A program made the position numbers and the translations under genes. Below are positions 1-64,000 of a stretch of DNA of 64,000 nt, piece after piece. The notes under the pieces are model-generated. The model did not search any database and had not been told where the DNA came from. It saw only the letters and a list, made by a program, of their open reading frames with translations. This DNA is from an uncultured Gammaproteobacteria bacterium (GTDB taxonomy: Bacteria > Patescibacteriota > Patescibacteriia > UBA1558 > S5-K13), in assembly GCA_964424195.1 (NCBI GenBank), contig CAYRHT010000001.1:6102-70101 (forward strand). The letters are read 5' to 3'. How positions within the stretch are numbered: the first letter of the stretch is position 1; each line of letters begins with the position of its first letter.

Positions 1-445
1 TTGCCACTCTCTGTTTTTCGCCTCCACTTAAATTATCAGCAGTTTCATCTATTTTATGTTTGAGCCCGACAAGCTCAACTATATTTTTAATCATCTCTTT
101 TTTATTTTCTTTTTTTATTTCGTTTCTGGGGTGAATTGCCAAATAAACATTATCAGAAACAGAAAGCGAAGGAATAATTTTAAAGTCTTGAAAAACAATA
201 CCGATATTCAAAAGGCGAAAACTGGCTAATTTTTCTTCATCAAAATCAGTAATATCTTGCCCCTCAAAAAAAATCTTTCCTTCGTCTGGTTTGACTAATC
301 CTGACAAAATAGAAAGCAGGGTAGTTTTTCCAGTTCCAGATTTTCCGATAATACTTACAAACTCTTTTTCTTTAATAAAAAAATCAAGATTTTTTAAAAT
401 TTGTTGCTTGCCGTATTTTTTAGATATTGATTGCAATTTAAGCAT
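1..445 (-). CDS. ABC transporter ATP-binding protein (N-terminal part; C-terminus cut by the window edge)
   Basis: The minus-strand translation starts MLKLQSISKKYGKQQILKNLDFFIKEKEFVSIIGKSGTGKTTLLSILSG..., which carries a Walker A motif (GKSGTGKTT). The reading frame stays open to position 1. The + strand ORF 291..479 is antisense to it. Confidence 0.75.
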   Translation of the reverse strand, partial: MLKLQSISKKYGKQQILKNLDFFIKEKEFVSIIGKSGTGKTTLLSILSGLVKPDEGKIFFEGQDITDFDEEKLASFRLLNIGIVFQDFKIIPSLSVSDNVYLAIHPRNEIKKENKKEMIKNIVELVGLKHKIDETADNLSGGEKQRVA

Positions 446-446
446 A

Positions 447-722
447 TTATTTTTTATAAAGATTAATAATTCTTTTTAGATTTTTTATTTTTTCATCAGA
501 CACTTTTTTGCCAGACAAAAATTCATTCAAAACAAATCCTTCTAAAGTTTTGGATCGCAAAGTATCAAAAGATTTAGCAATGGAAGTTGTAAGTTGGGCA
601 ATTTCTCCGCAACACTTACCTTGCTCAAGATATTTTTTAAGTGTTTCAATTTGTCCCTGAATTCGGTTTAAATGATGAATATTTTTTTGTCGCCTTACTT
701 TTATATCTTCAGTGATTTTCAT
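447..722 (-). CDS. CsoR/RcnR/FrmR-family metal-sensing transcriptional repressor (DUF156)
   Basis: 91 aa. It contains the KNIHHLNRIQGQIETLKKYLEQGKCCGEIAQL region typical of CsoR-like four-helix-bundle repressors, with His and Cys metal ligands. Its stop is 2 nt from the ABC ATPase start, so the two are likely co-transcribed. Confidence 0.65.
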   Translation of the reverse strand: MKITEDIKVRRQKNIHHLNRIQGQIETLKKYLEQGKCCGEIAQLTTSIAKSFDTLRSKTLEGFVLNEFLSGKKVSDEKIKNLKRIINLYKK

Positions 723-745
723 AGTACAATTTAATTTTATAAAAT

Positions 746-762
746 ATACCCCTACCCCTATA
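746..762. promoter_or_regulatory. Poly-C/G direct-repeat candidate operator (TA-CCCC-TA-CCCC-TA) just upstream of the CsoR-like gene
   Basis: ATACCCCTACCCCTAT lies 25 bp upstream of the repressor start on the minus strand. CsoR/RcnR-type operators are G/C tracts flanked by AT-rich arms. Confidence 0.35.
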
Positions 763-975
763 TATTATAGCAAAAAAAATACGAAGTCAAATTTTATAAA
801 ATCGTTTTCGTAGCGTAGAGAAGAAAATATCTTGTTTCCTCTAAAATTTAAAAAACATTTTTTGCGTAGGTACGGAGCAAAAAATATCCGCTTATCCCCT
901 TTATAAATAAAAGAAAAAGAAATTTGAAAATTTTTTAAAACAATTGGGCGATAGCCCTAAAAAGAAAAGGAATAT

Positions 976-1120
976 TTCAGCTAACGTTTCGGCATATCTG
1001 AAGTTGCGTAGCAATTTGGGTGGAGGCTTTTGCAAAAAGCCGTAACCAGATATGCCGTGTTAGATGATGTAATTAAAAGTTTTTGTTTTGCGATAGCAAA
1101 ACATTATTTGGGGCTATTTT
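976..1120 (+). repeat. Structured intergenic repeat, copy 1: CTAAC box, 10-bp stem GGCATATCTG/CAGATATGCC, inner hairpin GGCTTTTGCAAAAAGCC, GTTAGAT box, tail ...TTTTGCGATAGCAAAA...TATTTGGGGCTATTTTTT
   Basis: Direct inspection. It shares about 80% identity with copies at 2471-2622 and 5049-5135. The outer stem is perfectly self-complementary. Confidence 0.8.
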
Positions 1121-2404
1121 TTAAATATTCGTTTTCTTCCATGTTTCTTCTGGGTCAGGCATTGCATTAAATTGGTCTACAAAATTATTGTACTGTTCTT
1201 CGGTGATGGTAATTTGTTTTGAGCCATCAGCAGAATAATAACTATATGTATTATCTGGATTTTGTTGTGCGGTTTCAATGATACGTTTTAACGGTTCTCT
1301 TTTTTCTCTATATCCAGAAGCATAATTTGCAACCCCATCAATATTATATCCATGATAATCTAAATTTCTGTCTGATTTCATTTTTTTATATTCATCTCTT
1401 TGTTGCAATGCCTGATAAAATCTTTTTGCGTCTTCTGTAGAGGCAAAATTAGCAACAAAACGGGTTGTTTCGCTGTCTGGTTTTAAATCAACTTGGTGTG
1501 TTTTTTGAACATCGAGATGTTTGAATGCGATAGGAATTTTTTCGCTTTTTGCTAATTCAAATGCTAGATCACGCAATTCTTCCATGTTATCCAGGGGGAT
1601 GTCAAAGTAAATTCTTTCTTTTCCCCATTCCAATTGACCAGATTCTTTTAATTTTTTAGCCGCCGCATTTCCATATTCATACCAAAAAACACCAATATCC
1701 GTTTCTCCATTTTTAATTTTAAAGTCCTCAAAATCTTTATCCTCCAAACCCTCATAGTTTTGTCGCGAATTTTGCTCGGGTGTTGTTAGGCTATCACCCT
1801 GAATTTCTTGTTTAGGAATGCCGAGCTCTTCACGAATGGTGTTTGCTTTTTCCTGGTCGTCAATCTTGCTCTTACTTTCTAAAACGTTAAAAGACAATCT
1901 TTGCGCTAGATTATTATAAACGCTTTTGTCTATATTTTTGGCAATATCAAAAGAGAATGGTTTTTCTGGATTATCTTTTTTAAAATCTTCATAGCTCGAT
2001 TTTAATTTTTGAAGCACAAAAGATTCTTCGGGTGATAAATCATCAATTTCTCTTTTCCCTTGAATGCACTCTGTTAAAATTTTTGCTGCATCTTTTTGAG
2101 CATCGGGAAATTTTGTTTTTTGCTCATCAGATAGACCGGAGTATTGCTGTTTTAATTTCTCATCTTTTTGTGCTTCTCGGTCTTGCTCTGCTTTTCTGAT
2201 TTCTTCTAGCGCATTTTGTCTTCTTTCTGTTTCCGATTTATTTTTAGCTTCATCAATATAAATTGGATTTTGCCAAAGCTCGTCTACTATTTCGCTCGGC
2301 ATTCCTTTATACTGCGGAGGAATAGTACTTTGTTTTTCTTCCATATTTTCTGTTGGATCAGCCTCTTGATTTAAATTGTTGTATTGTTGTTCTGGTGATT
2401 TCAT
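1121..2404 (-). CDS. Hypothetical acidic, K/E/D-rich protein (427 aa), a cassette-like ORF
   Basis: Long ORF with no recognisable motif. It is bounded on both sides by the inverted repeat GGGGCTATTTTTTAAATATTC, which overlaps the stop codon on one side and abuts the start codon on the other. Confidence 0.55.
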   Translation of the reverse strand: MKSPEQQYNNLNQEADPTENMEEKQSTIPPQYKGMPSEIVDELWQNPIYIDEAKNKSETERRQNALEEIRKAEQDREAQKDEKLKQQYSGLSDEQKTKFPDAQKDAAKILTECIQGKREIDDLSPEESFVLQKLKSSYEDFKKDNPEKPFSFDIAKNIDKSVYNNLAQRLSFNVLESKSKIDDQEKANTIREELGIPKQEIQGDSLTTPEQNSRQNYEGLEDKDFEDFKIKNGETDIGVFWYEYGNAAAKKLKESGQLEWGKERIYFDIPLDNMEELRDLAFELAKSEKIPIAFKHLDVQKTHQVDLKPDSETTRFVANFASTEDAKRFYQALQQRDEYKKMKSDRNLDYHGYNIDGVANYASGYREKREPLKRIIETAQQNPDNTYSYYSADGSKQITITEEQYNNFVDQFNAMPDPEETWKKTNI

Positions 2405-2470
2405 AAAGAATATTTAAAAAATAGCCCCAAATAATAAATTTTCGAAGAAAATTTAAAAACTTTTAATTAT

Positions 2471-2622
2471 TTCAGCTAACATTCGCGTGTATGAGAAGTT
2501 TGCGAAGCAAATTTGGGCGAAGGCTTTTGTAAAAAGCCGTAGCCTCATACACGCTGTTGTACGATGTAATGAAAAGTTTTAATTTTGCGATAGCAAAATA
2601 TTTGGGGCTATATTTTTTAATT
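2471..2622 (+). repeat. Structured intergenic repeat, copy 2: stem CGTGTATGAG/CTCATACACG, hairpin GGCTTTTGTAAAAAGCC, GTTGTAC box, tail with GCGATAGCAAAA and ATTTGGGGCTATATTTTTT
   Basis: Direct inspection. An inverted copy of the tail lies at 2405-2470, upstream of ORF 1121-2404. Confidence 0.8.
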
Positions 2623-2632
2623 TTTCCAATTT

Positions 2633-3721
2633 TTATAAATATAAATCTTTGTCTAAAAAACAAACCTTTGGTTGATTTTTTTCAAAATCCCATGAATGAA
2701 AAGAGCCACCTAAGCATTCATTCCAATAATCGCATTTTTTGCATTTTTCACAAGCAGTACGATTTTTGTCTCTAAAAAAATCAAATTTATTATTCCAAAT
2801 ATCTGAAAAAGAATCTTTTTTAATGTTTCCTTGTATAAGATTACTTTGTCTTGGAACATTCGGGCAAACAAAAATATCGCCATTATGGAGGATGCTTCCA
2901 ATATTAATTCCTGTTCCGCAGTAGAAAAAATTATTTCTTACTTCATCTTCAAAGTTATCGCCTAAAAAATGAGCGCACCCAAAGGTAATTTTTACTTTTG
3001 ATTTTTTCGCTCGCTTATTTTTCATAAATTGTAAAAATTTCGTAAATTGCTCTTTGTTAAGAAGAATGTCGTTATTACAAATAGCTCTTCCAATTGGATC
3101 TACATTTAAAAGACGCCAATCACTAATTCCTAAAGCAGAAAATGTGTCATACATTTCATCTAAAATATTAATATTATTTTTATGAACAGTTGTTGTAATT
3201 CGAAGTGGGTTTAAAAAATCAGCTTTTGCAAAAAGCCCAATAGCATTTATTGCTTTTTCATAAGCACCTTTTGTGTTGCGAAATTCATCATGAACCTCTC
3301 TGATTCCATCAATACTTATATCAATCGTTATCATGCCAGCATCTTTGGCTTTTTCAACAATTTCTTGAGTAACAAGTGAACCATTAGAAACCATTCCCCA
3401 TTGAAAACCGAGGGAATTGGCATATTTCATAACTTCAAAAAGATCTTTCCGCAAAAGAGGCTCGCCTCCTGTTATTGCTATAGTAATTTTTTTTGCATCA
3501 AAATTTTGAGCAATATCTAATAAAGCTTTTTTAATTTCTTCAGTGCTAATAACTTCAGTAAAAATATTTTCACCAGCACGACTTCCGCAGTGTTTACATT
3601 TAAAATTACAATTCAAAGTACACTCCCAAAAAAGATATTTGAGTTCATGGTTTTCTCGAAGGTACTCACGATGTGCTTGCCACATCTTTTGTCTCCCTAG
3701 TTTAAGAATTTTTTTTAGCAT
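2633..3721 (-). CDS. Radical SAM enzyme with C-terminal SPASM-type auxiliary Fe-S domain
   Basis: The CNFKCKHCGSRAG motif (CxxxCxxC) sits near the N-terminus. A Cys-rich C-terminus (CEKCKKCDYWNEC...) matches SPASM/twitch domains of peptide-modifying or anSME-like rSAM maturases. Confidence 0.75.
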   Translation of the reverse strand: MLKKILKLGRQKMWQAHREYLRENHELKYLFWECTLNCNFKCKHCGSRAGENIFTEVISTEEIKKALLDIAQNFDAKKITIAITGGEPLLRKDLFEVMKYANSLGFQWGMVSNGSLVTQEIVEKAKDAGMITIDISIDGIREVHDEFRNTKGAYEKAINAIGLFAKADFLNPLRITTTVHKNNINILDEMYDTFSALGISDWRLLNVDPIGRAICNNDILLNKEQFTKFLQFMKNKRAKKSKVKITFGCAHFLGDNFEDEVRNNFFYCGTGINIGSILHNGDIFVCPNVPRQSNLIQGNIKKDSFSDIWNNKFDFFRDKNRTACEKCKKCDYWNECLGGSFHSWDFEKNQPKVCFLDKDLYL

Positions 3722-3980
3722 TTTTTCTACTTCGTTTGATAAAAATAACTGTCCCGATAATTATAGCCAAAACAATTATTATGACCATAACAATTGGTGA
3801 AAGAATTACAGAAAGTATTCTTTCCCATAAGGTTGGCTCAGATATAAAACCAATACCATACTCCGGCATTGGCTCGATACCATAAAGCGTTTGCATTTGT
3901 GCAGACATCCCAGTCTGATTGAAAGCAAATGCCATAAATGAACCAAAAATATACAAGAATGTTTTTTTGATTTTTTTCAT
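3702..3980 (-). CDS. Small membrane-anchored peptide (92 aa) encoded immediately upstream of the rSAM-SPASM gene and overlapping it by 20 nt
   Basis: N-terminal hydrophobic signal-like segment, a central MPEYGIGFISEPTLWE segment, a C-terminal TM helix and a basic tail. Translationally coupled to the rSAM gene. Confidence 0.45.
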   Translation of the reverse strand: MKKIKKTFLYIFGSFMAFAFNQTGMSAQMQTLYGIEPMPEYGIGFISEPTLWERILSVILSPIVMVIIIVLAIIIGTVIFIKRSRKNAKKNS

Positions 3981-4007
3981 AGTTTTTTAGTTATTAATAA
4001 TAAAAAT

Positions 4008-4275
4008 TTAAAAATATAGCCCCAAATTAATTTCTGAAAGAAATTATAAAACTTTTCATTATTTCGTACAACGTCTCGGGATATGAGAAGTCCCGATGTT
4101 TTTATTTACTTTAACTTTATATTATCAAATTCCCTTCTTAAGGGGTAATTGTATTTTTAAATTATATTAGTAAATCGGGATTTGAGTGAAAGAAATATAG
4201 CGACCTTAAAACAATCTAATAGATGCTGTATTTCTAGAACCTCATATTCGGTGTTGTACGATGTAAATTTTTTAT
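4008..4275 (+). repeat. Structured intergenic repeat, copy 3 (disrupted)
   Basis: 4008-4063 is an inverted tail fragment (AAAAATATAGCCCCAAAT...). The 5' stem half CGGGATATGAG is at 4076-4090 and the 3' half CTCATATTCGG plus a GTTGTAC box is at 4240-4263. They are separated by ~145 bp of unrelated sequence, which contains another degenerate 5' half at 4187-4198. Confidence 0.6.
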
Positions 4276-4324
4276 TTTAATTTTAATCAAGCTATACTTT
4301 GTTTATCAAAAAAAAATTGATTTT

Positions 4325-4957
4325 TTATTTTTTATCTTGTTCATTTACTTCATTTAAAATATGTTTTGTAAGTTCATTTGCTCTAATTATTTTTATGTCA
4401 GGAAACATTTTTCTTAGTTCATCCACTAAAGGATATAATCTCGTATTAACTACTATTACTCCAATGTTTGCTTCCCATGCCAATCTTTCTCCATTTTGAT
4501 TACTACCTATTATTGTACCCTTTCCAATTTTATTGCCTTTAATTTTATGAAAAATAGACTTATCTTTATTTAAAGATTGATTGTATGGAGAAAGAATTAA
4601 AAATGAACCCATAGTATAACTTCTACATTGACTTGTTTTTAGCTTTCCTTTCCACCCCATTATGGTTTTATTCTGAGCAATATTTATTGCTGCTGCTAGT
4701 TGTTCAATTTCACTATTTCTAGTTATGCCATGACCCTCATATTTTTTGAGTATATCTTCAGGAAGTAAGTTGACAAATTTTGCTATAGCTTCTTTTTCAC
4801 CAAAAACTTCATCCATTTCTTCATTATCACATTGTTCATTTTGAATTCTTTCTTTATATTTTTCAAGAAGCTTAGTAGCTAATTCAAATGACTCATTGTA
4901 TGGAGCGAATTTTTGTTGTTCATTTTTATTTTGTTTTTCAAAAGAGTATTTTTCCAT
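4325..4957 (-). CDS. Hypothetical protein (210 aa)
   Basis: Long ORF. A weak HKIKGNKIGKGTIIGSNQN segment resembles, but does not strictly match, the PLD-superfamily HxK(x)4D...GSxN motif. Confidence 0.45.
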   Translation of the reverse strand: MEKYSFEKQNKNEQQKFAPYNESFELATKLLEKYKERIQNEQCDNEEMDEVFGEKEAIAKFVNLLPEDILKKYEGHGITRNSEIEQLAAAINIAQNKTIMGWKGKLKTSQCRSYTMGSFLILSPYNQSLNKDKSIFHKIKGNKIGKGTIIGSNQNGERLAWEANIGVIVVNTRLYPLVDELRKMFPDIKIIRANELTKHILNEVNEQDKK

Positions 4958-5048
4958 AATTTTAAAATTTTCTTAAAAATTAATAAAAAATCAAATTTTT
5001 TCATGTTTAATTCTACAAATTAGAATTATTATAAATAAAATTTATTTT

Positions 5049-5190
5049 GTATAACGTTCGCGGATATGAGAAGTTGCGAAGCAATTTAGGTTGAGGCTCT
5101 GCAAGAGCCGAACCTCATATCCGCTGTTAGGCGAGGGTGAGCGACCAACGGGAGCGAAAGTGCAATGTCCCCTTGAGTTGCCACCTGAAA
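5049..5190 (+). repeat. Structured intergenic repeat, copy 4: stem GCGGATATGAG/CTCATATCCGC, hairpin GGCTCTGCAAGAGCC, core GTTAGGC, followed by a unique GC-rich tail
   Basis: Direct inspection. The GTTAGGC heptamer at 5126-5132 matches the integron core-site consensus GTTRRRY. Confidence 0.75.
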
Positions 5191-5243
5191 ATTTATTCCA
5201 TTTCTTTGAATTTTGAGAAAAACATTTGTAAAATTTTTCTTAA

Positions 5244-5738
5244 CTATTGAGTAATTTCTAAAATAAGCTTTTTAAAATGTGGGTAGTAAATCCTACCCCA
5301 AATAGGATTCTTTTCAAAATAACTCACTTCATTTGTAGAAGAATTGATAGTAACGGGAATAGTGAACCCCGCCCATTTCTTACCTGATTTTAACATTTTG
5401 CAATACTCTTTTGCGTCAGGAGTGATATTGTTTGAAATTAATACTGATATTACACCAACGCCTGATTGCAAGCCTCTTGGCCAACCATTATAATTACTGC
5501 TTGCGAAAGTAAATGCTTCAGACAAATGTTTTTCTATTAAATCAATAGTTATATTTTCGTTGCCAAAATCAGAAACAACAATAAATGTGTTCAACTGTGT
5601 AGCAAACCAGCTCCATTTAAACTTTTTTTCATAACCAATCACACTTGGTTTTCCAAGTATTTTTTCATCCTTTAGAAAAATTGATTTGGAATTAAGTTTT
5701 TCCTTAATCAAGTTTATGTTCATGTTTTTATTCTCCAT
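5244..5738 (-). CDS. Hypothetical protein (164 aa), recombinase-proximal cassette-like ORF
   Basis: ORF with no recognisable motif. Confidence 0.45.
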   Translation of the reverse strand: MENKNMNINLIKEKLNSKSIFLKDEKILGKPSVIGYEKKFKWSWFATQLNTFIVVSDFGNENITIDLIEKHLSEAFTFASSNYNGWPRGLQSGVGVISVLISNNITPDAKEYCKMLKSGKKWAGFTIPVTINSSTNEVSYFEKNPIWGRIYYPHFKKLILEITQ

Positions 5739-5832
5739 AATTATTTTAGTTAAATAATAATAATAAGTTTAATTGTATATAAATCTTTTCAAAATTCAAA
5801 GTGTTGTCTTCAAATTTTCAGATGGCAATTTC

Positions 5833-5839
5833 GCCTAAC
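5833..5839 (-). promoter_or_regulatory. GTTAGGC heptamer (minus strand) 78 bp upstream of the recombinase gene, a candidate attI-like crossover core
   Basis: It is identical to the R'-like box of repeat copy 4 at 5126-5132. It lies between the divergent recombinase gene and the first cassette-like ORF. Confidence 0.3.
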
Positions 5840-5916
5840 TCCTTATATACGAAGTTATTGACTTTTAGGTTTGAATGAACTAAGTTTTAGATGATAATTA
5901 ATAACCATAAATCATT

Positions 5917-6753
5917 ATGAAAAGCGATTTAAATGGTTCAGATCTTATTCTTAGGTTTGAGCAAGAAATGAAAATTAGAAATTTTAGTCCCAGAACAATT
6001 AAGTCCTATAGCTATTATATAACAGAAATCTTAAAATATACAAGGAAAAGTGCTCGAGATATTAATTCTCAAGATTTAAAAAACTATTTAGAATATTTAG
6101 TTGATCAAAATAAGTCTGGGTCAACTTTAAATATAGCTTATAGTGCTTTAAAACTATATTTTGGGAAGATTCTTCATCGGAGATTCTTTATTTTTTTACC
6201 TAGAGCCCAAACAGAGAAGAGATTGCCCGTGGTTTTAAGTAAAAAAGAAATAAAGAGAATTTTAGAAGGTATTGTGAATAGGAAACATAAATTAATTATT
6301 AGCTTGATTTATTCTTCCGGTTTAAGAGTTTCAGAAGTGGTGAAAATTAAAGTTCAAGATTTGAATTTTGAAAATAATACTCTTTTTATTAAACAATCAA
6401 AAGGTCAGAAAGATAGAATAACAATCTTTGCTAAAAAGTTAGGGATAGAGTTGAAAAAGTATATTAAAGATGGAAATGTGCAAGGAATTCTTTTTAAGAG
6501 TAATCAAAGTAGATTGTTAACAACAAGAACAGTCCAAAAAATATTTTCTCAGGCTTTAGAGAGTGCCGGAATAAGTAAAAAAGCTTCTTGTCATTCTTTA
6601 AGGCATTCTTTTGCTACTCATTTATTAGAAAATGGTACTAATCTTCGATATATTCAAAAATTATTAGGTCATCAAAAATTAGAAACTACTCAAATATATA
6701 CTCAAGTAGCTAGTAATAAATTAAAAGATATCAAAAATCCTTTAGATTTTTAA
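5917..6753 (+). CDS. Tyrosine site-specific recombinase (Xer/phage-integrase family, 278 aa)
   Basis: The C-terminal catalytic region HSLRHSFATHLLENGTNLRYIQKLLGHQKLETTQIYTQV contains the R..H..R..Y motif set. The protein is short, similar in size to XerC/D, and lacks the extra domain seen in classical IntI. Confidence 0.85.
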   Translation: MKSDLNGSDLILRFEQEMKIRNFSPRTIKSYSYYITEILKYTRKSARDINSQDLKNYLEYLVDQNKSGSTLNIAYSALKLYFGKILHRRFFIFLPRAQTEKRLPVVLSKKEIKRILEGIVNRKHKLIISLIYSSGLRVSEVVKIKVQDLNFENNTLFIKQSKGQKDRITIFAKKLGIELKKYIKDGNVQGILFKSNQSRLLTTRTVQKIFSQALESAGISKKASCHSLRHSFATHLLENGTNLRYIQKLLGHQKLETTQIYTQVASNKLKDIKNPLDF

Positions 6754-6819
6754 GACAAAACTCTTGACTTAAACTCTTTTTTCGGTTAGTATTCTATTAC
6801 TTATAAATATACATATATT

Positions 6820-7161
6820 ATGAAAAAAGAAGATAAGAAAACTGATGATATTCTAAATATTCAACCAGGTGATATTGTCAGAGTTCATGAAACAATTAAA
6901 GAAAAAAATACTAAGGGTGAAGAAAAACAAAGAGTTCAAGTTTTTGAAGGAATTGTTTTAGCTCATAAACATGGTAAAGAAATTGGTGCTACTATTACTG
7001 TTCGAAAAGAATCTGGTGGTATTGGTGTTGAAAAAATATTTCCCTTAAATTCTCCACTGATAGAGAAAATTGAAGTAAAAGGAAAAATTAAGTCTCGAAA
7101 GTCAAAACTTTATTACCTTAGAAACTACGAGAAAAGACTTAAGAAAGTTATTAAAAAATAG
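6820..7161 (+). CDS. rplS: 50S ribosomal protein L19
   Basis: IQPGDIVRVH...QVFEGIVLAHKHG...TVRKESGGIGVEKIFPLNSPLIEKIEVK matches the bL19 family. Confidence 0.85.
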   Translation: MKKEDKKTDDILNIQPGDIVRVHETIKEKNTKGEEKQRVQVFEGIVLAHKHGKEIGATITVRKESGGIGVEKIFPLNSPLIEKIEVKGKIKSRKSKLYYLRNYEKRLKKVIKK

Positions 7162-7186
7162 TTTTTTGAAGAGAGTTTTGTTATTC

Positions 7187-7275
7187 GCCAGAGTGGCGGA
7201 ACTGGTAGACGCGCAGGCTTGAGGGGCCTGTGAGAAATTTTTCTCGTGGAGGTTCAAGTCCTCTCTCTGGCACCA
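7187..7275 (+). tRNA. tRNA-Leu(GAG), long variable arm, CCA encoded
   Basis: Hand-folded cloverleaf. Anticodon loop CTTGAGGG gives GAG. Confidence 0.75.
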
Positions 7276-7284
7276 CATTGACAA

Positions 7285-7361
7285 GGGTCCTTGGCTCAGT
7301 TGGTTAGAGCGTCTCGTTTACACCGAGAAGGTCATAGGTTCGACTCCTATAGGACCCACCA
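7285..7361 (+). tRNA. tRNA-Val(TAC)
   Basis: GGGTCCT acceptor stem, anticodon loop TTTACAC, TTCGACT T-loop, CCA encoded. Confidence 0.8.
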
Positions 7362-7376
7362 TAAATTTCCCATTAA

Positions 7377-7453
7377 GGGCCTGTAGCTCAGTTGGCTAGA
7401 GCACCTGCTTTGCAAGCAGGGGGTCAAGGGTTCGAATCCCTTCAGGTCCACCA
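7377..7453 (+). tRNA. tRNA-Ala(TGC)
   Basis: GGGCCTG acceptor stem with a G3:T70-like pair, anticodon loop TTTGCAA, CCA encoded. Confidence 0.8.
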
Positions 7454-7506
7454 AAGAGGACTTTTCATTTTGAAAGGTCTTTTTTTGTTTTAAAAGATAA
7501 ATAAAA

Positions 7507-7532
7507 AACCTGTCTTAGTGAAAAGACAGGTT
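7507..7532. terminator. Perfect hairpin AACCTGTCTT-AGTGAA-AAGACAGGTT, a bidirectional terminator candidate
   Basis: 10-bp perfect stem located between the tRNA cluster and a convergent minus-strand gene. Confidence 0.5.
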
Positions 7533-7635
7533 AAGAGTATTAATAGATTATTTTTTTTCATCTTGACGACTAGCAAGGAATCCAATGACACCGACAGTTA
7601 TGAAAAATATAGTAATAATAAATATTATAGACATT

Positions 7636-8253
7636 TTATTTTTTAAATATTTTTAAGAGTAAAATTAAAGAGAGTTGAATAATAATATTAGTAATAATCA
7701 GAGCAATAATAACTATAGCGATGTTTATTAAAAATGACCATTTAATAAAGAAGAGAATTATAAACACCCACCAGATGTTCTTTAAGTCTTGAAATGAAGG
7801 ACCAAGCATTGCTCCAACATTAAAAGATAGTAAAAGAACAATCCATCCTTGCCAAGTAATGATATTAATTTGAGATAAAATATTTAGAACTATATTGAAT
7901 ATTTCTGACCAACTGGAAATTTCATTAATTGTTAAGTAGTTAAGTAATAAATATCTATTCACCAGATAAAGGAATAAAAATCCACCCGCTATTGGTGCTA
8001 AAGAAATTAAAGCTTGGCCAATAATTGGAATTCTAGATTTAGTGTGACTAACCTGGGGTTGTTTGTGAAATATTTGAAATTTAGTAATTTTAGCACCAGT
8101 AAAAATACATAATACAGCATGAGAACTTTCATGAATAATAACTCCTAGATAGTATAACCAATGTAATACAGAGTAATTTAAATAAGAATAATTTAGATAA
8201 TTACTAAAATATCCTAAGATGCTGATGACTATAATTAATATTCCTAAATTCAT
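7636..8253 (-). CDS. Polytopic membrane protein with an HExxH motif (HESSH), a putative membrane zinc metalloprotease
   Basis: Multiple TM helices. The HESSHAVL motif sits within a hydrophobic segment. Confidence 0.5.
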   Translation of the reverse strand: MNLGILIIVISILGYFSNYLNYSYLNYSVLHWLYYLGVIIHESSHAVLCIFTGAKITKFQIFHKQPQVSHTKSRIPIIGQALISLAPIAGGFLFLYLVNRYLLLNYLTINEISSWSEIFNIVLNILSQINIITWQGWIVLLLSFNVGAMLGPSFQDLKNIWWVFIILFFIKWSFLINIAIVIIALIITNIIIQLSLILLLKIFKK

Positions 8254-8308
8254 AACGTTTGCTTGTTTGCTAAAGAGATAATATAATGAAATAAGAAGAG
8301 TTATTCAC

Positions 8309-8911
8309 TTGACTAAACTCTTATTATTTTATAACTTAAGTATACAAAAATATATGTTTAAAAAACAGGCCGGCGGAAGCCAACTTCTAGATTCTAGGGA
8401 AATATTAGAAAGTAAAATCGGACTGGGTTATGGAAATGTAGTAGCTGATTTAGGATGTGGTCCTAAAGCTTACTTTACTTTTCAATCTGCTCGAATAGTT
8501 GGAGACCGAGGAATAGTTTATGCTGTTGATATCCAGAAGCAAGTATTGTCTTCAGTAGAGAGTCATGCTAAGAATCAGAACTTAAACAATATTAAGACTG
8601 TCTGGAGTAATTTAGAAATAAGTGGAGCTACTAAAATTCAAGAGAGTTCTTTAGACTTAGCAATATTAAATAATGTCTTGTTTCAATCAGCAGATATGCC
8701 AGAGATGATTAAGGAAGCTGTTAGATTAACTAAAGCTGGCGGTAGATTATTAGTTATAGATTGGAAGAGTACTGGAGCTCCTCTGGGACCTAAAGTGGAT
8801 TTAAAAGTAAATCCAGAAAAAGTTAAAGAACTTGCTGAAGTATTTGGATTAAAGCTAGAAGAAGAGTTTGAAGCTGGACAGTATCACTTTGGTTTAATTT
8901 TTAGAAAGTAA
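8309..8911 (+). CDS. Class I SAM-dependent methyltransferase
   Basis: The VADLGCGPKAY segment matches motif I (GxGxG-like), and an acidic residue follows the next beta strand (VYAVDIQ). Confidence 0.65.
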   Translation: MTKLLLFYNLSIQKYMFKKQAGGSQLLDSREILESKIGLGYGNVVADLGCGPKAYFTFQSARIVGDRGIVYAVDIQKQVLSSVESHAKNQNLNNIKTVWSNLEISGATKIQESSLDLAILNNVLFQSADMPEMIKEAVRLTKAGGRLLVIDWKSTGAPLGPKVDLKVNPEKVKELAEVFGLKLEEEFEAGQYHFGLIFRK

Positions 8912-8924
8912 TTATATAAATAAA

Positions 8925-9338
8925 ATGTTGTTATCACTCGTTAATTTTCAGTATCTTTTTGATGCTTATCCTCCTCGAATAAAACAGGGGACTTTTTTAA
9001 CTATTATAATCTTAGCTTTAGTTTTTTTGGCTATTGCTATTGTATTAAAGTATTTGCTATCTAGAAAAACTAAATTTAAAGAAGGGTTAGATAAATATCA
9101 AAAAGAATTCTATATTAAGTTAATTAATATATTATTCACTAGTGGTTTAATTAGTCTATTTTTAATTACTTTTAGAAAATTAAGAGTTCCTTACTTTCAA
9201 ATTAGATTTGTTTTAATACTCTGGGGAGGTATTATTGTTATTTGGTTTATTACTATTCTTCAATATCAACTAACTAAAGTTCCAGAATTAAGAGAACAGG
9301 GTAAGAAAAGAAGAGAATACGAGAAGTATCTGAAATAG
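8925..9338 (+). CDS. Hypothetical membrane protein
   Basis: Three or four predicted TM helices and a basic C-terminus. Confidence 0.4.
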   Translation: MLLSLVNFQYLFDAYPPRIKQGTFLTIIILALVFLAIAIVLKYLLSRKTKFKEGLDKYQKEFYIKLINILFTSGLISLFLITFRKLRVPYFQIRFVLILWGGIIVIWFITILQYQLTKVPELREQGKKRREYEKYLK

Positions 9339-9487
9339 TTTGTTTTAAATTAAATAGAGTAGTAGTTACTCTATTTTTTGTTTCTCTAAATATGGGGATA
9401 AACAGTGTATAATCTGTGATTTATTACTTTGACAAAAAATCTTAAAGTAATAAGCTAAAGGAATATTATTAATTAATTTTTACGCCT

Positions 9488-10774
9488 ATGGTCAGAAAAA
9501 TATTTTTCGGGATAGCTATTTTTATGCTGTCCATTTTGTTTACTAACTCTATTTCGGCAGCAAGTATAGATATTGACTACGATGCTGAGTTGAGCAAAGT
9601 TTGTAAACCAAGTCATTGTTTAATTCCAATTCCTACTTTACTTGATCCTCAGGAAAAGATTATTAAAATTAATGAAAACTTCTACTTAACAGGTCTTACT
9701 TGGAACAATACTAAGGTAGATATTTATGTTGATGACTTATACCAAGGACCAGCTACAGTTATTAAGGATGCTGATAGTGATACAGCTAATTTCTTCTATC
9801 TCATAGAAGATAATTCACTGTTAGAAGGTATTCATAATTGGAAAGTGATTGCTTGGGCAGAAACTATGCGAAAAAGGTCTTATGTTTCTGCTGAAAACAA
9901 CTTTGTTATTGAATCTTATTTCATTGCTCCTCGTTTAAGTAATATTACTGAGGATATAGATAATAATAATTGGATTATTGGTGAAACAGAAAATAATTCT
10001 CTAGTAAGCATCTATGTTGATAATGTGTATCAAGGACAAATTAGAAGTGATGGTAATTTTAATTACAATATTGGTCCTTTGTCTCCTGGTTTGCACACTT
10101 TCTATGCTTTAGCTCAAGAAGTAGGTACTGGTAAAACTAGTAAGAGATCTAATATTCTCTCAGAAGAGGTAATGATTAGAGATTTTGAGCAAAGCAGAGA
10201 AGAAATGATTGAAGAATCAGAGATTATTGATCAAGATAGTGAGATTGAAGCCTTAGAAGAGGTAGTAGAGCCGATTATAGAGCCAGAAGCAGATATTATT
10301 GAAGAGGTAGAGGTTCTGGAAGAGAATATTAGTTCAATTTCAGAAGAAAAGAGTTCGGATGACGAATTAAATATTCAATCTGAAGATACTACTACTAATG
10401 TTAGTGTAACTGAAACTAATAATTCTGATGTTGAGGTTGATGTTATTAATGAAGAAGAATCTCAAGATCAACTTGTCGTGGAAAGTCAGATAAATGAGTT
10501 AGAGGACAAAGAAGAGGCAGAAATTACAGAAACAGAAGAATTACAACCAGCAACTCCTAGCATTGAAGAGAAAGAGTTAATGATGGAAGAAATAGGGATA
10601 GTTGAAAAACAGGAAAGAAATCGAAAAGTTGGTTTATTCCTCTTAGTTATTCTAGTAGTAATAGTTCTAGCTTCTACTTTTATTTCAGGAAAGAAAGACA
10701 AGCGATCATCAAAAGATTCAAAAAAAGACGAGAATGATAATTCTCATCAAGGGAATCTGTTTAATGAAGAATAG
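9488..10774 (+). CDS. Secreted or cell-surface protein with signal peptide, acidic E/I/D-rich low-complexity region and C-terminal TM anchor
   Basis: N-terminal signal peptide (ISAASIDI...), a long acidic repeat region, and a C-terminal hydrophobic helix plus basic tail. Confidence 0.55.
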   Translation: MVRKIFFGIAIFMLSILFTNSISAASIDIDYDAELSKVCKPSHCLIPIPTLLDPQEKIIKINENFYLTGLTWNNTKVDIYVDDLYQGPATVIKDADSDTANFFYLIEDNSLLEGIHNWKVIAWAETMRKRSYVSAENNFVIESYFIAPRLSNITEDIDNNNWIIGETENNSLVSIYVDNVYQGQIRSDGNFNYNIGPLSPGLHTFYALAQEVGTGKTSKRSNILSEEVMIRDFEQSREEMIEESEIIDQDSEIEALEEVVEPIIEPEADIIEEVEVLEENISSISEEKSSDDELNIQSEDTTTNVSVTETNNSDVEVDVINEEESQDQLVVESQINELEDKEEAEITETEELQPATPSIEEKELMMEEIGIVEKQERNRKVGLFLLVILVVIVLASTFISGKKDKRSSKDSKKDENDNSHQGNLFNEE

Positions 10775-10798
10775 AATTCTTAGATAAATAAAAAGACT

Positions 10799-11260
10799 TT
10801 AAAGATTTCCTTTAGAGTCTTTTTTAATACTGATCATTAAAAACAAGAAGACTCCAATACTGATATAGGCATCAGCTAAGTTAAAATTGGGCCAAATACT
10901 GATTTGAATGAAGTCAACCACTCCTTGATATACTATTCTATCTAAAAGATTACTAGTAGCACCAATAATAACTAATCCTAAAAAGGAAGTTTCTAAATAT
11001 CTTTCTTTTTTAATACTTTTAAGAAAAAAAACAAAAAGAAATGTAATTAGAATGATGGTTAGAATAAAAATAACAACTTGAGGTAGTTTTAAGCCAAAAG
11101 CAATTCCATTATTGAGTTGTAATTGAAATTGAAAGTTTTTAAACAAATAAACTCCTTGATTAAGGAGTTTATGAAAAGCTAAATATTTACTTAGACGATC
11201 AATAATAAAGAGGAGTAATAAGATTAGGCTAATATATTTTATTTTTAAGCAGATTCTCAT
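10799..11260 (-). CDS. lspA: Lipoprotein signal peptidase II
   Basis: Conserved NNGIAFGL and FNLADAYISIGV motifs in a four-TM protein. Confidence 0.8.
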   Translation of the reverse strand: MRICLKIKYISLILLLLFIIDRLSKYLAFHKLLNQGVYLFKNFQFQLQLNNGIAFGLKLPQVVIFILTIILITFLFVFFLKSIKKERYLETSFLGLVIIGATSNLLDRIVYQGVVDFIQISIWPNFNLADAYISIGVFLFLMISIKKDSKGNL

Positions 11261-11261
11261 C

Positions 11262-11624
11262 TTACAAAGTTTTTCTTTTACAATCCATGCATTTAGTAGC
11301 AGTAGGAAAAGCTAATAATCTTTTTTCTGGAATATCTTTTTGGCATTCACGACATTTTCCATAACCACCCTTTTTAATCACTTCCAAAGCTTCATTAACC
11401 TTCTTAAGAGACTTCTCTAAAGTCTTTTCTAAATAAAGATCTCCTTCAAAATCAGCTACTTCAGCTGCATTTTCATCTTCATGATCTCCGTATTGAGGAA
11501 ATTTAGCATTATAATCACCCTCAGCATTTTTATTCTTATCAGCAAAGGCTTCTAATTCTTTAATTAGTTCTTCTTTTTGTTCTAATAATCTTTCTTCTGT
11601 CTCTTTGATCAATTTTTTATTCAT
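11262..11624 (-). CDS. DksA/TraR-family C4 zinc-finger protein
   Basis: C-terminal CRECQKDIPEKRLLAFPTATKCMDCK zinc finger preceded by a coiled-coil region. Confidence 0.7.
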   Translation of the reverse strand: MNKKLIKETEERLLEQKEELIKELEAFADKNKNAEGDYNAKFPQYGDHEDENAAEVADFEGDLYLEKTLEKSLKKVNEALEVIKKGGYGKCRECQKDIPEKRLLAFPTATKCMDCKRKTL

Positions 11625-11932
11625 AATATTTTAAATAATTATTAATAGTAATTATTAGTAATCATTATATTGTGAATCTATTTTTGTGTCAACTTCTATT
11701 AAGGAGTCTTAGATTTTTAAAAAAAGATTATTTTGAATTGAATATATACCCTTAATAAAGAATATTTGATTTAAAAATTAAAGGGGAGAGTATTAAAATG
11801 TTCTAAAATATTTTTAATTTTATTTAAAAAAATAAAAAGGAGAAGTTTCACAAGATAAGCTAAGAAGTCTGGTTATCCACAGCTTCGGCTTTGCGTAAAC
11901 CACAAAATATGGTATTATAGTTAGTACTTGAG

Positions 11933-11948
11933 ACACTATATGTAGTGT
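11933..11948. promoter_or_regulatory. NrdR-box-like palindrome ACACTATATGTAGTGT upstream of nrdD; a weaker second box lies at ~11900-11913
   Basis: It matches the NrdR operator consensus acaCwAtATaTwGtgt and lies ~90 bp upstream of the nrdD start. Confidence 0.5.
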
Positions 11949-12035
11949 TTCGAAAAACAGACTAAAATTAGAAGCGAGTAATGAATTATTATTCAAAACT
12001 AATAAAAACAATTAATAAAAATAAAAAATAAATCT

Positions 12036-14165
12036 ATGGTCGAAGGTAAAACATTTTCTAAGATAAAAAAGCGAGATGGACGAGTTGTTAAGTTTAAAGC
12101 TGAAAAGGTTACTCAGGCTATTCAAAAAGCTGGAGAAGCTAGTGGTGAATTTGATGAAAAAGTAGCAAAAAAATTGACTTTAAGAGTTTTAACGGTCGCT
12201 CACCACTCAGTTGAGAGTAAAACCCCAACTGTTGAAGAGATTCAGGATATAGTAGAAGAAGTTTTATTAAATTCATCATATGCTAAGACCGCAAAGTTAT
12301 ATATTATCTACCGAGATCAACATGATAAGATTAGACAAATAGCTGACACTAGTAATGTTACTTTAGTTGACGAATATTTATCTCAATTAGATTGGCAAGT
12401 GAATGAAAACTCTAATATGAGCTATTCCTTACAGGGAATGAATAACTATGTGGCTGAAGAAGTTACTAAAGTTTATTGGCTTAATAAAATATATCCAGAA
12501 AATATCAGAGATGCTTACTTGTCTGGTGATTTTCATATTCATGATCTAGGTTTTCTAGGAGCATATTGTGTGGGTTGGGATTTAGAAGATTTGTTGATGG
12601 TTGGTTTCAAGGGAATCGCTGGAAAAATTGAATCTTCTCCAGCTAAACATTTTAGAACTATTTTAGGACATATTGTTAATTTCTTTTATACTACTCAGGG
12701 TGAAACAGCTGGAGCTCAGGCTTTTTCTAGTTTTGATACTTTATTAGCTCCTTTTATTAAATATGATAAGTTAGATTACAAAAAGGTTAAACAAGCTATG
12801 CAAGAGTTTATTTTCAATATGAATGTGCCAACTAGAGTTGGTTTTCAAACTCCATTTACCAATTTGACCATGGATCTATCTGCGCCAAAGCATATGAAGA
12901 AAAAGAGTGTAATTATTGGTGGAAAACCTCAAAAAGAAAAATATGGCGATTTTCAAAAAGAAATGGATATGATTAATAAAGCTTTCTTGGAAGTTATGGA
13001 AGAAGGAGACGCTAAGGGAAGAGTGTTTACTTTCCCAATTCCAACTTACAATATTACTAAAGAATTCAATTGGAAAGATAAAAATTTAGATAAGCTATGG
13101 GAAATAACTGCTAAATATGGAATTCCTAATTTTTCAAACTATGTTAATTCAGATATGAGTCCTGATGATGCTCGTTCTATGTGCTGTCGATTAAGATTAG
13201 ATAATAGAGAACTTAGAAAAAGAGGTGGTGGTTTGTTTGGATCTAATCCAATGACTGGTTCTATTGGTGTAGTAACTATGAATTTACCGAGAATGGGCTA
13301 CCTTTCTAAAAATGAAAAGGAATTCTTTAAGAACCTAAAGGAAAATATGGATTTAGCTCAGGAGAGTCTAGAAATTAAGAGAAAGGTGATCGAAAAGTTT
13401 ACTAGTGGTGGTCTCTATCCATATTCTAGATTCTATTTAAGAAGTGTTCACGAGAGATTTAAAGAATATTGGAAAAATCATTTTTCTACCATTGGTCTTT
13501 TAGGAATGAATGAAGCCTGTTTGAATTTATTAGGCGAAGATATTACTACTCCAACTGGAAATGAATTTGCTAAAAAAGTTTTAGTATTTATGAGAGACAC
13601 AATTACTGAGTATCAAAAAGAAACTGGTAATATGTATAATTTAGAAGCTACTCCAGCAGAAGGAACTTCCTATCGATTAGCCCTTAAAGATCAGAAGAAA
13701 TTCCCAGACATTCTCTTCGCTAATCCAGATCGAGTAAAACAAAAGAATGCTGCTCCTTTCTATACCAATTCTAGTCAATTGCCAGTTAACTTTACTAATG
13801 ATGTTTTTGAAGAACTAGAACTGCAAGACGATATTCAGTCTCAATATACTGGTGGTACAAATTTACATTTCTTTGTTGGTGAAAAAATTAGAAGCCCTAA
13901 AATAGTTAAAGATTTGGTTAAGAAGATTTGTCATAATTACAAACTCTCTTACTTTACAATTACTCCTACTTTTAGTATTTGTCCAGAACATGGATATATT
14001 GCTGGAGAACATTTCAAATGTCCAAAATGTAAAGGTAATGCCGATGTTTATTCTAGAACCGTAGGATATATTAGACCAGTACAGTATTGGAATAAAGGTA
14101 AAGTAGAAGAATTTGGTATGAGAAAAACCTTTAAAGTTAATTCAGGTTGTTCAGATTGTAAATAA
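12036..14165 (+). CDS. nrdD: Anaerobic ribonucleoside-triphosphate reductase (class III RNR)
   Basis: N-terminal ATP-cone, a C-terminal zinc ribbon (CPEHG...CPKCKG) and the glycyl-radical motif RTVGYIRPV. Confidence 0.9.
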   Translation: MVEGKTFSKIKKRDGRVVKFKAEKVTQAIQKAGEASGEFDEKVAKKLTLRVLTVAHHSVESKTPTVEEIQDIVEEVLLNSSYAKTAKLYIIYRDQHDKIRQIADTSNVTLVDEYLSQLDWQVNENSNMSYSLQGMNNYVAEEVTKVYWLNKIYPENIRDAYLSGDFHIHDLGFLGAYCVGWDLEDLLMVGFKGIAGKIESSPAKHFRTILGHIVNFFYTTQGETAGAQAFSSFDTLLAPFIKYDKLDYKKVKQAMQEFIFNMNVPTRVGFQTPFTNLTMDLSAPKHMKKKSVIIGGKPQKEKYGDFQKEMDMINKAFLEVMEEGDAKGRVFTFPIPTYNITKEFNWKDKNLDKLWEITAKYGIPNFSNYVNSDMSPDDARSMCCRLRLDNRELRKRGGGLFGSNPMTGSIGVVTMNLPRMGYLSKNEKEFFKNLKENMDLAQESLEIKRKVIEKFTSGGLYPYSRFYLRSVHERFKEYWKNHFSTIGLLGMNEACLNLLGEDITTPTGNEFAKKVLVFMRDTITEYQKETGNMYNLEATPAEGTSYRLALKDQKKFPDILFANPDRVKQKNAAPFYTNSSQLPVNFTNDVFEELELQDDIQSQYTGGTNLHFFVGEKIRSPKIVKDLVKKICHNYKLSYFTITPTFSICPEHGYIAGEHFKCPKCKGNADVYSRTVGYIRPVQYWNKGKVEEFGMRKTFKVNSGCSDCK

Positions 14166-14236
14166 AAAACTTGTCGTGGATAACAAAGCGCATTCTGGTT
14201 TAGAGGATGCGCTTTGATAACCCTTAATATAAATAT

Positions 14237-14926
14237 ATGAATATTGGTGGATTACAAAAATTTTCAATGATAGACTATCCAAATAAATTGGCTGCTATTG
14301 TTTTTACTTTGGGCTGTAATTTTCGTTGTGGTTATTGTCATAATCCAGAATTAGTATTACCAGAGAAATTTAATCCTAGTTTAGATGAAGAAAAGATTTT
14401 GGAATTTTTTAAAACTAGAGTTGGAAAATTAGATGCAATTTCAATTACCGGAGGAGAACCAACAATGCAAAAAGATTTAACTCAGTTTATGAAAAAGATT
14501 AAGGACCTAGGTTTTTTAATTAAGCTCGATACTAATGGAACTGATCCTAAAACGTTAAAAGAGATAATTGATAATAAGTTAGTAGATTATATTGCCATGG
14601 ACATCAAAGCTCCCTTTGAAAAATATGAAGAAGTGATTAAGACCAAAGTTGATTTAGAAGATATTAAAAAAAGCATTAAGATGATAATGAGTTCAAAGAT
14701 AGAATATGAATTTAGAACTACGATTGTGAAGTCTCAACTTAGTGTTAAAGATTTAATGGGCATTGGGAAATTAATTAAAGGGGCTAATATTTATTATCTC
14801 CAAAAATTTGTTTCTTCTAAAGCTAATGATGATGAATTCTTAAAAAAGAAAACTTATTCTGACGAAGAATTTGAAGAGATTAGAAAAGATATTTTAAAGT
14901 ATGTGAAAAATTGTAAGATTAGATAA
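14237..14926 (+). CDS. nrdG: Anaerobic RNR-activating radical SAM protein
   Basis: CNFRCGYCHNPE radical SAM motif. The gene sits immediately downstream of nrdD. Confidence 0.85.
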   Translation: MNIGGLQKFSMIDYPNKLAAIVFTLGCNFRCGYCHNPELVLPEKFNPSLDEEKILEFFKTRVGKLDAISITGGEPTMQKDLTQFMKKIKDLGFLIKLDTNGTDPKTLKEIIDNKLVDYIAMDIKAPFEKYEEVIKTKVDLEDIKKSIKMIMSSKIEYEFRTTIVKSQLSVKDLMGIGKLIKGANIYYLQKFVSSKANDDEFLKKKTYSDEEFEEIRKDILKYVKNCKIR

Positions 14927-15216
14927 TGAAAAGAAAGAAAATCAAAAATAAATACTATTTAAATCCCGAGGCAGTTTTAGATTTACATGGGTTTACAAAG
15001 AAAGAAGCCGAGAGGGCTTTTTTTGAGTTTTTAGAAGAGTCTCAGGAAAAGGGCTTCAGAAAAATTAAGATTATCACTGGACAAGGATGGCACAATAAAG
15101 ATTTTCAAAGTATTTTAAAGCCGTTTATAGAAGATCTTTTAGATAAAGAAAATTATTCTTACACAGATGCCAAAATAAATGACGGTGGACGAGGAGCTTT
15201 AATTGTTAATTTGTAA
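14926..15216 (+). CDS. Smr-domain protein
   Basis: LDLHGFTKKEAERAF...KIKIITGQGWH matches the Smr (MutS2 C-terminal-like) domain. Its start overlaps the nrdG stop. Confidence 0.65.
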   Translation: MKRKKIKNKYYLNPEAVLDLHGFTKKEAERAFFEFLEESQEKGFRKIKIITGQGWHNKDFQSILKPFIEDLLDKENYSYTDAKINDGGRGALIVNL

Positions 15217-16377
15217 TTTCTCAAAGATTATTTCTTCACCCGTATTTTTGATATAAAAAGTATGGTCTAAATATTCTTGCTCCATTAGAGGAAGATTTAT
15301 TTTGTAGTAAAGAGGAATATTATGAAGCTTAGGAATCATTAATCCTAGTTCAGCAATATCTGAAAAAGCATAGTCATCATTAAATATATTATTAGAGTGG
15401 AATTCTAATCGATTAGGATGATCAGGGTCTTGAAAAAACTTATTACCATTAGCAAATGATAAATAATTCATGTAATTTTGATTATTGAAATAATATCCTA
15501 GTAGTCCAGTCATTAAATAGAATTGAGCACCCAGAGCAGAGGGTCGATGTCCAATTTCAGCAGAGATCTTTCCATTAGTAAGTGTTATTTTCTGGAGATT
15601 ATTATACATTTGCTGAGCAATGTTTAAATATTCTATTTGATTAGTTAACTCTCCATACATCATCAGCATAAAAGCAGAGACAGCATGATAATGCACTGAA
15701 AAATCATTTAGGTTGTTTTCTAGATACCAATAATCAGAGTTAATAGATTCTTGAATAGCGGAGTCTATTTTATTTTTTATTAAATTATCAAAGTATTCTT
15801 TTTTCAGTGAATTAATGATTCCTTTTTCAAAAAGATGATTATTAATATATTGCCAATGAGCTCCAGCAATAATTGCTCGGTTTTCAGTGTCCAAAGCTTT
15901 AATACCATTTTCCAAATATTCATTAATAACATTATAGATAGCTTGTTTGGTTTTGTTATTTAAAAGTTTGGGAAGTTTTTCTAGAATTTGAATTGTTAAA
16001 AAATGAGCTTCAGCTTCTTGGAAAGATTGACTTTTCGAACCTCTTTCTAAGAGTTCATTATATCCTTTTAATATTCCAAAACGGACAATATTTTTAGCAC
16101 TTAAATCTCCATCTAAAGCTCGATATTTATAATATGAAACTAAAGAGATCCATTCTCTGATTTTTTCTGGTTCAGTGAATTCACTTACTCCGTATTCAGG
16201 TGAAGAATATATTAAACCAACTTGATCAAAATGTTGACTATAGCGAGTATAAAAATACTCTACATAATTGTTGAGGTGAGAATTGTTTATTTGAGCAGTA
16301 ACAGGAGAAACTAAACAAAAGTTAGGTATTAGGATAATTAATATCAGAAGGATTGTTTTTGTAAATGTTTTAGACAT
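15199..16377 (-). CDS. Secreted hypothetical protein (392 aa, signal peptide)
   Basis: N-terminal hydrophobic signal sequence. No motif recognised. Confidence 0.45.
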   Translation of the reverse strand: MSKTFTKTILLILIILIPNFCLVSPVTAQINNSHLNNYVEYFYTRYSQHFDQVGLIYSSPEYGVSEFTEPEKIREWISLVSYYKYRALDGDLSAKNIVRFGILKGYNELLERGSKSQSFQEAEAHFLTIQILEKLPKLLNNKTKQAIYNVINEYLENGIKALDTENRAIIAGAHWQYINNHLFEKGIINSLKKEYFDNLIKNKIDSAIQESINSDYWYLENNLNDFSVHYHAVSAFMLMMYGELTNQIEYLNIAQQMYNNLQKITLTNGKISAEIGHRPSALGAQFYLMTGLLGYYFNNQNYMNYLSFANGNKFFQDPDHPNRLEFHSNNIFNDDYAFSDIAELGLMIPKLHNIPLYYKINLPLMEQEYLDHTFYIKNTGEEIIFEKLQINN

Positions 16378-16378
16378 T

Positions 16379-17113
16379 TTATTTTTTGGGATTAGTTTTA
16401 GCTGCCATCCAGGCTAACATAAAGAAGCTTTTAAAAGTTTTAGCTATATCTTCAGATTCAATTAACACTCCGAAAAGATTATCCAAGGAGACTATGAATA
16501 GTTTGTCTTTAATAATTACTGCATCTGCAAAAACCGGTAAATTTTTAGGCATAATTCGAATTTCTCTATTCTTACTACTTTTTTTTATATATTTAAGACC
16601 TTCTTTGTTATTAGAAATCAATTCTAATGATTCTTTGTAATGAGCAGAGTGATGTTTTTCTAGATATTCAATCATATTAGGAAAAGTTTTTAATAATTTT
16701 TCCATGTCTGTGCCAAAAAAATAGATTTTTTCTGTTGGAAACATAGTTTTTGTATAAACCTCCCATAGAGTTTCTTTTCCTTCATAATATCTAATTTTAG
16801 GTTTAGGTCCTTTATTAAACTTAGCATGGAAAAAGGGAAGTAAGTCTTGAAAGTTAGCTATTTTTTCTTTGTATTTGTTTAAAATAATATTGGGATCTTC
16901 GGCTGAGTAGAGGGTGGTATTTTTTTTCTCTATTTTACTTACTAAACCTTTTTCAAATAAATTATCTAAACTTAAATAACAAGTTGGTCTTTTGACTCCA
17001 GCTTTTTTAGCTATATGTAAAACACTATTAGTACCTAATTCTAAACAAGCTAAATATATTTTAGCTTCAATTTCTGTTAATCCTAAATCTTTTAATATTT
17101 TCTCTTCAATCAT
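16379..17113 (-). CDS. TrmB-family transcriptional regulator
   Basis: N-terminal winged-HTH LGLTEIEAKIYLACLELGTNSVLHIAKKAGVKRPTCYLSLDNLFEKGLV, characteristic of TrmB. Confidence 0.7.
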   Translation of the reverse strand: MIEEKILKDLGLTEIEAKIYLACLELGTNSVLHIAKKAGVKRPTCYLSLDNLFEKGLVSKIEKKNTTLYSAEDPNIILNKYKEKIANFQDLLPFFHAKFNKGPKPKIRYYEGKETLWEVYTKTMFPTEKIYFFGTDMEKLLKTFPNMIEYLEKHHSAHYKESLELISNNKEGLKYIKKSSKNREIRIMPKNLPVFADAVIIKDKLFIVSLDNLFGVLIESEDIAKTFKSFFMLAWMAAKTNPKK

Positions 17114-17289
17114 GTATTTATCATATTGTATTTGTATAATATTGTCAATATTTCTGACAACATACTATATAAAATCCTCTATTTTAGCTAATTTATTGTA
17201 CTATATATTAAAAATACTTGTTATAATCATTGACAGAATAGGTATTTAATATTATTATTTAATATTGAAAATAAAATAGAGGAGGAAAA

Positions 17290-17847
17290 ATGAAGAAGAA
17301 AATTGTTTTGAAATTTTGGAAGTACTTTTTTATATCTGTGGGTTCGCTTGCTATTCTAAGTACATTCTTTGCCTTGGCTTTCATTGTACCTAATTTAACT
17401 GCGCCAAAGGATCATGTCATAGATATTTCAGGTGTGCCAGGAGAATTGGTTCCAGATTCTTTAAGTAAATTCCAATATGTTAATGTTTCCTTTCAAGAAA
17501 TTTTTGATTGGAATGAAAAATCTTCTTTTACTTATGTGATTGAAAACGGAAGACTTAATTTTAAAGCACAAAGAATTGTACAAGAGGATGATCAGATTAG
17601 GATAGAAACAGCTAATGGATTTGTAAAATTATCACAAATGGGATTTAGTTCTTTTCGAATTGAGAAGGGGATTCCAGCTAGACATTTTATTAAAAGCATT
17701 AAGCTTGAAGGACAAGAGATGATTATTTCTGCAAGTACAAGCGTTGATGCTTCTGATGGCGTTGCAGTTTTTGGAATAGGGCTAGTATTATTACTTATAG
17801 GCTTAGGATTTCCACAGTTAAAGAAAGAAAAAAAGGAGGAAAAATGA
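17290..17847 (+). CDS. Hypothetical membrane-anchored protein
   Basis: AGGAGG SD site, N-terminal TM helix and C-terminal TM helix. Confidence 0.45.
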   Translation: MKKKIVLKFWKYFFISVGSLAILSTFFALAFIVPNLTAPKDHVIDISGVPGELVPDSLSKFQYVNVSFQEIFDWNEKSSFTYVIENGRLNFKAQRIVQEDDQIRIETANGFVKLSQMGFSSFRIEKGIPARHFIKSIKLEGQEMIISASTSVDASDGVAVFGIGLVLLLIGLGFPQLKKEKKEEK

Positions 17848-18590
17848 AAAAAACAGTCATTTTGATTGTGTCGGCAATATTAATTGCCATTAATGCGGGT
17901 GCTAGTTTAACTGGTGTATTAGATCTTGGTTACAAAAGTGTTTATGTAAGTAGTCCTGGAGGAACTCTCTACAACGATTCGGTGTTTCAACAGGATATTA
18001 TTTTGGAGGCTCCTTTAGGACTGTATGGAATTTTTTGGTCTTCATATAGCCCAGAAAAAGGAATTAATAGTGATTTTGGTGATGAGATTGATTTCATCTT
18101 AGGAATCTATCAGGAAAGATTTAAATTAGGTTTTAACTTTAGCTATATTTATCTCAACGCTTGGGATATTAATAGCACGGAAGTAGATTTTAATTTATTT
18201 GTTCTGAATGTTGACCTACCTAAGTTATTTTGGATTAGTCCTTATATTAATTTGGAATATGACGCATCTTTTGACGAAGATATCTTGCCAGGAGGATTCA
18301 TTTATCGAGTAGGTTGTGCTTATGAGGATAGTCTGTTAATCCAAAAGTTTAATCTGAAATATGGGTTTAATTTTTCAATGATTGGACACGATGGAGTTTT
18401 CGGTTTAGATAGTCAAGCACTTTCTTCTGCTAGAGTAAAATTAAATATTACTTATAATTTAGGTAATATGGAAATTATTCCAGAGATCACTTATCAAAAA
18501 ACATTTAAAGATGTTCAGGATGGTGGGTTATCAGAAGATAAATTATGGTGGGGAATTAATTTAGCAGTTCCTTTCATTATGATTGAATAG
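17844..18590 (+). CDS. Hypothetical secreted protein
   Basis: SD site and signal peptide. Overlaps the upstream gene by 4 nt. Confidence 0.45.
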   Translation: MKKTVILIVSAILIAINAGASLTGVLDLGYKSVYVSSPGGTLYNDSVFQQDIILEAPLGLYGIFWSSYSPEKGINSDFGDEIDFILGIYQERFKLGFNFSYIYLNAWDINSTEVDFNLFVLNVDLPKLFWISPYINLEYDASFDEDILPGGFIYRVGCAYEDSLLIQKFNLKYGFNFSMIGHDGVFGLDSQALSSARVKLNITYNLGNMEIIPEITYQKTFKDVQDGGLSEDKLWWGINLAVPFIMIE

Positions 18591-18611
18591 TTACTAATTG
18601 AATTTTACGTA

Positions 18612-18650
18612 TATGCTGACATTAAATTGTCAGCATATTTTTATTTGTTA
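18612..18650 (+). terminator. Rho-independent terminator (ATATGCTGACA...TGTCAGCATAT followed by a T-run)
   Basis: 11-bp perfect stem and T-tract after ORF 17844-18590. Confidence 0.6.
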
Positions 18651-18685
18651 AAAACAAAAAATCAAGCATAGCTTGATAATTTAAT

Positions 18686-18769
18686 GGTGCCGGAGGCGAG
18701 ACTCGAACTCGCACACCTTGCGGCACTTGCTCCTAAGGCAAGCGTGTATACCAATTTCACCACTCCGGC
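18686..18769 (-). tRNA. tRNA-Leu(TAG), long variable arm, CCA encoded
   Basis: Hand-folded. Acceptor GCCGGAG, anticodon loop CTTAGGA. Confidence 0.75.
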
Positions 18770-18799
18770 ATGTTTAACAGTATAATTGTTTAAATATCT

Positions 18800-19453
18800 T
18801 TAGTCAATTTTTTTAGAATTTTTTTCTCTCCACTCTTTAATCTTAGCATGATTTCCAGAAAGTAATACTTCAGGAACTTTATATTTTTTATTTTTTACTT
18901 TAATTTCTTCTGGTTTAGTGTATTGAGGATATTCTAAAGAGTTGTTTTCAAAACTTTCAGCTGTTAAAGATTCTTTGTTTCCTAAGGATCCTTTTAATAA
19001 TCTAGTAGTAGAATCAATTACTATTGCTGTAGCTAATTCACTATTACTTAAAACAAATTTTCCCATGGAAATCTTTTCATCAACAAACTTATCTACTCGA
19101 GCATCAATTCCTTCGTAATAGCCGTTTACAAAAATAATATTTTTTAATTTAGAAAGTCGAAGAGCAATTTTTTGATTATATATTTCTCCTTTAGGGTCTA
19201 ACATTATTACTTTAGCTTTTTTTCTTCCTTTGATAGACTTAATTGCTTTAATAATTGGTTCAGCATTTAAAACCATACCAGGTCCACCACCATAAGGAGT
19301 ATCATCTACACTCTTATGTTTGTCTTTAGTAAAATCTCTTAAGTTATGATATTTTATTTCAATAATTTTTTTATCCAAAGCCTTTCCAATTATACTTTCG
19401 TTATAATAGGATTTTAATATGTCTGGGAAAATTGTGATTATATTGAATTGCAT
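18800..19453 (-). CDS. trmD: tRNA (guanine37-N1)-methyltransferase
   Basis: MQFNIITIFPDIL start and GGGPGMVL motif. Confidence 0.85.
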   Translation of the reverse strand: MQFNIITIFPDILKSYYNESIIGKALDKKIIEIKYHNLRDFTKDKHKSVDDTPYGGGPGMVLNAEPIIKAIKSIKGRKKAKVIMLDPKGEIYNQKIALRLSKLKNIIFVNGYYEGIDARVDKFVDEKISMGKFVLSNSELATAIVIDSTTRLLKGSLGNKESLTAESFENNSLEYPQYTKPEEIKVKNKKYKVPEVLLSGNHAKIKEWREKNSKKID

Positions 19454-19534
19454 GTCTTTAATTCATTATACAATAATTTTTATAAAATAAAGACCGTCTC
19501 GGAAGACGGCCTTTATATATCTAGAAGATAAAAT

Positions 19535-19873
19535 TTATAATTTTAGATCTTCAACGCTTTCATCAGCTGGAGCTTCTACTTTAGGCTCTTCTTTTCGGTC
19601 TTCTCTAGGAGCTGGTCTTTCAGTTCCTTCTGGTTGGTTAATCTTTAGATTAACTCTAGCATTGTTCTTAGCACCTACTACACGTAGTAAAGTTCTAAGA
19701 GCTCTTGCTGTGTTACCACTTCGGCCGATAATTTGACCCATGTCAGATGGATCAACGTCTAGAGTCAATAAGACTCCCATCTCGTCAACTGTTCTTGTTG
19801 TTTTTACCTTGTCTGGAGTGTCCACAAGGAATTTAACAGTAGTTTCTAAAAAATCCTGATCTTTTTCTGCCAT
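19535..19873 (-). CDS. KH-domain RNA-binding protein (YlqC-like)
   Basis: GQIIGRSGNTARALRTL KH GXXG-type motif. The start is placed at MAEKDQ (19873) rather than the longer ORF-track start. Confidence 0.7.
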   Translation of the reverse strand: MAEKDQDFLETTVKFLVDTPDKVKTTRTVDEMGVLLTLDVDPSDMGQIIGRSGNTARALRTLLRVVGAKNNARVNLKINQPEGTERPAPREDRKEEPKVEAPADESVEDLKL

Positions 19874-20015
19874 TTTCTTTCGATTAATTGTTAAGGCACT
19901 ACTTTTTTGAGTTAAACTCAATAACCAGTAGTATATAATAGGATAGCATATTAAAAATGAAATGTCAATATGAAAATAGTTAAATACCAAATGCTTATGA
20001 TAGTCATAGAAACTC

Positions 20016-20043
20016 TTGACATATTTTTTTAAAAGTATATAAT
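20016..20043 (+). promoter_or_regulatory. Candidate sigma70-like rRNA promoter TTGACA-16-TATAAT
   Basis: TTGACA at 20016-20021 and TATAAT at 20038-20043, ~180 bp upstream of the 16S 5' end. Confidence 0.4.
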
Positions 20044-20221
20044 TATATCTACCTGTTGATAAATATAAAAAATCGCTTATGTTTTTATAGTTTATTTCTC
20101 AGGTTGAAAATATAAATTCGTTTTTTGACAATTAAATAGTGATAGAAACACATGCGTCTTATATTTATTTATAAGATTCAATTCTAATTTTTTGAATATT
20201 TTTTATAAAAAATATTCCATT

Positions 20222-21713
<1,492 letters not shown>

Positions 21714-21918
21714 TAAGGAGTTACATTAACCCCTCACGGGTTAATCAGATCGTTCGATAAATCTTCGGATTTATTGACTGTTTCTATCACTATTTAGTTG
21801 TTAAGTTTTAAGACTCCTTAATCAACTCCCTTGATTTTATGAAAGCTATAAAGTATTATAAAGGAGTTCATTCAGGAGTTTTTTGTTAGAAATTTTAAAT
21901 TTATTGTCTATTGTTGAT

Positions 21919-21995
21919 GGGCGCATAGCTCAGTTGGTTAGAGCGCTACACTGATAATGTAGAGGTCCCAAGTTCAACTCTTGGTGCGCCCACCA
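21919..21995 (+). tRNA. tRNA-Ile(GAT)
   Basis: Anticodon loop CTGATAA. In the ITS position downstream of 16S. Confidence 0.85.
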
Positions 21996-22020
21996 ATAGT
22001 AGATAAGTTTATTATATTAT

Positions 22021-22095
22021 GCCGCGGTAGCTCAGTGGTAGAGCAGAGGATTGAAAATCCTCGTGTCGGTGGTTCAATTCCGCCCCGCGGCACCA
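22021..22095 (+). tRNA. tRNA-Phe(GAA)
   Basis: GCCGCGG acceptor, anticodon loop TTGAAAA, CCA encoded. Confidence 0.85.
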
Positions 22096-22102
22096 AATAT
22101 TT

Positions 22103-22179
22103 CGGGGTGTGGCGCAGTTGGCTAGCGCGCGTCGTTTGGGACGATGAGGTCGGAGGTTCGAGTCCTCTCACCCCGACCA
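22103..22179 (+). tRNA. tRNA-Pro(TGG)
   Basis: CGGGGTG acceptor, anticodon loop TTTGGGA, CCA encoded. Confidence 0.8.
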
Positions 22180-22259
22180 TTTAAAATACTTTTTAGGAAG
22201 TATTTTTTTGTATTAAAAAAGAGTAGTTCTTTAAAAAACTACTCTTAATATTTAAAGAT

Positions 22260-22811
22260 TTATTGACTACACTCTTGATTCATTAATTTTTCATTAAAAC
22301 AAGTTCCTTGCTGACAGAGACAGCTATCATCTGCATAGGCAGCACAATTATCATACATTAGAGTACAAATTTCAGGTTCTTCGTAATTATCTTGATACTT
22401 TTTATTTATACATTCTCGAGGATGACAACCAGGTAAAGGGATGCAGTCATCATGCTTTGTGCATTTTAAATATTCATTAGTTATCAAGGAACTATCTTCA
22501 TCTATTAACTTAAAGTTTGTTATTTCAACAACTTCATTTTTAACTTTAAAGTTAGCTTGAGCTTTTAGAGCTACATGACCATCCTCATAATTTACTATTA
22601 AATTTTCTGTATTAGGGAAAGTGACTTCAGTGATATAGAATTTACCACCAAGTACTTCTTTTTCAGGAGAAAGTTCAGAAATATTTTCTTTTATGTATTC
22701 TTTTACTGTATTTTGAGTTTCAATTGGTATTTCAAGTGTTTTTTTAGTATTACTTAAGCATCCTGTTAGAATAACAGGAATGATTAAAAGTAATAGTTTT
22801 ATTTTTTTCAT
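22260..22811 (-). CDS. Cys-rich lipoprotein (hypothetical)
   Basis: Signal peptide with lipobox ILTGC. The C-terminal domain has 10 Cys. Confidence 0.55.
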   Translation of the reverse strand: MKKIKLLLLIIPVILTGCLSNTKKTLEIPIETQNTVKEYIKENISELSPEKEVLGGKFYITEVTFPNTENLIVNYEDGHVALKAQANFKVKNEVVEITNFKLIDEDSSLITNEYLKCTKHDDCIPLPGCHPRECINKKYQDNYEEPEICTLMYDNCAAYADDSCLCQQGTCFNEKLMNQECSQ

Positions 22812-22824
22812 AATATTATATTAG

Positions 22825-23457
22825 TTAATTATTTTTTAAAGTATTTTTTTGAGAGAAATTTATTAAATGATACAAAAAGTGAATAGTTATTAAGATATTT
22901 ATTATAACTATAACTTGGTTAAAAATAAATTCGTTCATATTAAAAATGATATGTAAGATAATAGCTATTTCAAAGGCAGATTTATAGTAATTTGCTCTAG
23001 CTACTGGTTTTATTAACCAATTACTTTCTTTACTCTCATTTTTATTAATAATTATGATCAGATAAAAAGCAGTGATGATTATAATATTATAGGAGAGAGT
23101 TAAGGGACTACCTATTTTTACAATCATTAATCCCCAAATGAATAAAGTATAGACTAAATGGTCAGAAAACATATCAATAAACTTACCTCTATCACTAGCT
23201 GTATTAGTATACCTTGCTAAAGGACCATCTAGAAAATCTAATAAAACACCACCAAAGATTAGTAGAAATACGGCTAAAGTAAAATTGCTTTCTATTAGCA
23301 ATAAATAAAGACAGACAAAGAATATCTTAGTAATGCTTAAATTATTAGCACTAATTCCGAGCCTATCTAGTATTTTTATTACTGGTAAAAGAAAAGCATC
23401 TCTTTTTTCTCTAAAGAACTTATTTAAATTATCTAATTTTTGATCAAGTCTTTTCAT
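22825..23457 (-). CDS. CDP-alcohol phosphatidyltransferase family protein
   Basis: DGPLARYTNTASDRGKFIDMFSDHL matches D-G-x2-A-R-x8-G-x3-D-x3-D. Confidence 0.75.
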   Translation of the reverse strand: MKRLDQKLDNLNKFFREKRDAFLLPVIKILDRLGISANNLSITKIFFVCLYLLLIESNFTLAVFLLIFGGVLLDFLDGPLARYTNTASDRGKFIDMFSDHLVYTLFIWGLMIVKIGSPLTLSYNIIIITAFYLIIIINKNESKESNWLIKPVARANYYKSAFEIAIILHIIFNMNEFIFNQVIVIINILITIHFLYHLINFSQKNTLKNN

Positions 23458-23612
23458 ATATTGTTTATTATAGCAAGAATTGTATTTTTTTTAAATTTTC
23501 TCTTATTGACAGATTTTAGGTTTTGGGTCTTGACAAGTTTTGATTTATATGTTAACATTATGCAAATGAAGAGGTCTACTGATATATAGTAGATTTTTTA
23601 AATTATAATAAT

Positions 23613-24200
23613 ATGTTGAAGAAATTCAGAAAAACAATTAAAAAATTATTGAAAACAGCAAAAATATTACATTATAAATCTAATGTATTATTGCTTATTG
23701 TTGTTTTTTCATGCTCTTTAACTTTTCCCCAACATAGTTTTGCGGATAGTCTTTCAGTGGAAGGTTCAAGCATTAGATTACAGGGGATTATTATAGAAGA
23801 TACATTATTATCAATATTGAACTCAGATATTAGTAAATTACCTCTAAGACCGGGTCGTTTACCAGAAATTAGTTATCGAAAGGTAGAACTTGATGAGTAT
23901 AGTTATATTACCGCATATAATTTGGTGGAATGGCAAACAGATGATACGCCTTGTATTGGTGCTAGTGGTGATGATTTATGTAAATTAGTAGATCAGGGAA
24001 TTAATATTTGTGCTGCTAATTTTGTTAAATTAGGAACATATTTAGAAATAGAAGATATTGGAAAATGTATCGTTTTAGATAGAATGAATAGTAGATATAC
24101 TTATGCTTATCCTCCTCGAATTGATATTGCTATGAGTGCAGATAAAGTAGATGCAGCTATAAAGTTTGGTTTACAATATAAAAAATTTGGTAGATATTAA
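23613..24200 (+). CDS. Secreted 3D-domain (MltA/YuiC-like) protein
   Basis: Signal peptide. The C-terminal TAYNL...DDTPCIGASG...CAANF...VLDRMN...RIDI pattern resembles the 3D (three conserved Asp) cell-wall-associated domain. Confidence 0.5.
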   Translation: MLKKFRKTIKKLLKTAKILHYKSNVLLLIVVFSCSLTFPQHSFADSLSVEGSSIRLQGIIIEDTLLSILNSDISKLPLRPGRLPEISYRKVELDEYSYITAYNLVEWQTDDTPCIGASGDDLCKLVDQGINICAANFVKLGTYLEIEDIGKCIVLDRMNSRYTYAYPPRIDIAMSADKVDAAIKFGLQYKKFGRY

Positions 24201-24230
24201 AATATAAAAATAATAAACTTAGGAGGATAA

Positions 24231-24836
24231 GTGTGTAAAAAAGGAATTTTAATTGAAGTGGTTGGTCCTGGTAAGACAGTGCTGATATTAGAAGATAAGC
24301 ATCATTTTCCAGGTTCTGATCGTTTTGAATATGTTCAAGGGCTGATTAGATTACTTGAATTTGACAGTGGTACTCAGATGGTATTAGCTCCAGATGGATC
24401 AATAACTATAGTTGAAGATGAAGAGCTTTTAAATTCTCAAGAAATTGGAGCACGTCCAATAATAGTTTGCTTAAAAGCTCCTAGTAGAGAACACGAACAT
24501 CTTATTGAAAAGAAAGAACCTCTTCGGGATAGTGATCGTTGTGTAGATTATTCAAAAAATAGCACTTTTTATAATGATGATTATCTCGATTTATTTAAGA
24601 CTATTTCTATTATACTCCTACTGGATTATGTGGATTGGTTCTTAAAGTTTAAAGTAATTCGTGGACCCCGTCCACCAAACAAATGCCTTACTAAATTAGT
24701 GAGGCGTTTTTTTATAACAAAAAAATCAACTCTCTGGAGGCCACGGTCGGGATCGAACCGACGAATAAAGGTTTTGCAAACCTCTGCCTTACCACTTGGC
24801 TACGTGGCCTCAAAAGAACTGATTTTGTATATTTGA
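24231..24836 (+). CDS. Hypothetical protein (GTG start with AGGAGG SD). The 3' third overlaps tRNA-Cys on the opposite strand, so the true extent is uncertain
   Basis: AGGAGG 6 nt upstream of GTG. The frame runs through 24736-24811. Confidence 0.35.
   Translation: MCKKGILIEVVGPGKTVLILEDKHHFPGSDRFEYVQGLIRLLEFDSGTQMVLAPDGSITIVEDEELLNSQEIGARPIIVCLKAPSREHEHLIEKKEPLRDSDRCVDYSKNSTFYNDDYLDLFKTISIILLLDYVDWFLKFKVIRGPRPPNKCLTKLVRRFFITKKSTLWRPRSGSNRRIKVLQTSALPLGYVASKELILYI
24736..24811 (-). tRNA. tRNA-Cys(GCA), CCA not encoded
   Basis: GAGGCCA acceptor, anticodon loop TTGCAAA, TTCGATC T-loop. Confidence 0.75.
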
Positions 24837-24884
24837 ATACTAGCAGAAAAGAGTATTAAATTCAATGTTTTTAATGGTAAAAAT

Positions 24885-25241
24885 GTGCTAAAATTAAAGC
24901 ATATGGATATTAAACCCAATTTTTTCTATTACCTTTTTAAACTAGTTATTAATCTAGTTGGCGTTATTTTTGGTACAATAGTAGGAGCTTTATTCTTATA
25001 TCCTTTGATGCTAGCTTTTCCTTCTAATATTCTAGTAGTTTTAATTGAATTTTATATAATTATAGTTTTAGCGATTGTTTTTTGTCGATTGTTTAATAAA
25101 CTGTTTTTAAATTATTTAAAATACAAACCTTTATTTCACGAAGTTAAATTAAAATTTTTATTTAACCAAAAAACAATACTATTGGCTTTCTATGTTTTTG
25201 GTTTAATATTTTTCTTCTTTTTTGTAGTAACCTTATTCTAA
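24885..25241 (+). CDS. Hypothetical membrane protein (3 TM helices)
   Basis: Hydrophobic ORF. Confidence 0.4.
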   Translation: MLKLKHMDIKPNFFYYLFKLVINLVGVIFGTIVGALFLYPLMLAFPSNILVVLIEFYIIIVLAIVFCRLFNKLFLNYLKYKPLFHEVKLKFLFNQKTILLAFYVFGLIFFFFFVVTLF

Positions 25242-25248
25242 TCTGCAT

Positions 25249-27927
25249 ATGGAAAAATTCATTATAATTGATGGAAACGCTTTGCTCCATCGAGCATGGC
25301 ACGCTATACCTCCCTTAACTAACAAGAAGGGAGTTATTGTTAATGCTGCTTTTGGTTTTACTTCAATATTACTAAACGTCATTAAAGAATTTAAGCCAGA
25401 TTACCTCTGTGCTAGTTTTGATTTACGAGCTCCTACTTTTAGGCATCAGAAATTTAAAGAATACAAAGCTAAAAGAGTAAAACAACCAGATGAATTATAT
25501 GCTCAGATTCCAATTATTAAAGAAGTCTTAAAAGCTTTTGATATTCCAGTCTATGAAAAAAAAGGATTTGAAGCTGATGATGTAATCGGAACAATTGTAA
25601 AGTCATTAAAAGATAGAAAAGATATTGAAAAATTAATTTTAACTGGTGATTTAGATGCTTTGCAATTAGTTGAAGATACAATCAAAGTTTTAACTTTTAA
25701 AAAAGGTATTAGAGAAACAAAAGTTTATGATATTCAGGCTGTAAACGAAAGATATACTTTTGGACCAGAACGAGTTGTAGATTACAAAGCTTTACGAGGT
25801 GATGCTTCTGATAATATTCCTGGCGTTCCGGGAGTTGGAGAAAAAACTGCTACGGAATTGATTACCAGATTTGGAGGTTTAGATGATATTTATCAAAAGT
25901 TTGAGGAATCAGATATTAAAGAACCTTGGAAGAATAAATTAAGAGACAACAAAGAAATTGCTTACCTCAGTCAAGAATTGGCAACCATTGTTTTAGATGT
26001 AGATATGGATTTTGATTTAGCAAAAACCAAGTGGGATTATAATAATGAAGAAGCTGTCTACGATATTTTTCAAGAGTATGAATTCAAGAGTTTGTTAAAT
26101 AAAATACCTTCAATTAAAAAAGATGAAGATTCAGAAGAAATAGTTGTAGAAAAAGAGATTAATTTAAATTATAAATTTGTTGATAATGAAAAAGACTTTG
26201 CTAGTTTCTTGGAAGAGCTAAAAAAACAGGATGAAGTTTGTTTAGATACTGAAACTAGCTCTTTAAATGTTTATGAAGCCAAGCTTCTAGGAATAAGTTT
26301 TTGTTTTAAGTCTGGCGAAGCTTATTATATCTCCGCCAAGAGTAAATTTTTAAAAGAACTTCAGCCAGTAATTGAAAATATAAAAGCTATTGGACATAAT
26401 ATTAAATATGACTACAAAATTTTAAAACTAGCAGGCATTGAATTAAAAAATATTTATTTTGATACTTTAGTTGCCGCTTATTTACTTTCTAAAACTAGTA
26501 GAGGATTAAAATTAGATGATTTAGCTTTTAGTGAATTAGGTTATAGAATGCAAGCTATTGAAGAGTTAATTGGTCCTAAGGGGAAAAATCAATTAACTAT
26601 GTTGGATGTTGAACCAGAGAAAATATCATATTATTCCTGCGAAGACGCAGATTGTACTTGGCAACTTTATCAGCAGTATAAAAAAGAATTAAAGAATGAA
26701 GATATTTATAATTTATTTGAAGAAATTGAAATGCCTTTAGTTAAGGTTCTAGCAGATATGGAAATAGAGGGTATTAAAATAGATACAAAATTTTTGAAAG
26801 ACTTAGAAAAGAAATTTGAAAAAAGATTAAACGAGCTTAGAGCAGAAATTCAAGAATTAGCTGGGGAAGAATTTAATATTAATTCTCCTAAACAATTAGG
26901 TGAGATACTTTTTTCGGGATTAGAAATTTCTACTCAAGGAATCAAAAAAACAAAGACTGGTTTTTCAACAGCAGCTTCGGAATTAGAAAAAATGAAGGAT
27001 CGACATCCAATTATTAATTTAATATTTGAATATCGAGAATTAAATAAACTACAATCAACTTATGTTGTTGGGCTTTTAAAAGAAGTTGATGATCAAGATA
27101 GAATTCATACTAGCTTCAATCAAGCCGTAACTGCCACAGGTCGACTTTCTTCTTCTAAACCAAATTTACAGAACATTCCAATTAGAACTGAGTTAGGTCG
27201 AGAAATTAGAAAAGCTTTTATACCTAAGAAAGGATTTTCTTTGCTAGCAGCAGATTATTCTCAAATTGAATTACGAGTAATAGCTTCTATGGCAGATGAT
27301 AATAAAATGATTGAGTCTTTTAATAAAGGAGAAGATATTCATGCTCGAACTGCAGCGGAAATTAATAGTAAGGATATTAAAGATGTAAATAAAAGTGAAA
27401 GAAGAGCAGCTAAGGAAGTTAATTTTGGAGTAATGTATGGTTTGGGAGCTAGAGGATTATCTCAGAGAACAGATTTAGATTTCAACGAAGCCCGAGATTT
27501 TATTGAAAGATACTTTCTCCTATATGAAAAGGTTAGAAAATTTTTAGATTTGACTAAAGAAAACGCTCATCAGAATAAATTTGTAGAAACTTTATTCGGT
27601 CGAAAGAGATATATTCCAGATATTGATGCTAGAATGCCAATGTTACGAGCAGCAGCAGAGAGAATGGCAATCAATATGCCTGTTCAAGGAACAGCTGCTG
27701 ATTTAATGAAGATGGCTATGATTAATTTAAACAAAGAGCTTAAAGAAACTTCCCCTGAATCTCGAATACTTTTGCAGGTTCATGATGAAGTTGTATTAGA
27801 AATTCCAGAGAAAGATATTGACAAAGTAAGCGAAAAAGTAAAAGATGTAATGGAGAGTATTTATAAATTAAAAGTTCCAATTAAAGTTGATTCTTCTGTG
27901 GGTAGTAATTGGGGCGAATGTAAATAA
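25249..27927 (+). CDS. polA: DNA polymerase I
   Basis: N-terminal 5'-3' exonuclease (FEN) domain and C-terminal family A polymerase motifs (RRAAKEVNFGVMYG, QVHDEVVLE). Confidence 0.9.
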   Translation: MEKFIIIDGNALLHRAWHAIPPLTNKKGVIVNAAFGFTSILLNVIKEFKPDYLCASFDLRAPTFRHQKFKEYKAKRVKQPDELYAQIPIIKEVLKAFDIPVYEKKGFEADDVIGTIVKSLKDRKDIEKLILTGDLDALQLVEDTIKVLTFKKGIRETKVYDIQAVNERYTFGPERVVDYKALRGDASDNIPGVPGVGEKTATELITRFGGLDDIYQKFEESDIKEPWKNKLRDNKEIAYLSQELATIVLDVDMDFDLAKTKWDYNNEEAVYDIFQEYEFKSLLNKIPSIKKDEDSEEIVVEKEINLNYKFVDNEKDFASFLEELKKQDEVCLDTETSSLNVYEAKLLGISFCFKSGEAYYISAKSKFLKELQPVIENIKAIGHNIKYDYKILKLAGIELKNIYFDTLVAAYLLSKTSRGLKLDDLAFSELGYRMQAIEELIGPKGKNQLTMLDVEPEKISYYSCEDADCTWQLYQQYKKELKNEDIYNLFEEIEMPLVKVLADMEIEGIKIDTKFLKDLEKKFEKRLNELRAEIQELAGEEFNINSPKQLGEILFSGLEISTQGIKKTKTGFSTAASELEKMKDRHPIINLIFEYRELNKLQSTYVVGLLKEVDDQDRIHTSFNQAVTATGRLSSSKPNLQNIPIRTELGREIRKAFIPKKGFSLLAADYSQIELRVIASMADDNKMIESFNKGEDIHARTAAEINSKDIKDVNKSERRAAKEVNFGVMYGLGARGLSQRTDLDFNEARDFIERYFLLYEKVRKFLDLTKENAHQNKFVETLFGRKRYIPDIDARMPMLRAAAERMAINMPVQGTAADLMKMAMINLNKELKETSPESRILLQVHDEVVLEIPEKDIDKVSEKVKDVMESIYKLKVPIKVDSSVGSNWGECK

Positions 27928-27928
27928 A

Positions 27929-28903
27929 ATGCTATTTTTTCTATACGGCGAGGACGATTATCGTTCTAGTCAAAAATTAAATCAAATTAAAGATAGATTC
28001 ATCGAAAAAGTAGATGAGTCTGGTTATAATATTGTAACTTTAGATGAAAAAATTACAGTTGAGAAATTTACTAAAGAATTTTCTCAAACTGGTTTTTTAG
28101 CTTCTAAGAAATTGATTATTATTAAGAATTTATTGAGACAAACGCTTACTAAAGATTTAGCAGAGGTAGTTTTAGAATATCTTAATAAATTCAAAGATGA
28201 TCAAGAAGAAAATATTATTGTTTTTTATGAAAATAATTTACCTCATTCTAGAAAGAGTGCTTTATCTGGTAATAAGCTGAAGATATTTCAAAAATTAAAT
28301 ACTTTTAAGTATAGCCAGGAGTTTAATAAGTTAGCAGACTATAAAGTTGTAGAATGGATTCAAGAGAAATTTAAAGAAAACGAAAAAAGTATTGATAAAA
28401 ATTTAGCTAATAAACTTTTTGCTTTAATTGGCAATCATTTAAGACTTTTAAATGGTGAGATTTCCAAAATAGCTAGTTATAACAAAGAAAAAGAAATTCA
28501 AGAGCAGAGTATAGATGATTTAGTGTCTGCCTCTTTAAACGATGATATATTCCTTTTTTCTGATAAGTTAGCTAATAAGAAAAAGACAGAAGCAACTCAA
28601 TTATTAAATGAACAATTACAATCAGGAGCTAATCCAGTTTATCTATTAACTATGATAATTAGACAGTTTAGAATATTATTACAAATTAAAGCAGCTTTGG
28701 AAGAAAATATTTCCCAAGCTAGTTTAGCTAAATATTTATCTTTGCATCCTTTTGTAATCAAAAAGAGTATGGCTTCTGCTAGGCTCTATTCATTAGAAGA
28801 GCTAAAGATAATCTATCGAAAACTATTAAGTTTAGAAAAAAAGATTAAGTCTTCGGGATTAAAATCTCAAACTCTATTAAACCTATTTGTATTAGATTTT
28901 TAA
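27929..28903 (+). CDS. holA: DNA polymerase III delta subunit
   Basis: MLFFLYGEDDY... N-terminus and overall delta-subunit architecture. The start is placed at the second Met, directly after the polA stop. Confidence 0.6.
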   Translation: MLFFLYGEDDYRSSQKLNQIKDRFIEKVDESGYNIVTLDEKITVEKFTKEFSQTGFLASKKLIIIKNLLRQTLTKDLAEVVLEYLNKFKDDQEENIIVFYENNLPHSRKSALSGNKLKIFQKLNTFKYSQEFNKLADYKVVEWIQEKFKENEKSIDKNLANKLFALIGNHLRLLNGEISKIASYNKEKEIQEQSIDDLVSASLNDDIFLFSDKLANKKKTEATQLLNEQLQSGANPVYLLTMIIRQFRILLQIKAALEENISQASLAKYLSLHPFVIKKSMASARLYSLEELKIIYRKLLSLEKKIKSSGLKSQTLLNLFVLDF

Positions 28904-28922
28904 ATTTATATTATCTAAAACA

Positions 28923-28949
28923 AAAAGATCGCGAAGGGCGATCTTTTTT
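28923..28949. terminator. Bidirectional terminator hairpin GATCGCGAAGGGCGATC between T/A runs
   Basis: Lies between convergent holA and rpsT. Confidence 0.55.
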
Positions 28950-28967
28950 ATCTAATTTCGAATAGAA

Positions 28968-29255
28968 CTATTTTTTCTTAGTTTCTGATTTACTAGATTT
29001 ATTAATCTTTTTAGCTATTCTTGATTTAATTCTCTTAGCTTTCCCTGGAGTAAATGGTCGATTTCTCTTTGAAGCTTTATCAACAAGTTTTTGAATCTTA
29101 TTGTATAATTTTGCAGCTTCAACTTTGTCTTCTGAACCAAGAACTACATCTAACTTTTTCATTAATTCTTTTAATCTTCGTTTAGTTAGATTATTTCTAG
29201 CTGTTCTTTTTTTAGTTTTACGCAATTCTTTCATTGCGGATTTCTTCTGTGGCAT
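28968..29255 (-). CDS. rpsT: 30S ribosomal protein S20
   Basis: MPQKKSAMKELRKTKKR...AAKLYNKIQKLVDKASKRN follows the bS20 pattern. Confidence 0.6.
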   Translation of the reverse strand: MPQKKSAMKELRKTKKRTARNNLTKRRLKELMKKLDVVLGSEDKVEAAKLYNKIQKLVDKASKRNRPFTPGKAKRIKSRIAKKINKSSKSETKKK

Positions 29256-29376
29256 AATTTTAATTAGTTTAAAGTTTAAAATATAAAGGTATATTTAGAG
29301 CGATAACCTTATGTTTTGCAAACGTGAAGATAATATAGCATAATAATTGATATATTTCAAGGGTTTATAGCATGTT

Positions 29377-30489
29377 TTAGGTGATAGAATCATTAATCTT
29401 TTGAACTATCTTTAAAATATTTAATTCATTTTTTTCTAAATTTTGAAGATTAATATCTTTTTGAGAGAGAGAATCTTCTAAACTAAATGGTCCAATATCA
29501 GTTCTAATTAATTTTACCAACATTCCGCCAGTTTTTAATTTTTTACCTAAGTCATTAGCAATAGAACGAATATATGTTCCTTTAGAACAATTTATTTTTA
29601 AATCTAAGTAAGGATAATTATATTTTAATATTTTAATTTTATTAATAGTAATCTTAACTGATTTTAGCTTTACCTCCTTATTATTTCTAGCTAGATTATA
29701 TGCTTTTTGGCCATTAATCTTTTTAGCACTGAAGATTGGAGGAGTTTGCATGATTTCGCCAGTAAACTTCTTTTCTAGAAGCTTAGTAATTTCTTTTTCA
29801 TTTGGTTCTTTTTTAATCTCTTTGGTTTTAATAATCCCTTCAGCATCAAAAGTATCAGAAGTTTTACCTAATTCAATCCGAGCTTCATAGACTTTATCTA
29901 AAGAGTGAAAAGCATCTAGAAATTTAGTAGCCTTACCAGAAGCTAGGATTAATAATCCAGAAGCCATGGGATCTAAAGTTCCAGCAAAACCAATCTTTTT
30001 CATATTTAAGACTTTTCTTAAAATACTGATATTTTTAAAAGAGGCACAACCTTTTTCCTTGTTGATTAAATAGAAATTAGCATTTTGATCAGCTAATATA
30101 TTTTTAATTTTACGGGCTTTGAATAATTCTTCGTGATATGATGAGGCTCTTTTAATTTTAATTTTTTTAAAGTTTTTTAGTAATTCTACGTTTTGGTATT
30201 GATCATAGCCTAAAACAATTAAATCGGGCTTGATTTGATTATAAAAAGCTAGAGGATTATCTTTATCTCCTAAAATAGCTTTATCTATTATCTTGTAATT
30301 AGAAATATTTTTTAATCTTTCTTCTTCATTAAATATTAATTGAGTATCTTTGCTAATATTTTGATTTCGAGCAATGACAACATAAAGTTCTTTAGCTAAA
30401 TTTTTAGCATATTTAAAAACAGAGATATGTCCAGGATGGATAATATCAAATGTTCCAAAAATTACTACTTTTTTATATTTCTTTTTCAT
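29377..30489 (-). CDS. truB: Fusion protein: N-terminal cytidylyl/adenylyltransferase-like domain (GTFDxxHxGH) plus C-terminal tRNA pseudouridine-55 synthase TruB
   Basis: N-terminal VVIFGTFDIIHPGHISV nucleotidyltransferase motif. The C-terminal half has the TruB catalytic Asp motif KIGFAGTLDPMASGLLIL. Confidence 0.75.
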   Translation of the reverse strand: MKKKYKKVVIFGTFDIIHPGHISVFKYAKNLAKELYVVIARNQNISKDTQLIFNEEERLKNISNYKIIDKAILGDKDNPLAFYNQIKPDLIVLGYDQYQNVELLKNFKKIKIKRASSYHEELFKARKIKNILADQNANFYLINKEKGCASFKNISILRKVLNMKKIGFAGTLDPMASGLLILASGKATKFLDAFHSLDKVYEARIELGKTSDTFDAEGIIKTKEIKKEPNEKEITKLLEKKFTGEIMQTPPIFSAKKINGQKAYNLARNNKEVKLKSVKITINKIKILKYNYPYLDLKINCSKGTYIRSIANDLGKKLKTGGMLVKLIRTDIGPFSLEDSLSQKDINLQNLEKNELNILKIVQKINDSIT

Positions 30490-30536
30490 GTTCTTAGATT
30501 AACAGATTGTAGGGAAATAAAAAAGGCTTAACAATA

Positions 30537-31157
30537 TTAAAACATTGTTAAGCCGAAGATTTGTATAAAGAATAATGTAGAAAAGACTCCTAAAATAATT
30601 CCAAAGATTGTTTCTTCTTCAAGATGAACATCGTTAACAGAATAAGCTTCAATTACTAGTAAGAGCGAAACTATATTAGCAACAATTAATATCCAATTTT
30701 CTCGCTGAATTAGTAAAAAGATGATGGTTATTAATTGGAAGACAAATCCCATTATTAAACCTTTAATAGCTAAATTAGGATTATTTTTAGTGGTTCGATT
30801 TTGAATCACAAATACAGCTGGTAAGAATGGGAAGAAAACAGCTAATGGTTTGTTTCCCAGAGTTGTGACAGTTAAGATTAAAACTGTTATTACATAAGCA
30901 CTATGTCCAGAAACTATTCCTCCTCTCCAAGAATTCCCCATATTAGTTAGAGCTTTAATAATCCAAATTGAAATAGGTGGAAAATACAAAGCTACTAAGT
31001 ACATTAGAAATTCTGAATTAGCAATATTTCTGTGAAAGAAATATAAACCAGCGGTTATGGACAAGAATAGAATAATAAAAATTGGATTTTTACAGACCGA
31101 TTTAATATAAGGATCTGTTTGATACAATAATTCTCCAATACTTTTTCTTTCTTTCAT
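30537..31157 (-). CDS. Hypothetical polytopic membrane protein, possibly PAP2-like (SGHS motif)
   Basis: Six TM helices. The GGIVSGHSAY segment is weak evidence only. Confidence 0.35.
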   Translation of the reverse strand: MKERKSIGELLYQTDPYIKSVCKNPIFIILFLSITAGLYFFHRNIANSEFLMYLVALYFPPISIWIIKALTNMGNSWRGGIVSGHSAYVITVLILTVTTLGNKPLAVFFPFLPAVFVIQNRTTKNNPNLAIKGLIMGFVFQLITIIFLLIQRENWILIVANIVSLLLVIEAYSVNDVHLEEETIFGIILGVFSTLFFIQIFGLTMF

Positions 31158-31281
31158 TTTTCCTCCTAATTTTTTTATTTTGATACTTAAAATTACCTTA
31201 GATTACTTTAATTGTCAATTGATACTTTTTAAAACTTAATATACTATATATAGTATAAGGATTATAAATTATAAGAAAATT

Positions 31282-31866
31282 ATGATTGCTTATTTAAAAG
31301 GAAAAGTCATTAATGAAACTGATAAATCAATAATTATATTAGTAGCTGATATTGGCTATGAAGTTTTTTTAGCTAATAAATTTTTGAGTAAGATAAAAAA
31401 AGAGCAAGACTTAGATTTATACATTTATCATAAACAAAGAGAAGATGCTCAAGAGCTTTATGGCTTTGAAAATTTAGAAGAAAGGGATCTTTTTGTTAAA
31501 TTGATTTCAGTTTCAGGAGTAGGCCCTAAATCAGCTTTAAATGTCATGTCTATTGCTAGTATTCAGGATTTAAAAGAAGCAATTGTGAGTGGTGATGCTG
31601 ATATATTTAAAAAAGTTTCTGGTATTGGTACTAAAACTGCAGAGAGAATTATAGTGGAATTGAAAACTAAATTTGCTTCTTTGTCTACTAGTGGTGTTGA
31701 TAACAAAGATTTAAAAAATGATTCAAATTTAGAAATATTTGAAGCTTTAAATGCTTTAGGATTTAATGACAATGAAGTCCGAGAGGTATATAATCAAATT
31801 CCTAAAGATTTAGAAACTACATCTGATAAGATTAAGTTCGCTTTGAAATTATTAAAGAAAATATGA
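31282..31866 (+). CDS. ruvA: Holliday junction DNA helicase subunit RuvA
   Basis: MIAYLKGKV start, HhH motifs (LISVSGVGPKSALNVMS, KVSGIGTKTAERII) and a domain III tail. Confidence 0.85.
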   Translation: MIAYLKGKVINETDKSIIILVADIGYEVFLANKFLSKIKKEQDLDLYIYHKQREDAQELYGFENLEERDLFVKLISVSGVGPKSALNVMSIASIQDLKEAIVSGDADIFKKVSGIGTKTAERIIVELKTKFASLSTSGVDNKDLKNDSNLEIFEALNALGFNDNEVREVYNQIPKDLETTSDKIKFALKLLKKI

Positions 31867-32837
31867 TTAAAGAATTAAACAATCAAGAATTAGATAATTT
31901 TGTGAGTCAGCAGAGTTACTCACAATTTTTACAAAACTCTTTGTGGAGTAATTTTCAAGAAGAGTTAGGGAATAAGGTTTGGAAAATTGCTTACCTGGAA
32001 GAAGAAAATATTTTAGGTAGTGCTTTGGTAATTGAAAAGAAATTACCTTTTAATTTAACTTACCTATATTTACCTCGGGGACCAATTATTTCTGATCAAG
32101 CTCAGGACAAAGACAGGGTTATGAAGTTATTATTAAAAGGAGTACGAGATATTAGTCTTCAGACTGCAAAGAGGCAAGAAGTATTTTTTAGATTTGAGAC
32201 TCTAGAAAAGTTTGATTTAGAAAATGTTCGCTCAGTTAAGAGTATTCAACCAGCTAATACCTTATTATTAGACTTAAATAAGTCCGAAGAGGAATTATTA
32301 ACTGAGATGCATCAAAAAACTCGTTATAACATCAGACTATCTAAGAAAAAAGGAGTGAAGATTGAAAAAATTGAAGATCAAGAAAAAGCTTTAGATATTT
32401 TTAGTAAATTAATAAAAGAAACATCTGGGCGTGATAAGTTTACTCCTCATTCAGACGGATATTATCAAAAAATGTTGAAAGCTTTGGATAAAGATGCTTG
32501 TTTATGGGTAGCAAAATATGAAGATCAGATTCTAGCTGCTAATATTATTGTTAGTTTTGGTGATACAGTCACTTATTTACACGGAGCATCTTCTAATGAA
32601 CATCGGAATTTAATGGCTCCTCACTTATTACAATGGGAACAAATCAAATGGGCTAAAGAAAATAACTATCAGATCTATGATTTTTGGGGAATTTCAGATT
32701 CTGATCCACGTTGGGCTGGATTTACTAGATTTAAAAAAGGTTTTGGTGGTCAAGAAAAGAAATTAGCTGGAACATTTGATTTAGTTTACAATCAACGAGC
32801 CTACAAAATATATAATTTTATTAAAAAATTCAGATGA
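31863..32837 (+). CDS. FemAB-family peptidoglycan peptidyltransferase (lipid II amino-acid transferase-like)
   Basis: FemAB-type C-terminus LHGASSNEHRNLMAPHLLQWEQIKWAKENNYQIYDFWGI. Confidence 0.65.
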   Translation: MIKELNNQELDNFVSQQSYSQFLQNSLWSNFQEELGNKVWKIAYLEEENILGSALVIEKKLPFNLTYLYLPRGPIISDQAQDKDRVMKLLLKGVRDISLQTAKRQEVFFRFETLEKFDLENVRSVKSIQPANTLLLDLNKSEEELLTEMHQKTRYNIRLSKKKGVKIEKIEDQEKALDIFSKLIKETSGRDKFTPHSDGYYQKMLKALDKDACLWVAKYEDQILAANIIVSFGDTVTYLHGASSNEHRNLMAPHLLQWEQIKWAKENNYQIYDFWGISDSDPRWAGFTRFKKGFGGQEKKLAGTFDLVYNQRAYKIYNFIKKFR

Positions 32838-34126
32838 TTAAAAAGATTATTAAAAAATTAACTCCTAAATTTATTCTCAACTCCTATTATCAAAGTTTGT
32901 CTTTGTTAGGAGCATTTTTCTATGGACATCCTTCAAATAAATTGAAAGTAATTGGGGTAACTGGAACAAACGGTAAATCTACAGCAGTAAATATGATTTC
33001 TTTTCTTTTAGAGAAGGAAGGATACAAAGTAGGGAGTACTTCTACTGTTGGATTTAAAATAGGTAGTGAAGAATGGTTGAATGACAAGAAGATGACTATG
33101 ATTGGTCGTTTTGCTTTACAGAAAATGCTTAGCAAAATGGTAAAAGAAAAATGTGATTATGCAGTGATTGAAACTTCTTCTGAAGGAATTAAACAATATC
33201 GACATTTAGGAATTAATTATGATGTAGTTGTCTTTACTAATTTAACCCCCGAACACTTAGAAGCTCATGGTGGTTTTGAGAATTACAAGAAAGCTAAATT
33301 AAGGTTATTTAAACATTTAATGAATAAGCCTAAGAAAACAGATATTTCTAAAGTAATTGTAGCTAACAAGGATGATAAATATTTTGAAGAATTTATTAAT
33401 TATCAAGCTGATCAGAAAATTAGTTTTTCAATTAATGAAGAAAGTGATTTTCAAGCTCATAGTATTAGATTTGAAGATTTTAATACCAGATTTGTTTTAA
33501 GGGGAGTAAAATTTGAAATGAATATTTTGGGAGAATTTAATGTCTATAATATTCTTACAGCTTTAGCTGTTTGTTCTTCTCAGGGAATAGATTTAAAAAC
33601 AATGGCTAGTTATTTAGAATCTTTTGAAGGTACTCCAGGTAGAATGGAATTCATTAAGAATGAAAGAGGCATTAAAATTCTAGTTGATTATGCTCCAGAG
33701 ATTGAATCTTTGAAACAATTATACAAAGCTTTAGATTTATTTACCTACAATAGATTAATTCATGTTCTAGGTTCTTGTGGAGGGGGGAGAGATAAGTCTC
33801 GTCAACCAGTTTTAGGAGAGATGGCTGGAGACAAAGCAGACATTGCTGTCATTACTAATGAAGACCCTTATGATGATAATCCTATGGAAATTATAGATAC
33901 TGTAGCTCAGGGAGCTATTGAAAAAGGTAAAGAACTGAATAAAGACCTATTTAAGATAGAAGATAGACGAGAAGCTATTCTAAAAGCTCTAAAATTAGCC
34001 CAGAAGGACGATTTAGTCTTACTAACAGGTAAAGGAGCAGAACAATATATTTGTCTTGCTAATGGTAAGAAAATAGCTTGGGATGAAAGGAAGGTAGTGA
34101 GAGAGTTATTAAAAGAATTAGAATGA
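32834..34126 (+). CDS. Mur ligase family protein (MurE/MurT-like)
   Basis: IGVTGTNGKSTAV P-loop of Mur ligases and a central domain with the TNLTPEHLEAHG motif. Confidence 0.7.
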   Translation: MIKKIIKKLTPKFILNSYYQSLSLLGAFFYGHPSNKLKVIGVTGTNGKSTAVNMISFLLEKEGYKVGSTSTVGFKIGSEEWLNDKKMTMIGRFALQKMLSKMVKEKCDYAVIETSSEGIKQYRHLGINYDVVVFTNLTPEHLEAHGGFENYKKAKLRLFKHLMNKPKKTDISKVIVANKDDKYFEEFINYQADQKISFSINEESDFQAHSIRFEDFNTRFVLRGVKFEMNILGEFNVYNILTALAVCSSQGIDLKTMASYLESFEGTPGRMEFIKNERGIKILVDYAPEIESLKQLYKALDLFTYNRLIHVLGSCGGGRDKSRQPVLGEMAGDKADIAVITNEDPYDDNPMEIIDTVAQGAIEKGKELNKDLFKIEDRREAILKALKLAQKDDLVLLTGKGAEQYICLANGKKIAWDERKVVRELLKELE

Positions 34127-34908
34127 TCAAGAGCATTAAAATCTTATTTTTACTCATAATCCTAATAATCTTAGGATTTATTTTTTTTAACAATCGAATA
34201 GTAATTAAAGAATATTTTTCTGAACCAGAGAAGATAGAGTTACCAGAAGAAATTAAATTTGAGGATGTTGTGAAAGAATCAGACGATGAAGAGATAATTG
34301 AACCTGAGGAAATTAAAGAACCTGAAGAAGTTATTGAAGCAGAAGTGTTAGAAATAAACTTAGCTGTACCATTTACTATTCAATCTCCGGATCAGAAATG
34401 GGAGGAACCATATAAAGAGGGTTGTGAAGAAGCTTCAATTTTAATGGTTCAAGCTTTTTTGAATGATGATAACATTACAGTTGATTCAGCTTTAGAAGAT
34501 ATTGGAGCTATGGTTGATTGGCAAATGGAAAATTATAAAGGACATTTTGATTTATCAGTTAGCATGACTGCTCAAATGGCTGAAGAATTTTTAAATATGA
34601 AAGTGGAAATTATTAATTTAGAATCCATTGAAGACATTAAAGATATTATTAGAACTGGTTATCCGTTAATTTTACCTACGGCTGGTCGGGAATTAGGAAA
34701 TCCTAATTTTACTGGCGAAGGTCCTTTGTATCATATGTTAGTTGTAAAAGGCTTTAAAGATAATTTAATCATTACTAATGACCCAGGAACTCGTAAAGGG
34801 GAAAATTATATTTATAATCAAGAAGTATTGTGGAATGCTATTGCAGATTGGGATGAAGAATTAAAAAATCCCGATCAAAATGTAAAGGTAGGGATTCTAT
34901 TAAAGTAA
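34123..34908 (+). CDS. Membrane-anchored papain-like cysteine peptidase (Peptidase_C39_2-like)
   Basis: VPFTIQSPDQKWEEPYKEGCEEASILMV resembles the C39-like Q...C active-site region. N-terminal TM helix. Confidence 0.5.
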   Translation: MIKSIKILFLLIILIILGFIFFNNRIVIKEYFSEPEKIELPEEIKFEDVVKESDDEEIIEPEEIKEPEEVIEAEVLEINLAVPFTIQSPDQKWEEPYKEGCEEASILMVQAFLNDDNITVDSALEDIGAMVDWQMENYKGHFDLSVSMTAQMAEEFLNMKVEIINLESIEDIKDIIRTGYPLILPTAGRELGNPNFTGEGPLYHMLVVKGFKDNLIITNDPGTRKGENYIYNQEVLWNAIADWDEELKNPDQNVKVGILLK

Positions 34909-34925
34909 GTTTATTTATTCTCAAA

Positions 34926-34955
34926 TAAAAAACCCCTCACTGAGTGAGGGGTTTT
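34926..34955. terminator. Bidirectional terminator AAAAAACCCCTCACTGAGTGAGGGGTTTT
   Basis: 9-bp GC-rich stem flanked by A and T runs between convergent genes. Confidence 0.7.
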
Positions 34956-34971
34956 AAAAGTATAAAGGAAC

Positions 34972-35247
34972 TTATCCTCTGATAGCATCTTTGAATGATT
35001 TACCAGCTTTGAACTTAGGTACAGTTCTAGCAGGGATTTGAATCTTAGCACCAGTTTGAGGATTAACACCATTTCTAGCTTTCATGTTTCTAGCTTCGAA
35101 TGTTCCGAATCCAGTTAGAGTAACTTTATCTCCACTTTTTAATGTTTCGATAACTACTGCTTCAAAAGCGTTAACTGCATTTTCAGCATCTTTCTTTGTT
35201 AGTTCGCCTTTGTTAGCGATTGCTTCTACTAATTCCATCTTATTCAT
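34972..35247 (-). CDS. hup: HU-family DNA-binding protein
   Basis: MNKMELVEAIA...GFGTFEARNMKARNGVNPQTG matches the HU/IHF fold signature. Confidence 0.85.
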   Translation of the reverse strand: MNKMELVEAIANKGELTKKDAENAVNAFEAVVIETLKSGDKVTLTGFGTFEARNMKARNGVNPQTGAKIQIPARTVPKFKAGKSFKDAIRG

Positions 35248-35278
35248 ATTTTTTTACCCTTTCTCCCGTAAACGGGAT

Positions 35279-35294
35279 TTCCCATATATGGGAA
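35279..35294. promoter_or_regulatory. 16-bp perfect palindrome TTCCCATATATGGGAA (plus the adjacent CCCG-TAAA-CGGG hairpin) in the hup upstream/5'-UTR region
   Basis: Direct inspection, 30-50 bp upstream of the hup start. Confidence 0.3.
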
Positions 35295-35314
35295 CTTAAT
35301 TAGTTTATTTTAAT

Positions 35315-36103
35315 TTAAATAACTGTCTTTTCTTTTATTACCTTTATTTTACTACCTTTTGAATTTAATTCAAGTAGAATAGCGTTAATGGTAACTTTTC
35401 CTTCTAAAGGAATATCAAATACAATCTTAGAATCATTAAGGAACTTATCAATGATAATATCCTTTTCAACTCCAATTACTGACTCCTGAGCACCAACCAT
35501 TCCAACATCACTGATGTATGAAGTTCCTTTAGGAAGTTGACGAGCATCATTAGTTTGAATATGAGTATGAGTTCCTAGAACAGCTTCTATTCGTCCATCA
35601 GCATAGTGTCCCATAGCAACTTTCTCACTAGTTGCTTCAGCATGAAAGTCGAGGATAGTGTAATCAGCTTTGTATTTTTTAGTCTCTTTCAATAATTTAT
35701 CTAGAGTTTTAAAAGGACATTCTATCTTTTGCTCATCAATAAAGGTTTTACCCAATAAGTTTAGCACAATTAAGCTATTTTTACCAAATGTAATTAATTT
35801 GTATCCAAAACCTTGGGGAGTACGAGGGTCATTGGCTGGAGCAATGATATCAAATTCTTTAGAACTGAAGATTGCTTTAGTATTGCCTTTGGAGTAAACA
35901 TGATTTCCAGATGTAAAAAAATCTACACCCGCTTCTTGCATCTGTTTCAATATTTTTTCACTTACTCCTTTACCATGAGCTAAATTCTCAGCATTGATAA
36001 TTACTAAGTCAGCTTGGTATTTCTTTTTTAGGGATGGTATTTCTTTTTGAAGAGCTTTTCTTCCAATACTACCCATTACGTCACCAAAGAATAGGATTTT
36101 CAT
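35315..36103 (-). CDS. ymdB: YmdB-like metallophosphoesterase (2',3'-cyclic nucleotide phosphodiesterase family)
   Basis: MKILFFGDVMGSIGRKAL and GNHVYSK motifs. The gene lies downstream of rny, as in Firmicutes. Confidence 0.75.
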   Translation of the reverse strand: MKILFFGDVMGSIGRKALQKEIPSLKKKYQADLVIINAENLAHGKGVSEKILKQMQEAGVDFFTSGNHVYSKGNTKAIFSSKEFDIIAPANDPRTPQGFGYKLITFGKNSLIVLNLLGKTFIDEQKIECPFKTLDKLLKETKKYKADYTILDFHAEATSEKVAMGHYADGRIEAVLGTHTHIQTNDARQLPKGTSYISDVGMVGAQESVIGVEKDIIIDKFLNDSKIVFDIPLEGKVTINAILLELNSKGSKIKVIKEKTVI

Positions 36104-36124
36104 ATATTTGATAAAGATTTAATT

Positions 36125-37651
36125 TTATCGAGCGTATTCAGTGATTCTAGTTTCTCGAATAACATTCACTTTAATTTCACCAGGATATTTTAACTCTTCT
36201 TCTATTTTGTTAGCAATATTTTTAGCTAACTTAATTGAAGCTAAATCATCAATCTTTTCTGGTTCAACAAAGATTCTAACTTCTCTACCAGCTTGAATAG
36301 CATAAGACTTGTCTACTCCTTCGAAAGAATTAGTAATCTTTTCTAATTCACCTAATCTTTGAAGGAAGTTTTCAAAAGTATCTTTACGAGCACCAGGACG
36401 AGCACCAGAGATAGCATCAGCTATTTTAACAATCAAAGATTCTAGAGTAGGTGGTTGATCATCATGATGACATTTAGCACAAAGAGCTATATCTTCACTC
36501 ATTTCAAATTTCTTTAAAACATCATACCCTATTTCTGGATGAGTTCCTTTGATTTCGTGATCAAGAGCTTTACCAATATCATGGAATAGTCCACCTTTCT
36601 TAGCTACGGCAACATCAGCACCTAGTTCTTCAGCTAGTAAGCCAGATAAATGGGCTACTTCTAAAGAATGTTGCAATTGATTTTGTCCGTAGGATGTTCG
36701 ATATTTTAATCTACCTAGTAATTGAACTAATTTAGTATCTACAGCTGGAATCCCAACTTCATACATAGCATTATCACCAGCTTTTTTAATATCCAAAGCT
36801 AATTCTTTCTTTTGTTCTTCAATAGTTTGTTCAATTCTACCAGGATGAATTCGACCATCTAAAACTAACTTATCAAGAACTCTCTTAGCTAATTGTCTTC
36901 GAATTGGATTGAATCCAGAAACTACAATTACATCAGGAGTATCATCAATGATAATTTCTACTCCAGTTAATTTTTCAATAGTTCGAATATTTCTTCCTTC
37001 TCGACCAATAATTCTACCTTTCATTTCATCAGAAGGAATAGGGACAGTAGTAGTGGTAGTTTCAGTAGCATGAGAAATAGCACATCTTTGAATAGTAATT
37101 GATAAGAGGTCCTTAGCTCTCTTTTCTAATTCTTCATTAGATTCTTGTTCTAATTTCTTAATTCTAGCTACTAATTCTTCTTTAATAGTATTCTCTGTCT
37201 TTTCTAAGAGTAATTCTTTAGCCTCTTCTTGATTCATTTTGGAAATATTTTCTAATCTTTCCATTTGCATCTTTTGAATACTTTTGATTTCTTGTTTGAT
37301 ATTTTCAATTCTCTTAGTCTTATCAAGAATATCTTGTTGTTTATTCTCAATATCAAGCAGTTTCTTATCAAACAAAGATTCTCTCTTTTCTAATCTTTTT
37401 TGAGCATGAGCAGTTTCTCTTCTTCGTTGTTGCTCTTCTTTCTTAGCTTCATCCATAATGGATACAGCTTTTTCTTTAGCATGTAATAATATATCCTGTT
37501 GTTTTTCTTTAGCCTTGTCTAGGATTTCTTCAGCTTTTTTTTCAGCACTGTTTACAGCATTGACGCTGATCTTTTTTCTAAAAACATATCCTAGAAAAAA
37601 GCCTAAAGCTAAAACAATCAGTGATACAAAATAGGTTACTGATTCTAACAT
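36125..37651 (-). CDS. rny: Ribonuclease Y
   Basis: N-terminal TM helix and coiled-coil, KH domain (GRIIGREGRNIR) and HD domain (HSLEVAHLSG...HDIGK). Confidence 0.9.
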   Translation of the reverse strand: MLESVTYFVSLIVLALGFFLGYVFRKKISVNAVNSAEKKAEEILDKAKEKQQDILLHAKEKAVSIMDEAKKEEQQRRRETAHAQKRLEKRESLFDKKLLDIENKQQDILDKTKRIENIKQEIKSIQKMQMERLENISKMNQEEAKELLLEKTENTIKEELVARIKKLEQESNEELEKRAKDLLSITIQRCAISHATETTTTTVPIPSDEMKGRIIGREGRNIRTIEKLTGVEIIIDDTPDVIVVSGFNPIRRQLAKRVLDKLVLDGRIHPGRIEQTIEEQKKELALDIKKAGDNAMYEVGIPAVDTKLVQLLGRLKYRTSYGQNQLQHSLEVAHLSGLLAEELGADVAVAKKGGLFHDIGKALDHEIKGTHPEIGYDVLKKFEMSEDIALCAKCHHDDQPPTLESLIVKIADAISGARPGARKDTFENFLQRLGELEKITNSFEGVDKSYAIQAGREVRIFVEPEKIDDLASIKLAKNIANKIEEELKYPGEIKVNVIRETRITEYAR

Positions 37652-38039
37652 TTGTTTAACTTTCTAATTTTTTGGCAGAGTTCTTAATATAGCAAAAACA
37701 ATAGCTTACTGTGTTTTCGGCTTATCCAAGTGTCTAATTGTTTTATTTGATGTAATTAAGTTTGATAGTTTTAACATAATATAGCTATTTTAGAGGGATT
37801 GCTACTATTTCTAGAATTTCTGTCCAAAAGTTATTTTTTAATTTTTACTAAATTTAGATTAGCATGTATTAATATTAATTTCAAGGGGGAGGATATAAAA
37901 AAGCTTGACAAGATATATAACATGTGATATAGTTATATATTCAGCAAAGCCTTATAAAAAAGTGTAGCTGAATCATAAAAAGGCGCGGACTAAGTCTGCT
38001 TAAATCTACAAAGCCATTTTATGTATCCTGGGAGGATAA

Positions 38040-38462
38040 ATGAAAAAGATAATCTTAATTTTAGTAGTATTTGTGTTGATGATGACCGGTTGTTCTGTTA
38101 AGCATTTTGATTATTCTCCTTTTCCAGAAAAAGGGGAATATAAAAAAATAATAGTCGCAGATTGTCACAAGATTTCTCCTAAATATGCCGATGACTTCCA
38201 TCGTTTTGGTTTAGATTCTTGTTCCATCTATGAAGCATACGGAGTGAGATTTCCTTTAAAGGGGTCTGATAAAGCTTTAATTCTGTATAGTTTTATTAAG
38301 CAAGAGTTTGATGTTCAACTTGTTGATTTAGATGAGGAAACTAAACTATTAATCGATGAAGATGATTACCTGTGGCTTATTTTTAAAGGAAATCGTTTTT
38401 CAAGAACGGAACTTAGAAAAATTCAAAAAATAGACATGTTAGTAGTCTATATTCTTGGATAG
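38040..38462 (+). CDS. Hypothetical lipoprotein
   Basis: Signal peptide with MMTGC lipobox. Confidence 0.5.
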   Translation: MKKIILILVVFVLMMTGCSVKHFDYSPFPEKGEYKKIIVADCHKISPKYADDFHRFGLDSCSIYEAYGVRFPLKGSDKALILYSFIKQEFDVQLVDLDEETKLLIDEDDYLWLIFKGNRFSRTELRKIQKIDMLVVYILG

Positions 38463-38561
38463 TTCTGTTGGCCATCATTCATTAAAACCAATGCTTAAAG
38501 GTCTTAATGATTTAAAAAATCGTAGAAAGCATAATAATCAGTTTAGTTAAAAGGAGGAATT

Positions 38562-38648
38562 ATGAATTATAATTTCTTTATTGAACTAAAAGCCTGCGTA
38601 TCTAAATATCGTAGGCTTTTTTTATTTAACAGAATAAGTAGGGTATAA
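38562..38648 (+). CDS. Small ORF (28 aa, MNYNFFIELKACVSKYRRLFLFNRISRV) with a perfect AAGGAGG SD site
   Basis: SD AAGGAGG sits 6 nt upstream of ATG. The ORF body contains a terminator-like hairpin GCCTGCG...CGTAGGC followed by a T-run. Confidence 0.3.
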   Translation: MNYNFFIELKACVSKYRRLFLFNRISRV

Positions 38649-38675
38649 TATAAGTATTATTTAAACTATATTAAA

Positions 38676-38951
38676 ATGAATTTAAAACAGATTATCATTA
38701 TCATTATCATTATTATTCTAATTAACATTATTGCTTTTGTTTTAATGATAATGGATAAGAGAAAATCAATTCTTAAAAATTATCGAATAAAAGAAGTCCA
38801 TTTATTTTTTCTAGCTATTTGTTTTGGTAGTGTAGGGATATTTCTAGGGATGCATTTAGTTAGGCATAAAAATAGAAGATGGTATTTTAATCTTGGAATT
38901 CCTTTGTTAATTATTCAACAAGTAATTATTGTTTGGGGAATTTATAGATAA
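38676..38951 (+). CDS. DUF1294-family small membrane protein
   Basis: LFFLAICFGSVGIFLGMHLVRHKNRRWYF is typical of DUF1294. Confidence 0.55.
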   Translation: MNLKQIIIIIIIIILINIIAFVLMIMDKRKSILKNYRIKEVHLFFLAICFGSVGIFLGMHLVRHKNRRWYFNLGIPLLIIQQVIIVWGIYR

Positions 38952-39018
38952 TTTCTTGACAAATAGTGGCAGAAGATATAAGTTGTAAAAAAGAAAATAA
39001 GTATATAAAAGGAGGAAA

Positions 39019-39184
39019 AATGAAGAATAATATGGTAAGAAAGAAGATTAACATCTTGGGATTGAACATTGAGATCGTAGATACGGAAGACAATATTAAA
39101 GGTAATAAAGCAATTGCAAAAGCATTTATTGAATTTACAGTAGTTACCTTTATAATGTTTGTTTTACCCTTTATTGTAGGATAA
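39019..39184 (+). CDS. Small membrane-anchored protein (54 aa) with a strong SD site
   Basis: AAAGGAGGAAAAATG. C-terminal TM helix. The ORF-track start at 38966 is probably too far upstream. Confidence 0.4.
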
Positions 39185-39240
39185 GTGTTTATTAAAAATA
39201 AAAGCTGAACTTAATTGTTCAGCTTTTTTGACTTTTAAAA

Positions 39241-39387
39241 TTAGGAATTTACATTTTCTTCAGCTGCTTTTTTTAAGAAAGTCTGTTCTAAAGTAGAATA
39301 TCCCTTAGAGGTACATTCATTACCTTTTCCAGGGCTTTCATTCTTTGGCTTTCTGATTGATTCTTCATAAAATTCTGTTATACACAT
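39241..39387 (-). CDS. Small ORF (48 aa) immediately downstream of clpP with an AGGAGGG SD site
   Basis: Minus-strand ATG at 39387 preceded by AGGAGGGAAG. Not in the ORF track because it is under 60 aa. Confidence 0.3.
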   Translation of the reverse strand: MCITEFYEESIRKPKNESPGKGNECTSKGYSTLEQTFLKKAAEENVNS

Positions 39388-39410
39388 CTTCCCTCCTAGG
39401 TATTTTCAAA

Positions 39411-39986
39411 TTATTTTATCACTTTATCAATCAAACCATACTTTACAGCTTCTTGAGCAGTGATGTAATAATCACGATCTGAGTCTACTTCAATTTTTTT
39501 AATGTCTTTACCAGTATGTTTAGCTAATAGCTTATTCAATCTTTCCTTAATCTTTAATATTTGTTCAGCCTTGATTTTAATATCAGTAGCTTGTCCTTCA
39601 GCGCCACCCATTACTTGATGTAAAAGCATTTCTGAGTTTGGTAAAGCAAATCTTTTACCCTTAGCACCAGCAGTTAATAATACGGCAGCCATAGAAGCAG
39701 CCATTCCTACTGCAATAGTAGAAACATCACATTTAATATATTGCATAGTGTCATAAATTGCTAAACCATCAGTGACACTCCCACCGGGAGAGTTAATGTA
39801 AAGTTTAATATCTTTTTTAGAGTTTTCTGATTCCAAGAATAATAGTTGAGCAATAATAGTGTTAGAAACAGCATCGTTAATTGGAGCTCCTAAAAAGATT
39901 ATTCTTTCTTTTAATAATCGAGAATAGATATCATAGGCTCTTTCGCCCATATTTGATTTTTCAATTACAGTTGGTATTAAAAACAT
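39411..39986 (-). CDS. clpP: ATP-dependent Clp protease proteolytic subunit
   Basis: [17 protein letters not shown] and [10 protein letters not shown] (Ser-His-Asp triad context). Confidence 0.9.
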
Positions 39987-39999
39987 ATTTTTATTTTAA

Positions 40000-40974
40000 T
40001 TATTTAGATTTAATGACTTGCCATTGGCCGTTATTCAAAACTAGTTTTCCTTCAATTTCAAATCCAGCTGCTTTTTGATGACCACCACCCCCAAATTTTT
40101 GAGCAATAGCAGAGACATCAACATCATCACGAGTAGTTCTTAAACTACCTTTAACTTTACCAATTTCATATTCTTTTAACAATAGACTAAATCTGTTTTT
40201 CTTGGATAAGTTATTTAAATAGTTAGAAATCCCTTCACTGGCCTCTTCATTTAGATTTAAATTTTCTAAATCTTTTTTAAAGAGAGCAGTGGTTACCATT
40301 CTTAATTCTTTATTAAAAGATATTCTTCGCATTACTATCCCCCAAAGTTTTAAGATATCAATAGTTTTGTTGTAAACATTAGCCTTAGAAATTCCTTCAA
40401 AGTCAGCTCCAATACTTAGGAGTCGAGAAGCAGTTTCAATAGACTGTTTAGTTGTAGAACGATAGGCAAAGTTTCCAGTATCAGTAACTATTCCAGTTAA
40501 GAGAGCAGTAGCCATAGCTGGAGTTATTTTAATATGAGATATTCGCATGATTTGATAAATTATTTCAGCAGTTGATGATGCTTTAGAAATCACTATATTA
40601 ATATCTCCATATTTAGGGTTGGTATAGTGATGATCAACATTAGCTATTCCAAACTTGAATTGAATTTGTTTTAACTTATCAGTAATTCTACTCATATTTA
40701 TATCTCCACAATCTAGCAGAATGCATAAATCATATTGATCGGCTAAATTTTCAGGATTAGTTACAATTTTTTCTATACTTTGTAGATAGTTAAAGTTCTC
40801 TGATGGTTTAGTTATACAAAAGGAAGTCACTTCTTTGTTTGTAGATAGTAAATAATTTTGCATAGCTAAAATACTACCAATAGCATCTCCATCGGGATTT
40901 CTATGAGTTACTAATAGTATCCTTTGAGATTTATTAATAACTGAAATTAATTTTTTTATTTCGTTTTCTAACAT
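40000..40974 (-). CDS. nrnA: DHH/DHHA1 phosphoesterase (NrnA-like oligoribonuclease/pAp phosphatase)
   Basis: HRNPDGDAIGS, DHH motif and DHHA1 GGGGH (FGGGGHQKAAGF). Confidence 0.8.
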   Translation of the reverse strand: MLENEIKKLISVINKSQRILLVTHRNPDGDAIGSILAMQNYLLSTNKEVTSFCITKPSENFNYLQSIEKIVTNPENLADQYDLCILLDCGDINMSRITDKLKQIQFKFGIANVDHHYTNPKYGDINIVISKASSTAEIIYQIMRISHIKITPAMATALLTGIVTDTGNFAYRSTTKQSIETASRLLSIGADFEGISKANVYNKTIDILKLWGIVMRRISFNKELRMVTTALFKKDLENLNLNEEASEGISNYLNNLSKKNRFSLLLKEYEIGKVKGSLRTTRDDVDVSAIAQKFGGGGHQKAAGFEIEGKLVLNNGQWQVIKSK

Positions 40975-41051
40975 TTGTTTATTTTAACTCTAAAACAAAT
41001 TACTAATTTTTAGTAATGATATTTTAAAGATTAGGAATCTTACTATGTTTT

Positions 41052-41381
41052 TTAGCCTTTGTCTAGAGCTTCGCTGACTTCTCTTCTTTTAAGCTCATTT
41101 TCATCTATGAAAAATCTTAGTTCGGGAAGAGTATAGAGATAAATTTTTGATTTTAATTCAGTTCTAATAAATTTAGTTGTTTTGTTTAAGTATTCTAATA
41201 TAGTGCCTCTTTTACTTTCTGGAAGAATACTGATAAATATTTTAGCTATTTTTAAATCAGGACTAACAGTAACTCGCATGATAGTTATCATAGACCCTGA
41301 AGGTATTTCCAAGTCTCTGTTTATTATTTCAGATAGTTGATGTTGAAGTTCACTAGAAACTTGTTCGCAACGTTTAGACAT
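41052..41381 (-). CDS. rbfA: Ribosome-binding factor A
   Basis: KH-like RbfA fold sequence. Located downstream of infB. Confidence 0.75.
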   Translation of the reverse strand: MSKRCEQVSSELQHQLSEIINRDLEIPSGSMITIMRVTVSPDLKIAKIFISILPESKRGTILEYLNKTTKFIRTELKSKIYLYTLPELRFFIDENELKRREVSEALDKG

Positions 41382-41383
41382 AA

Positions 41384-43363
41384 TTATTTATTAGTTTCTT
41401 TATATACTTCTACTAAATCTCCTTCTTTAATTACTGGATCACCATCAAATTCTAAACCACATTCTTGTCCTTCGACAACTTCAGTAACATTCTCTTTACC
41501 ACTTTGAAGATTTGAGATTTGTCCTAGAGCAATAGCTTCTTTATCACGGATAATTTTAGCGATAGCATCTTTAATCATTTTACCTTTCAAAACCTTACCA
41601 CCAAAAACTACTTTAGTTGTTGAGGTTTTAAAGACTGCTAATACTTTTAATTCACCTATTTGTTCTCTAACTATTTTAACGGTAGCAAGTTTATTAATTT
41701 TTTCTTCAATATCTTCTAATAACTTATAGATAATTTTATAATTTTTTATAGCAACTACTTTTTCTTTAGCTAAAAGCTCAGCATTAGAATCAGTATTAAC
41801 ATGAAATCCTAAAATAGTAGATTTGGTAGCTTCAGCATCAATAACATCTTTGTCATTAATACTTCCTAGACCCTTTTTAACTATTTTGATTTTAATTTCT
41901 TCATGTTTAATTTTATCTAAAGACTCTATAATTGCTTCTTGAGAACCAACAACATCAGTTTTTAATATGACATTGATTGATTTTGTATTTTCCTCTTCAT
42001 CATCAGATGTTTGAGCTTGATGAGTAGTTTTGTTAGCTACTGTTGTTTTGTTACCTTTTTTCTTTAAGGCTTTAATATCTTTATTATCAATATCAGCATT
42101 GAAAATATCACCAATTTCAGGAGTACTTTTAAAACCAAGAATTTTAACTGGAGTTGATGGTCCAGCTTCATCTAGATTTTTACCTAGATGATCAATCATA
42201 GCTTTTACTTTTCCATAGGCTTGGCCACTGATAAAATCATCACCTAATTTTAATGTTCCGGTTTGAATTAAAACACTAGCTACTGGTCCTTGATTCTTAT
42301 CAATATGAGATTCAATAATAGTACCAATTGCTTTTCGTTTAGCATCTGCTTTTAAATTTTCCATTTCAGCAACTAAGTTAACCATTTCTAATAGATTATC
42401 AATATTCTTTTCTTCCTTAGCTGAAATTTCAACACAAATAGTTTTTCCACCCCAATCTTCAGGTGTTAAATTTATTTCTGATAATTCTTTTTTAACTTTT
42501 TCTACATCAGCAGTATCTTTGTCTATTTTATTAATAGCAATGATAAAGGGTAATTTTTCTTTTTGAGCTAATTCTATTGATTCTAGAGTTTGAGGTTTTA
42601 ATCCTTCATCAGCAGCTACTACTACAATTCCAATATCAGCAATCTTAGTACCTCGAGATCTCATAGCTTTGAAAGCTTCATGACCAGGAGTATCTAAGAA
42701 AGTAACCTCTTTTTTACCAGCTTTAGCTTTGTAAGCACCAATATGTTGAGTAATATTTCCAGCTTCAGTATCAATAATATTTGCTTTTCTAATAGTATCT
42801 AATAATTTAGTTTTACCATGGTCAACATGACCCATAACTACCACTACGGGAGTCTTTACTTTAGAATTTTTATCAGTAGCAAGTAATTTTTCTAGTTTTT
42901 CAACCTTTTCTTTTTCAGTCTCTATTTCTTTTTCATCACTGCTTATTTTTTTAATACCAAATCCTAGATCTTCAGAGATAATAGCAGCTGTCTCATAATC
43001 AATATCTGAATTTAAAGAAACCATTACTCCATTATTCATTAATTCAGTCATTACTTTACTAAGGGGAAGCTCCATTTTCTCAGCTAATTCTTTAACTACA
43101 ATAGTATTTCCAATTTCTATAATTTTTTCAACTTTTTCTACCTCTTCATCTTGATCATTAATTTTAATTTCTTCTACTTTTGATTCTTCTTCTTCAAATT
43201 TAACTTTTTTCTGATATTTCTTGTAAGCAGCTTTAATTTTATCAACTAGAGAGTCGTCTACCTTAATAGCTTTTGCTCCAATATCAAAACCAAGCTCGGG
43301 TAAAATCTCCAAGAGTTCGGATGTTGGTACTTTTAATTGTCTGGCTAGTTCAGTAACATTCAT
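41384..43363 (-). CDS. infB: Translation initiation factor IF-2
   Basis: GTPase motifs GHVDHGKTKLLD, DTPGH and NKID, plus IF-2 C-terminal domains. Confidence 0.9.
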   Translation of the reverse strand: MNVTELARQLKVPTSELLEILPELGFDIGAKAIKVDDSLVDKIKAAYKKYQKKVKFEEEESKVEEIKINDQDEEVEKVEKIIEIGNTIVVKELAEKMELPLSKVMTELMNNGVMVSLNSDIDYETAAIISEDLGFGIKKISSDEKEIETEKEKVEKLEKLLATDKNSKVKTPVVVVMGHVDHGKTKLLDTIRKANIIDTEAGNITQHIGAYKAKAGKKEVTFLDTPGHEAFKAMRSRGTKIADIGIVVVAADEGLKPQTLESIELAQKEKLPFIIAINKIDKDTADVEKVKKELSEINLTPEDWGGKTICVEISAKEEKNIDNLLEMVNLVAEMENLKADAKRKAIGTIIESHIDKNQGPVASVLIQTGTLKLGDDFISGQAYGKVKAMIDHLGKNLDEAGPSTPVKILGFKSTPEIGDIFNADIDNKDIKALKKKGNKTTVANKTTHQAQTSDDEEENTKSINVILKTDVVGSQEAIIESLDKIKHEEIKIKIVKKGLGSINDKDVIDAEATKSTILGFHVNTDSNAELLAKEKVVAIKNYKIIYKLLEDIEEKINKLATVKIVREQIGELKVLAVFKTSTTKVVFGGKVLKGKMIKDAIAKIIRDKEAIALGQISNLQSGKENVTEVVEGQECGLEFDGDPVIKEGDLVEVYKETNK

Positions 43364-43483
43364 TATATTAAGTATTATTTATTAATTTAGTCTCTAATAG
43401 TAGTTTATTTAAGCCATAAAGTCAAGAATGGAAAAATTATACTATTGACATAGTTTTAAATATTATCTATATTGCTATAATGC

Positions 43484-44629
43484 TTGAATAACATTGAAGA
43501 TATGAGTTTGAATACAGATCAACAAATTTATCAGGCGATTAATAATAGTAAGAATATTTTGTTATTAGTCCCAGTTAATTACAACGGAGATTGTTTATCC
43601 GCTGTTTTAGCTTTCTATAATTATTTAATAAGTCAGACTAAGGGGGACAATATTGACTTTATTCTACCTCAAAAGGCGAAAAAAATATATAGTTTTCTAC
43701 CAAACATAGGAGAAGTAAAATCAAAGTTTGATCATATCCGGAGACTAGTACTATCTATTGATACTTCTAATACTAAAGTGAAGAAAATTGATTATACTCA
43801 ATCTGAGGATAATTTGAAAATCTTTATCAATTCAGTACCGACAGAAATTAACACTGAAGACGTTAAAACCTTCTATGATAACTATTATGATTTAATTATT
43901 ACTTTTAATTCTCCAGATCTAAAATCTTTGGGGGAAGTTTTTTCAGATCATCCAGACTTTTTTCATCAAACTCCAATTGTTAATATTAGCAATCAAGCAT
44001 CTAACGAACGTTATGGAAATATTAATTTTATAGATTTAAAATCTAACTCTTTAGCAGAGCAAGTTTTTAATTTCTTTATTCGTAACAACCTATCAATTAC
44101 TACTGAAATTGCTACCTGTCTTTTGGCAGGATTAATTTCTTCTACTAAAGGTTTTAGTAACAAGAAGGTTACTCCACGAGCTTTGGAGATTGCTAGTAAA
44201 TTAATTGAATTAGGAGCAGACCGAGAACAAGTTATTGAAAGTCTTTATCAAACTAAATCTATTTCTTTGTTAAGAGTTTGGGGACAGATTTTAGCAGAAT
44301 TAAACTATGATGAACAATCTAAGATTGCTTGGTCAGCCTTAAAGACTGATGATGAAGAATTGGAGGTTGATGATTTAATAGAGGAGTTAATTTCTAAAGC
44401 TTCTCAAGCGGAGATAATAGTCTTGTTTAAGATCAAAGCTTCTGATTTATTAAAAGTATATATTCATTCTAATCATAAGCATAACTCCTTTGATTTAATT
44501 AAAGGATTAGCTGAAAAACTAGATATTCTAGGTGATGAAGATTTATTAAGTTTTAATATTAGTGGTTTCCCAGAAGAGGCAAAATACAAGATTCTCAATT
44601 TGATTAAAGAAAATATATCTAAAAGTTAA
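43484..44629 (+). CDS. DHH-like phosphoesterase paralogue with degenerate catalytic motifs
   Basis: Same overall layout as NrnA, but the N-terminal motif reads NYNGDCLSAV instead of DGDAIGS, and no GGGH is present. It may start at the ATG at 43502. Confidence 0.45.
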   Translation: MNNIEDMSLNTDQQIYQAINNSKNILLLVPVNYNGDCLSAVLAFYNYLISQTKGDNIDFILPQKAKKIYSFLPNIGEVKSKFDHIRRLVLSIDTSNTKVKKIDYTQSEDNLKIFINSVPTEINTEDVKTFYDNYYDLIITFNSPDLKSLGEVFSDHPDFFHQTPIVNISNQASNERYGNINFIDLKSNSLAEQVFNFFIRNNLSITTEIATCLLAGLISSTKGFSNKKVTPRALEIASKLIELGADREQVIESLYQTKSISLLRVWGQILAELNYDEQSKIAWSALKTDDEELEVDDLIEELISKASQAEIIVLFKIKASDLLKVYIHSNHKHNSFDLIKGLAEKLDILGDEDLLSFNISGFPEEAKYKILNLIKENISKS

Positions 44630-44669
44630 CAAATAGTCATTTATCCGCTATAATTAGTAATACCTGTAA

Positions 44670-44746
44670 GGGTTCGTAGCTCAGTTGGTTAGAGCGCTAC
44701 GTTGACATCGTAGAGGTCAGAAGTTCGAATCTTCTCGGACCCACCA
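44670..44746 (+). tRNA. tRNA-Val(GAC)
   Basis: GGGTTCG acceptor, anticodon loop TTGACAT, CCA encoded. Confidence 0.8.
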
Positions 44747-44760
44747 TTAAGTTTTGTTTT

Positions 44761-44836
44761 GGGTGTGTAGCTCAGGGGTTAGAGCGCGACTCTTATAAAG
44801 TCGAGGTCGGTGGTTCAATTCCACCCACACCTACCA
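44761..44836 (+). tRNA. tRNA with UAU anticodon (tRNA-Ile(TAT)-like)
   Basis: GGGTGTG acceptor, perfect anticodon stem CGACT/AGTCG with loop CTTATAA, TTCAATT T-loop, CCA encoded. Confidence 0.65.
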
Positions 44837-44929
44837 TTAAATACTCTTGAGAGTATTTTTTTGTTTTCAAAACCATTGACTATAATTAAGTATTGTTTTA
44901 AGTTAAACATAGAATACAATAAAAATTAG

Positions 44930-45202
44930 GATGATTATAATTATAATAGTTCTGGTAGGACCGTAGTTTTTATTTATCCAGACTCCTTAGAAGTATCTCC
45001 CGAATATGTTATTTTTGAGGGAGTAAGTAACGATTTTGCTCCAACAGATCTATTTTCAGATGTTGATGAGTTATTCTACTTTCTGATAGGTTCTATTGAT
45101 GATATTAGAGCTATGCCTTTGTCATTAGGATATTTGATTCAAGATGACTACATTTTACATTCTTATGAGGTCTGGGAAATTTATTTTGTCAAAAAAGAAT
45201 AA
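44930..45202 (+). pseudogene. Protein-like 90-codon reading frame with no canonical in-frame start (possible gene remnant or frameshifted gene). An ATG at 44931 lies in the +1 frame
   Basis: The translation ...PDSLEVSPEYVIFEGVSNDFAPTDLFSDVDELFYFLIGSIDDIRAMPLSLGYLIQDDYILHSYEVWEIYFVKKE* has protein-like composition. The frame opens right after a TAG and has no ATG, GTG or TTG before AMPLSL. Confidence 0.25.
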
Positions 45203-45292
45203 GAGCATAGAAATATGCTCTTATATTTACTGAATTTGATTTGACTAAATTTACTTGGAAGAGTAAGTTAGAGTTAAAGATAAGGAGGAATA

Positions 45293-45487
45293 ATGAGGAA
45301 AATAAGAAGCTTTCTTCAAGAAAATTGGGGATTTGTATTATTGTTTGTAGTTTTTTTACTTTTCTTTATACTTATTATGGCTCCAGAAGAAAATAAAAAA
45401 CTCACTCAGGAACCCCATAGTTTTAGAAATAAAAGCACTGTTCATCTAATTTTGAAGAGTGCTTTTATTATTTTATTTTTCCTCTAA
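45293..45487 (+). CDS. Small membrane protein (64 aa) with a strong SD site
   Basis: AAGGAGGAATAATG. Two hydrophobic segments. Confidence 0.4.
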   Translation: MRKIRSFLQENWGFVLLFVVFLLFFILIMAPEENKKLTQEPHSFRNKSTVHLILKSAFIILFFL

Positions 45488-46694
45488 TTATAGATTGAGG
45501 AGGAAAATTATGAGAACAAGGTATTTTAATATAATAAGTATTATGAGCAGAATCAATCTGTTCTTTTTTATTTACATCAAACATGTCTTTAACTTTAAGT
45601 TTAGTAATAGTTTTATCTTTATAATTTAAAATTTCAATAAATTCTCCTTTTTTAATTTGATTTCGAGCTCTAATGTATAGTTCTTCCTTTTCAGCATCAT
45701 ATTTTTCAACTATTCCCACCATCCGATATTTTTTAATATATCCAGAAGATTCAGGATTCATTGTATTGTCATTATATCCATCCCAGAAGTTAATAGTATA
45801 GTCTCGATGAGAAATATTAGTTAATTCGTTTTGATATTTTTTTAAATTCTTTTTAAATAAAGTAGGAGACTTAGAATAATCATCAATAGCCTTTCTGTAG
45901 GTCATAGCAATGATTGAAACATAGTAAGCGCTTTTCATTCTTCCTTCAATTTTTAAAGAAGCTGGCTTTAATTTAAATATCTCTGGAAACTTCTCTATTA
46001 AACAAAGATCTTTAGAATTTAAAACATAATTAATATTATCTTCTTCTTCAAACTTTAACTTCCTTTCTGGTTTAATAGTTTCATTAGCTTCCCATTCCCA
46101 ACGACAAGGTTGAGTACATTCACCACGGTTAGCATCTTTGTTTACCAAGTATTTACTTAGATAGCATCTACCAGAATAGGAGATACAAAGAGCTCCATGA
46201 ATAAATATTTCAATTTCAGTATTTCCAATAGCTTTTCTTATTTTCTTTAATTGAGTATGAGATAGTTCTCGAGCTAAAACAATTCTTTTTACTCCATTCT
46301 TTTTCCAGAATTTAATACTTTCAGAGTTTAAAGTATTAGCTTGGGTAGAAAGATGAATCGGAATTTTATTCTTTAATCTGTTTGCTACATGAATTACTCC
46401 GGGATCAGCAATAATTAAAGCATCAGGTTTTAATTGATTAAGCTTTTTAATAACTTTCTCTAGTTTTTTAATTTCATCATCGTAAATAAATGAATTTAAA
46501 GCAAAATAGATTCTTTTTTTGTATCTTCGAGCTAATTTAATTGCCTTTTCAGTTTCTGTAAATTTAAGTTCTGATTTCTCAGCTCGTAAAGAAAATCCTT
46601 GCATGCCCATATAACAAGCATCAGCTCCATATAAGTAAGCTGTTTCTAGTTTCTCTAAATTCCCAGCTGGGATTAATAATTCAGGTTTTTTCAT
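45468..46694 (-). CDS. Peptidase U32 family protein
   Basis: PELLIPAGNLEKLETAYLYGADACYMG...FSLRA N-terminal signature of the U32/PrtC family. Confidence 0.75.
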   Translation of the reverse strand: MKKPELLIPAGNLEKLETAYLYGADACYMGMQGFSLRAEKSELKFTETEKAIKLARRYKKRIYFALNSFIYDDEIKKLEKVIKKLNQLKPDALIIADPGVIHVANRLKNKIPIHLSTQANTLNSESIKFWKKNGVKRIVLARELSHTQLKKIRKAIGNTEIEIFIHGALCISYSGRCYLSKYLVNKDANRGECTQPCRWEWEANETIKPERKLKFEEEDNINYVLNSKDLCLIEKFPEIFKLKPASLKIEGRMKSAYYVSIIAMTYRKAIDDYSKSPTLFKKNLKKYQNELTNISHRDYTINFWDGYNDNTMNPESSGYIKKYRMVGIVEKYDAEKEELYIRARNQIKKGEFIEILNYKDKTITKLKVKDMFDVNKKEQIDSAHNTYYIKIPCSHNFPPQSIIRGKIK

Positions 46695-46809
46695 ATATTT
46701 ATTTTAATTTCTAACTATATCATAACCTTTTTTGAAAAAATAAAAAAGTTTTTGTCTGTTGTAAAGCAAGAGATAGATGCTATGATGAGAATAATAATAA
46801 AATATACTT

Positions 46810-48429
46810 ATGGATAAAAAATTTATAGAAATTTCAGAGATATCTCTTTTTATAGAGCATCTAGAACTTAAAATAAAAAATGAAATCGCTAATATTCTAA
46901 ATATTAGCTCAGAAGAGGTGATTGAATACAAAATTATTAAACGAGCAGTTGATTCTCGTAATAAAAAGAAAATTAATTTTGTTTATTCTGTTCGAGTTGA
47001 GCTAAAAGACCCAGAGAGTGTTCTGGAAAAGATTGAAAACTCAGATATCTCTAAAATAACGAGACATCGAATTAAATTAGCTGAACCTTATAACTATAAA
47101 ATTAAAAAGGTTAAGAATAATAAGAATTCTCGACCAGTAATTGTGGGTTCCGGGCCAAGTGGTTTGTTTATGGCTTTGTTATTAGTCCGTTCTGGAATTA
47201 AACCTTTAATAATTGAGCGAGGAGCTGAGCTTAATGCTAGAGTTAAAGATGTCCAGAATTTTTTTGAAAATGCTAAATTAAATTTAGAATCAAATATTCA
47301 GTTTGGAGAAGGTGGAGCAGGGACTTTTTCTGATGGAAAATTATATACTTTAATTACTAATCCTAGAATAAATTTTATCTTTAATGAATTTATAAAAGCT
47401 GGAGCTCCTCCAGAAATAGCTTGGGATGCTAAACCACATATTGGAACTGATAAATTGAGAGGAGTAGTTAAAAATATTCGACAAGAAATTTTAGATTTAG
47501 GTGGGGAGATAATGTTTAATAGTAAATTAACAGATTTAAAGATAGAGAAGAAAAAAATTAAATCTATTATAGTTAATGATGAAAAAGAAATTAAAGCTGA
47601 GAGATTGATTTTAGGAATTGGACATTCTGCTCGCGATACATATGAAATGTTGTTTGCCAAAGATATTAAAATGGAAGCAAAAACATTTTCCATGGGATTA
47701 AGAATTGAACATTCTGCCGAAATGATTAATCGCTCTCAATATGGAAAATTTTATAATTATCCTTTATTACCAACTGCTCGCTATAAATTAGTAGCTCATT
47801 TTCCAGAAGGTCGTTCTGTTTATACTTTTTGTATGTGTCCCGGAGGACAGGTTGTCGGAGCTAGTTCTGAAAATGGAAGATTAGTCACTAATGGGATGAG
47901 TGAATATGCTCAAGACAAAATTAATTCTAATAGTGCACTTTTAGTTAATGTTAATCCAGGGGATTTTGCTTCAGATCATCCTTTGGCTGGAATTGAATTC
48001 CAAAGACATTGGGAGAATCAAGCTTTCATTTCTGGAGGAGGAGATTTTAATGCTCCAGTTCAACTTGTGGGAGATTTTTTAGAAAATACAGCTTCAAATT
48101 CTATAAAAAAAATAAAACCTAGTTATCAGCCAGGTTTTAAAGCTACTTCTTTAAATAGTTGTTTACCAGATTATATTATTAATAGCATTAGAAAGGCTTT
48201 ACCAATTTTAGATAATAAGATTAGAGGTTTTGCAGATCCAGAAGCTATTTTAACTGGCATAGAAACTAGAAGTTCAGCTCCTGTCAGAATCCTTAGAAAT
48301 GATAAGTTTCAAACTAATATAGAAGGAATTTATCCAATTGGTGAAGGAGCTGGTTATGCCGGAGGAATTGTTTCTTCAGCTTTAGATGGATTAATTGTTG
48401 GAGAGGCTGTTGTGGAAGAGTTGGAGTAG
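46810..48429 (+). CDS. FAD-dependent oxidoreductase (COG2509-like NAD(FAD)-utilizing dehydrogenase)
   Basis: Rossmann dinucleotide-binding motif VIVGSGPSGLFMALLL and a C-terminal GEGAGYAGGI motif. Confidence 0.65.
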   Translation: MDKKFIEISEISLFIEHLELKIKNEIANILNISSEEVIEYKIIKRAVDSRNKKKINFVYSVRVELKDPESVLEKIENSDISKITRHRIKLAEPYNYKIKKVKNNKNSRPVIVGSGPSGLFMALLLVRSGIKPLIIERGAELNARVKDVQNFFENAKLNLESNIQFGEGGAGTFSDGKLYTLITNPRINFIFNEFIKAGAPPEIAWDAKPHIGTDKLRGVVKNIRQEILDLGGEIMFNSKLTDLKIEKKKIKSIIVNDEKEIKAERLILGIGHSARDTYEMLFAKDIKMEAKTFSMGLRIEHSAEMINRSQYGKFYNYPLLPTARYKLVAHFPEGRSVYTFCMCPGGQVVGASSENGRLVTNGMSEYAQDKINSNSALLVNVNPGDFASDHPLAGIEFQRHWENQAFISGGGDFNAPVQLVGDFLENTASNSIKKIKPSYQPGFKATSLNSCLPDYIINSIRKALPILDNKIRGFADPEAILTGIETRSSAPVRILRNDKFQTNIEGIYPIGEGAGYAGGIVSSALDGLIVGEAVVEELE

Positions 48430-48523
48430 AGTTTATTTCCTAGACTTGACTTTTAGCAAATAGAGGAATAATATAAATATAGGTCGCAACTTTGCGATTT
48501 TTTGTTTATATTATTTTAAATTT

Positions 48524-48919
48524 ATGAGAGAACTTTTAATAAAATTTGTAGAATGGACCAAGTTAAAAATTAGACTGCATATTAGAGATGATCAAGATAT
48601 TTATTTTTATGAGCGAGAAATTTGGTGGGTTAGCCTGGGAATTAATATAGGATTTGAACAAGATGGAAAACATAATAATTTTGAAAGACCTGTCCTGGTT
48701 TTGAAAAAATTTGGAGCTAAAACGTTATGGATATTACCTATGACTAGTAAAGAGAAGGTAGGTATATTTTATTATCACATAGAATATCAAGGCAAAAATT
48801 ATTTTTTAATACTATCCCAGTTAAAATTAATTAGTAGTAAAAGATTATTACGAAAAATTAGAACTTTATCAGAAGATGAATTTGAAGATATTAAACTTAA
48901 GCTAAAAGCTCTTATATAA
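48524..48919 (+). CDS. PemK/MazF-like endoribonuclease toxin-fold protein with no evident cognate antitoxin
   Basis: REIWWVSLGINIGFEQDGKHNNFERPVLVL parallels the MazF/PemK core GEIWWVDLDP..GSEQ.G.RPVLVL. Confidence 0.5.
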   Translation: MRELLIKFVEWTKLKIRLHIRDDQDIYFYEREIWWVSLGINIGFEQDGKHNNFERPVLVLKKFGAKTLWILPMTSKEKVGIFYYHIEYQGKNYFLILSQLKLISSKRLLRKIRTLSEDEFEDIKLKLKALI

Positions 48920-49093
48920 AAAAACGATCCTCGCATCTAATAAAGAAGCGAGGTCTCGGAGGCCGAAGCCCATTCTATTTTTATTATATACTCTATAATA
49001 ATATTGTCAATACAATAGTTATTACTTAATTTTATTAGCTAAAACTCTTGCTTTTTTTCTAATTATATACTAATATATAGGAACTTGGATTGA

Positions 49094-49109
49094 CATTGAC
49101 CGGTCAATG
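49094..49109. promoter_or_regulatory. 16-bp perfect palindrome CATTGACCGGTCAATG overlapping a TTGACA -35-like hexamer upstream of rpsA
   Basis: Direct inspection. Located ~55-70 bp upstream of the rpsA start. Confidence 0.35.
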
Positions 49110-49162
49110 CAAGAAATTAATAATTAAAGGGTCTTTTTTTCATTTCTAATTAAAATTAGAAA

Positions 49163-50473
49163 ATGGAAATAAATATATATATGAGTACAGAAGATACAAA
49201 AGACAAAAAGAAAAGTGCATTTAGTAAAATTTTAGAAACTCACGATGAGATTAAATTGCCTAAAGTAGGGGATTTAATTGAAGGTGTAATTGTTTCATTA
49301 GGAAAAAATGAAGTTGTTTTAGATTACAAAGGAATTGCTGCCGGCTTGATTAGAGGTGGAGAAATTCATGATGAATCTGGTGTCAGCAGCGATTTTAAAG
49401 TTGGTGATGCAGCTAAAGCTACTGTTTTAGAAATGGATAATGAAAAAGGTTTCATGGAATTATCTTTTAGATATGCTGGACATCAACAAGCTTGGGAAAA
49501 TTTAGAGAAATTAATGAAAGATGAAGAGATTGTACAAGCTAAGGTAATGGATGCTAACAAAGGTGGTTTAATGGTTAAAGTTGGTAATGTTTTAGGATTT
49601 TTACCAGTTTCTCAATTAACAACTAAATATTATCCTCGAGTAGAAGGTGGAGACAAAGGTAAGATTTTAGGACATCTAAAATCTTTTATCGGTGAAGAAT
49701 TTAATGTCGCTATTATTGATGTTGATGAAAAAGAATCAAAATTAATTGTTTCTCAAAAAGCTGCTTTAGCAGAAGATCAAAAAGAAAACCTAGCTGAATA
49801 CAAAGTTGGTAAACATATTGAAGGTAAAATTACTGGAGTTGCTGGATTTGGTGCTTTTGTAGAATTTGGAGATAATTTAGAAGGCTTAGTTCATATTTCA
49901 GAAATTGCTTGGCAAAGAATTGATAATCCTAATGATGTTGTTAAAGTTGGTGACAAAGTTAAAGCTGAAGTCATTTCAGTAGAAGGTGGCCGAATTTCTT
50001 TAAGTATGAAGAGATTAATTAAAGATCCTTGGGCAGTAATTGCTGAGAAATATCAAGTTGGTGATAAGGTTAAAGGAGTTGTTCTAAAGATTAATCCTTT
50101 TGGTGCTTTTGTAGAATTGGATAGAGATATTCATGGTTTAGCTCATATTTCAGAATTGAGTAGCCATATTATTAATAGTCCAGAAGATGTAGTTAATGTT
50201 GGAGAAGAGTATGAATTTGTAATTATTAATTTAGATACAACTAAGCATAGGTTAGGACTTTCTTTAAAAGCTTTAAAAGAAAAGAAAGTAAAGACAGACG
50301 ACAAAAAGGTAGAAGAGAAGAAAGAAAAAACTGAAGAGGTTAAGGAAGAAAAAGCTCCTAAAGAAGAAGAAACTGAAACTCCAAAAGAAGACCCTAAATC
50401 AGAAGAAGTTAAAGAAGAAAAAGTAGAAGAAGCTAAGGACTCAAAGGATAAAAAAGTCAAAAAGAAAAAATAG
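49163..50473 (+). CDS. rpsA: 30S ribosomal protein S1 (four S1 domains plus a K/E-rich C-terminal tail)
   Basis: Repeated S1-domain signatures (GxV.G.V..i..fGaFV......GLvHiSE). Confidence 0.85.
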   Translation: MEINIYMSTEDTKDKKKSAFSKILETHDEIKLPKVGDLIEGVIVSLGKNEVVLDYKGIAAGLIRGGEIHDESGVSSDFKVGDAAKATVLEMDNEKGFMELSFRYAGHQQAWENLEKLMKDEEIVQAKVMDANKGGLMVKVGNVLGFLPVSQLTTKYYPRVEGGDKGKILGHLKSFIGEEFNVAIIDVDEKESKLIVSQKAALAEDQKENLAEYKVGKHIEGKITGVAGFGAFVEFGDNLEGLVHISEIAWQRIDNPNDVVKVGDKVKAEVISVEGGRISLSMKRLIKDPWAVIAEKYQVGDKVKGVVLKINPFGAFVELDRDIHGLAHISELSSHIINSPEDVVNVGEEYEFVIINLDTTKHRLGLSLKALKEKKVKTDDKKVEEKKEKTEEVKEEKAPKEEETETPKEDPKSEEVKEEKVEEAKDSKDKKVKKKK

Positions 50474-50554
50474 ACTTTTAACTTGATATTAATTATTTGT
50501 ATTCTCTAAGTATAATTAGTATCATTAGTATATTAACATTAATATATTAGCATT

Positions 50555-52372
50555 ATGAAAGGTAGCTTAAAAAGTTTTTTAATATTTGTTGTAATAATAC
50601 TAGCCATTGGAGCAGCATTTAGTTTTTATGATATTCAAAAAGACAAAGAAGAAAATATTTCTTTAATTCAATTAAGTAATAGTATTAAATCTGGTGAAGT
50701 AGAGACTATAGATATTTCTGGAGATAATTTAGATATTGAATTTAGAGATGGAAGTCTTAAAAAAAGTCAGAAGGAAAGAGAAGAGTCTCTTACTCAGACT
50801 TTAATTAATTTAGGTGTAGATAGTAAAGAATTATCTACAATTAATATGGAAATAGTTGATGAGTCAGGTTTCAGTTTTTGGGCATACAGTTTATTACCAT
50901 TTTTAATTCCTTTCCTTTTAATTGGATTCTTTGTATGGTTTATGTTCCGAAAGGTTCAAGGAGCTAATTCTAAAGCTATGAGCTTTGGAGAATCTGGAGC
51001 TAAAGAAGCAGACAAAAAAAAGAAGACTACTTTTAATGATGTCGCCGGAGCTAAAGAAGCTAAAGAAGAATTAGATGAAATAGTAGATTTCTTAAAAGAT
51101 GCTCAGAAATTTATAAAATTAGGAGCTGAAATTCCTAAAGGAGTATTGTTATTAGGTTCACCAGGAACAGGTAAAACTTTGTTAGCTAGAGCTATAGCTG
51201 GTGAAGCTGATGTTCCTTTTTTTCATATCTCAGGTTCTGAATTCGTAGAAATGTTTGTAGGAGTTGGTGCTTCTCGAGTCCGAGATCTATTCAAGAAAGC
51301 TAAAAAACAATCTCCTTGCATTGTCTTCATTGATGAAATTGATGCTGTCGGTAGACAAAGAGGAGCTGGTTTAGGTGGTTCACATGATGAACGAGAACAA
51401 ACATTAAATCAAATATTGGTAGAGATGGATGGTTTTGATAACAAAACTAATGTGATTGTTATTGCTGCTACTAATCGACCAGATGTTTTAGATCCAGCAT
51501 TATTAAGACCAGGTCGTTTTGATCGACAAGTTGTTATTGATTTACCAGATATTAAAGATCGGGAATCTATTTTGAAATTACATGCTCAGAACAAGCCCTT
51601 AGAAAAAGATGTTGCTTTAAAAGTTGTTGCTCAAAGAACTCCAGGATTTTCTGGAGCAGACTTAAGAAATGTTTTAAATGAAGCTGCTATTCTTTCTGCT
51701 CGTCAGGATAAAAGAAAAATTTCTCAACAAGATATTTTAGATAGTATTGAAAAAGTAATATTAGGACCAGAAAGAAAGAGTCATATTATGTCTGAAGAAG
51801 AAAAGAAGATTACAGCTTGTCATGAAGCTGGACATGCTCTAGTTGGTCATTTATTACCACATTGTGATCCTATTCACAAAGTTTCAATAATCTCTCGAGG
51901 AAGAGCAGCTGGTTATACCATGAATCTTCCAGAGAATGAAAAACATTTACATACTAAATCTAAATATGCCGATGATATTGCAATGATGTTAGGTGGTTTA
52001 GTGGCTGAACAGATTGTCTTTAAAGAAAATAGTAATGGTGCTAGTTCAGATTTAAAACAAGTTAGTAATTTAGCTAAACAAATTATTACTAAGTTTGGAA
52101 TGAATGAAGATTTAGGTTATCGATCATTTGGACAAGGTGAAGGTATGGTCTTTTTAGGAAAAGAAATCCATGAACGAAAAGATTATAGTGAAAAGACAGC
52201 AGAGAATATTGATATAGAGATTAAGAAGTTAGTAGATTCTTGTTATCAAAAAGCTAAAGATACAATTATTGAAAACAGAGATGTTTTAGATAAAATAACT
52301 AATACTTTATTAGAGAAAGAAACTATTGAAAGAGAAGAATTTGAAAAACTAGTTGGTAAGAAAAAAGTATAA
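50555..52372 (+). CDS. ftsH: ATP-dependent zinc metalloprotease FtsH
   Basis: AAA Walker [22 protein letters not shown] region, HEAGHAL zinc motif and N-terminal TM helices. Confidence 0.95.
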
Positions 52373-52389
52373 GATTTAAATATATTTTT

Positions 52390-52418
52390 AAACCCCTACT
52401 TTGAAGTAGGGGTTTTTT
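52390..52418 (+). terminator. Rho-independent terminator AAACCCCTACTTTGAAGTAGGGGTTTTTT
   Basis: 9-bp GC-rich stem followed by a T-run after ftsH. Confidence 0.75.
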
Positions 52419-52525
52419 ATTTACCTAATTTTTAGTATAATAAGTATAGATCATACTAAATGGTATGTGTTGTTTTAGTAAAACAAATTTTAAATAAAAA
52501 TAAATAAATAAATAAAAATAAAATT

Positions 52526-53602
52526 ATGGAATCTTTATATCGGTCTATTTTAAAAAGTTCTTGGAAAATCACTAAAAAATACAAATTTCTTTGGATCTTT
52601 GGTGTTTTTGCTTTATGGCTTGGTAATGGTGGTGAAATGCAAATATTTTTTAAGACATTAAACTTTGTAGAATCTTCTACAGCTACTAAATTAAGTACTA
52701 CATTTGGAAATAATTTTTTATTTCTGAATTTTTTTAATGGCACAGATTTTTCAGCTATTTTAATTGGAATAATATTTACATTAATATTCCTAAGTTTTTT
52801 ATTAATAGGTGTTTGGTTAGTAATTGTTTCTCAAACAGCAATTATTAATGCTGCTAATTCTATTGATGACAAAAAAGAGACTAGTTTTACTTCAGTTTTA
52901 AAATCATCAACTCCTCATTTCTTACCAGTTCTAGGAATGAATATTATTTCTAAGGTTTTAATATCCCTCTTGGTCTTTTTATTACTATTACCTTTGTTAT
53001 TGATTGTTGTTAATACTGGAAGTAAGTTTGCTTTACTATTTAGTATTATAATTTGGGTTCTATTCTTACCTTTAGCAGCTATTATTTCATTTGTGATGAA
53101 ATATGCTATTAATTTCTTAGTGATTAAGAAAACTAGATTTCTGGAATCTATTTCTAAGGCTTGGCTTTTGTTTAAAACTAATTGGTTAGTTAATATAGAG
53201 ATGGCTATCGCTTTATTAGTTATTAATTTTTTAGTTGGTTTGGTAATAGTATATGTAACCGTTGCCTTTGTTGGTCCTTATTACAAAATTGATATTTTAA
53301 CTGTTTATGCTTTTAAGAATCAAGCTTTTGGTTTAGTCTTCTTTAAGATTTTACCATTAGTAGTTATTTATTTACTCTTAGGTTCTTGTTTAGCAGTTTT
53401 TCAAACAGTTTCTTGGACTTTATTATTCAAGAAGTTAGTTAGTGGAAAAAGATATAGTAAATTAATTAGATTAATCTCCTCTCTATCAAATTATATGAAG
53501 GTAGATAATCAAGTTACTAAAGTTTCAGATATTAAAAAAACTAATTCGAATATTAAGAGAAGACCTGGTCGTCCTAAAGCAAAAAGAAAGATTAAGAAAT
53601 AA
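52526..53602 (+). CDS. Hypothetical polytopic membrane protein with a basic C-terminal tail
   Basis: About 8 TM helices. C-terminus RRPGRPKAKRKIKK. Confidence 0.45.
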   Translation: MESLYRSILKSSWKITKKYKFLWIFGVFALWLGNGGEMQIFFKTLNFVESSTATKLSTTFGNNFLFLNFFNGTDFSAILIGIIFTLIFLSFLLIGVWLVIVSQTAIINAANSIDDKKETSFTSVLKSSTPHFLPVLGMNIISKVLISLLVFLLLLPLLLIVVNTGSKFALLFSIIIWVLFLPLAAIISFVMKYAINFLVIKKTRFLESISKAWLLFKTNWLVNIEMAIALLVINFLVGLVIVYVTVAFVGPYYKIDILTVYAFKNQAFGLVFFKILPLVVIYLLLGSCLAVFQTVSWTLLFKKLVSGKRYSKLIRLISSLSNYMKVDNQVTKVSDIKKTNSNIKRRPGRPKAKRKIKK

Positions 53603-53612
53603 ATTAACTTAA

Positions 53613-55313
53613 ATGGCACAGACTATTAATGATCTTTTTACAGATGATAATCAGAAGGCTGATGCATCTTTAAAATTAGAAACAAAATTGGACGAAATCA
53701 AGACTGATGACTTAGAAGAAGAGACTGAAAAGAGAGCCTCTTCTTTAAATTTGAAATATATTAATTTAAAAGGCTTCCCTATTATTCCCGACGCTTTATC
53801 CCTTATAGAAGAGGATCATGCTAAAAGTCTTGGAGTAGTTTGTTTTTATTCATCAGATGAGATTATAAAAATAGCTACTACTGGTCCAGAAAATCCACAG
53901 TTAAAGAGATTAATGAAAGAATTGTCTTCTGAACAAGATAAAACTATAGATGTATTTTTAATTTCCGAGAAAAGTCTAGAATACGCTTTAGATCTTTATA
54001 GAACTATTCCTAAAGTTTTAGAAATGAAAGAAGGAGTTGACATTAGTGAAGAAGATTTAAAGAAATATGAACAAAAGGATTTAACTTTTGATAAGATAGC
54101 TGATCTTTTAAAAGAGGCAGATATTTCAGAAATAATGACTATTATCATAGCAACAGCTATTCAAGTTGGAGCTTCTGATGTTCACATAGAGGCTGAAGAA
54201 GAAGATATTAAAGTTAGATTAAGAGTAGACGGAGTTTTGCATATAGTATCTTCTTTAAAGAATGATTTATGGTCAAAAATTATTTCTCGAATTAAGTTAA
54301 TTTCTAAATTAAAAATTAATATTACAGATAAACCCCAAGATGGTAGATTTACTATTCATTTAAAGAAAGAGGATGTTGATGTTAGAGTTTCAACTATTCC
54401 TACTAAGTACGGAGAGAGTGTAGTAATGCGTTTGTTAAAAGCATCAACTACTAGTTTAGAATTCGATGATTTAGGTATTAAGAGTAAATCTTTTGTAGAA
54501 TTAAAGAATCAAATTAAAAGACCAAATGGAATGATTATTACTACTGGTCCTACCGGTTCTGGTAAAACCACAACTCTTTATGCAATTTTGCAGAAATTAA
54601 ATTCACCAGAGAATAAGATTATAACCCTAGAAGATCCAATTGAGTATCGTTTAGCCGGAGTTAATCAATCTCAAGTTAAAAAAGATCAGGACTATAGTTT
54701 TGCTTCTGGTTTAAAATCAATTTTACGACAAGATCCAGATATTGTTATGGTTGGTGAGATTAGAGATTTAGAAACAGCAGATATTGCTATTAATGCTTCT
54801 TTAACTGGTCATTTAGTTGTTTCGACTCTACATACCAACTCAGCTTCAGCAGCTATTCCTAGATTTTTGGCTATGGGTGTAAAATCATTTCTATTATCTC
54901 CTTCTTTGAATGCTGTAATTGGTCAAAGGTTAGTTCGTCGAATTTGTCCTCATTGTAAAGAAGAAATTACTTTAGATAATGAGATGTTAACAGAAGTAAT
55001 GAATATTTTGAATAAGATTCCAATGAATTCCGGAACTAGATTAGAAGAGGAAGAATTGAACAATTTAAAATTCTATAAAGGTAAGGGTTGTGAAAAATGT
55101 CATGGTCTAGGTTACAAAGGTCGGATTGGAATATATGAAGTTTTGGTAATGTCTAAGGAAATAGAACAAGCTATTCTAGAAGAGAAGGTTTCCGAAAACA
55201 TTATTCAAGACTTAGCTCAGAAAAGTGGTATGGTTACTATGCTTCAAGATGGATTATTAAAAGCTAAAGAAGGAATTACTACTGTCGATGAAGTTTTTAA
55301 TGTAGCTGATTAA
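53613..55313 (+). CDS. Type II/IV secretion system ATPase (GspE/PilB family)
   Basis: Walker A GPTGSGKTTTLYA, Asp box, His box and the tetracysteine motif CPHCK...CEKCHG. Confidence 0.85.
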   Translation: MAQTINDLFTDDNQKADASLKLETKLDEIKTDDLEEETEKRASSLNLKYINLKGFPIIPDALSLIEEDHAKSLGVVCFYSSDEIIKIATTGPENPQLKRLMKELSSEQDKTIDVFLISEKSLEYALDLYRTIPKVLEMKEGVDISEEDLKKYEQKDLTFDKIADLLKEADISEIMTIIIATAIQVGASDVHIEAEEEDIKVRLRVDGVLHIVSSLKNDLWSKIISRIKLISKLKINITDKPQDGRFTIHLKKEDVDVRVSTIPTKYGESVVMRLLKASTTSLEFDDLGIKSKSFVELKNQIKRPNGMIITTGPTGSGKTTTLYAILQKLNSPENKIITLEDPIEYRLAGVNQSQVKKDQDYSFASGLKSILRQDPDIVMVGEIRDLETADIAINASLTGHLVVSTLHTNSASAAIPRFLAMGVKSFLLSPSLNAVIGQRLVRRICPHCKEEITLDNEMLTEVMNILNKIPMNSGTRLEEEELNNLKFYKGKGCEKCHGLGYKGRIGIYEVLVMSKEIEQAILEEKVSENIIQDLAQKSGMVTMLQDGLLKAKEGITTVDEVFNVAD

Positions 55314-55342
55314 ATTTTTAGTAAAGAATATAAAATAAAAAT

Positions 55343-56671
55343 ATGGAAAGAAAATCTCCTAAGGCTTATGTAGTTGCTGTAGATATGGGTTATGGTCATC
55401 AAAGAGCGGCTTATCCTTTTTTAGATATTGCTGCTACTGGTCAGATTATTAACGCTAATAAATATCAAGGAATCACTAAAAGAGAAAGAAAAGTTTGGCA
55501 GGGTGGTCGAAAATGGTATGAAATTATTTCTCGTTACAAAAATGTGCCTGTTATCGGAACTACTGCTTTTAGAATTATGGATAATATGCAACGGATTGAA
55601 CCTTTTTATCCCCGAAGAGATTTATCCAAGAATTCAACTCAACAAAAATACTTTTACAAACAAGTGGAAAAAGGTTTAGGTAAAGATTTAATTAAAGAGT
55701 TAAACAAGAATCCTTTACCTTTAGTTACTAGTTTTTTTGTTCCGGCTTACTTTGCAGAATATTATGGTTACAAAGGAAAAATATATTGTATAATTTGTGA
55801 TGCTGATATTGCTCGAGCTTGGGCTCCTCTTAATCCAAAAACAAGTAAAATTAATTATTTAGCACCGAATAAGAGAGTTAAAGAAAGATTAGAGTTATAT
55901 GGTGTTCGATCAGATCGAATCCTTGTTTCTGGTTTTCCTTTACCAAAGGAAAACATTGGTGGTTTGGATAAAAAAATATTAAAACATGATTTAAAATCTC
56001 GTTTATACAATCTAGACCCTAAAAAAGTCTATACTCGTAAGTATTCTAAGCTAATTGAAAATTATCTTTGTCCAGTTAAAGAGATTAAACAAAATAAACA
56101 TCCTTTAACTATTACTTTCGCAGTTGGCGGAGCTGGTGCTCAACGAGACATTGGACTTACAATTGTAAAACGTTTGAAAAAACAAATTAGACAAAATAAG
56201 ATCAGAATTAATTTAGTTGCTGGAGCTCGTAATGATGTTTATTTATTCTTTAAGAAAGCTATTAAAGAATGTAATTTAGACAAATGTAATAATATTAGAA
56301 TTATTTATTCAGATAGTAAATTAAAGTATTTTGAAATTTTTAATAGAGTTTTAAGAACTACTGATGTTTTATGGACTAAACCATCAGAACTCACCTTTTA
56401 TAGTGGATTAGGTATTCCAATTATTATGGCTAAACCAATAGGTTCTCAAGAACACTATAATCGAGAATGGCTTTTAGCAATTGGAGCAGGTATTGATGCT
56501 CAAGATCCAGAATATGTTGATGAGTGGTTATTTGATTGGTTAAATTCTGGTTGGTTAGCAGAAGCTGCTATGCAAGGCTTTTTAGATGCTCCTAAAATGG
56601 GGACATATCATGTTGAAAACATTGTCTTAAGAGGTAAGACTAGTGAAATAGAAGATGTTCATTTATTATGA
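55343..56671 (+). CDS. Putative GT-B glycosyltransferase (MGDG-synthase/UgtP/MurG-like)
   Basis: N-terminal VDMGYGHQRAA and mid-protein FAVGGAGAQ resemble the GT28 N- and C-domain signatures. Assignment is tentative. Confidence 0.4.
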   Translation: MERKSPKAYVVAVDMGYGHQRAAYPFLDIAATGQIINANKYQGITKRERKVWQGGRKWYEIISRYKNVPVIGTTAFRIMDNMQRIEPFYPRRDLSKNSTQQKYFYKQVEKGLGKDLIKELNKNPLPLVTSFFVPAYFAEYYGYKGKIYCIICDADIARAWAPLNPKTSKINYLAPNKRVKERLELYGVRSDRILVSGFPLPKENIGGLDKKILKHDLKSRLYNLDPKKVYTRKYSKLIENYLCPVKEIKQNKHPLTITFAVGGAGAQRDIGLTIVKRLKKQIRQNKIRINLVAGARNDVYLFFKKAIKECNLDKCNNIRIIYSDSKLKYFEIFNRVLRTTDVLWTKPSELTFYSGLGIPIIMAKPIGSQEHYNREWLLAIGAGIDAQDPEYVDEWLFDWLNSGWLAEAAMQGFLDAPKMGTYHVENIVLRGKTSEIEDVHLL

Positions 56672-57948
56672 TTATCAAGAATCTAAAAATTAATAGGTAT
56701 AAAAGTATTAAGAAGCCTTTGGCTCTATCTTTTTCTAATCTAAATATTTTTATCGGTCAAAATAATTGTGGTAAATCTAATATTCTAGATGCTCTAGAAT
56801 TAGTTTTTGATAAAAAGAAAGATAAGACTAATTTATTCTACCCAGATTCAGATATTGAATTAGAATTAGAACTTGGTTCAGAAAAGAATGTAAATTTAAG
56901 TTTAAATAATAGAAAGAGAAAATTATCTAATGATAAATCTTTAGAATCTTTAAATCAGAAAGTAAAAAGGTTAGATGAAGATACTTTTACTAACTACAAG
57001 CAGATTAAAATAGATTATAATACTCTATTTAAATATCCTCAGGCTTTAAATAAGTTTAAGAAAAATTTAAAAAATCATTTCCCTAAGATTGTGATTGATG
57101 AGAATGCTATGGATCTTAAGTATGAAAATGATGGTTTATATGAAGGTCAGAGAAGAGTAACAATGGATTATTTAGGTTCTGGTTTTGGCAGAATATTTAC
57201 AATTTTACTTTATATCTTTCATCCAGAATATGAAGTAGTGATGATTAATGAGCCTGAAATTCATCTTCATCCAGCAATTATTAAGAAGCTCTTATGGGCA
57301 ATGAAAAGTAGTCAGTCCGGACAGATATTTTTTACAACTCATTCTCCTTTATTTATAACTCCTAGTACTTTAGCTAATGTTTTTAGAGTTAGTCAAGAAG
57401 GAAAAAATACTAATGTTTATTCTTTGAAAGAAGGTAGATATGCTCATGAAAGATTGGTTCAAGAACTAAATGCTGATAATTTAGAGATGTTCTTTGCTGA
57501 CAAAGTTATTTTAGTAGAAGGTTCTTCGGATTTACTGTTAATCAAAGGATTGATTAATATTTTTTACAAAGGGAATAAGGAAATAAAAATTATTCAAACC
57601 TATGGTAAATCAAATACTTCAATATATGCTGATTTATTAAAGATTTTTAAGATTCCTTTTCTAATAGTTTTAGATAAAGATGTTTTAAGAGGACACCAAT
57701 TAGAAGAGCTAATGAGACATTTAAATATAGATTTACCAGATATGAGTGGAGAGAAGTTTATTAAAGAACTGCATAAATTTAATATCTATATTTTCCCAAA
57801 TGGTGCTTTGGAAGCTAATTATCCGAAGAAATATCAGGGAGAAAATTCTAAGGCTCGAAATGCTTTATTAGCTGTTAATCAAATAACAGATGCAGATTTT
57901 TATTCTAAGGGAATGAAGAATCTTAGAGGAATTATAGAGTCAATTTAA
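56668..57948 (+). CDS. OLD-family ATP-dependent nuclease (ABC-type ATPase plus Toprim-like C-terminus)
   Basis: N-terminal IFIGQNNCGKSNILDAL P-loop, Walker B/D-loop VMINEPEIHLHP, H-loop FFTTHSP, and C-terminal KVILVEGSSDLLLIKG Toprim-like motif. Overlaps the upstream gene by 4 nt. Confidence 0.6.
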   Translation: MIIKNLKINRYKSIKKPLALSFSNLNIFIGQNNCGKSNILDALELVFDKKKDKTNLFYPDSDIELELELGSEKNVNLSLNNRKRKLSNDKSLESLNQKVKRLDEDTFTNYKQIKIDYNTLFKYPQALNKFKKNLKNHFPKIVIDENAMDLKYENDGLYEGQRRVTMDYLGSGFGRIFTILLYIFHPEYEVVMINEPEIHLHPAIIKKLLWAMKSSQSGQIFFTTHSPLFITPSTLANVFRVSQEGKNTNVYSLKEGRYAHERLVQELNADNLEMFFADKVILVEGSSDLLLIKGLINIFYKGNKEIKIIQTYGKSNTSIYADLLKIFKIPFLIVLDKDVLRGHQLEELMRHLNIDLPDMSGEKFIKELHKFNIYIFPNGALEANYPKKYQGENSKARNALLAVNQITDADFYSKGMKNLRGIIESI

Positions 57949-57963
57949 AAATAATATAAAAAC

Positions 57964-58902
57964 ATGTCTTGGATTTTAGTAGCTGTTCTAGCTTATTTAA
58001 TTTTAGCAGTTGTTAATTTAGCTGATAAGTTTATTTTAGAACAAATAGTTCCTAGAGCTAAAACATATACTTTTTTAGTTGGTTTAGCCGGATTATTAAT
58101 TTTTATAATAGCTCCTTGGACATTATCTTGGCCAGGTTGGAATTTATGGTTAATTACTATTTTAACAGGAGCAACTTTTTCAGTAGCTCTTTTATTTTTC
58201 TATTATGCTTTGAAAAATTCAGAAGCTTCACGTATTACAACTTTAGTAGGTGGTACAGTTCCAATCATGACTCTTTTTCTTTCTATTATCTTTTTCAAGG
58301 AAAGTTTTAGCTTAAGAGAATTAGTGGCTATTCTTTTCTTAGTTGCTGGTACAGTTATTATTTCTATTGTTGATACTAAAAGAACAATCTGGTTTAAAGT
58401 TAAAGAATGGTTTCATATTCCAGCTCCTAAACAAGGTAAAAGTATTTTATTATCTCTTCTAGCAGCTCTTTGTTTTGCTTTGTATTGGGTGGGTACTAAA
58501 TATACTTTTAATAATCAAGAATTTTTAAGTGCTTTAATATGGATTAGACTAGGTTCTTTCTTGGCAGTTTTGGTTTTAGTTCTTAGAAAAAAAGACAGAG
58601 AGAGTATTAAGAAAGATTTATTAAACTCTAATCAGAAAAAGCAAAATAAGTTTATATTTTTTGGAGCTCAAGGATTAGCAGCAATTGGTTCTCTTTTACA
58701 AAATTATGCTGTAGCTTTAGGATCAGTAGTTTTAGTTACTTCTCTACAGGGTTTACAATATGCTTTTATCCTAATTTTTACTTTCCTACTATCCTTATTC
58801 TATCCAAAGATTATTAAAGAGAATCAATCTAAGAAAATAATAATTAAAAAAATAATAGCTATCCTTTTAATTGGCTTAGGGCTATATTTTATAACAACAT
58901 GA
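57964..58902 (+). CDS. Polytopic membrane protein (EamA/DMT-like, 10 TM)
   Basis: Duplicated 5-TM architecture. No specific motif. Confidence 0.4.
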   Translation: MSWILVAVLAYLILAVVNLADKFILEQIVPRAKTYTFLVGLAGLLIFIIAPWTLSWPGWNLWLITILTGATFSVALLFFYYALKNSEASRITTLVGGTVPIMTLFLSIIFFKESFSLRELVAILFLVAGTVIISIVDTKRTIWFKVKEWFHIPAPKQGKSILLSLLAALCFALYWVGTKYTFNNQEFLSALIWIRLGSFLAVLVLVLRKKDRESIKKDLLNSNQKKQNKFIFFGAQGLAAIGSLLQNYAVALGSVVLVTSLQGLQYAFILIFTFLLSLFYPKIIKENQSKKIIIKKIIAILLIGLGLYFITT

Positions 58903-59912
58903 GAATTAATAAAAAAAATATGGGAATTGCATTAATTATACTACTAGTTATACTAGCTTTTTACTATTTAAAATTTGCTAAACATCATCCGCGAGAAATT
59001 AATTTAGATCAAGCTAAGGAAGATTATTGGGGAGTAACATTTTCTAGAAAATTTTGTGATGAAATTGGAGTTGATTGGAAAGAAACATATTTAGCTATGC
59101 TAGATGATTTAAAAGTAAAGAACATTAGAATTCCAATCTATTGGGATGAAGTAGAAATAGAAGATGATCGTTTTGATTTTTCTGATTATGATTTTATCTT
59201 TGATGAAGGAAAGAAACGAGGAGTTAAATTTACTGCTAATATTGGTTGGCGTTTACCAAGATGGCCAGAGTGCCATTCTCCTAAATGGGTCGCTAATTTA
59301 GAAGTTCCTGAAATTAAAGAAAAAACTATTGAAATGCTAAAGCCTGTAGTAAATCATTTTAAACATAGAGATGAAATAATCTATTGGCAAGTAGAGAATG
59401 AGCCTTTGTTAAATTCTTTTGGTATTTGTCCAGATGGGGATGAAAAATTCCTTAGAAAAGAAGTAAAAATGCTTAAGTCTTTAGATCAAAGACCAGTTTT
59501 AATAACAGCTTCTGGAGAATTAAGTTCTTGGAGGCAAGAGTGGGATATTGGAGATATGTTTGGAACTACTATGTATCGAGTTGTTTGGAATCCACTTACT
59601 GGGTATTTTAGATATCCTTTACCAGCTAGTTTTTACAAACTTAAAGCTAAGTTTTTAAAGTTAAAGCCAGGAAATATGATCATTTCTGAATTACAAGCAG
59701 AACCATGGGTTCCTAAAGGTACTTTAGCTAATCTATCACCTAGTGAGTCAAACAAGTCTTTTGATTTAGATCAATTTAAAGCTAATCTTCAATATGCTAT
59801 TAACGCTGATTTAAGTCATTGTTATCTTTGGGGAGTAGAGTGGTGGTATTTAAGAAAAATGAATGGAGCTTCAGAATATTGGGATTTAGCTCAGAGTTTA
59901 TTTAAGAAATAG
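58899..59912 (+). CDS. Membrane-anchored glycoside hydrolase, clan GH-A (GH5-like)
   Basis: YWQVENEPL contains the catalytic acid/base NEP motif of (beta/alpha)8 clan A hydrolases. N-terminal TM anchor. Confidence 0.45.
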   Translation: MRINKKNMGIALIILLVILAFYYLKFAKHHPREINLDQAKEDYWGVTFSRKFCDEIGVDWKETYLAMLDDLKVKNIRIPIYWDEVEIEDDRFDFSDYDFIFDEGKKRGVKFTANIGWRLPRWPECHSPKWVANLEVPEIKEKTIEMLKPVVNHFKHRDEIIYWQVENEPLLNSFGICPDGDEKFLRKEVKMLKSLDQRPVLITASGELSSWRQEWDIGDMFGTTMYRVVWNPLTGYFRYPLPASFYKLKAKFLKLKPGNMIISELQAEPWVPKGTLANLSPSESNKSFDLDQFKANLQYAINADLSHCYLWGVEWWYLRKMNGASEYWDLAQSLFKK

Positions 59913-59974
59913 ATATAATATAATTTAGATAAAACAAAAAACATCTAGCTTGGCTCGATGTTTTTTAAATACAT

Positions 59975-60631
59975 TTAATCCCAACTTAGAAGGCTATCAC
60001 CGGTAATAGGAATTGTTTCTCCTAAAAATTTTGGTTGAGCTTTGAGAATAATATTTAAATAAGCTTTGAAGCGAGCTGGAATTTCTCGCAATTCGCTTTT
60101 TTTAGCACTGATGTAAATATGTTTATCGGCCGCTACACCAACAGCGTCAATATTTAAACCCTGGGCAATATAGAGAGCACGGGGAAGATGAAATTTTTGA
60201 GTGACAATGATTAAAGAATCAACTTGAAAAACCTCCTTGGCTCGGTAAATACTATCATAAGTGTCAAAACCAGCATGATCTAAGAAAATGTCTTCTGCGA
60301 AGATGTTTTGTTCTAATAAATATTTTTTAACTGCATTTACTTCATCATAATTTTCTCGACCATGATCGCCGCTAACTAATATTTTTTCTACTTTTCCTTG
60401 TTGGTGTAATTCAATGGCAGTTTGGACTCGATCAAGGAGCATATCGCTCATTTGGCCATTCTCATAAACCTTAGCTCCTAAAATTAAAGCAGTTTGTTTA
60501 TTTGGTAAATACTTAGTAATATTTTGGTAAAGATATTTTTTACCAGTATTTTTTACATAAGCGTCAATTGAAAACAAGGATATTGTTCCAAGGATTAGTA
60601 TTATTAGGATTAATTTAATTATTTTTTTCAT
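59975..60631 (-). CDS. DUF218 (SanA/YdcF/ElyC-like) protein
   Basis: ALILGAKVYENGQMSDMLLDRVQTAIELHQQGKVEKILVSGDHG matches the DUF218 core. Confidence 0.6.
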   Translation of the reverse strand: MKKIIKLILIILILGTISLFSIDAYVKNTGKKYLYQNITKYLPNKQTALILGAKVYENGQMSDMLLDRVQTAIELHQQGKVEKILVSGDHGRENYDEVNAVKKYLLEQNIFAEDIFLDHAGFDTYDSIYRAKEVFQVDSLIIVTQKFHLPRALYIAQGLNIDAVGVAADKHIYISAKKSELREIPARFKAYLNIILKAQPKFLGETIPITGDSLLSWD

Positions 60632-60641
60632 ATTTTATGTT

Positions 60642-61385
60642 TTAGTCTTGAATTATTACTAAAGTATTTAAACCCTTATTATTACTTTCGGATAAAAAGC
60701 TAAATAATTCAACAACATCTTTATTAGACATAGCAATGCAACCCCAAGTCCATTCATTATACAAAGAAAATCCACCACCATGAATTCCAATTCCGCGGAG
60801 CAGTTTTTGATCGGGGTTTAGGGAGTTAAACTTTCTAATGGCTTTGTCAGTTTCTATCTTAGAGCTTTCTTTTTCAAAATTCATTATTCTTTCTGCCCCA
60901 TCTGAATAGTTGTTAATATAATTTGGTAGAGCAGTATTTAGAGTATTTAATCTCATCCAACGAGACCAACCATTAGTTACTTTATCCATTGTCTCAATTT
61001 TAAATATTCCTTCTGGAGTTTGATCATCTTCCCATATTTTTCGATCTGGTAATTCTCTCTTAATATTAACATTATATTCTTTAATAATTTGATTGTCTTG
61101 GTATAGTTTTAATTTATGCTCATCTTTGTAAATAGCTACTAAGTAACCTTGATGATCGGGAATTCCAATTACAGTTTTTGGGTACTCAGGATGATTATTC
61201 TTTTCATAGATTGTTAAACTTCTTAATTTTAAGGAGTTTAGAATTTTAAAACTTAAATTTTGAAGAAAGTATGTCTTTTTAAAAACAATAAATCCAGTAA
61301 AAAGCAGGATTAGAATTAAAAGGATGATAATTATTTTTTTCTTAGACATAAGTATAATTATTATAGCAATCTTTTGAGTAAACAA
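60642..61385 (-). CDS. L,D-transpeptidase (YkuD domain)
   Basis: GIGIHGGG...TWGCIAM matches the HG(x)n...(S/T)xGC catalytic motif. Confidence 0.7.
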   Translation of the reverse strand: MFTQKIAIIIILMSKKKIIIILLILILLFTGFIVFKKTYFLQNLSFKILNSLKLRSLTIYEKNNHPEYPKTVIGIPDHQGYLVAIYKDEHKLKLYQDNQIIKEYNVNIKRELPDRKIWEDDQTPEGIFKIETMDKVTNGWSRWMRLNTLNTALPNYINNYSDGAERIMNFEKESSKIETDKAIRKFNSLNPDQKLLRGIGIHGGGFSLYNEWTWGCIAMSNKDVVELFSFLSESNNKGLNTLVIIQD

Positions 61386-61416
61386 AAAACAATCGTTTAA
61401 ACGATTGTTTTTTGAT

Positions 61417-61491
61417 GGAGCGAGTAAGGGGAATCGGACCCCTCTCTCAGCCTTGGCAAGGCCGTGTAATAGCCACTATACGATACTCGCC
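61417..61491 (-). tRNA. tRNA-Gly(GCC), CCA encoded
   Basis: Hand-folded. Acceptor GCGAGTA/TACTCGC, anticodon loop TTGCCAA, T-arm AGGGG-TCCGATT-CCCCT. Confidence 0.7.
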
Positions 61492-61534
61492 TACCATACG
61501 ATACAAAATAGATATCGTAGGTAAATATTTAGAA

Positions 61535-62059
61535 CTATTTAGTTTCTTCTTTTTTATCTTCAGCTTTCTCTTCTTTAACTTCTGGTTTAACTTCTTCCTT
61601 AGGAGTTTCAGTCTTTTCTTCAGGAGTAGGTTTAGCTGGAGCTTCTTCTTTCTTTTCTTCCTTTGGAGTTTCTTTAGTCGGTTTATCCTCTTTAAGAGCA
61701 TCTTCAGTTTTTGATTCTTTTTTCTCTTCTTTTACCTCTTTAGATTTTTCTTCAGTAGCAGCTTTTTTCTCATCTATTTTAGCAGTTCTTTTTTTACTAA
61801 TCTTTACTGCTTTTTTCTTGTCAGCTTCAATGATACCATTTCTTACAAAAAGATTATGAACTGTGTCAGATGCTTGAGCACCTACTGATAACCAATATTT
61901 TATTCTGTCTTCTTTTAATTCTGTTTCTTTAGTTCGGGGATTATAAAAACCAAGCTTCTCTTTATAGTTAGCCCAAGGATCTTTATGTTTCTCCATGACA
62001 ACGATTCTGTAGATTGGCATTTTTTTTCTACCAATTCTTTTAAATCTAATACTTAACAT
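61535..62059 (-). CDS. rpsP: 30S ribosomal protein S16 with a long K/E-rich C-terminal extension
   Basis: MLSIRFKRIGRKKMPIYRIVV...YNP matches the bS16 N-terminus. Confidence 0.8.
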   Translation of the reverse strand: MLSIRFKRIGRKKMPIYRIVVMEKHKDPWANYKEKLGFYNPRTKETELKEDRIKYWLSVGAQASDTVHNLFVRNGIIEADKKKAVKISKKRTAKIDEKKAATEEKSKEVKEEKKESKTEDALKEDKPTKETPKEEKKEEAPAKPTPEEKTETPKEEVKPEVKEEKAEDKKEETK

Positions 62060-62143
62060 ATTTTGAATTTTTAATAATTAAAAAAGCGTTTTGTGACGTT
62101 CGCTGCTAGTATGATAATGTTTTTTTAGCCCAATGTCAAGCCT

Positions 62144-64000
62144 TTAATCACTATATTGTTCAGCTTGGTTGAAACTTATAGATAGTAGTTTAGAAATACT
62201 ATTATCATCCATTGTTACACCATAGAGTCTATCAGCCTTATGCATAGTAGCTCTATTATGGGTGATACAGATGAATTGAGTCTTATCCTTAAGATTATCA
62301 ACAATTTCAGCAAAACGCTCAGAATTAGCCTCATCTAGGGCTGCATCTACTTCGTCTAATACTACAAAAGGAGAAGGATTATTATAGATAATAGCGCAAA
62401 TTAAGGCAATGGAAGTTAAAGCCTTTTCACCACCTGATAGAAAGGTCATATTAGCTTGTTTTTTACCAGGAAGTTTTACTGAAATAAGAATATCAGAAAT
62501 AATCTCTGTTTTTCCTTCATAGGTTTTGTTTTTGATTTCTTCAACTACTTCTTGATCATCTTTTTCTTTAGAATCTTCTTCATTACTTTCTTCATCTTCT
62601 TTCTCTTCTTTTAGTTCCCGAGGAACTTCTTTCTTAATCGTTAAATTAGCATGTCCACCACTAAATAGTATTTGGAAATATTTATTGAAAGTTTCATTTA
62701 TCTTTTTAAAGTTTTGATGGAATCTTTCTTCTATCTTAATATTTAAGTCATCAATAATTTTCTTTAAGTTTTGAGAAGCTTTTTCTAAATCAACTATTTG
62801 TTTTTCTAAGAATTCATGTTTAGTTTTAACTTCATCAAATTCATTTTGAATGTCTTCTTCAATACCACCAATCTGACTAAGTTGTCTTTTGTATTTATTG
62901 ATTTCATTAAAGACTTCATTTTTATTAAGATCTTCAATATCATAATTTAGTTTCTCTTTATCTATTTCTTCATATTCTATTTCTCTATTTAAGTCTTCAT
63001 AATGAGCCTGATGTCTAGCTAGTTCAATATTTATATCTTGGATCTTTGAATTTTCTTTATTGAGTTCTTCTTGAATATTTCTAGCTTCTCTTTGCATCTC
63101 AAAGAGAGACTTTCTGTTTTCTTCATTTTTAGTATTTAAATTATCAAGTTCTTCCTTAGTTTCGGCTATGTCTTCCTCAAGTTTGTTAATTTTTTTATCA
63201 ATACTTTTAACCATTTCTTGAATTTCTTCATGAGCTTCAGTTTTGTCTTGAGAGTCAGCCATTTTTATCTCTAAAACAATTTTTTCTAATTTAGATTCTA
63301 TTTCAGATTGTCTACTTTCTAAGTTTTTTATTTTAATTTCAATAAGGCTCTTAGTGTTCTTTAATTCATAGATTTCATTAACATAAGAATCTTTATTTTT
63401 TAGATATTCTTGAAATTTATTCTGCAATTCTTTGTAATTTGTATTTTCTTCTCCAGAACCTTCTTGATTCATTCTTTTACTTAAGAATTCAATTTCCTTA
63501 CTAATGAAATATATTTCTTTCTTTAGTTCTTGATGAGCAATTTCTTCAATATTCTTAATAATTTCTTGAATTTTAGTATTTAAAGATTTAATCTTATTCT
63601 TAATTTCATTATCATCAGATTCGCTATTGTTTTCTAAGCTTTCTTCTAATTGAGATTGAATTTTATTTATTTTATTTACAAATTCATCTTGTTTTTCTGT
63701 TTTTTCTTCTAAGTCTTTTGTAATTTGAGTAAGATTGCTTTTATATTTCTCTAATTCTTTATCATTATTAGTTTTTTCTTCTTCTAATTCAGTTTTTTGA
63801 CTATTTAACCAATTTAAATTATCTTTCCCGCTATTAGAGAATTCTAAGTTAAGTTTTCCTTCATAAACAATTTTATCACGAACTAATTTATTCTTTTTAT
63901 TAGTTAATTCATTGTATTTTTCTTGAATTTCTTCAAATTGTTGGGAATAAGAGTTTTTAGATTCCTCTTTATTCAATTTATCTTGAATTTCATTAAGTTC
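62144..64000 (-). CDS. smc: SMC chromosome segregation ATPase (C-terminal portion; the N-terminus lies beyond the window)
   Basis: Long coiled-coil, ABC signature LSGGEKALTSIALICAI and Walker B VVLDEVDAALD at the C-terminus. The ORF is open at the window edge. Confidence 0.8.
   Translation of the reverse strand, partial: ELNEIQDKLNKEESKNSYSQQFEEIQEKYNELTNKKNKLVRDKIVYEGKLNLEFSNSGKDNLNWLNSQKTELEEEKTNNDKELEKYKSNLTQITKDLEEKTEKQDEFVNKINKIQSQLEESLENNSESDDNEIKNKIKSLNTKIQEIIKNIEEIAHQELKKEIYFISKEIEFLSKRMNQEGSGEENTNYKELQNKFQEYLKNKDSYVNEIYELKNTKSLIEIKIKNLESRQSEIESKLEKIVLEIKMADSQDKTEAHEEIQEMVKSIDKKINKLEEDIAETKEELDNLNTKNEENRKSLFEMQREARNIQEELNKENSKIQDINIELARHQAHYEDLNREIEYEEIDKEKLNYDIEDLNKNEVFNEINKYKRQLSQIGGIEEDIQNEFDEVKTKHEFLEKQIVDLEKASQNLKKIIDDLNIKIEERFHQNFKKINETFNKYFQILFSGGHANLTIKKEVPRELKEEKEDEESNEEDSKEKDDQEVVEEIKNKTYEGKTEIISDILISVKLPGKKQANMTFLSGGEKALTSIALICAIIYNNPSPFVVLDEVDAALDEANSERFAEIVDNLKDKTQFICITHNRATMHKADRLYGVTMDDNSISKLLSISFNQAEQYSD

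What the first reader, a model, noticed from the sequence alone, without database searches (positions are those of the whole stretch)
55343..59912. OLD-family ATPase/Toprim nuclease embedded in a glycosyltransferase / membrane protein / GH-A hydrolase operon downstream of a PilB-like ATPase
ORF 56668-57948 has the P-loop, D-loop, H-loop and a C-terminal VEGxSD Toprim-like motif of OLD-family nucleases. These are single-gene (class 1) relatives of Gabija GajA and of AriA-AriB in the PARIS system, and are widely implicated in anti-phage defence. It overlaps the upstream GT-B-like gene by 4 nt. It is followed by a 10-TM protein and a membrane-anchored NEP-motif glycosidase, all apparently in one operon. 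A defence nuclease co-transcribed with cell-envelope enzymes is unusual and may indicate a defence island or a surface-modification module.
Basis: partly seen in the sequence, partly recalled or inferred. Interest (0 to 1): 0.55.

Follow-up and report, generated by a model that had tools for sequence, protein, structure and literature searches.

The report
Compact OLD nuclease fixed in envelope operon
The gene is a real but unusually short OLD-family ATPase/Toprim nuclease that was inserted once into a conserved cell-envelope sugar operon of one group of ultra-small (CPR) bacteria and has been inherited vertically ever since, so it is neither part of a defence island nor a working part of the envelope pathway.

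Summary
ORF 56668-57948 encodes a 426-aa OLD-family protein: an ABC-type ATPase plus an OLD-like Toprim domain (PF20469). Its best PADLOC model is 'Old', and its best solved relative by sequence and by fold is the Thermus scotoductus class 1 OLD (6p74). It overlaps the upstream GT-B gene by ATGA. A 10-TM EamA transporter and a membrane-anchored clan GH-A hydrolase follow it.

GT-EamA-GH is a widespread CPR envelope cassette. About 59 related loci carry it without any OLD gene. The OLD-like gene sits at the GT|EamA junction in one Komeilibacteria-like clade only. There it is present in 10 of 10 loci checked from the GT side and in 46 species-representative genomes. It co-diverges with its neighbours (Mantel r 0.86-0.92) at the same rate as EamA and GH. 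No neighbour matches a defence model, and no viral contig carries the subfamily. More distant orthologs sit singly at unrelated housekeeping loci.

It is therefore a lineage-fixed, autonomous, class-1-type OLD nuclease riding on an envelope operon. It belongs to a small compact subfamily (33 clusters at 50% identity) that is about 100 aa shorter than TsOLD, mostly in the ATPase insertion. All mapped catalytic residues are invariant except the Walker-B acidic position (N194 here). Its biological role is not settled: constitutive defence or housekeeping nucleic-acid processing.

The parts
56668..57948 (+). Compact OLD-family (class-1-type) ATPase/Toprim nuclease gene, 426 aa
   Evidence: Pfam AAA_15, AAA_21 and OLD-like_TOPRIM. 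PADLOC 'Old' 2.9e-38. Profile against PDB: 6p74 at 3.4e-22. AF2 model pLDDT 87; Foldseek top hit 6p74 at E 3.4e-20.
56755..56778 (+). Walker A / P-loop (G30-Q-N-N-C-G-K36-S37)
   Evidence: G30, N32, G35 and K36 are invariant in 53 orthologs. K36 aligns with TsOLD K34 (PMC7049728).
57244..57273 (+). Walker B to D-loop (I193-N194-E195-P-E197-I-H-L-H201-P202). N194 occupies the acidic Walker-B position.
   Evidence: HMMER alignment to 6p74: Ts E276 aligns with N194, E277 with E195 and H283 with H201. Column 194 is D in 29, N in 15 and S in 9 sequences; E195, E197 and H201 are invariant.
57337..57348 (+). H-loop (T224-H225-S-P227)
   Evidence: H225 is invariant and aligns with TsOLD H310.
57517..57531 (+). 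Toprim glutamate motif (E284-G-S-S-D288): metal A Glu and metal B Asp
   Evidence: Aligns with TsOLD E377 and D381. Invariant in 53 orthologs and 14 distant members.
57673..57681 (+). Toprim DxD motif (D336-K-D338), metal A
   Evidence: Aligns with TsOLD D431 and D433. Invariant.
57811..57831 (+). Putative metal-B Glu and basic residue (E382 ... K387-K388); inferred equivalents of TsOLD E480 and R487
   Evidence: E382 is invariant; position 388 is K or R in 51 of 53. The spacing resembles Ts E480 to R487 (PMC7049728). No residue-level alignment was obtained for this stretch, so this is an inference.
55343..56671 (+). GT-B glycosyltransferase (DUF6938; GT28/UgtP-like). Upstream host-operon gene, not part of the OLD function.
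   Evidence: PF22053 at 6.5e-17. Profile against PDB: processive diacylglycerol beta-glucosyltransferase 9wde at 2e-10. Some orthologs also carry PF06925.
57964..58902 (+). EamA/DMT-superfamily 10-TM transporter (host-operon gene)
   Evidence: PF00892 at 7e-20 over two stretches. About 10 hydrophobic segments.
58899..59912 (+). Membrane-anchored clan GH-A glycoside hydrolase-like protein (host-operon gene)
   Evidence: Profile against PDB: GH5 endoglucanase 7vt5 at 2.6e-9 and PslG at 2.4e-6. N167-E168, E264 and E268 are invariant. One N-terminal TM segment.
53613..55313 (+). PilB-type T4P/T2SS assembly ATPase. An upstream neighbour only in the window's subclade.
   Evidence: T2SSE at 2e-127. 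Found upstream of GT in the species-representative loci L004, L026, L027, L030 and L033-35 and in the metagenome loci L087-89; other cassettes have HU plus a 700-aa protein instead.

Best explanation
ORF 56668-57948 encodes a compact, class-1-type OLD-family enzyme. It is a soluble ABC-type ATPase whose nucleotide state controls a C-terminal two-metal Toprim nuclease acting on nucleic acid, as shown for TsOLD, P2 Old and Vc OLD.

The gene is an autonomous single-gene module. In the ancestor of one Komeilibacteria-like clade of Patescibacteria it landed at the GT|EamA junction of a much older envelope cassette. That cassette consists of a GT28/UgtP-like glycosyltransferase, an EamA transporter and an extracytoplasmic clan GH-A hydrolase. 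The gene became fixed there, is translationally packed with GT (ATGA overlap), and has been inherited vertically since. It uses the operon's transcription but does not take part in the envelope chemistry.

Its most likely role is constitutive surveillance or cleavage of foreign DNA (defence). A housekeeping nucleic-acid role is the main alternative.

Shown here: family identity, conserved catalytic residues, the insertion pattern, fixation and co-divergence. Inferred: nuclease activity, co-transcription and biological role.
For: Identity:
- Pfam, PADLOC, PDB profile and fold matches all point to OLD, with class 1 TsOLD the closest.
- The catalytic residues mapped to TsOLD are invariant in 53 orthologs and 14 distant members: K36, E195, H201, H225, E284, D288, D336 and D338 (residues defined in PMC7049728).

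Autonomy:
- GT-EamA-GH (or GT-GH) cassettes lack the OLD gene in L084, L086 and about 57 further loci.
- Orthologs at 30-37% identity sit alone next to MetRS, a MacB/FtsX ABC transporter, peptide deformylase or a glycogen cluster. None has a helicase or reverse transcriptase.

Fixation:
- In every locus with the OLD-like gene at 40-67% identity (L004-L049, L053; 46 species-representative loci plus the L005 fragment), EamA and GH lie downstream wherever that sequence is held, and GT lies upstream in all but L047.
- From the GT side, 10 of 10 loci with GT at 68% identity or more carry the gene.
- Mantel correlations: OLD-GT 0.89, OLD-GH 0.92, OLD-EamA 0.86 (p = 0.001). Its distance is 0.94 times that of EamA and 1.06 times that of GH.

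Operon packing:
- ATGA overlap with GT and a 15-nt spacer before EamA. The only strong terminator-like site is after FtsH at 52390-52415.

Distinct subfamily:
- Only 33 clusters (at 50% identity) reach E <= 1e-30, mostly 400-460 aa. Generic 550-730 aa OLD/GajA proteins match only residues ~160-340.
Against: - Long-term fixation, vertical inheritance at an ordinary rate, and no neighbouring defence genes are atypical for class 1 OLD defence genes. Those are reported as rare (0.45% of genomes) and sporadic (PMC12392090). This weakens the defence half of the statement.
- The Walker-B acidic position (TsOLD E276, essential for ATPase activity) is N194 in the window protein and varies D/N/S in the clade, so ATP hydrolysis may be altered.
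- The region between Walker A and Walker B is 84 aa shorter than in TsOLD, and the model has only three short helices (104-137) plus a low-confidence loop (149-169) where TsOLD has its four-helix dimerization domain. Oligomerisation may therefore differ.
- Co-transcription was not shown. In many relatives, 0.4-1.5 kb of non-coding DNA with a conserved palindrome separates the OLD gene from EamA.
Confidence: 0.6

Rival explanations
1. A domesticated OLD-family nuclease with a housekeeping nucleic-acid role in this CPR clade. Possible roles are DNA repair or recombination processing, or degradation of DNA imported through type IV pili for nucleotide salvage. It would not serve phage defence.
For: - The gene is fixed in the clade, co-diverges with its neighbours at the rate of ordinary genes, and is embedded among housekeeping genes both here and in distant orthologs.
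- No copy was found on viral contigs or phage records.
- PilB lies upstream in the window's subclade, and pilin genes are repeatedly inserted at the cassette junctions (L007, L036, L167, L046, L047, L053).
- The genome is small (953-kb contig), so retaining a 1.3-kb gene implies selection.
Against: - Every experimentally characterised OLD-family protein that came up here acts in phage or MGE conflict (P2 Old, Vc OLD, GajA, retron Eco8, PARIS).
- Most CPR lineages with the same cassette do without the gene, so it is not generally required.
- Pilins also occur in cassettes that lack the OLD gene (L085), so the pilus link may be coincidental.
Confidence: 0.25
2. The OLD-like protein is a working component of the envelope module. 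For example, it could be an ABC-type ATPase that energises or regulates the GT/EamA/GH pathway, with the Toprim domain used as a metal- or nucleotide-binding module.
For: - The ATGA overlap with GT and the tight spacing to EamA suggest coupling.
- The order GT-OLD-EamA-GH is conserved in 46 species-representative loci.
- A distant ortholog is also followed by a GT2 gene (L058), and others lie next to glycogen enzymes.
Against: - The cassette is intact without the gene in about 59 loci.
- Other genes (pilin, CAP-domain protein, VIT1) and non-coding DNA are inserted at the same junctions, so the junction tolerates unrelated cargo.
- All Toprim two-metal nuclease residues are invariant.
- The protein has no TM segment and no transporter-type ABC signature context.
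- Distant orthologs sit next to MetRS, peptide deformylase or an ABC transporter.
Confidence: 0.07
3. One reading: a mobile or variably present defence gene that marks a defence island or hotspot inside a surface-modification operon.
For: - The gene is absent from the homologous cassette in sister lineages, so it was acquired.
- The GT|EamA junction repeatedly accepts foreign inserts.
- Its best PADLOC model is 'Old'.
Against: - No other defence-model hits in the flanks, and no integrase, transposase or repeats were noted.
- The GC content of the gene region (0.28-0.30) equals that of the window.
- The gene is fixed and vertically inherited within the clade.
- It is not found on viral contigs.
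Confidence: 0.05

Closest known systems
Class 1 OLD nucleases (Thermus scotoductus OLD, PDB 6p74; phage P2 Old; Vibrio cholerae Vc OLD)
   Same: [quoted passage not shown]
- A single gene with no helicase or reverse-transcriptase partner.
- Best match by sequence profile (3.4e-22) and by fold (E 3.4e-20, TM 0.62).
- The P-loop Lys, D-loop His, H-loop His, metal-A E/DxD and metal-B Asp are conserved.
- Only 86 aa follow the DxD motif (93 in TsOLD), so there is no room for the extra C-terminal helical domain of class 2.
   Different: - 426 aa against 528 (TsOLD). 84 of the roughly 100 missing residues lie between Walker A and Walker B, where TsOLD has its four-helix dimerization domain.
- The Walker-B acidic residue (Ts E276) is Asn here and varies D/N/S in the clade.
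- The gene is fixed and vertically inherited in a CPR clade inside a housekeeping operon, whereas class 1 OLD genes are sporadic or MGE-borne.
- It forms a sharply separated subfamily of 33 clusters at 50% identity.
- No activity or defence phenotype has been tested.
Gabija GajA (class 2 OLD)
   Same: ATPase plus Toprim fold. The profile match is 1e-14 and the Foldseek match is E ~1e-15. Many PADLOC GajA models hit at about 1e-27.
   Different: - No GajB (UvrD-like helicase) gene is adjacent; the neighbours are GT and EamA.
- The protein is about 150 aa shorter.
- GajA matches cover only residues ~180-356.
Retron Eco8 OLD effector (class 3) and PARIS AriA/AriB (class 4)
   Same: A related ATPase core and, for Eco8 and AriB, a related Toprim nuclease. 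Matches: NCBIfam retron_eff_Eco8 at 5e-17 and PADLOC AriA at 6e-28.
   Different: - No reverse transcriptase or ncRNA is nearby.
[quoted passage not shown]
- All scores are far below the curated cut-offs (61.7 against 250 bits for Eco8).
UgtP/YpfP-type glycolipid synthase modules and the PslG-type envelope hydrolase (for the host cassette)
   Same: - The profile of the GT matches the processive diacylglycerol beta-glucosyltransferase (9wde, 2e-10).
- The GH is a membrane-anchored clan GH-A barrel resembling GH5 and PslG.
- A membrane transporter lies between them. Together this suggests a cytoplasmic synthesis, export and extracytoplasmic processing logic.
   Different: - The GT is filed as DUF6938 with no characterised member, and no paper in the searched library mentions that name.
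- The transporter is EamA/DMT, not an LtaA-type MFS.
- The substrates are unknown.

Membership tests
OLD family (ATPase-Toprim nucleases) | N-terminal ABC-type ATPase with P-loop Lys, Walker B, D-loop His and H-loop His | tested here: met
   AAA_15 and AAA_21. K36, E195, H201 and H225 are invariant and align to TsOLD K34, E277, H283 and H310. Caveat: the position of Ts E276 is N194, and that column varies D/N/S.
OLD family (ATPase-Toprim nucleases) | C-terminal OLD-type Toprim domain scoring above the curated Pfam threshold | tested here: met
   PF20469 at 51.7 bits against a cut-off of 23.2, residues 275-338.
OLD family (ATPase-Toprim nucleases) | Metal A ligands (Glu plus DxD) and the metal B Asp | tested here: met
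   E284, D336, D338 and D288 align with TsOLD E377, D431, D433 and D381. They are invariant in 53 + 14 sequences.
OLD family (ATPase-Toprim nucleases) | Second metal-B pair (S-x-E) and the spatially conserved basic residue (Ts S478, E480, R487) | tested here: inconclusive
   E382 is invariant and K388 is K or R in 51 of 53, with similar spacing. Position 380 is variable (A here). No residue-level alignment or superposition was obtained for this stretch.
OLD family (ATPase-Toprim nucleases) | Overall fold similar to a solved OLD protein | tested here: met
   AF2 model with pLDDT 87 and pTM 0.84. The Foldseek top hit is 6p74 (E 3.4e-20, TMq 0.62), followed by retron Eco8 OLD and GajA.
OLD family (ATPase-Toprim nucleases) | Metal-dependent nuclease and ATPase activity | not testable with these tools
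   Needs biochemistry.
Class 1 OLD | An isolated single gene with no conserved helicase, reverse transcriptase or other partner | tested here: met
   The window neighbours are GT and EamA. The neighbours are dispensable, because the cassette exists without the OLD gene. Distant orthologs sit at unrelated loci.
Class 1 OLD | [quoted passage not shown] | tested here: met
   Only 86 residues follow the DxD motif, against 93 in TsOLD. TsOLD is the best match ahead of GajA.
Class 1 OLD | Four-helix dimerization domain inserted into the ATPase | tested here: inconclusive
   The Walker A to Walker B region is 84 aa shorter than in TsOLD. The model shows three short helices (104-137) and then a low-confidence loop (149-169).
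Class 1 OLD | Anti-phage or anti-MGE phenotype | not testable with these tools
The distribution (fixed, vertical) is atypical.
Gabija (class 2 OLD, GajA-GajB) | [quoted passage not shown] | tested here: not met
   The downstream gene is EamA. No helicase is present in 46 orthologous loci.
Retron-associated OLD (class 3) | Flanking reverse transcriptase and retron ncRNA | tested here: not met
   All flanking genes are identified and none is a reverse transcriptase. Rfam finds only the SSU rRNA and tRNAs in the window. The NCBIfam Eco8 score is 61.7 against a cut-off of 250.
PARIS (class 4, AriA/AriB) | ATPase and Toprim encoded as two separate proteins | tested here: not met
   Both domains lie in one 426-aa ORF.
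Defence island | Clustering with other defence genes or mobile-element markers, and variable presence among close relatives | tested here: not met
   PADLOC gives no meaningful hits in the 7 neighbours. GC content is uniform. The gene is present in 10 of 10 close relatives checked from the GT side.

The most novel reading that the evidence does not exclude
A defence-type OLD nuclease has been domesticated in a clade of ultra-small CPR bacteria into a permanently retained chromosomal gene with a non-defence job. One possibility is processing or degrading DNA taken up by the type IV pilus machinery that recurs at this locus, for nucleotide salvage or recombination. Another is that it is wired to the envelope operon so that nuclease level tracks surface remodelling.
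Probability: 0.2. Interest if true: 0.6.

Novelty: new variant of a known kind. Interest (0 to 1): 0.38.

Why it matters
OLD-family nucleases are currently treated as sporadic, often mobile, anti-phage genes. Here a compact subfamily has been fixed for a long evolutionary span inside a housekeeping envelope operon of a CPR clade, and every mapped catalytic residue is under purifying selection.

That gives a clean natural case for asking whether defence nucleases can become stable, quasi-core genes in reduced genomes that have few other defences, and what a minimal OLD enzyme with a truncated dimerization insert needs in order to work.

It is also a practical warning. Tight operon packing with envelope genes does not imply a shared function in this case, because the same cassette exists without the nuclease. 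The finding is moderately interesting, not surprising: the family assignment is standard and the databases already label the protein as OLD-like.

Tried and rejected
- Housekeeping ABC ATPase (RecF/SMC/Rad50): rejected. Those matches cover only residues 1-50 and score far below the OLD matches.
- Structured RNA in the GC-enriched OLD-to-EamA gaps of relatives: no Rfam family reached the gathering score there. The conserved part is an AT-rich box plus the palindrome TTGGCTAATATTAGCCAA, which has negligible folding or covariation support. The window has no copy.
- Phage origin: no member of the compact subfamily in IMG/VR or in GenBank phages, only short partial hits to generic ATPases.
- Literature: no paper in the searched library mentions DUF6938. 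The only paper combining 'OLD family' and 'Patescibacteria' concerns eukaryotic OLD-like genes and mentions a Sungbacteria sequence in a tree.
- A search for a close relative lacking the gene (three long contigs whose lengths matched no OLD hit): all three carry it.
- Defence partners among the neighbours of distant orthologs: none. Their neighbours are MetRS, GT2, MacB/FtsX, peptide deformylase, an ABC-3 permease and glycogen enzymes.
- Not attempted: a promoter call inside the operon. The sigma-70 scan found fewer sites than in shuffled sequence (42 against 56), so it is uninformative in this AT-rich DNA.

Full report
**1. What is there**

The window has about 29% GC. It carries a bacterial 16S rRNA gene and many tRNA genes. 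The exact protein of interest also lies on a 953-kb contig, and its relatives are labelled Komeilibacteria, Parcubacteria or Patescibacteria. This is therefore a CPR (Patescibacteria) genome.

On the + strand the genes run as follows:
- FtsH, 50555-52372
- an unannotated 4-TM protein, 52526-53602
- PilB, 53613-55313
- a GT-B protein (DUF6938), 55343-56671
- the OLD-like gene, 56668-57948
- an EamA transporter, 57964-58902
- a GH-like protein, 58899-59912

Convergent SanA/DUF218 and YkuD genes follow. GT and OLD overlap as ATGA. OLD and EamA are 15 nt apart. EamA and GH overlap by 4 nt. The only convincing terminator-like hairpin in 50-61.5 kb follows FtsH.

**2. The OLD-family call is correct**

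The 426-aa protein matches AAA_15, AAA_21 and the OLD-like Toprim domain, which scores 51.7 bits against a cut-off of 23.2. Its best PADLOC model is 'Old' (2.9e-38), ahead of AriA, ATPase-Toprim and many GajA models.

A 53-sequence profile finds the class 1 OLD of Thermus scotoductus (6p74) at 3.4e-22 and GajA at about 1e-14. RecF, SMC and Rad50 match only the first ~50 residues. The AlphaFold2 model has pLDDT 87 and pTM 0.84. Its best fold match is 6p74 (E 3.4e-20, TM 0.62), followed by retron-Eco8 OLD and GajA.

I used the residues that Schiltz et al. showed to be required in TsOLD (PMC7049728) and the HMMER alignment. The mapping is:
- K34 → K36
- D-loop H283 → H201
- H-loop H310 → H225
- metal A E377, D431, D433 → E284, D336, D338
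- metal B D381 → D288

All of these are invariant in 53 orthologs and in 14 more distant members. E382 (invariant) and K388 (K or R in 51 of 53) are plausible equivalents of E480 and R487, but I could not align that stretch residue by residue.

There are two deviations from TsOLD:
- The acidic Walker-B position (Ts E276, essential for ATPase activity) is N194 here. In the clade it is D in 29, N in 15 and S in 9 sequences, and it is D in all distant members.
- The protein is about 100 aa shorter than TsOLD. 84 of those residues are missing between Walker A and Walker B, where TsOLD has its four-helix dimerization domain. The model shows three short helices (104-137) and a low-confidence loop (149-169) there.

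**3. A small, distinct subfamily**

Against 1.84 billion representative proteins, only 33 clusters reach E <= 1e-30. Most are 400-460 aa and align end to end with the query. Below that, ordinary 550-730 aa OLD/GajA proteins match only residues ~160-340. The word-indexed search returned 120 full-length hits of 416-462 aa at 46-100% identity. Every hit that carries a taxon name is from Patescibacteria.

**4. Genomic behaviour: the key result**

*From the OLD side.* The scan of GTDB species-representative genomes gave 59 loci with full-length or near-full-length relatives, followed by a sharp drop to partial generic hits. In every locus with the OLD-like gene at 40-67% identity (L004-L049 and L053; 46 species-representative loci plus the L005 fragment), EamA and GH lie downstream wherever that sequence is held. 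GT lies upstream in all but L047, which has no GT within its 2.7 kb of upstream sequence. The strand and order are always the same. L050 (40% identity) is the one exception: it has about 7 kb of downstream sequence but no cassette. GT (66-76% identical) is better conserved than the OLD gene (46-67%) (examples). The outer flanks differ. Some loci have PilB plus the 4-TM protein, and others have SAM synthetase, HU and a 700-aa protein. The four genes therefore travel as a unit.

*From the GT side.* The GT family is far larger, with more than 7,500 hits. In loci where GT is 48-67% identical to the window's GT, the cassette is GT-EamA-GH (often followed by a GT2 gene) or GT-GH, with no OLD gene. 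This holds for L084, L086 and about 57 further loci. Every locus with GT at 68% identity or more and enough flank has the OLD gene. That is 7 of 7 metagenome loci plus 3 of 3 long contigs chosen because they looked like possible counterexamples.

A second, higher-GC subclade (L045-48, L053) has GT-CAP-OLD-EamA-GH.

Across 40 taxa the OLD distances correlate with those of GT, GH and EamA (Mantel r 0.89, 0.92 and 0.86; p = 0.001). Their magnitude equals that of EamA (ratio 0.94) and GH (ratio 1.06).

More distant full-length orthologs (30-37% identity) stand alone at unrelated housekeeping loci. They lie next to MetRS with an overlapping stop/start, a MacB/FtsX transporter, peptide deformylase, or convergent to a glycogen cluster. 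No viral contig or phage record carries the subfamily. None of the seven flanking window proteins matches a defence model meaningfully.

**5. What the neighbours are**

The profile of the GT matches the processive diacylglycerol beta-glucosyltransferase UgtP (9wde, 2e-10), and some orthologs carry the MGDG-synthase Pfam domain. The downstream protein is a two-repeat EamA/DMT transporter with about 10 TM segments. The last gene encodes a clan GH-A barrel with one N-terminal anchor, an invariant NEP acid/base motif and ELQAEPW. It is closest to GH5 endoglucanases and PslG. Together they look like a module that synthesises, exports and processes a glycolipid or exopolysaccharide. That part is inference.

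**6. Interpretation**

The envelope cassette is the older and more widespread unit. The OLD-like gene is cargo that entered the GT|EamA junction once, or very few times, and was then fixed. The same junctions also accept pilin genes, a CAP-domain protein, VIT1 and non-coding DNA in other genomes. This argues that adjacency there does not imply shared function.

The enzyme itself is under strong purifying selection on every mapped nuclease and ATPase residue, so it is functional. By homology it should be an ATP-regulated two-metal Toprim nuclease.

Its role in this clade cannot be decided here. It could be constitutive anti-phage or anti-MGE defence, which is the family precedent. It could instead be a domesticated housekeeping role, which the fixed, vertical, ordinary-rate behaviour suggests. 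I put the combined statement (autonomous class-1-type OLD nuclease fixed in an envelope operon, probably defence) at 0.6, the housekeeping variant at 0.25, a true role in the envelope pathway at 0.07, and the defence-island reading at 0.05.

**7. Novelty and score**

The family assignment is standard, and JGI already labels the protein 'predicted ATP-dependent endonuclease of OLD family'. Three things are new:
- the compact architecture
- the variable Walker-B position
- lineage-wide fixation inside a conserved housekeeping operon

I rate it a new variant of a known kind, with interest 0.38.

Noticed in passing
Related loci: L003/L037 9338-10307, L040 8335-9892, L017/L020 8344-8845, and L014, L018, L021, L023, L043 at about 8330-8830 (no equivalent in the window, where OLD and EamA are 15 nt apart): Many orthologous cassettes have 0.4-1.5 kb of non-coding DNA between the OLD-like gene and EamA. 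In most of them it is GC-enriched (for example 0.50 against 0.39 for the locus in L017/L020), though not in L043 (0.33 against 0.33). It has no real ORF and no Rfam family at gathering score. A conserved ~80-nt element just after the OLD stop is shared by L003, L022, L028, L029, L032, L036, L037 and L043.
   Followed up: partly
L014 8710-8721, L018 8754-8765, L040 8890-8901 (just upstream of EamA); also L097 4940-4951, L101 164-175 and L104 4887-4898 (just upstream of GT in cassettes that lack the OLD gene): An invariant TTTGTCAAG box is followed about 25-30 nt later by a near-perfect palindrome, TTGGCTAATATTAGCCAA. It looks like a protein-binding operator or internal promoter region, not an RNA structure (alifold energy -1.6 kcal/mol). 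It is absent from the window even when 3 mismatches are allowed.
   Followed up: partly
L007 6447-6998, L167 5832-6413 (between GT and OLD); L036 9174-10289 (between OLD and EamA); L046 10527-11012, L047 6602-7054, L053 10585-11046 (after GH); L085 7433-7876 (after GT, no OLD gene): Type IV pilin-like genes (N-terminal GFTLVELLVV / N_methyl motif) are repeatedly inserted at or next to the junctions of the cassette. The window itself has PilB immediately upstream. It is unclear whether this is a functional link to pili or chance.
   Followed up: partly
L045 4186-5478, L046 5579-6865, L047 983-2209, L053 5568-6914: In the higher-GC subclade, a CAP-domain (PF00188) protein of 408-448 aa sits directly upstream of the OLD-like gene, between GT and OLD. 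L047 also has a VIT1 iron-transporter gene between OLD and EamA.
   Followed up: partly
window 57247-57249 (codon N194 of the OLD-like gene): The Walker-B acidic position switches between D, N and S several times within the clade, while the adjacent E195, E197 and H201 stay invariant. In TsOLD the equivalent residue E276 is essential for ATPase activity, so this subfamily may tolerate or exploit altered ATP turnover.
   Followed up: partly
L058 5325-8365; L060 2706-4702: In distant CPR lineages, the compact OLD-like gene starts inside or at the stop codon of a core housekeeping gene (methionyl-tRNA synthetase in L058, peptide deformylase in L060). This repeats the 'packed into a housekeeping operon' pattern at different loci.
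   Followed up: partly
window 52526-53602 (+): A 358-aa protein with four strong TM segments and a basic C-terminal tail has no Pfam, NCBIfam or PADLOC match. It is conserved directly upstream of PilB in relatives (L026, L027, L033, L035; 40-53% identity, with a partial copy at 57% in L004).
   Followed up: no
window 20220-22176: A complete 16S rRNA gene is followed by three tRNA genes, but Rfam finds no 23S or 5S rRNA anywhere in the 64-kb window. The rRNA genes therefore appear unlinked.
   Followed up: no
L040 1068-1166 and L043 1038-1138: SAM-I riboswitches (62-64 bits). In related loci the gene at this position is the SAM synthetase gene, several genes upstream of the cassette, but the downstream gene was not checked in L040 or L043.
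   Followed up: no
window 49163-50473 and 61535-62059: A ribosomal protein S1-like ORF and an S16-like ORF (judged from the sequences only, not scanned) both carry long Lys/Glu-rich low-complexity C-terminal tails.
   Followed up: no
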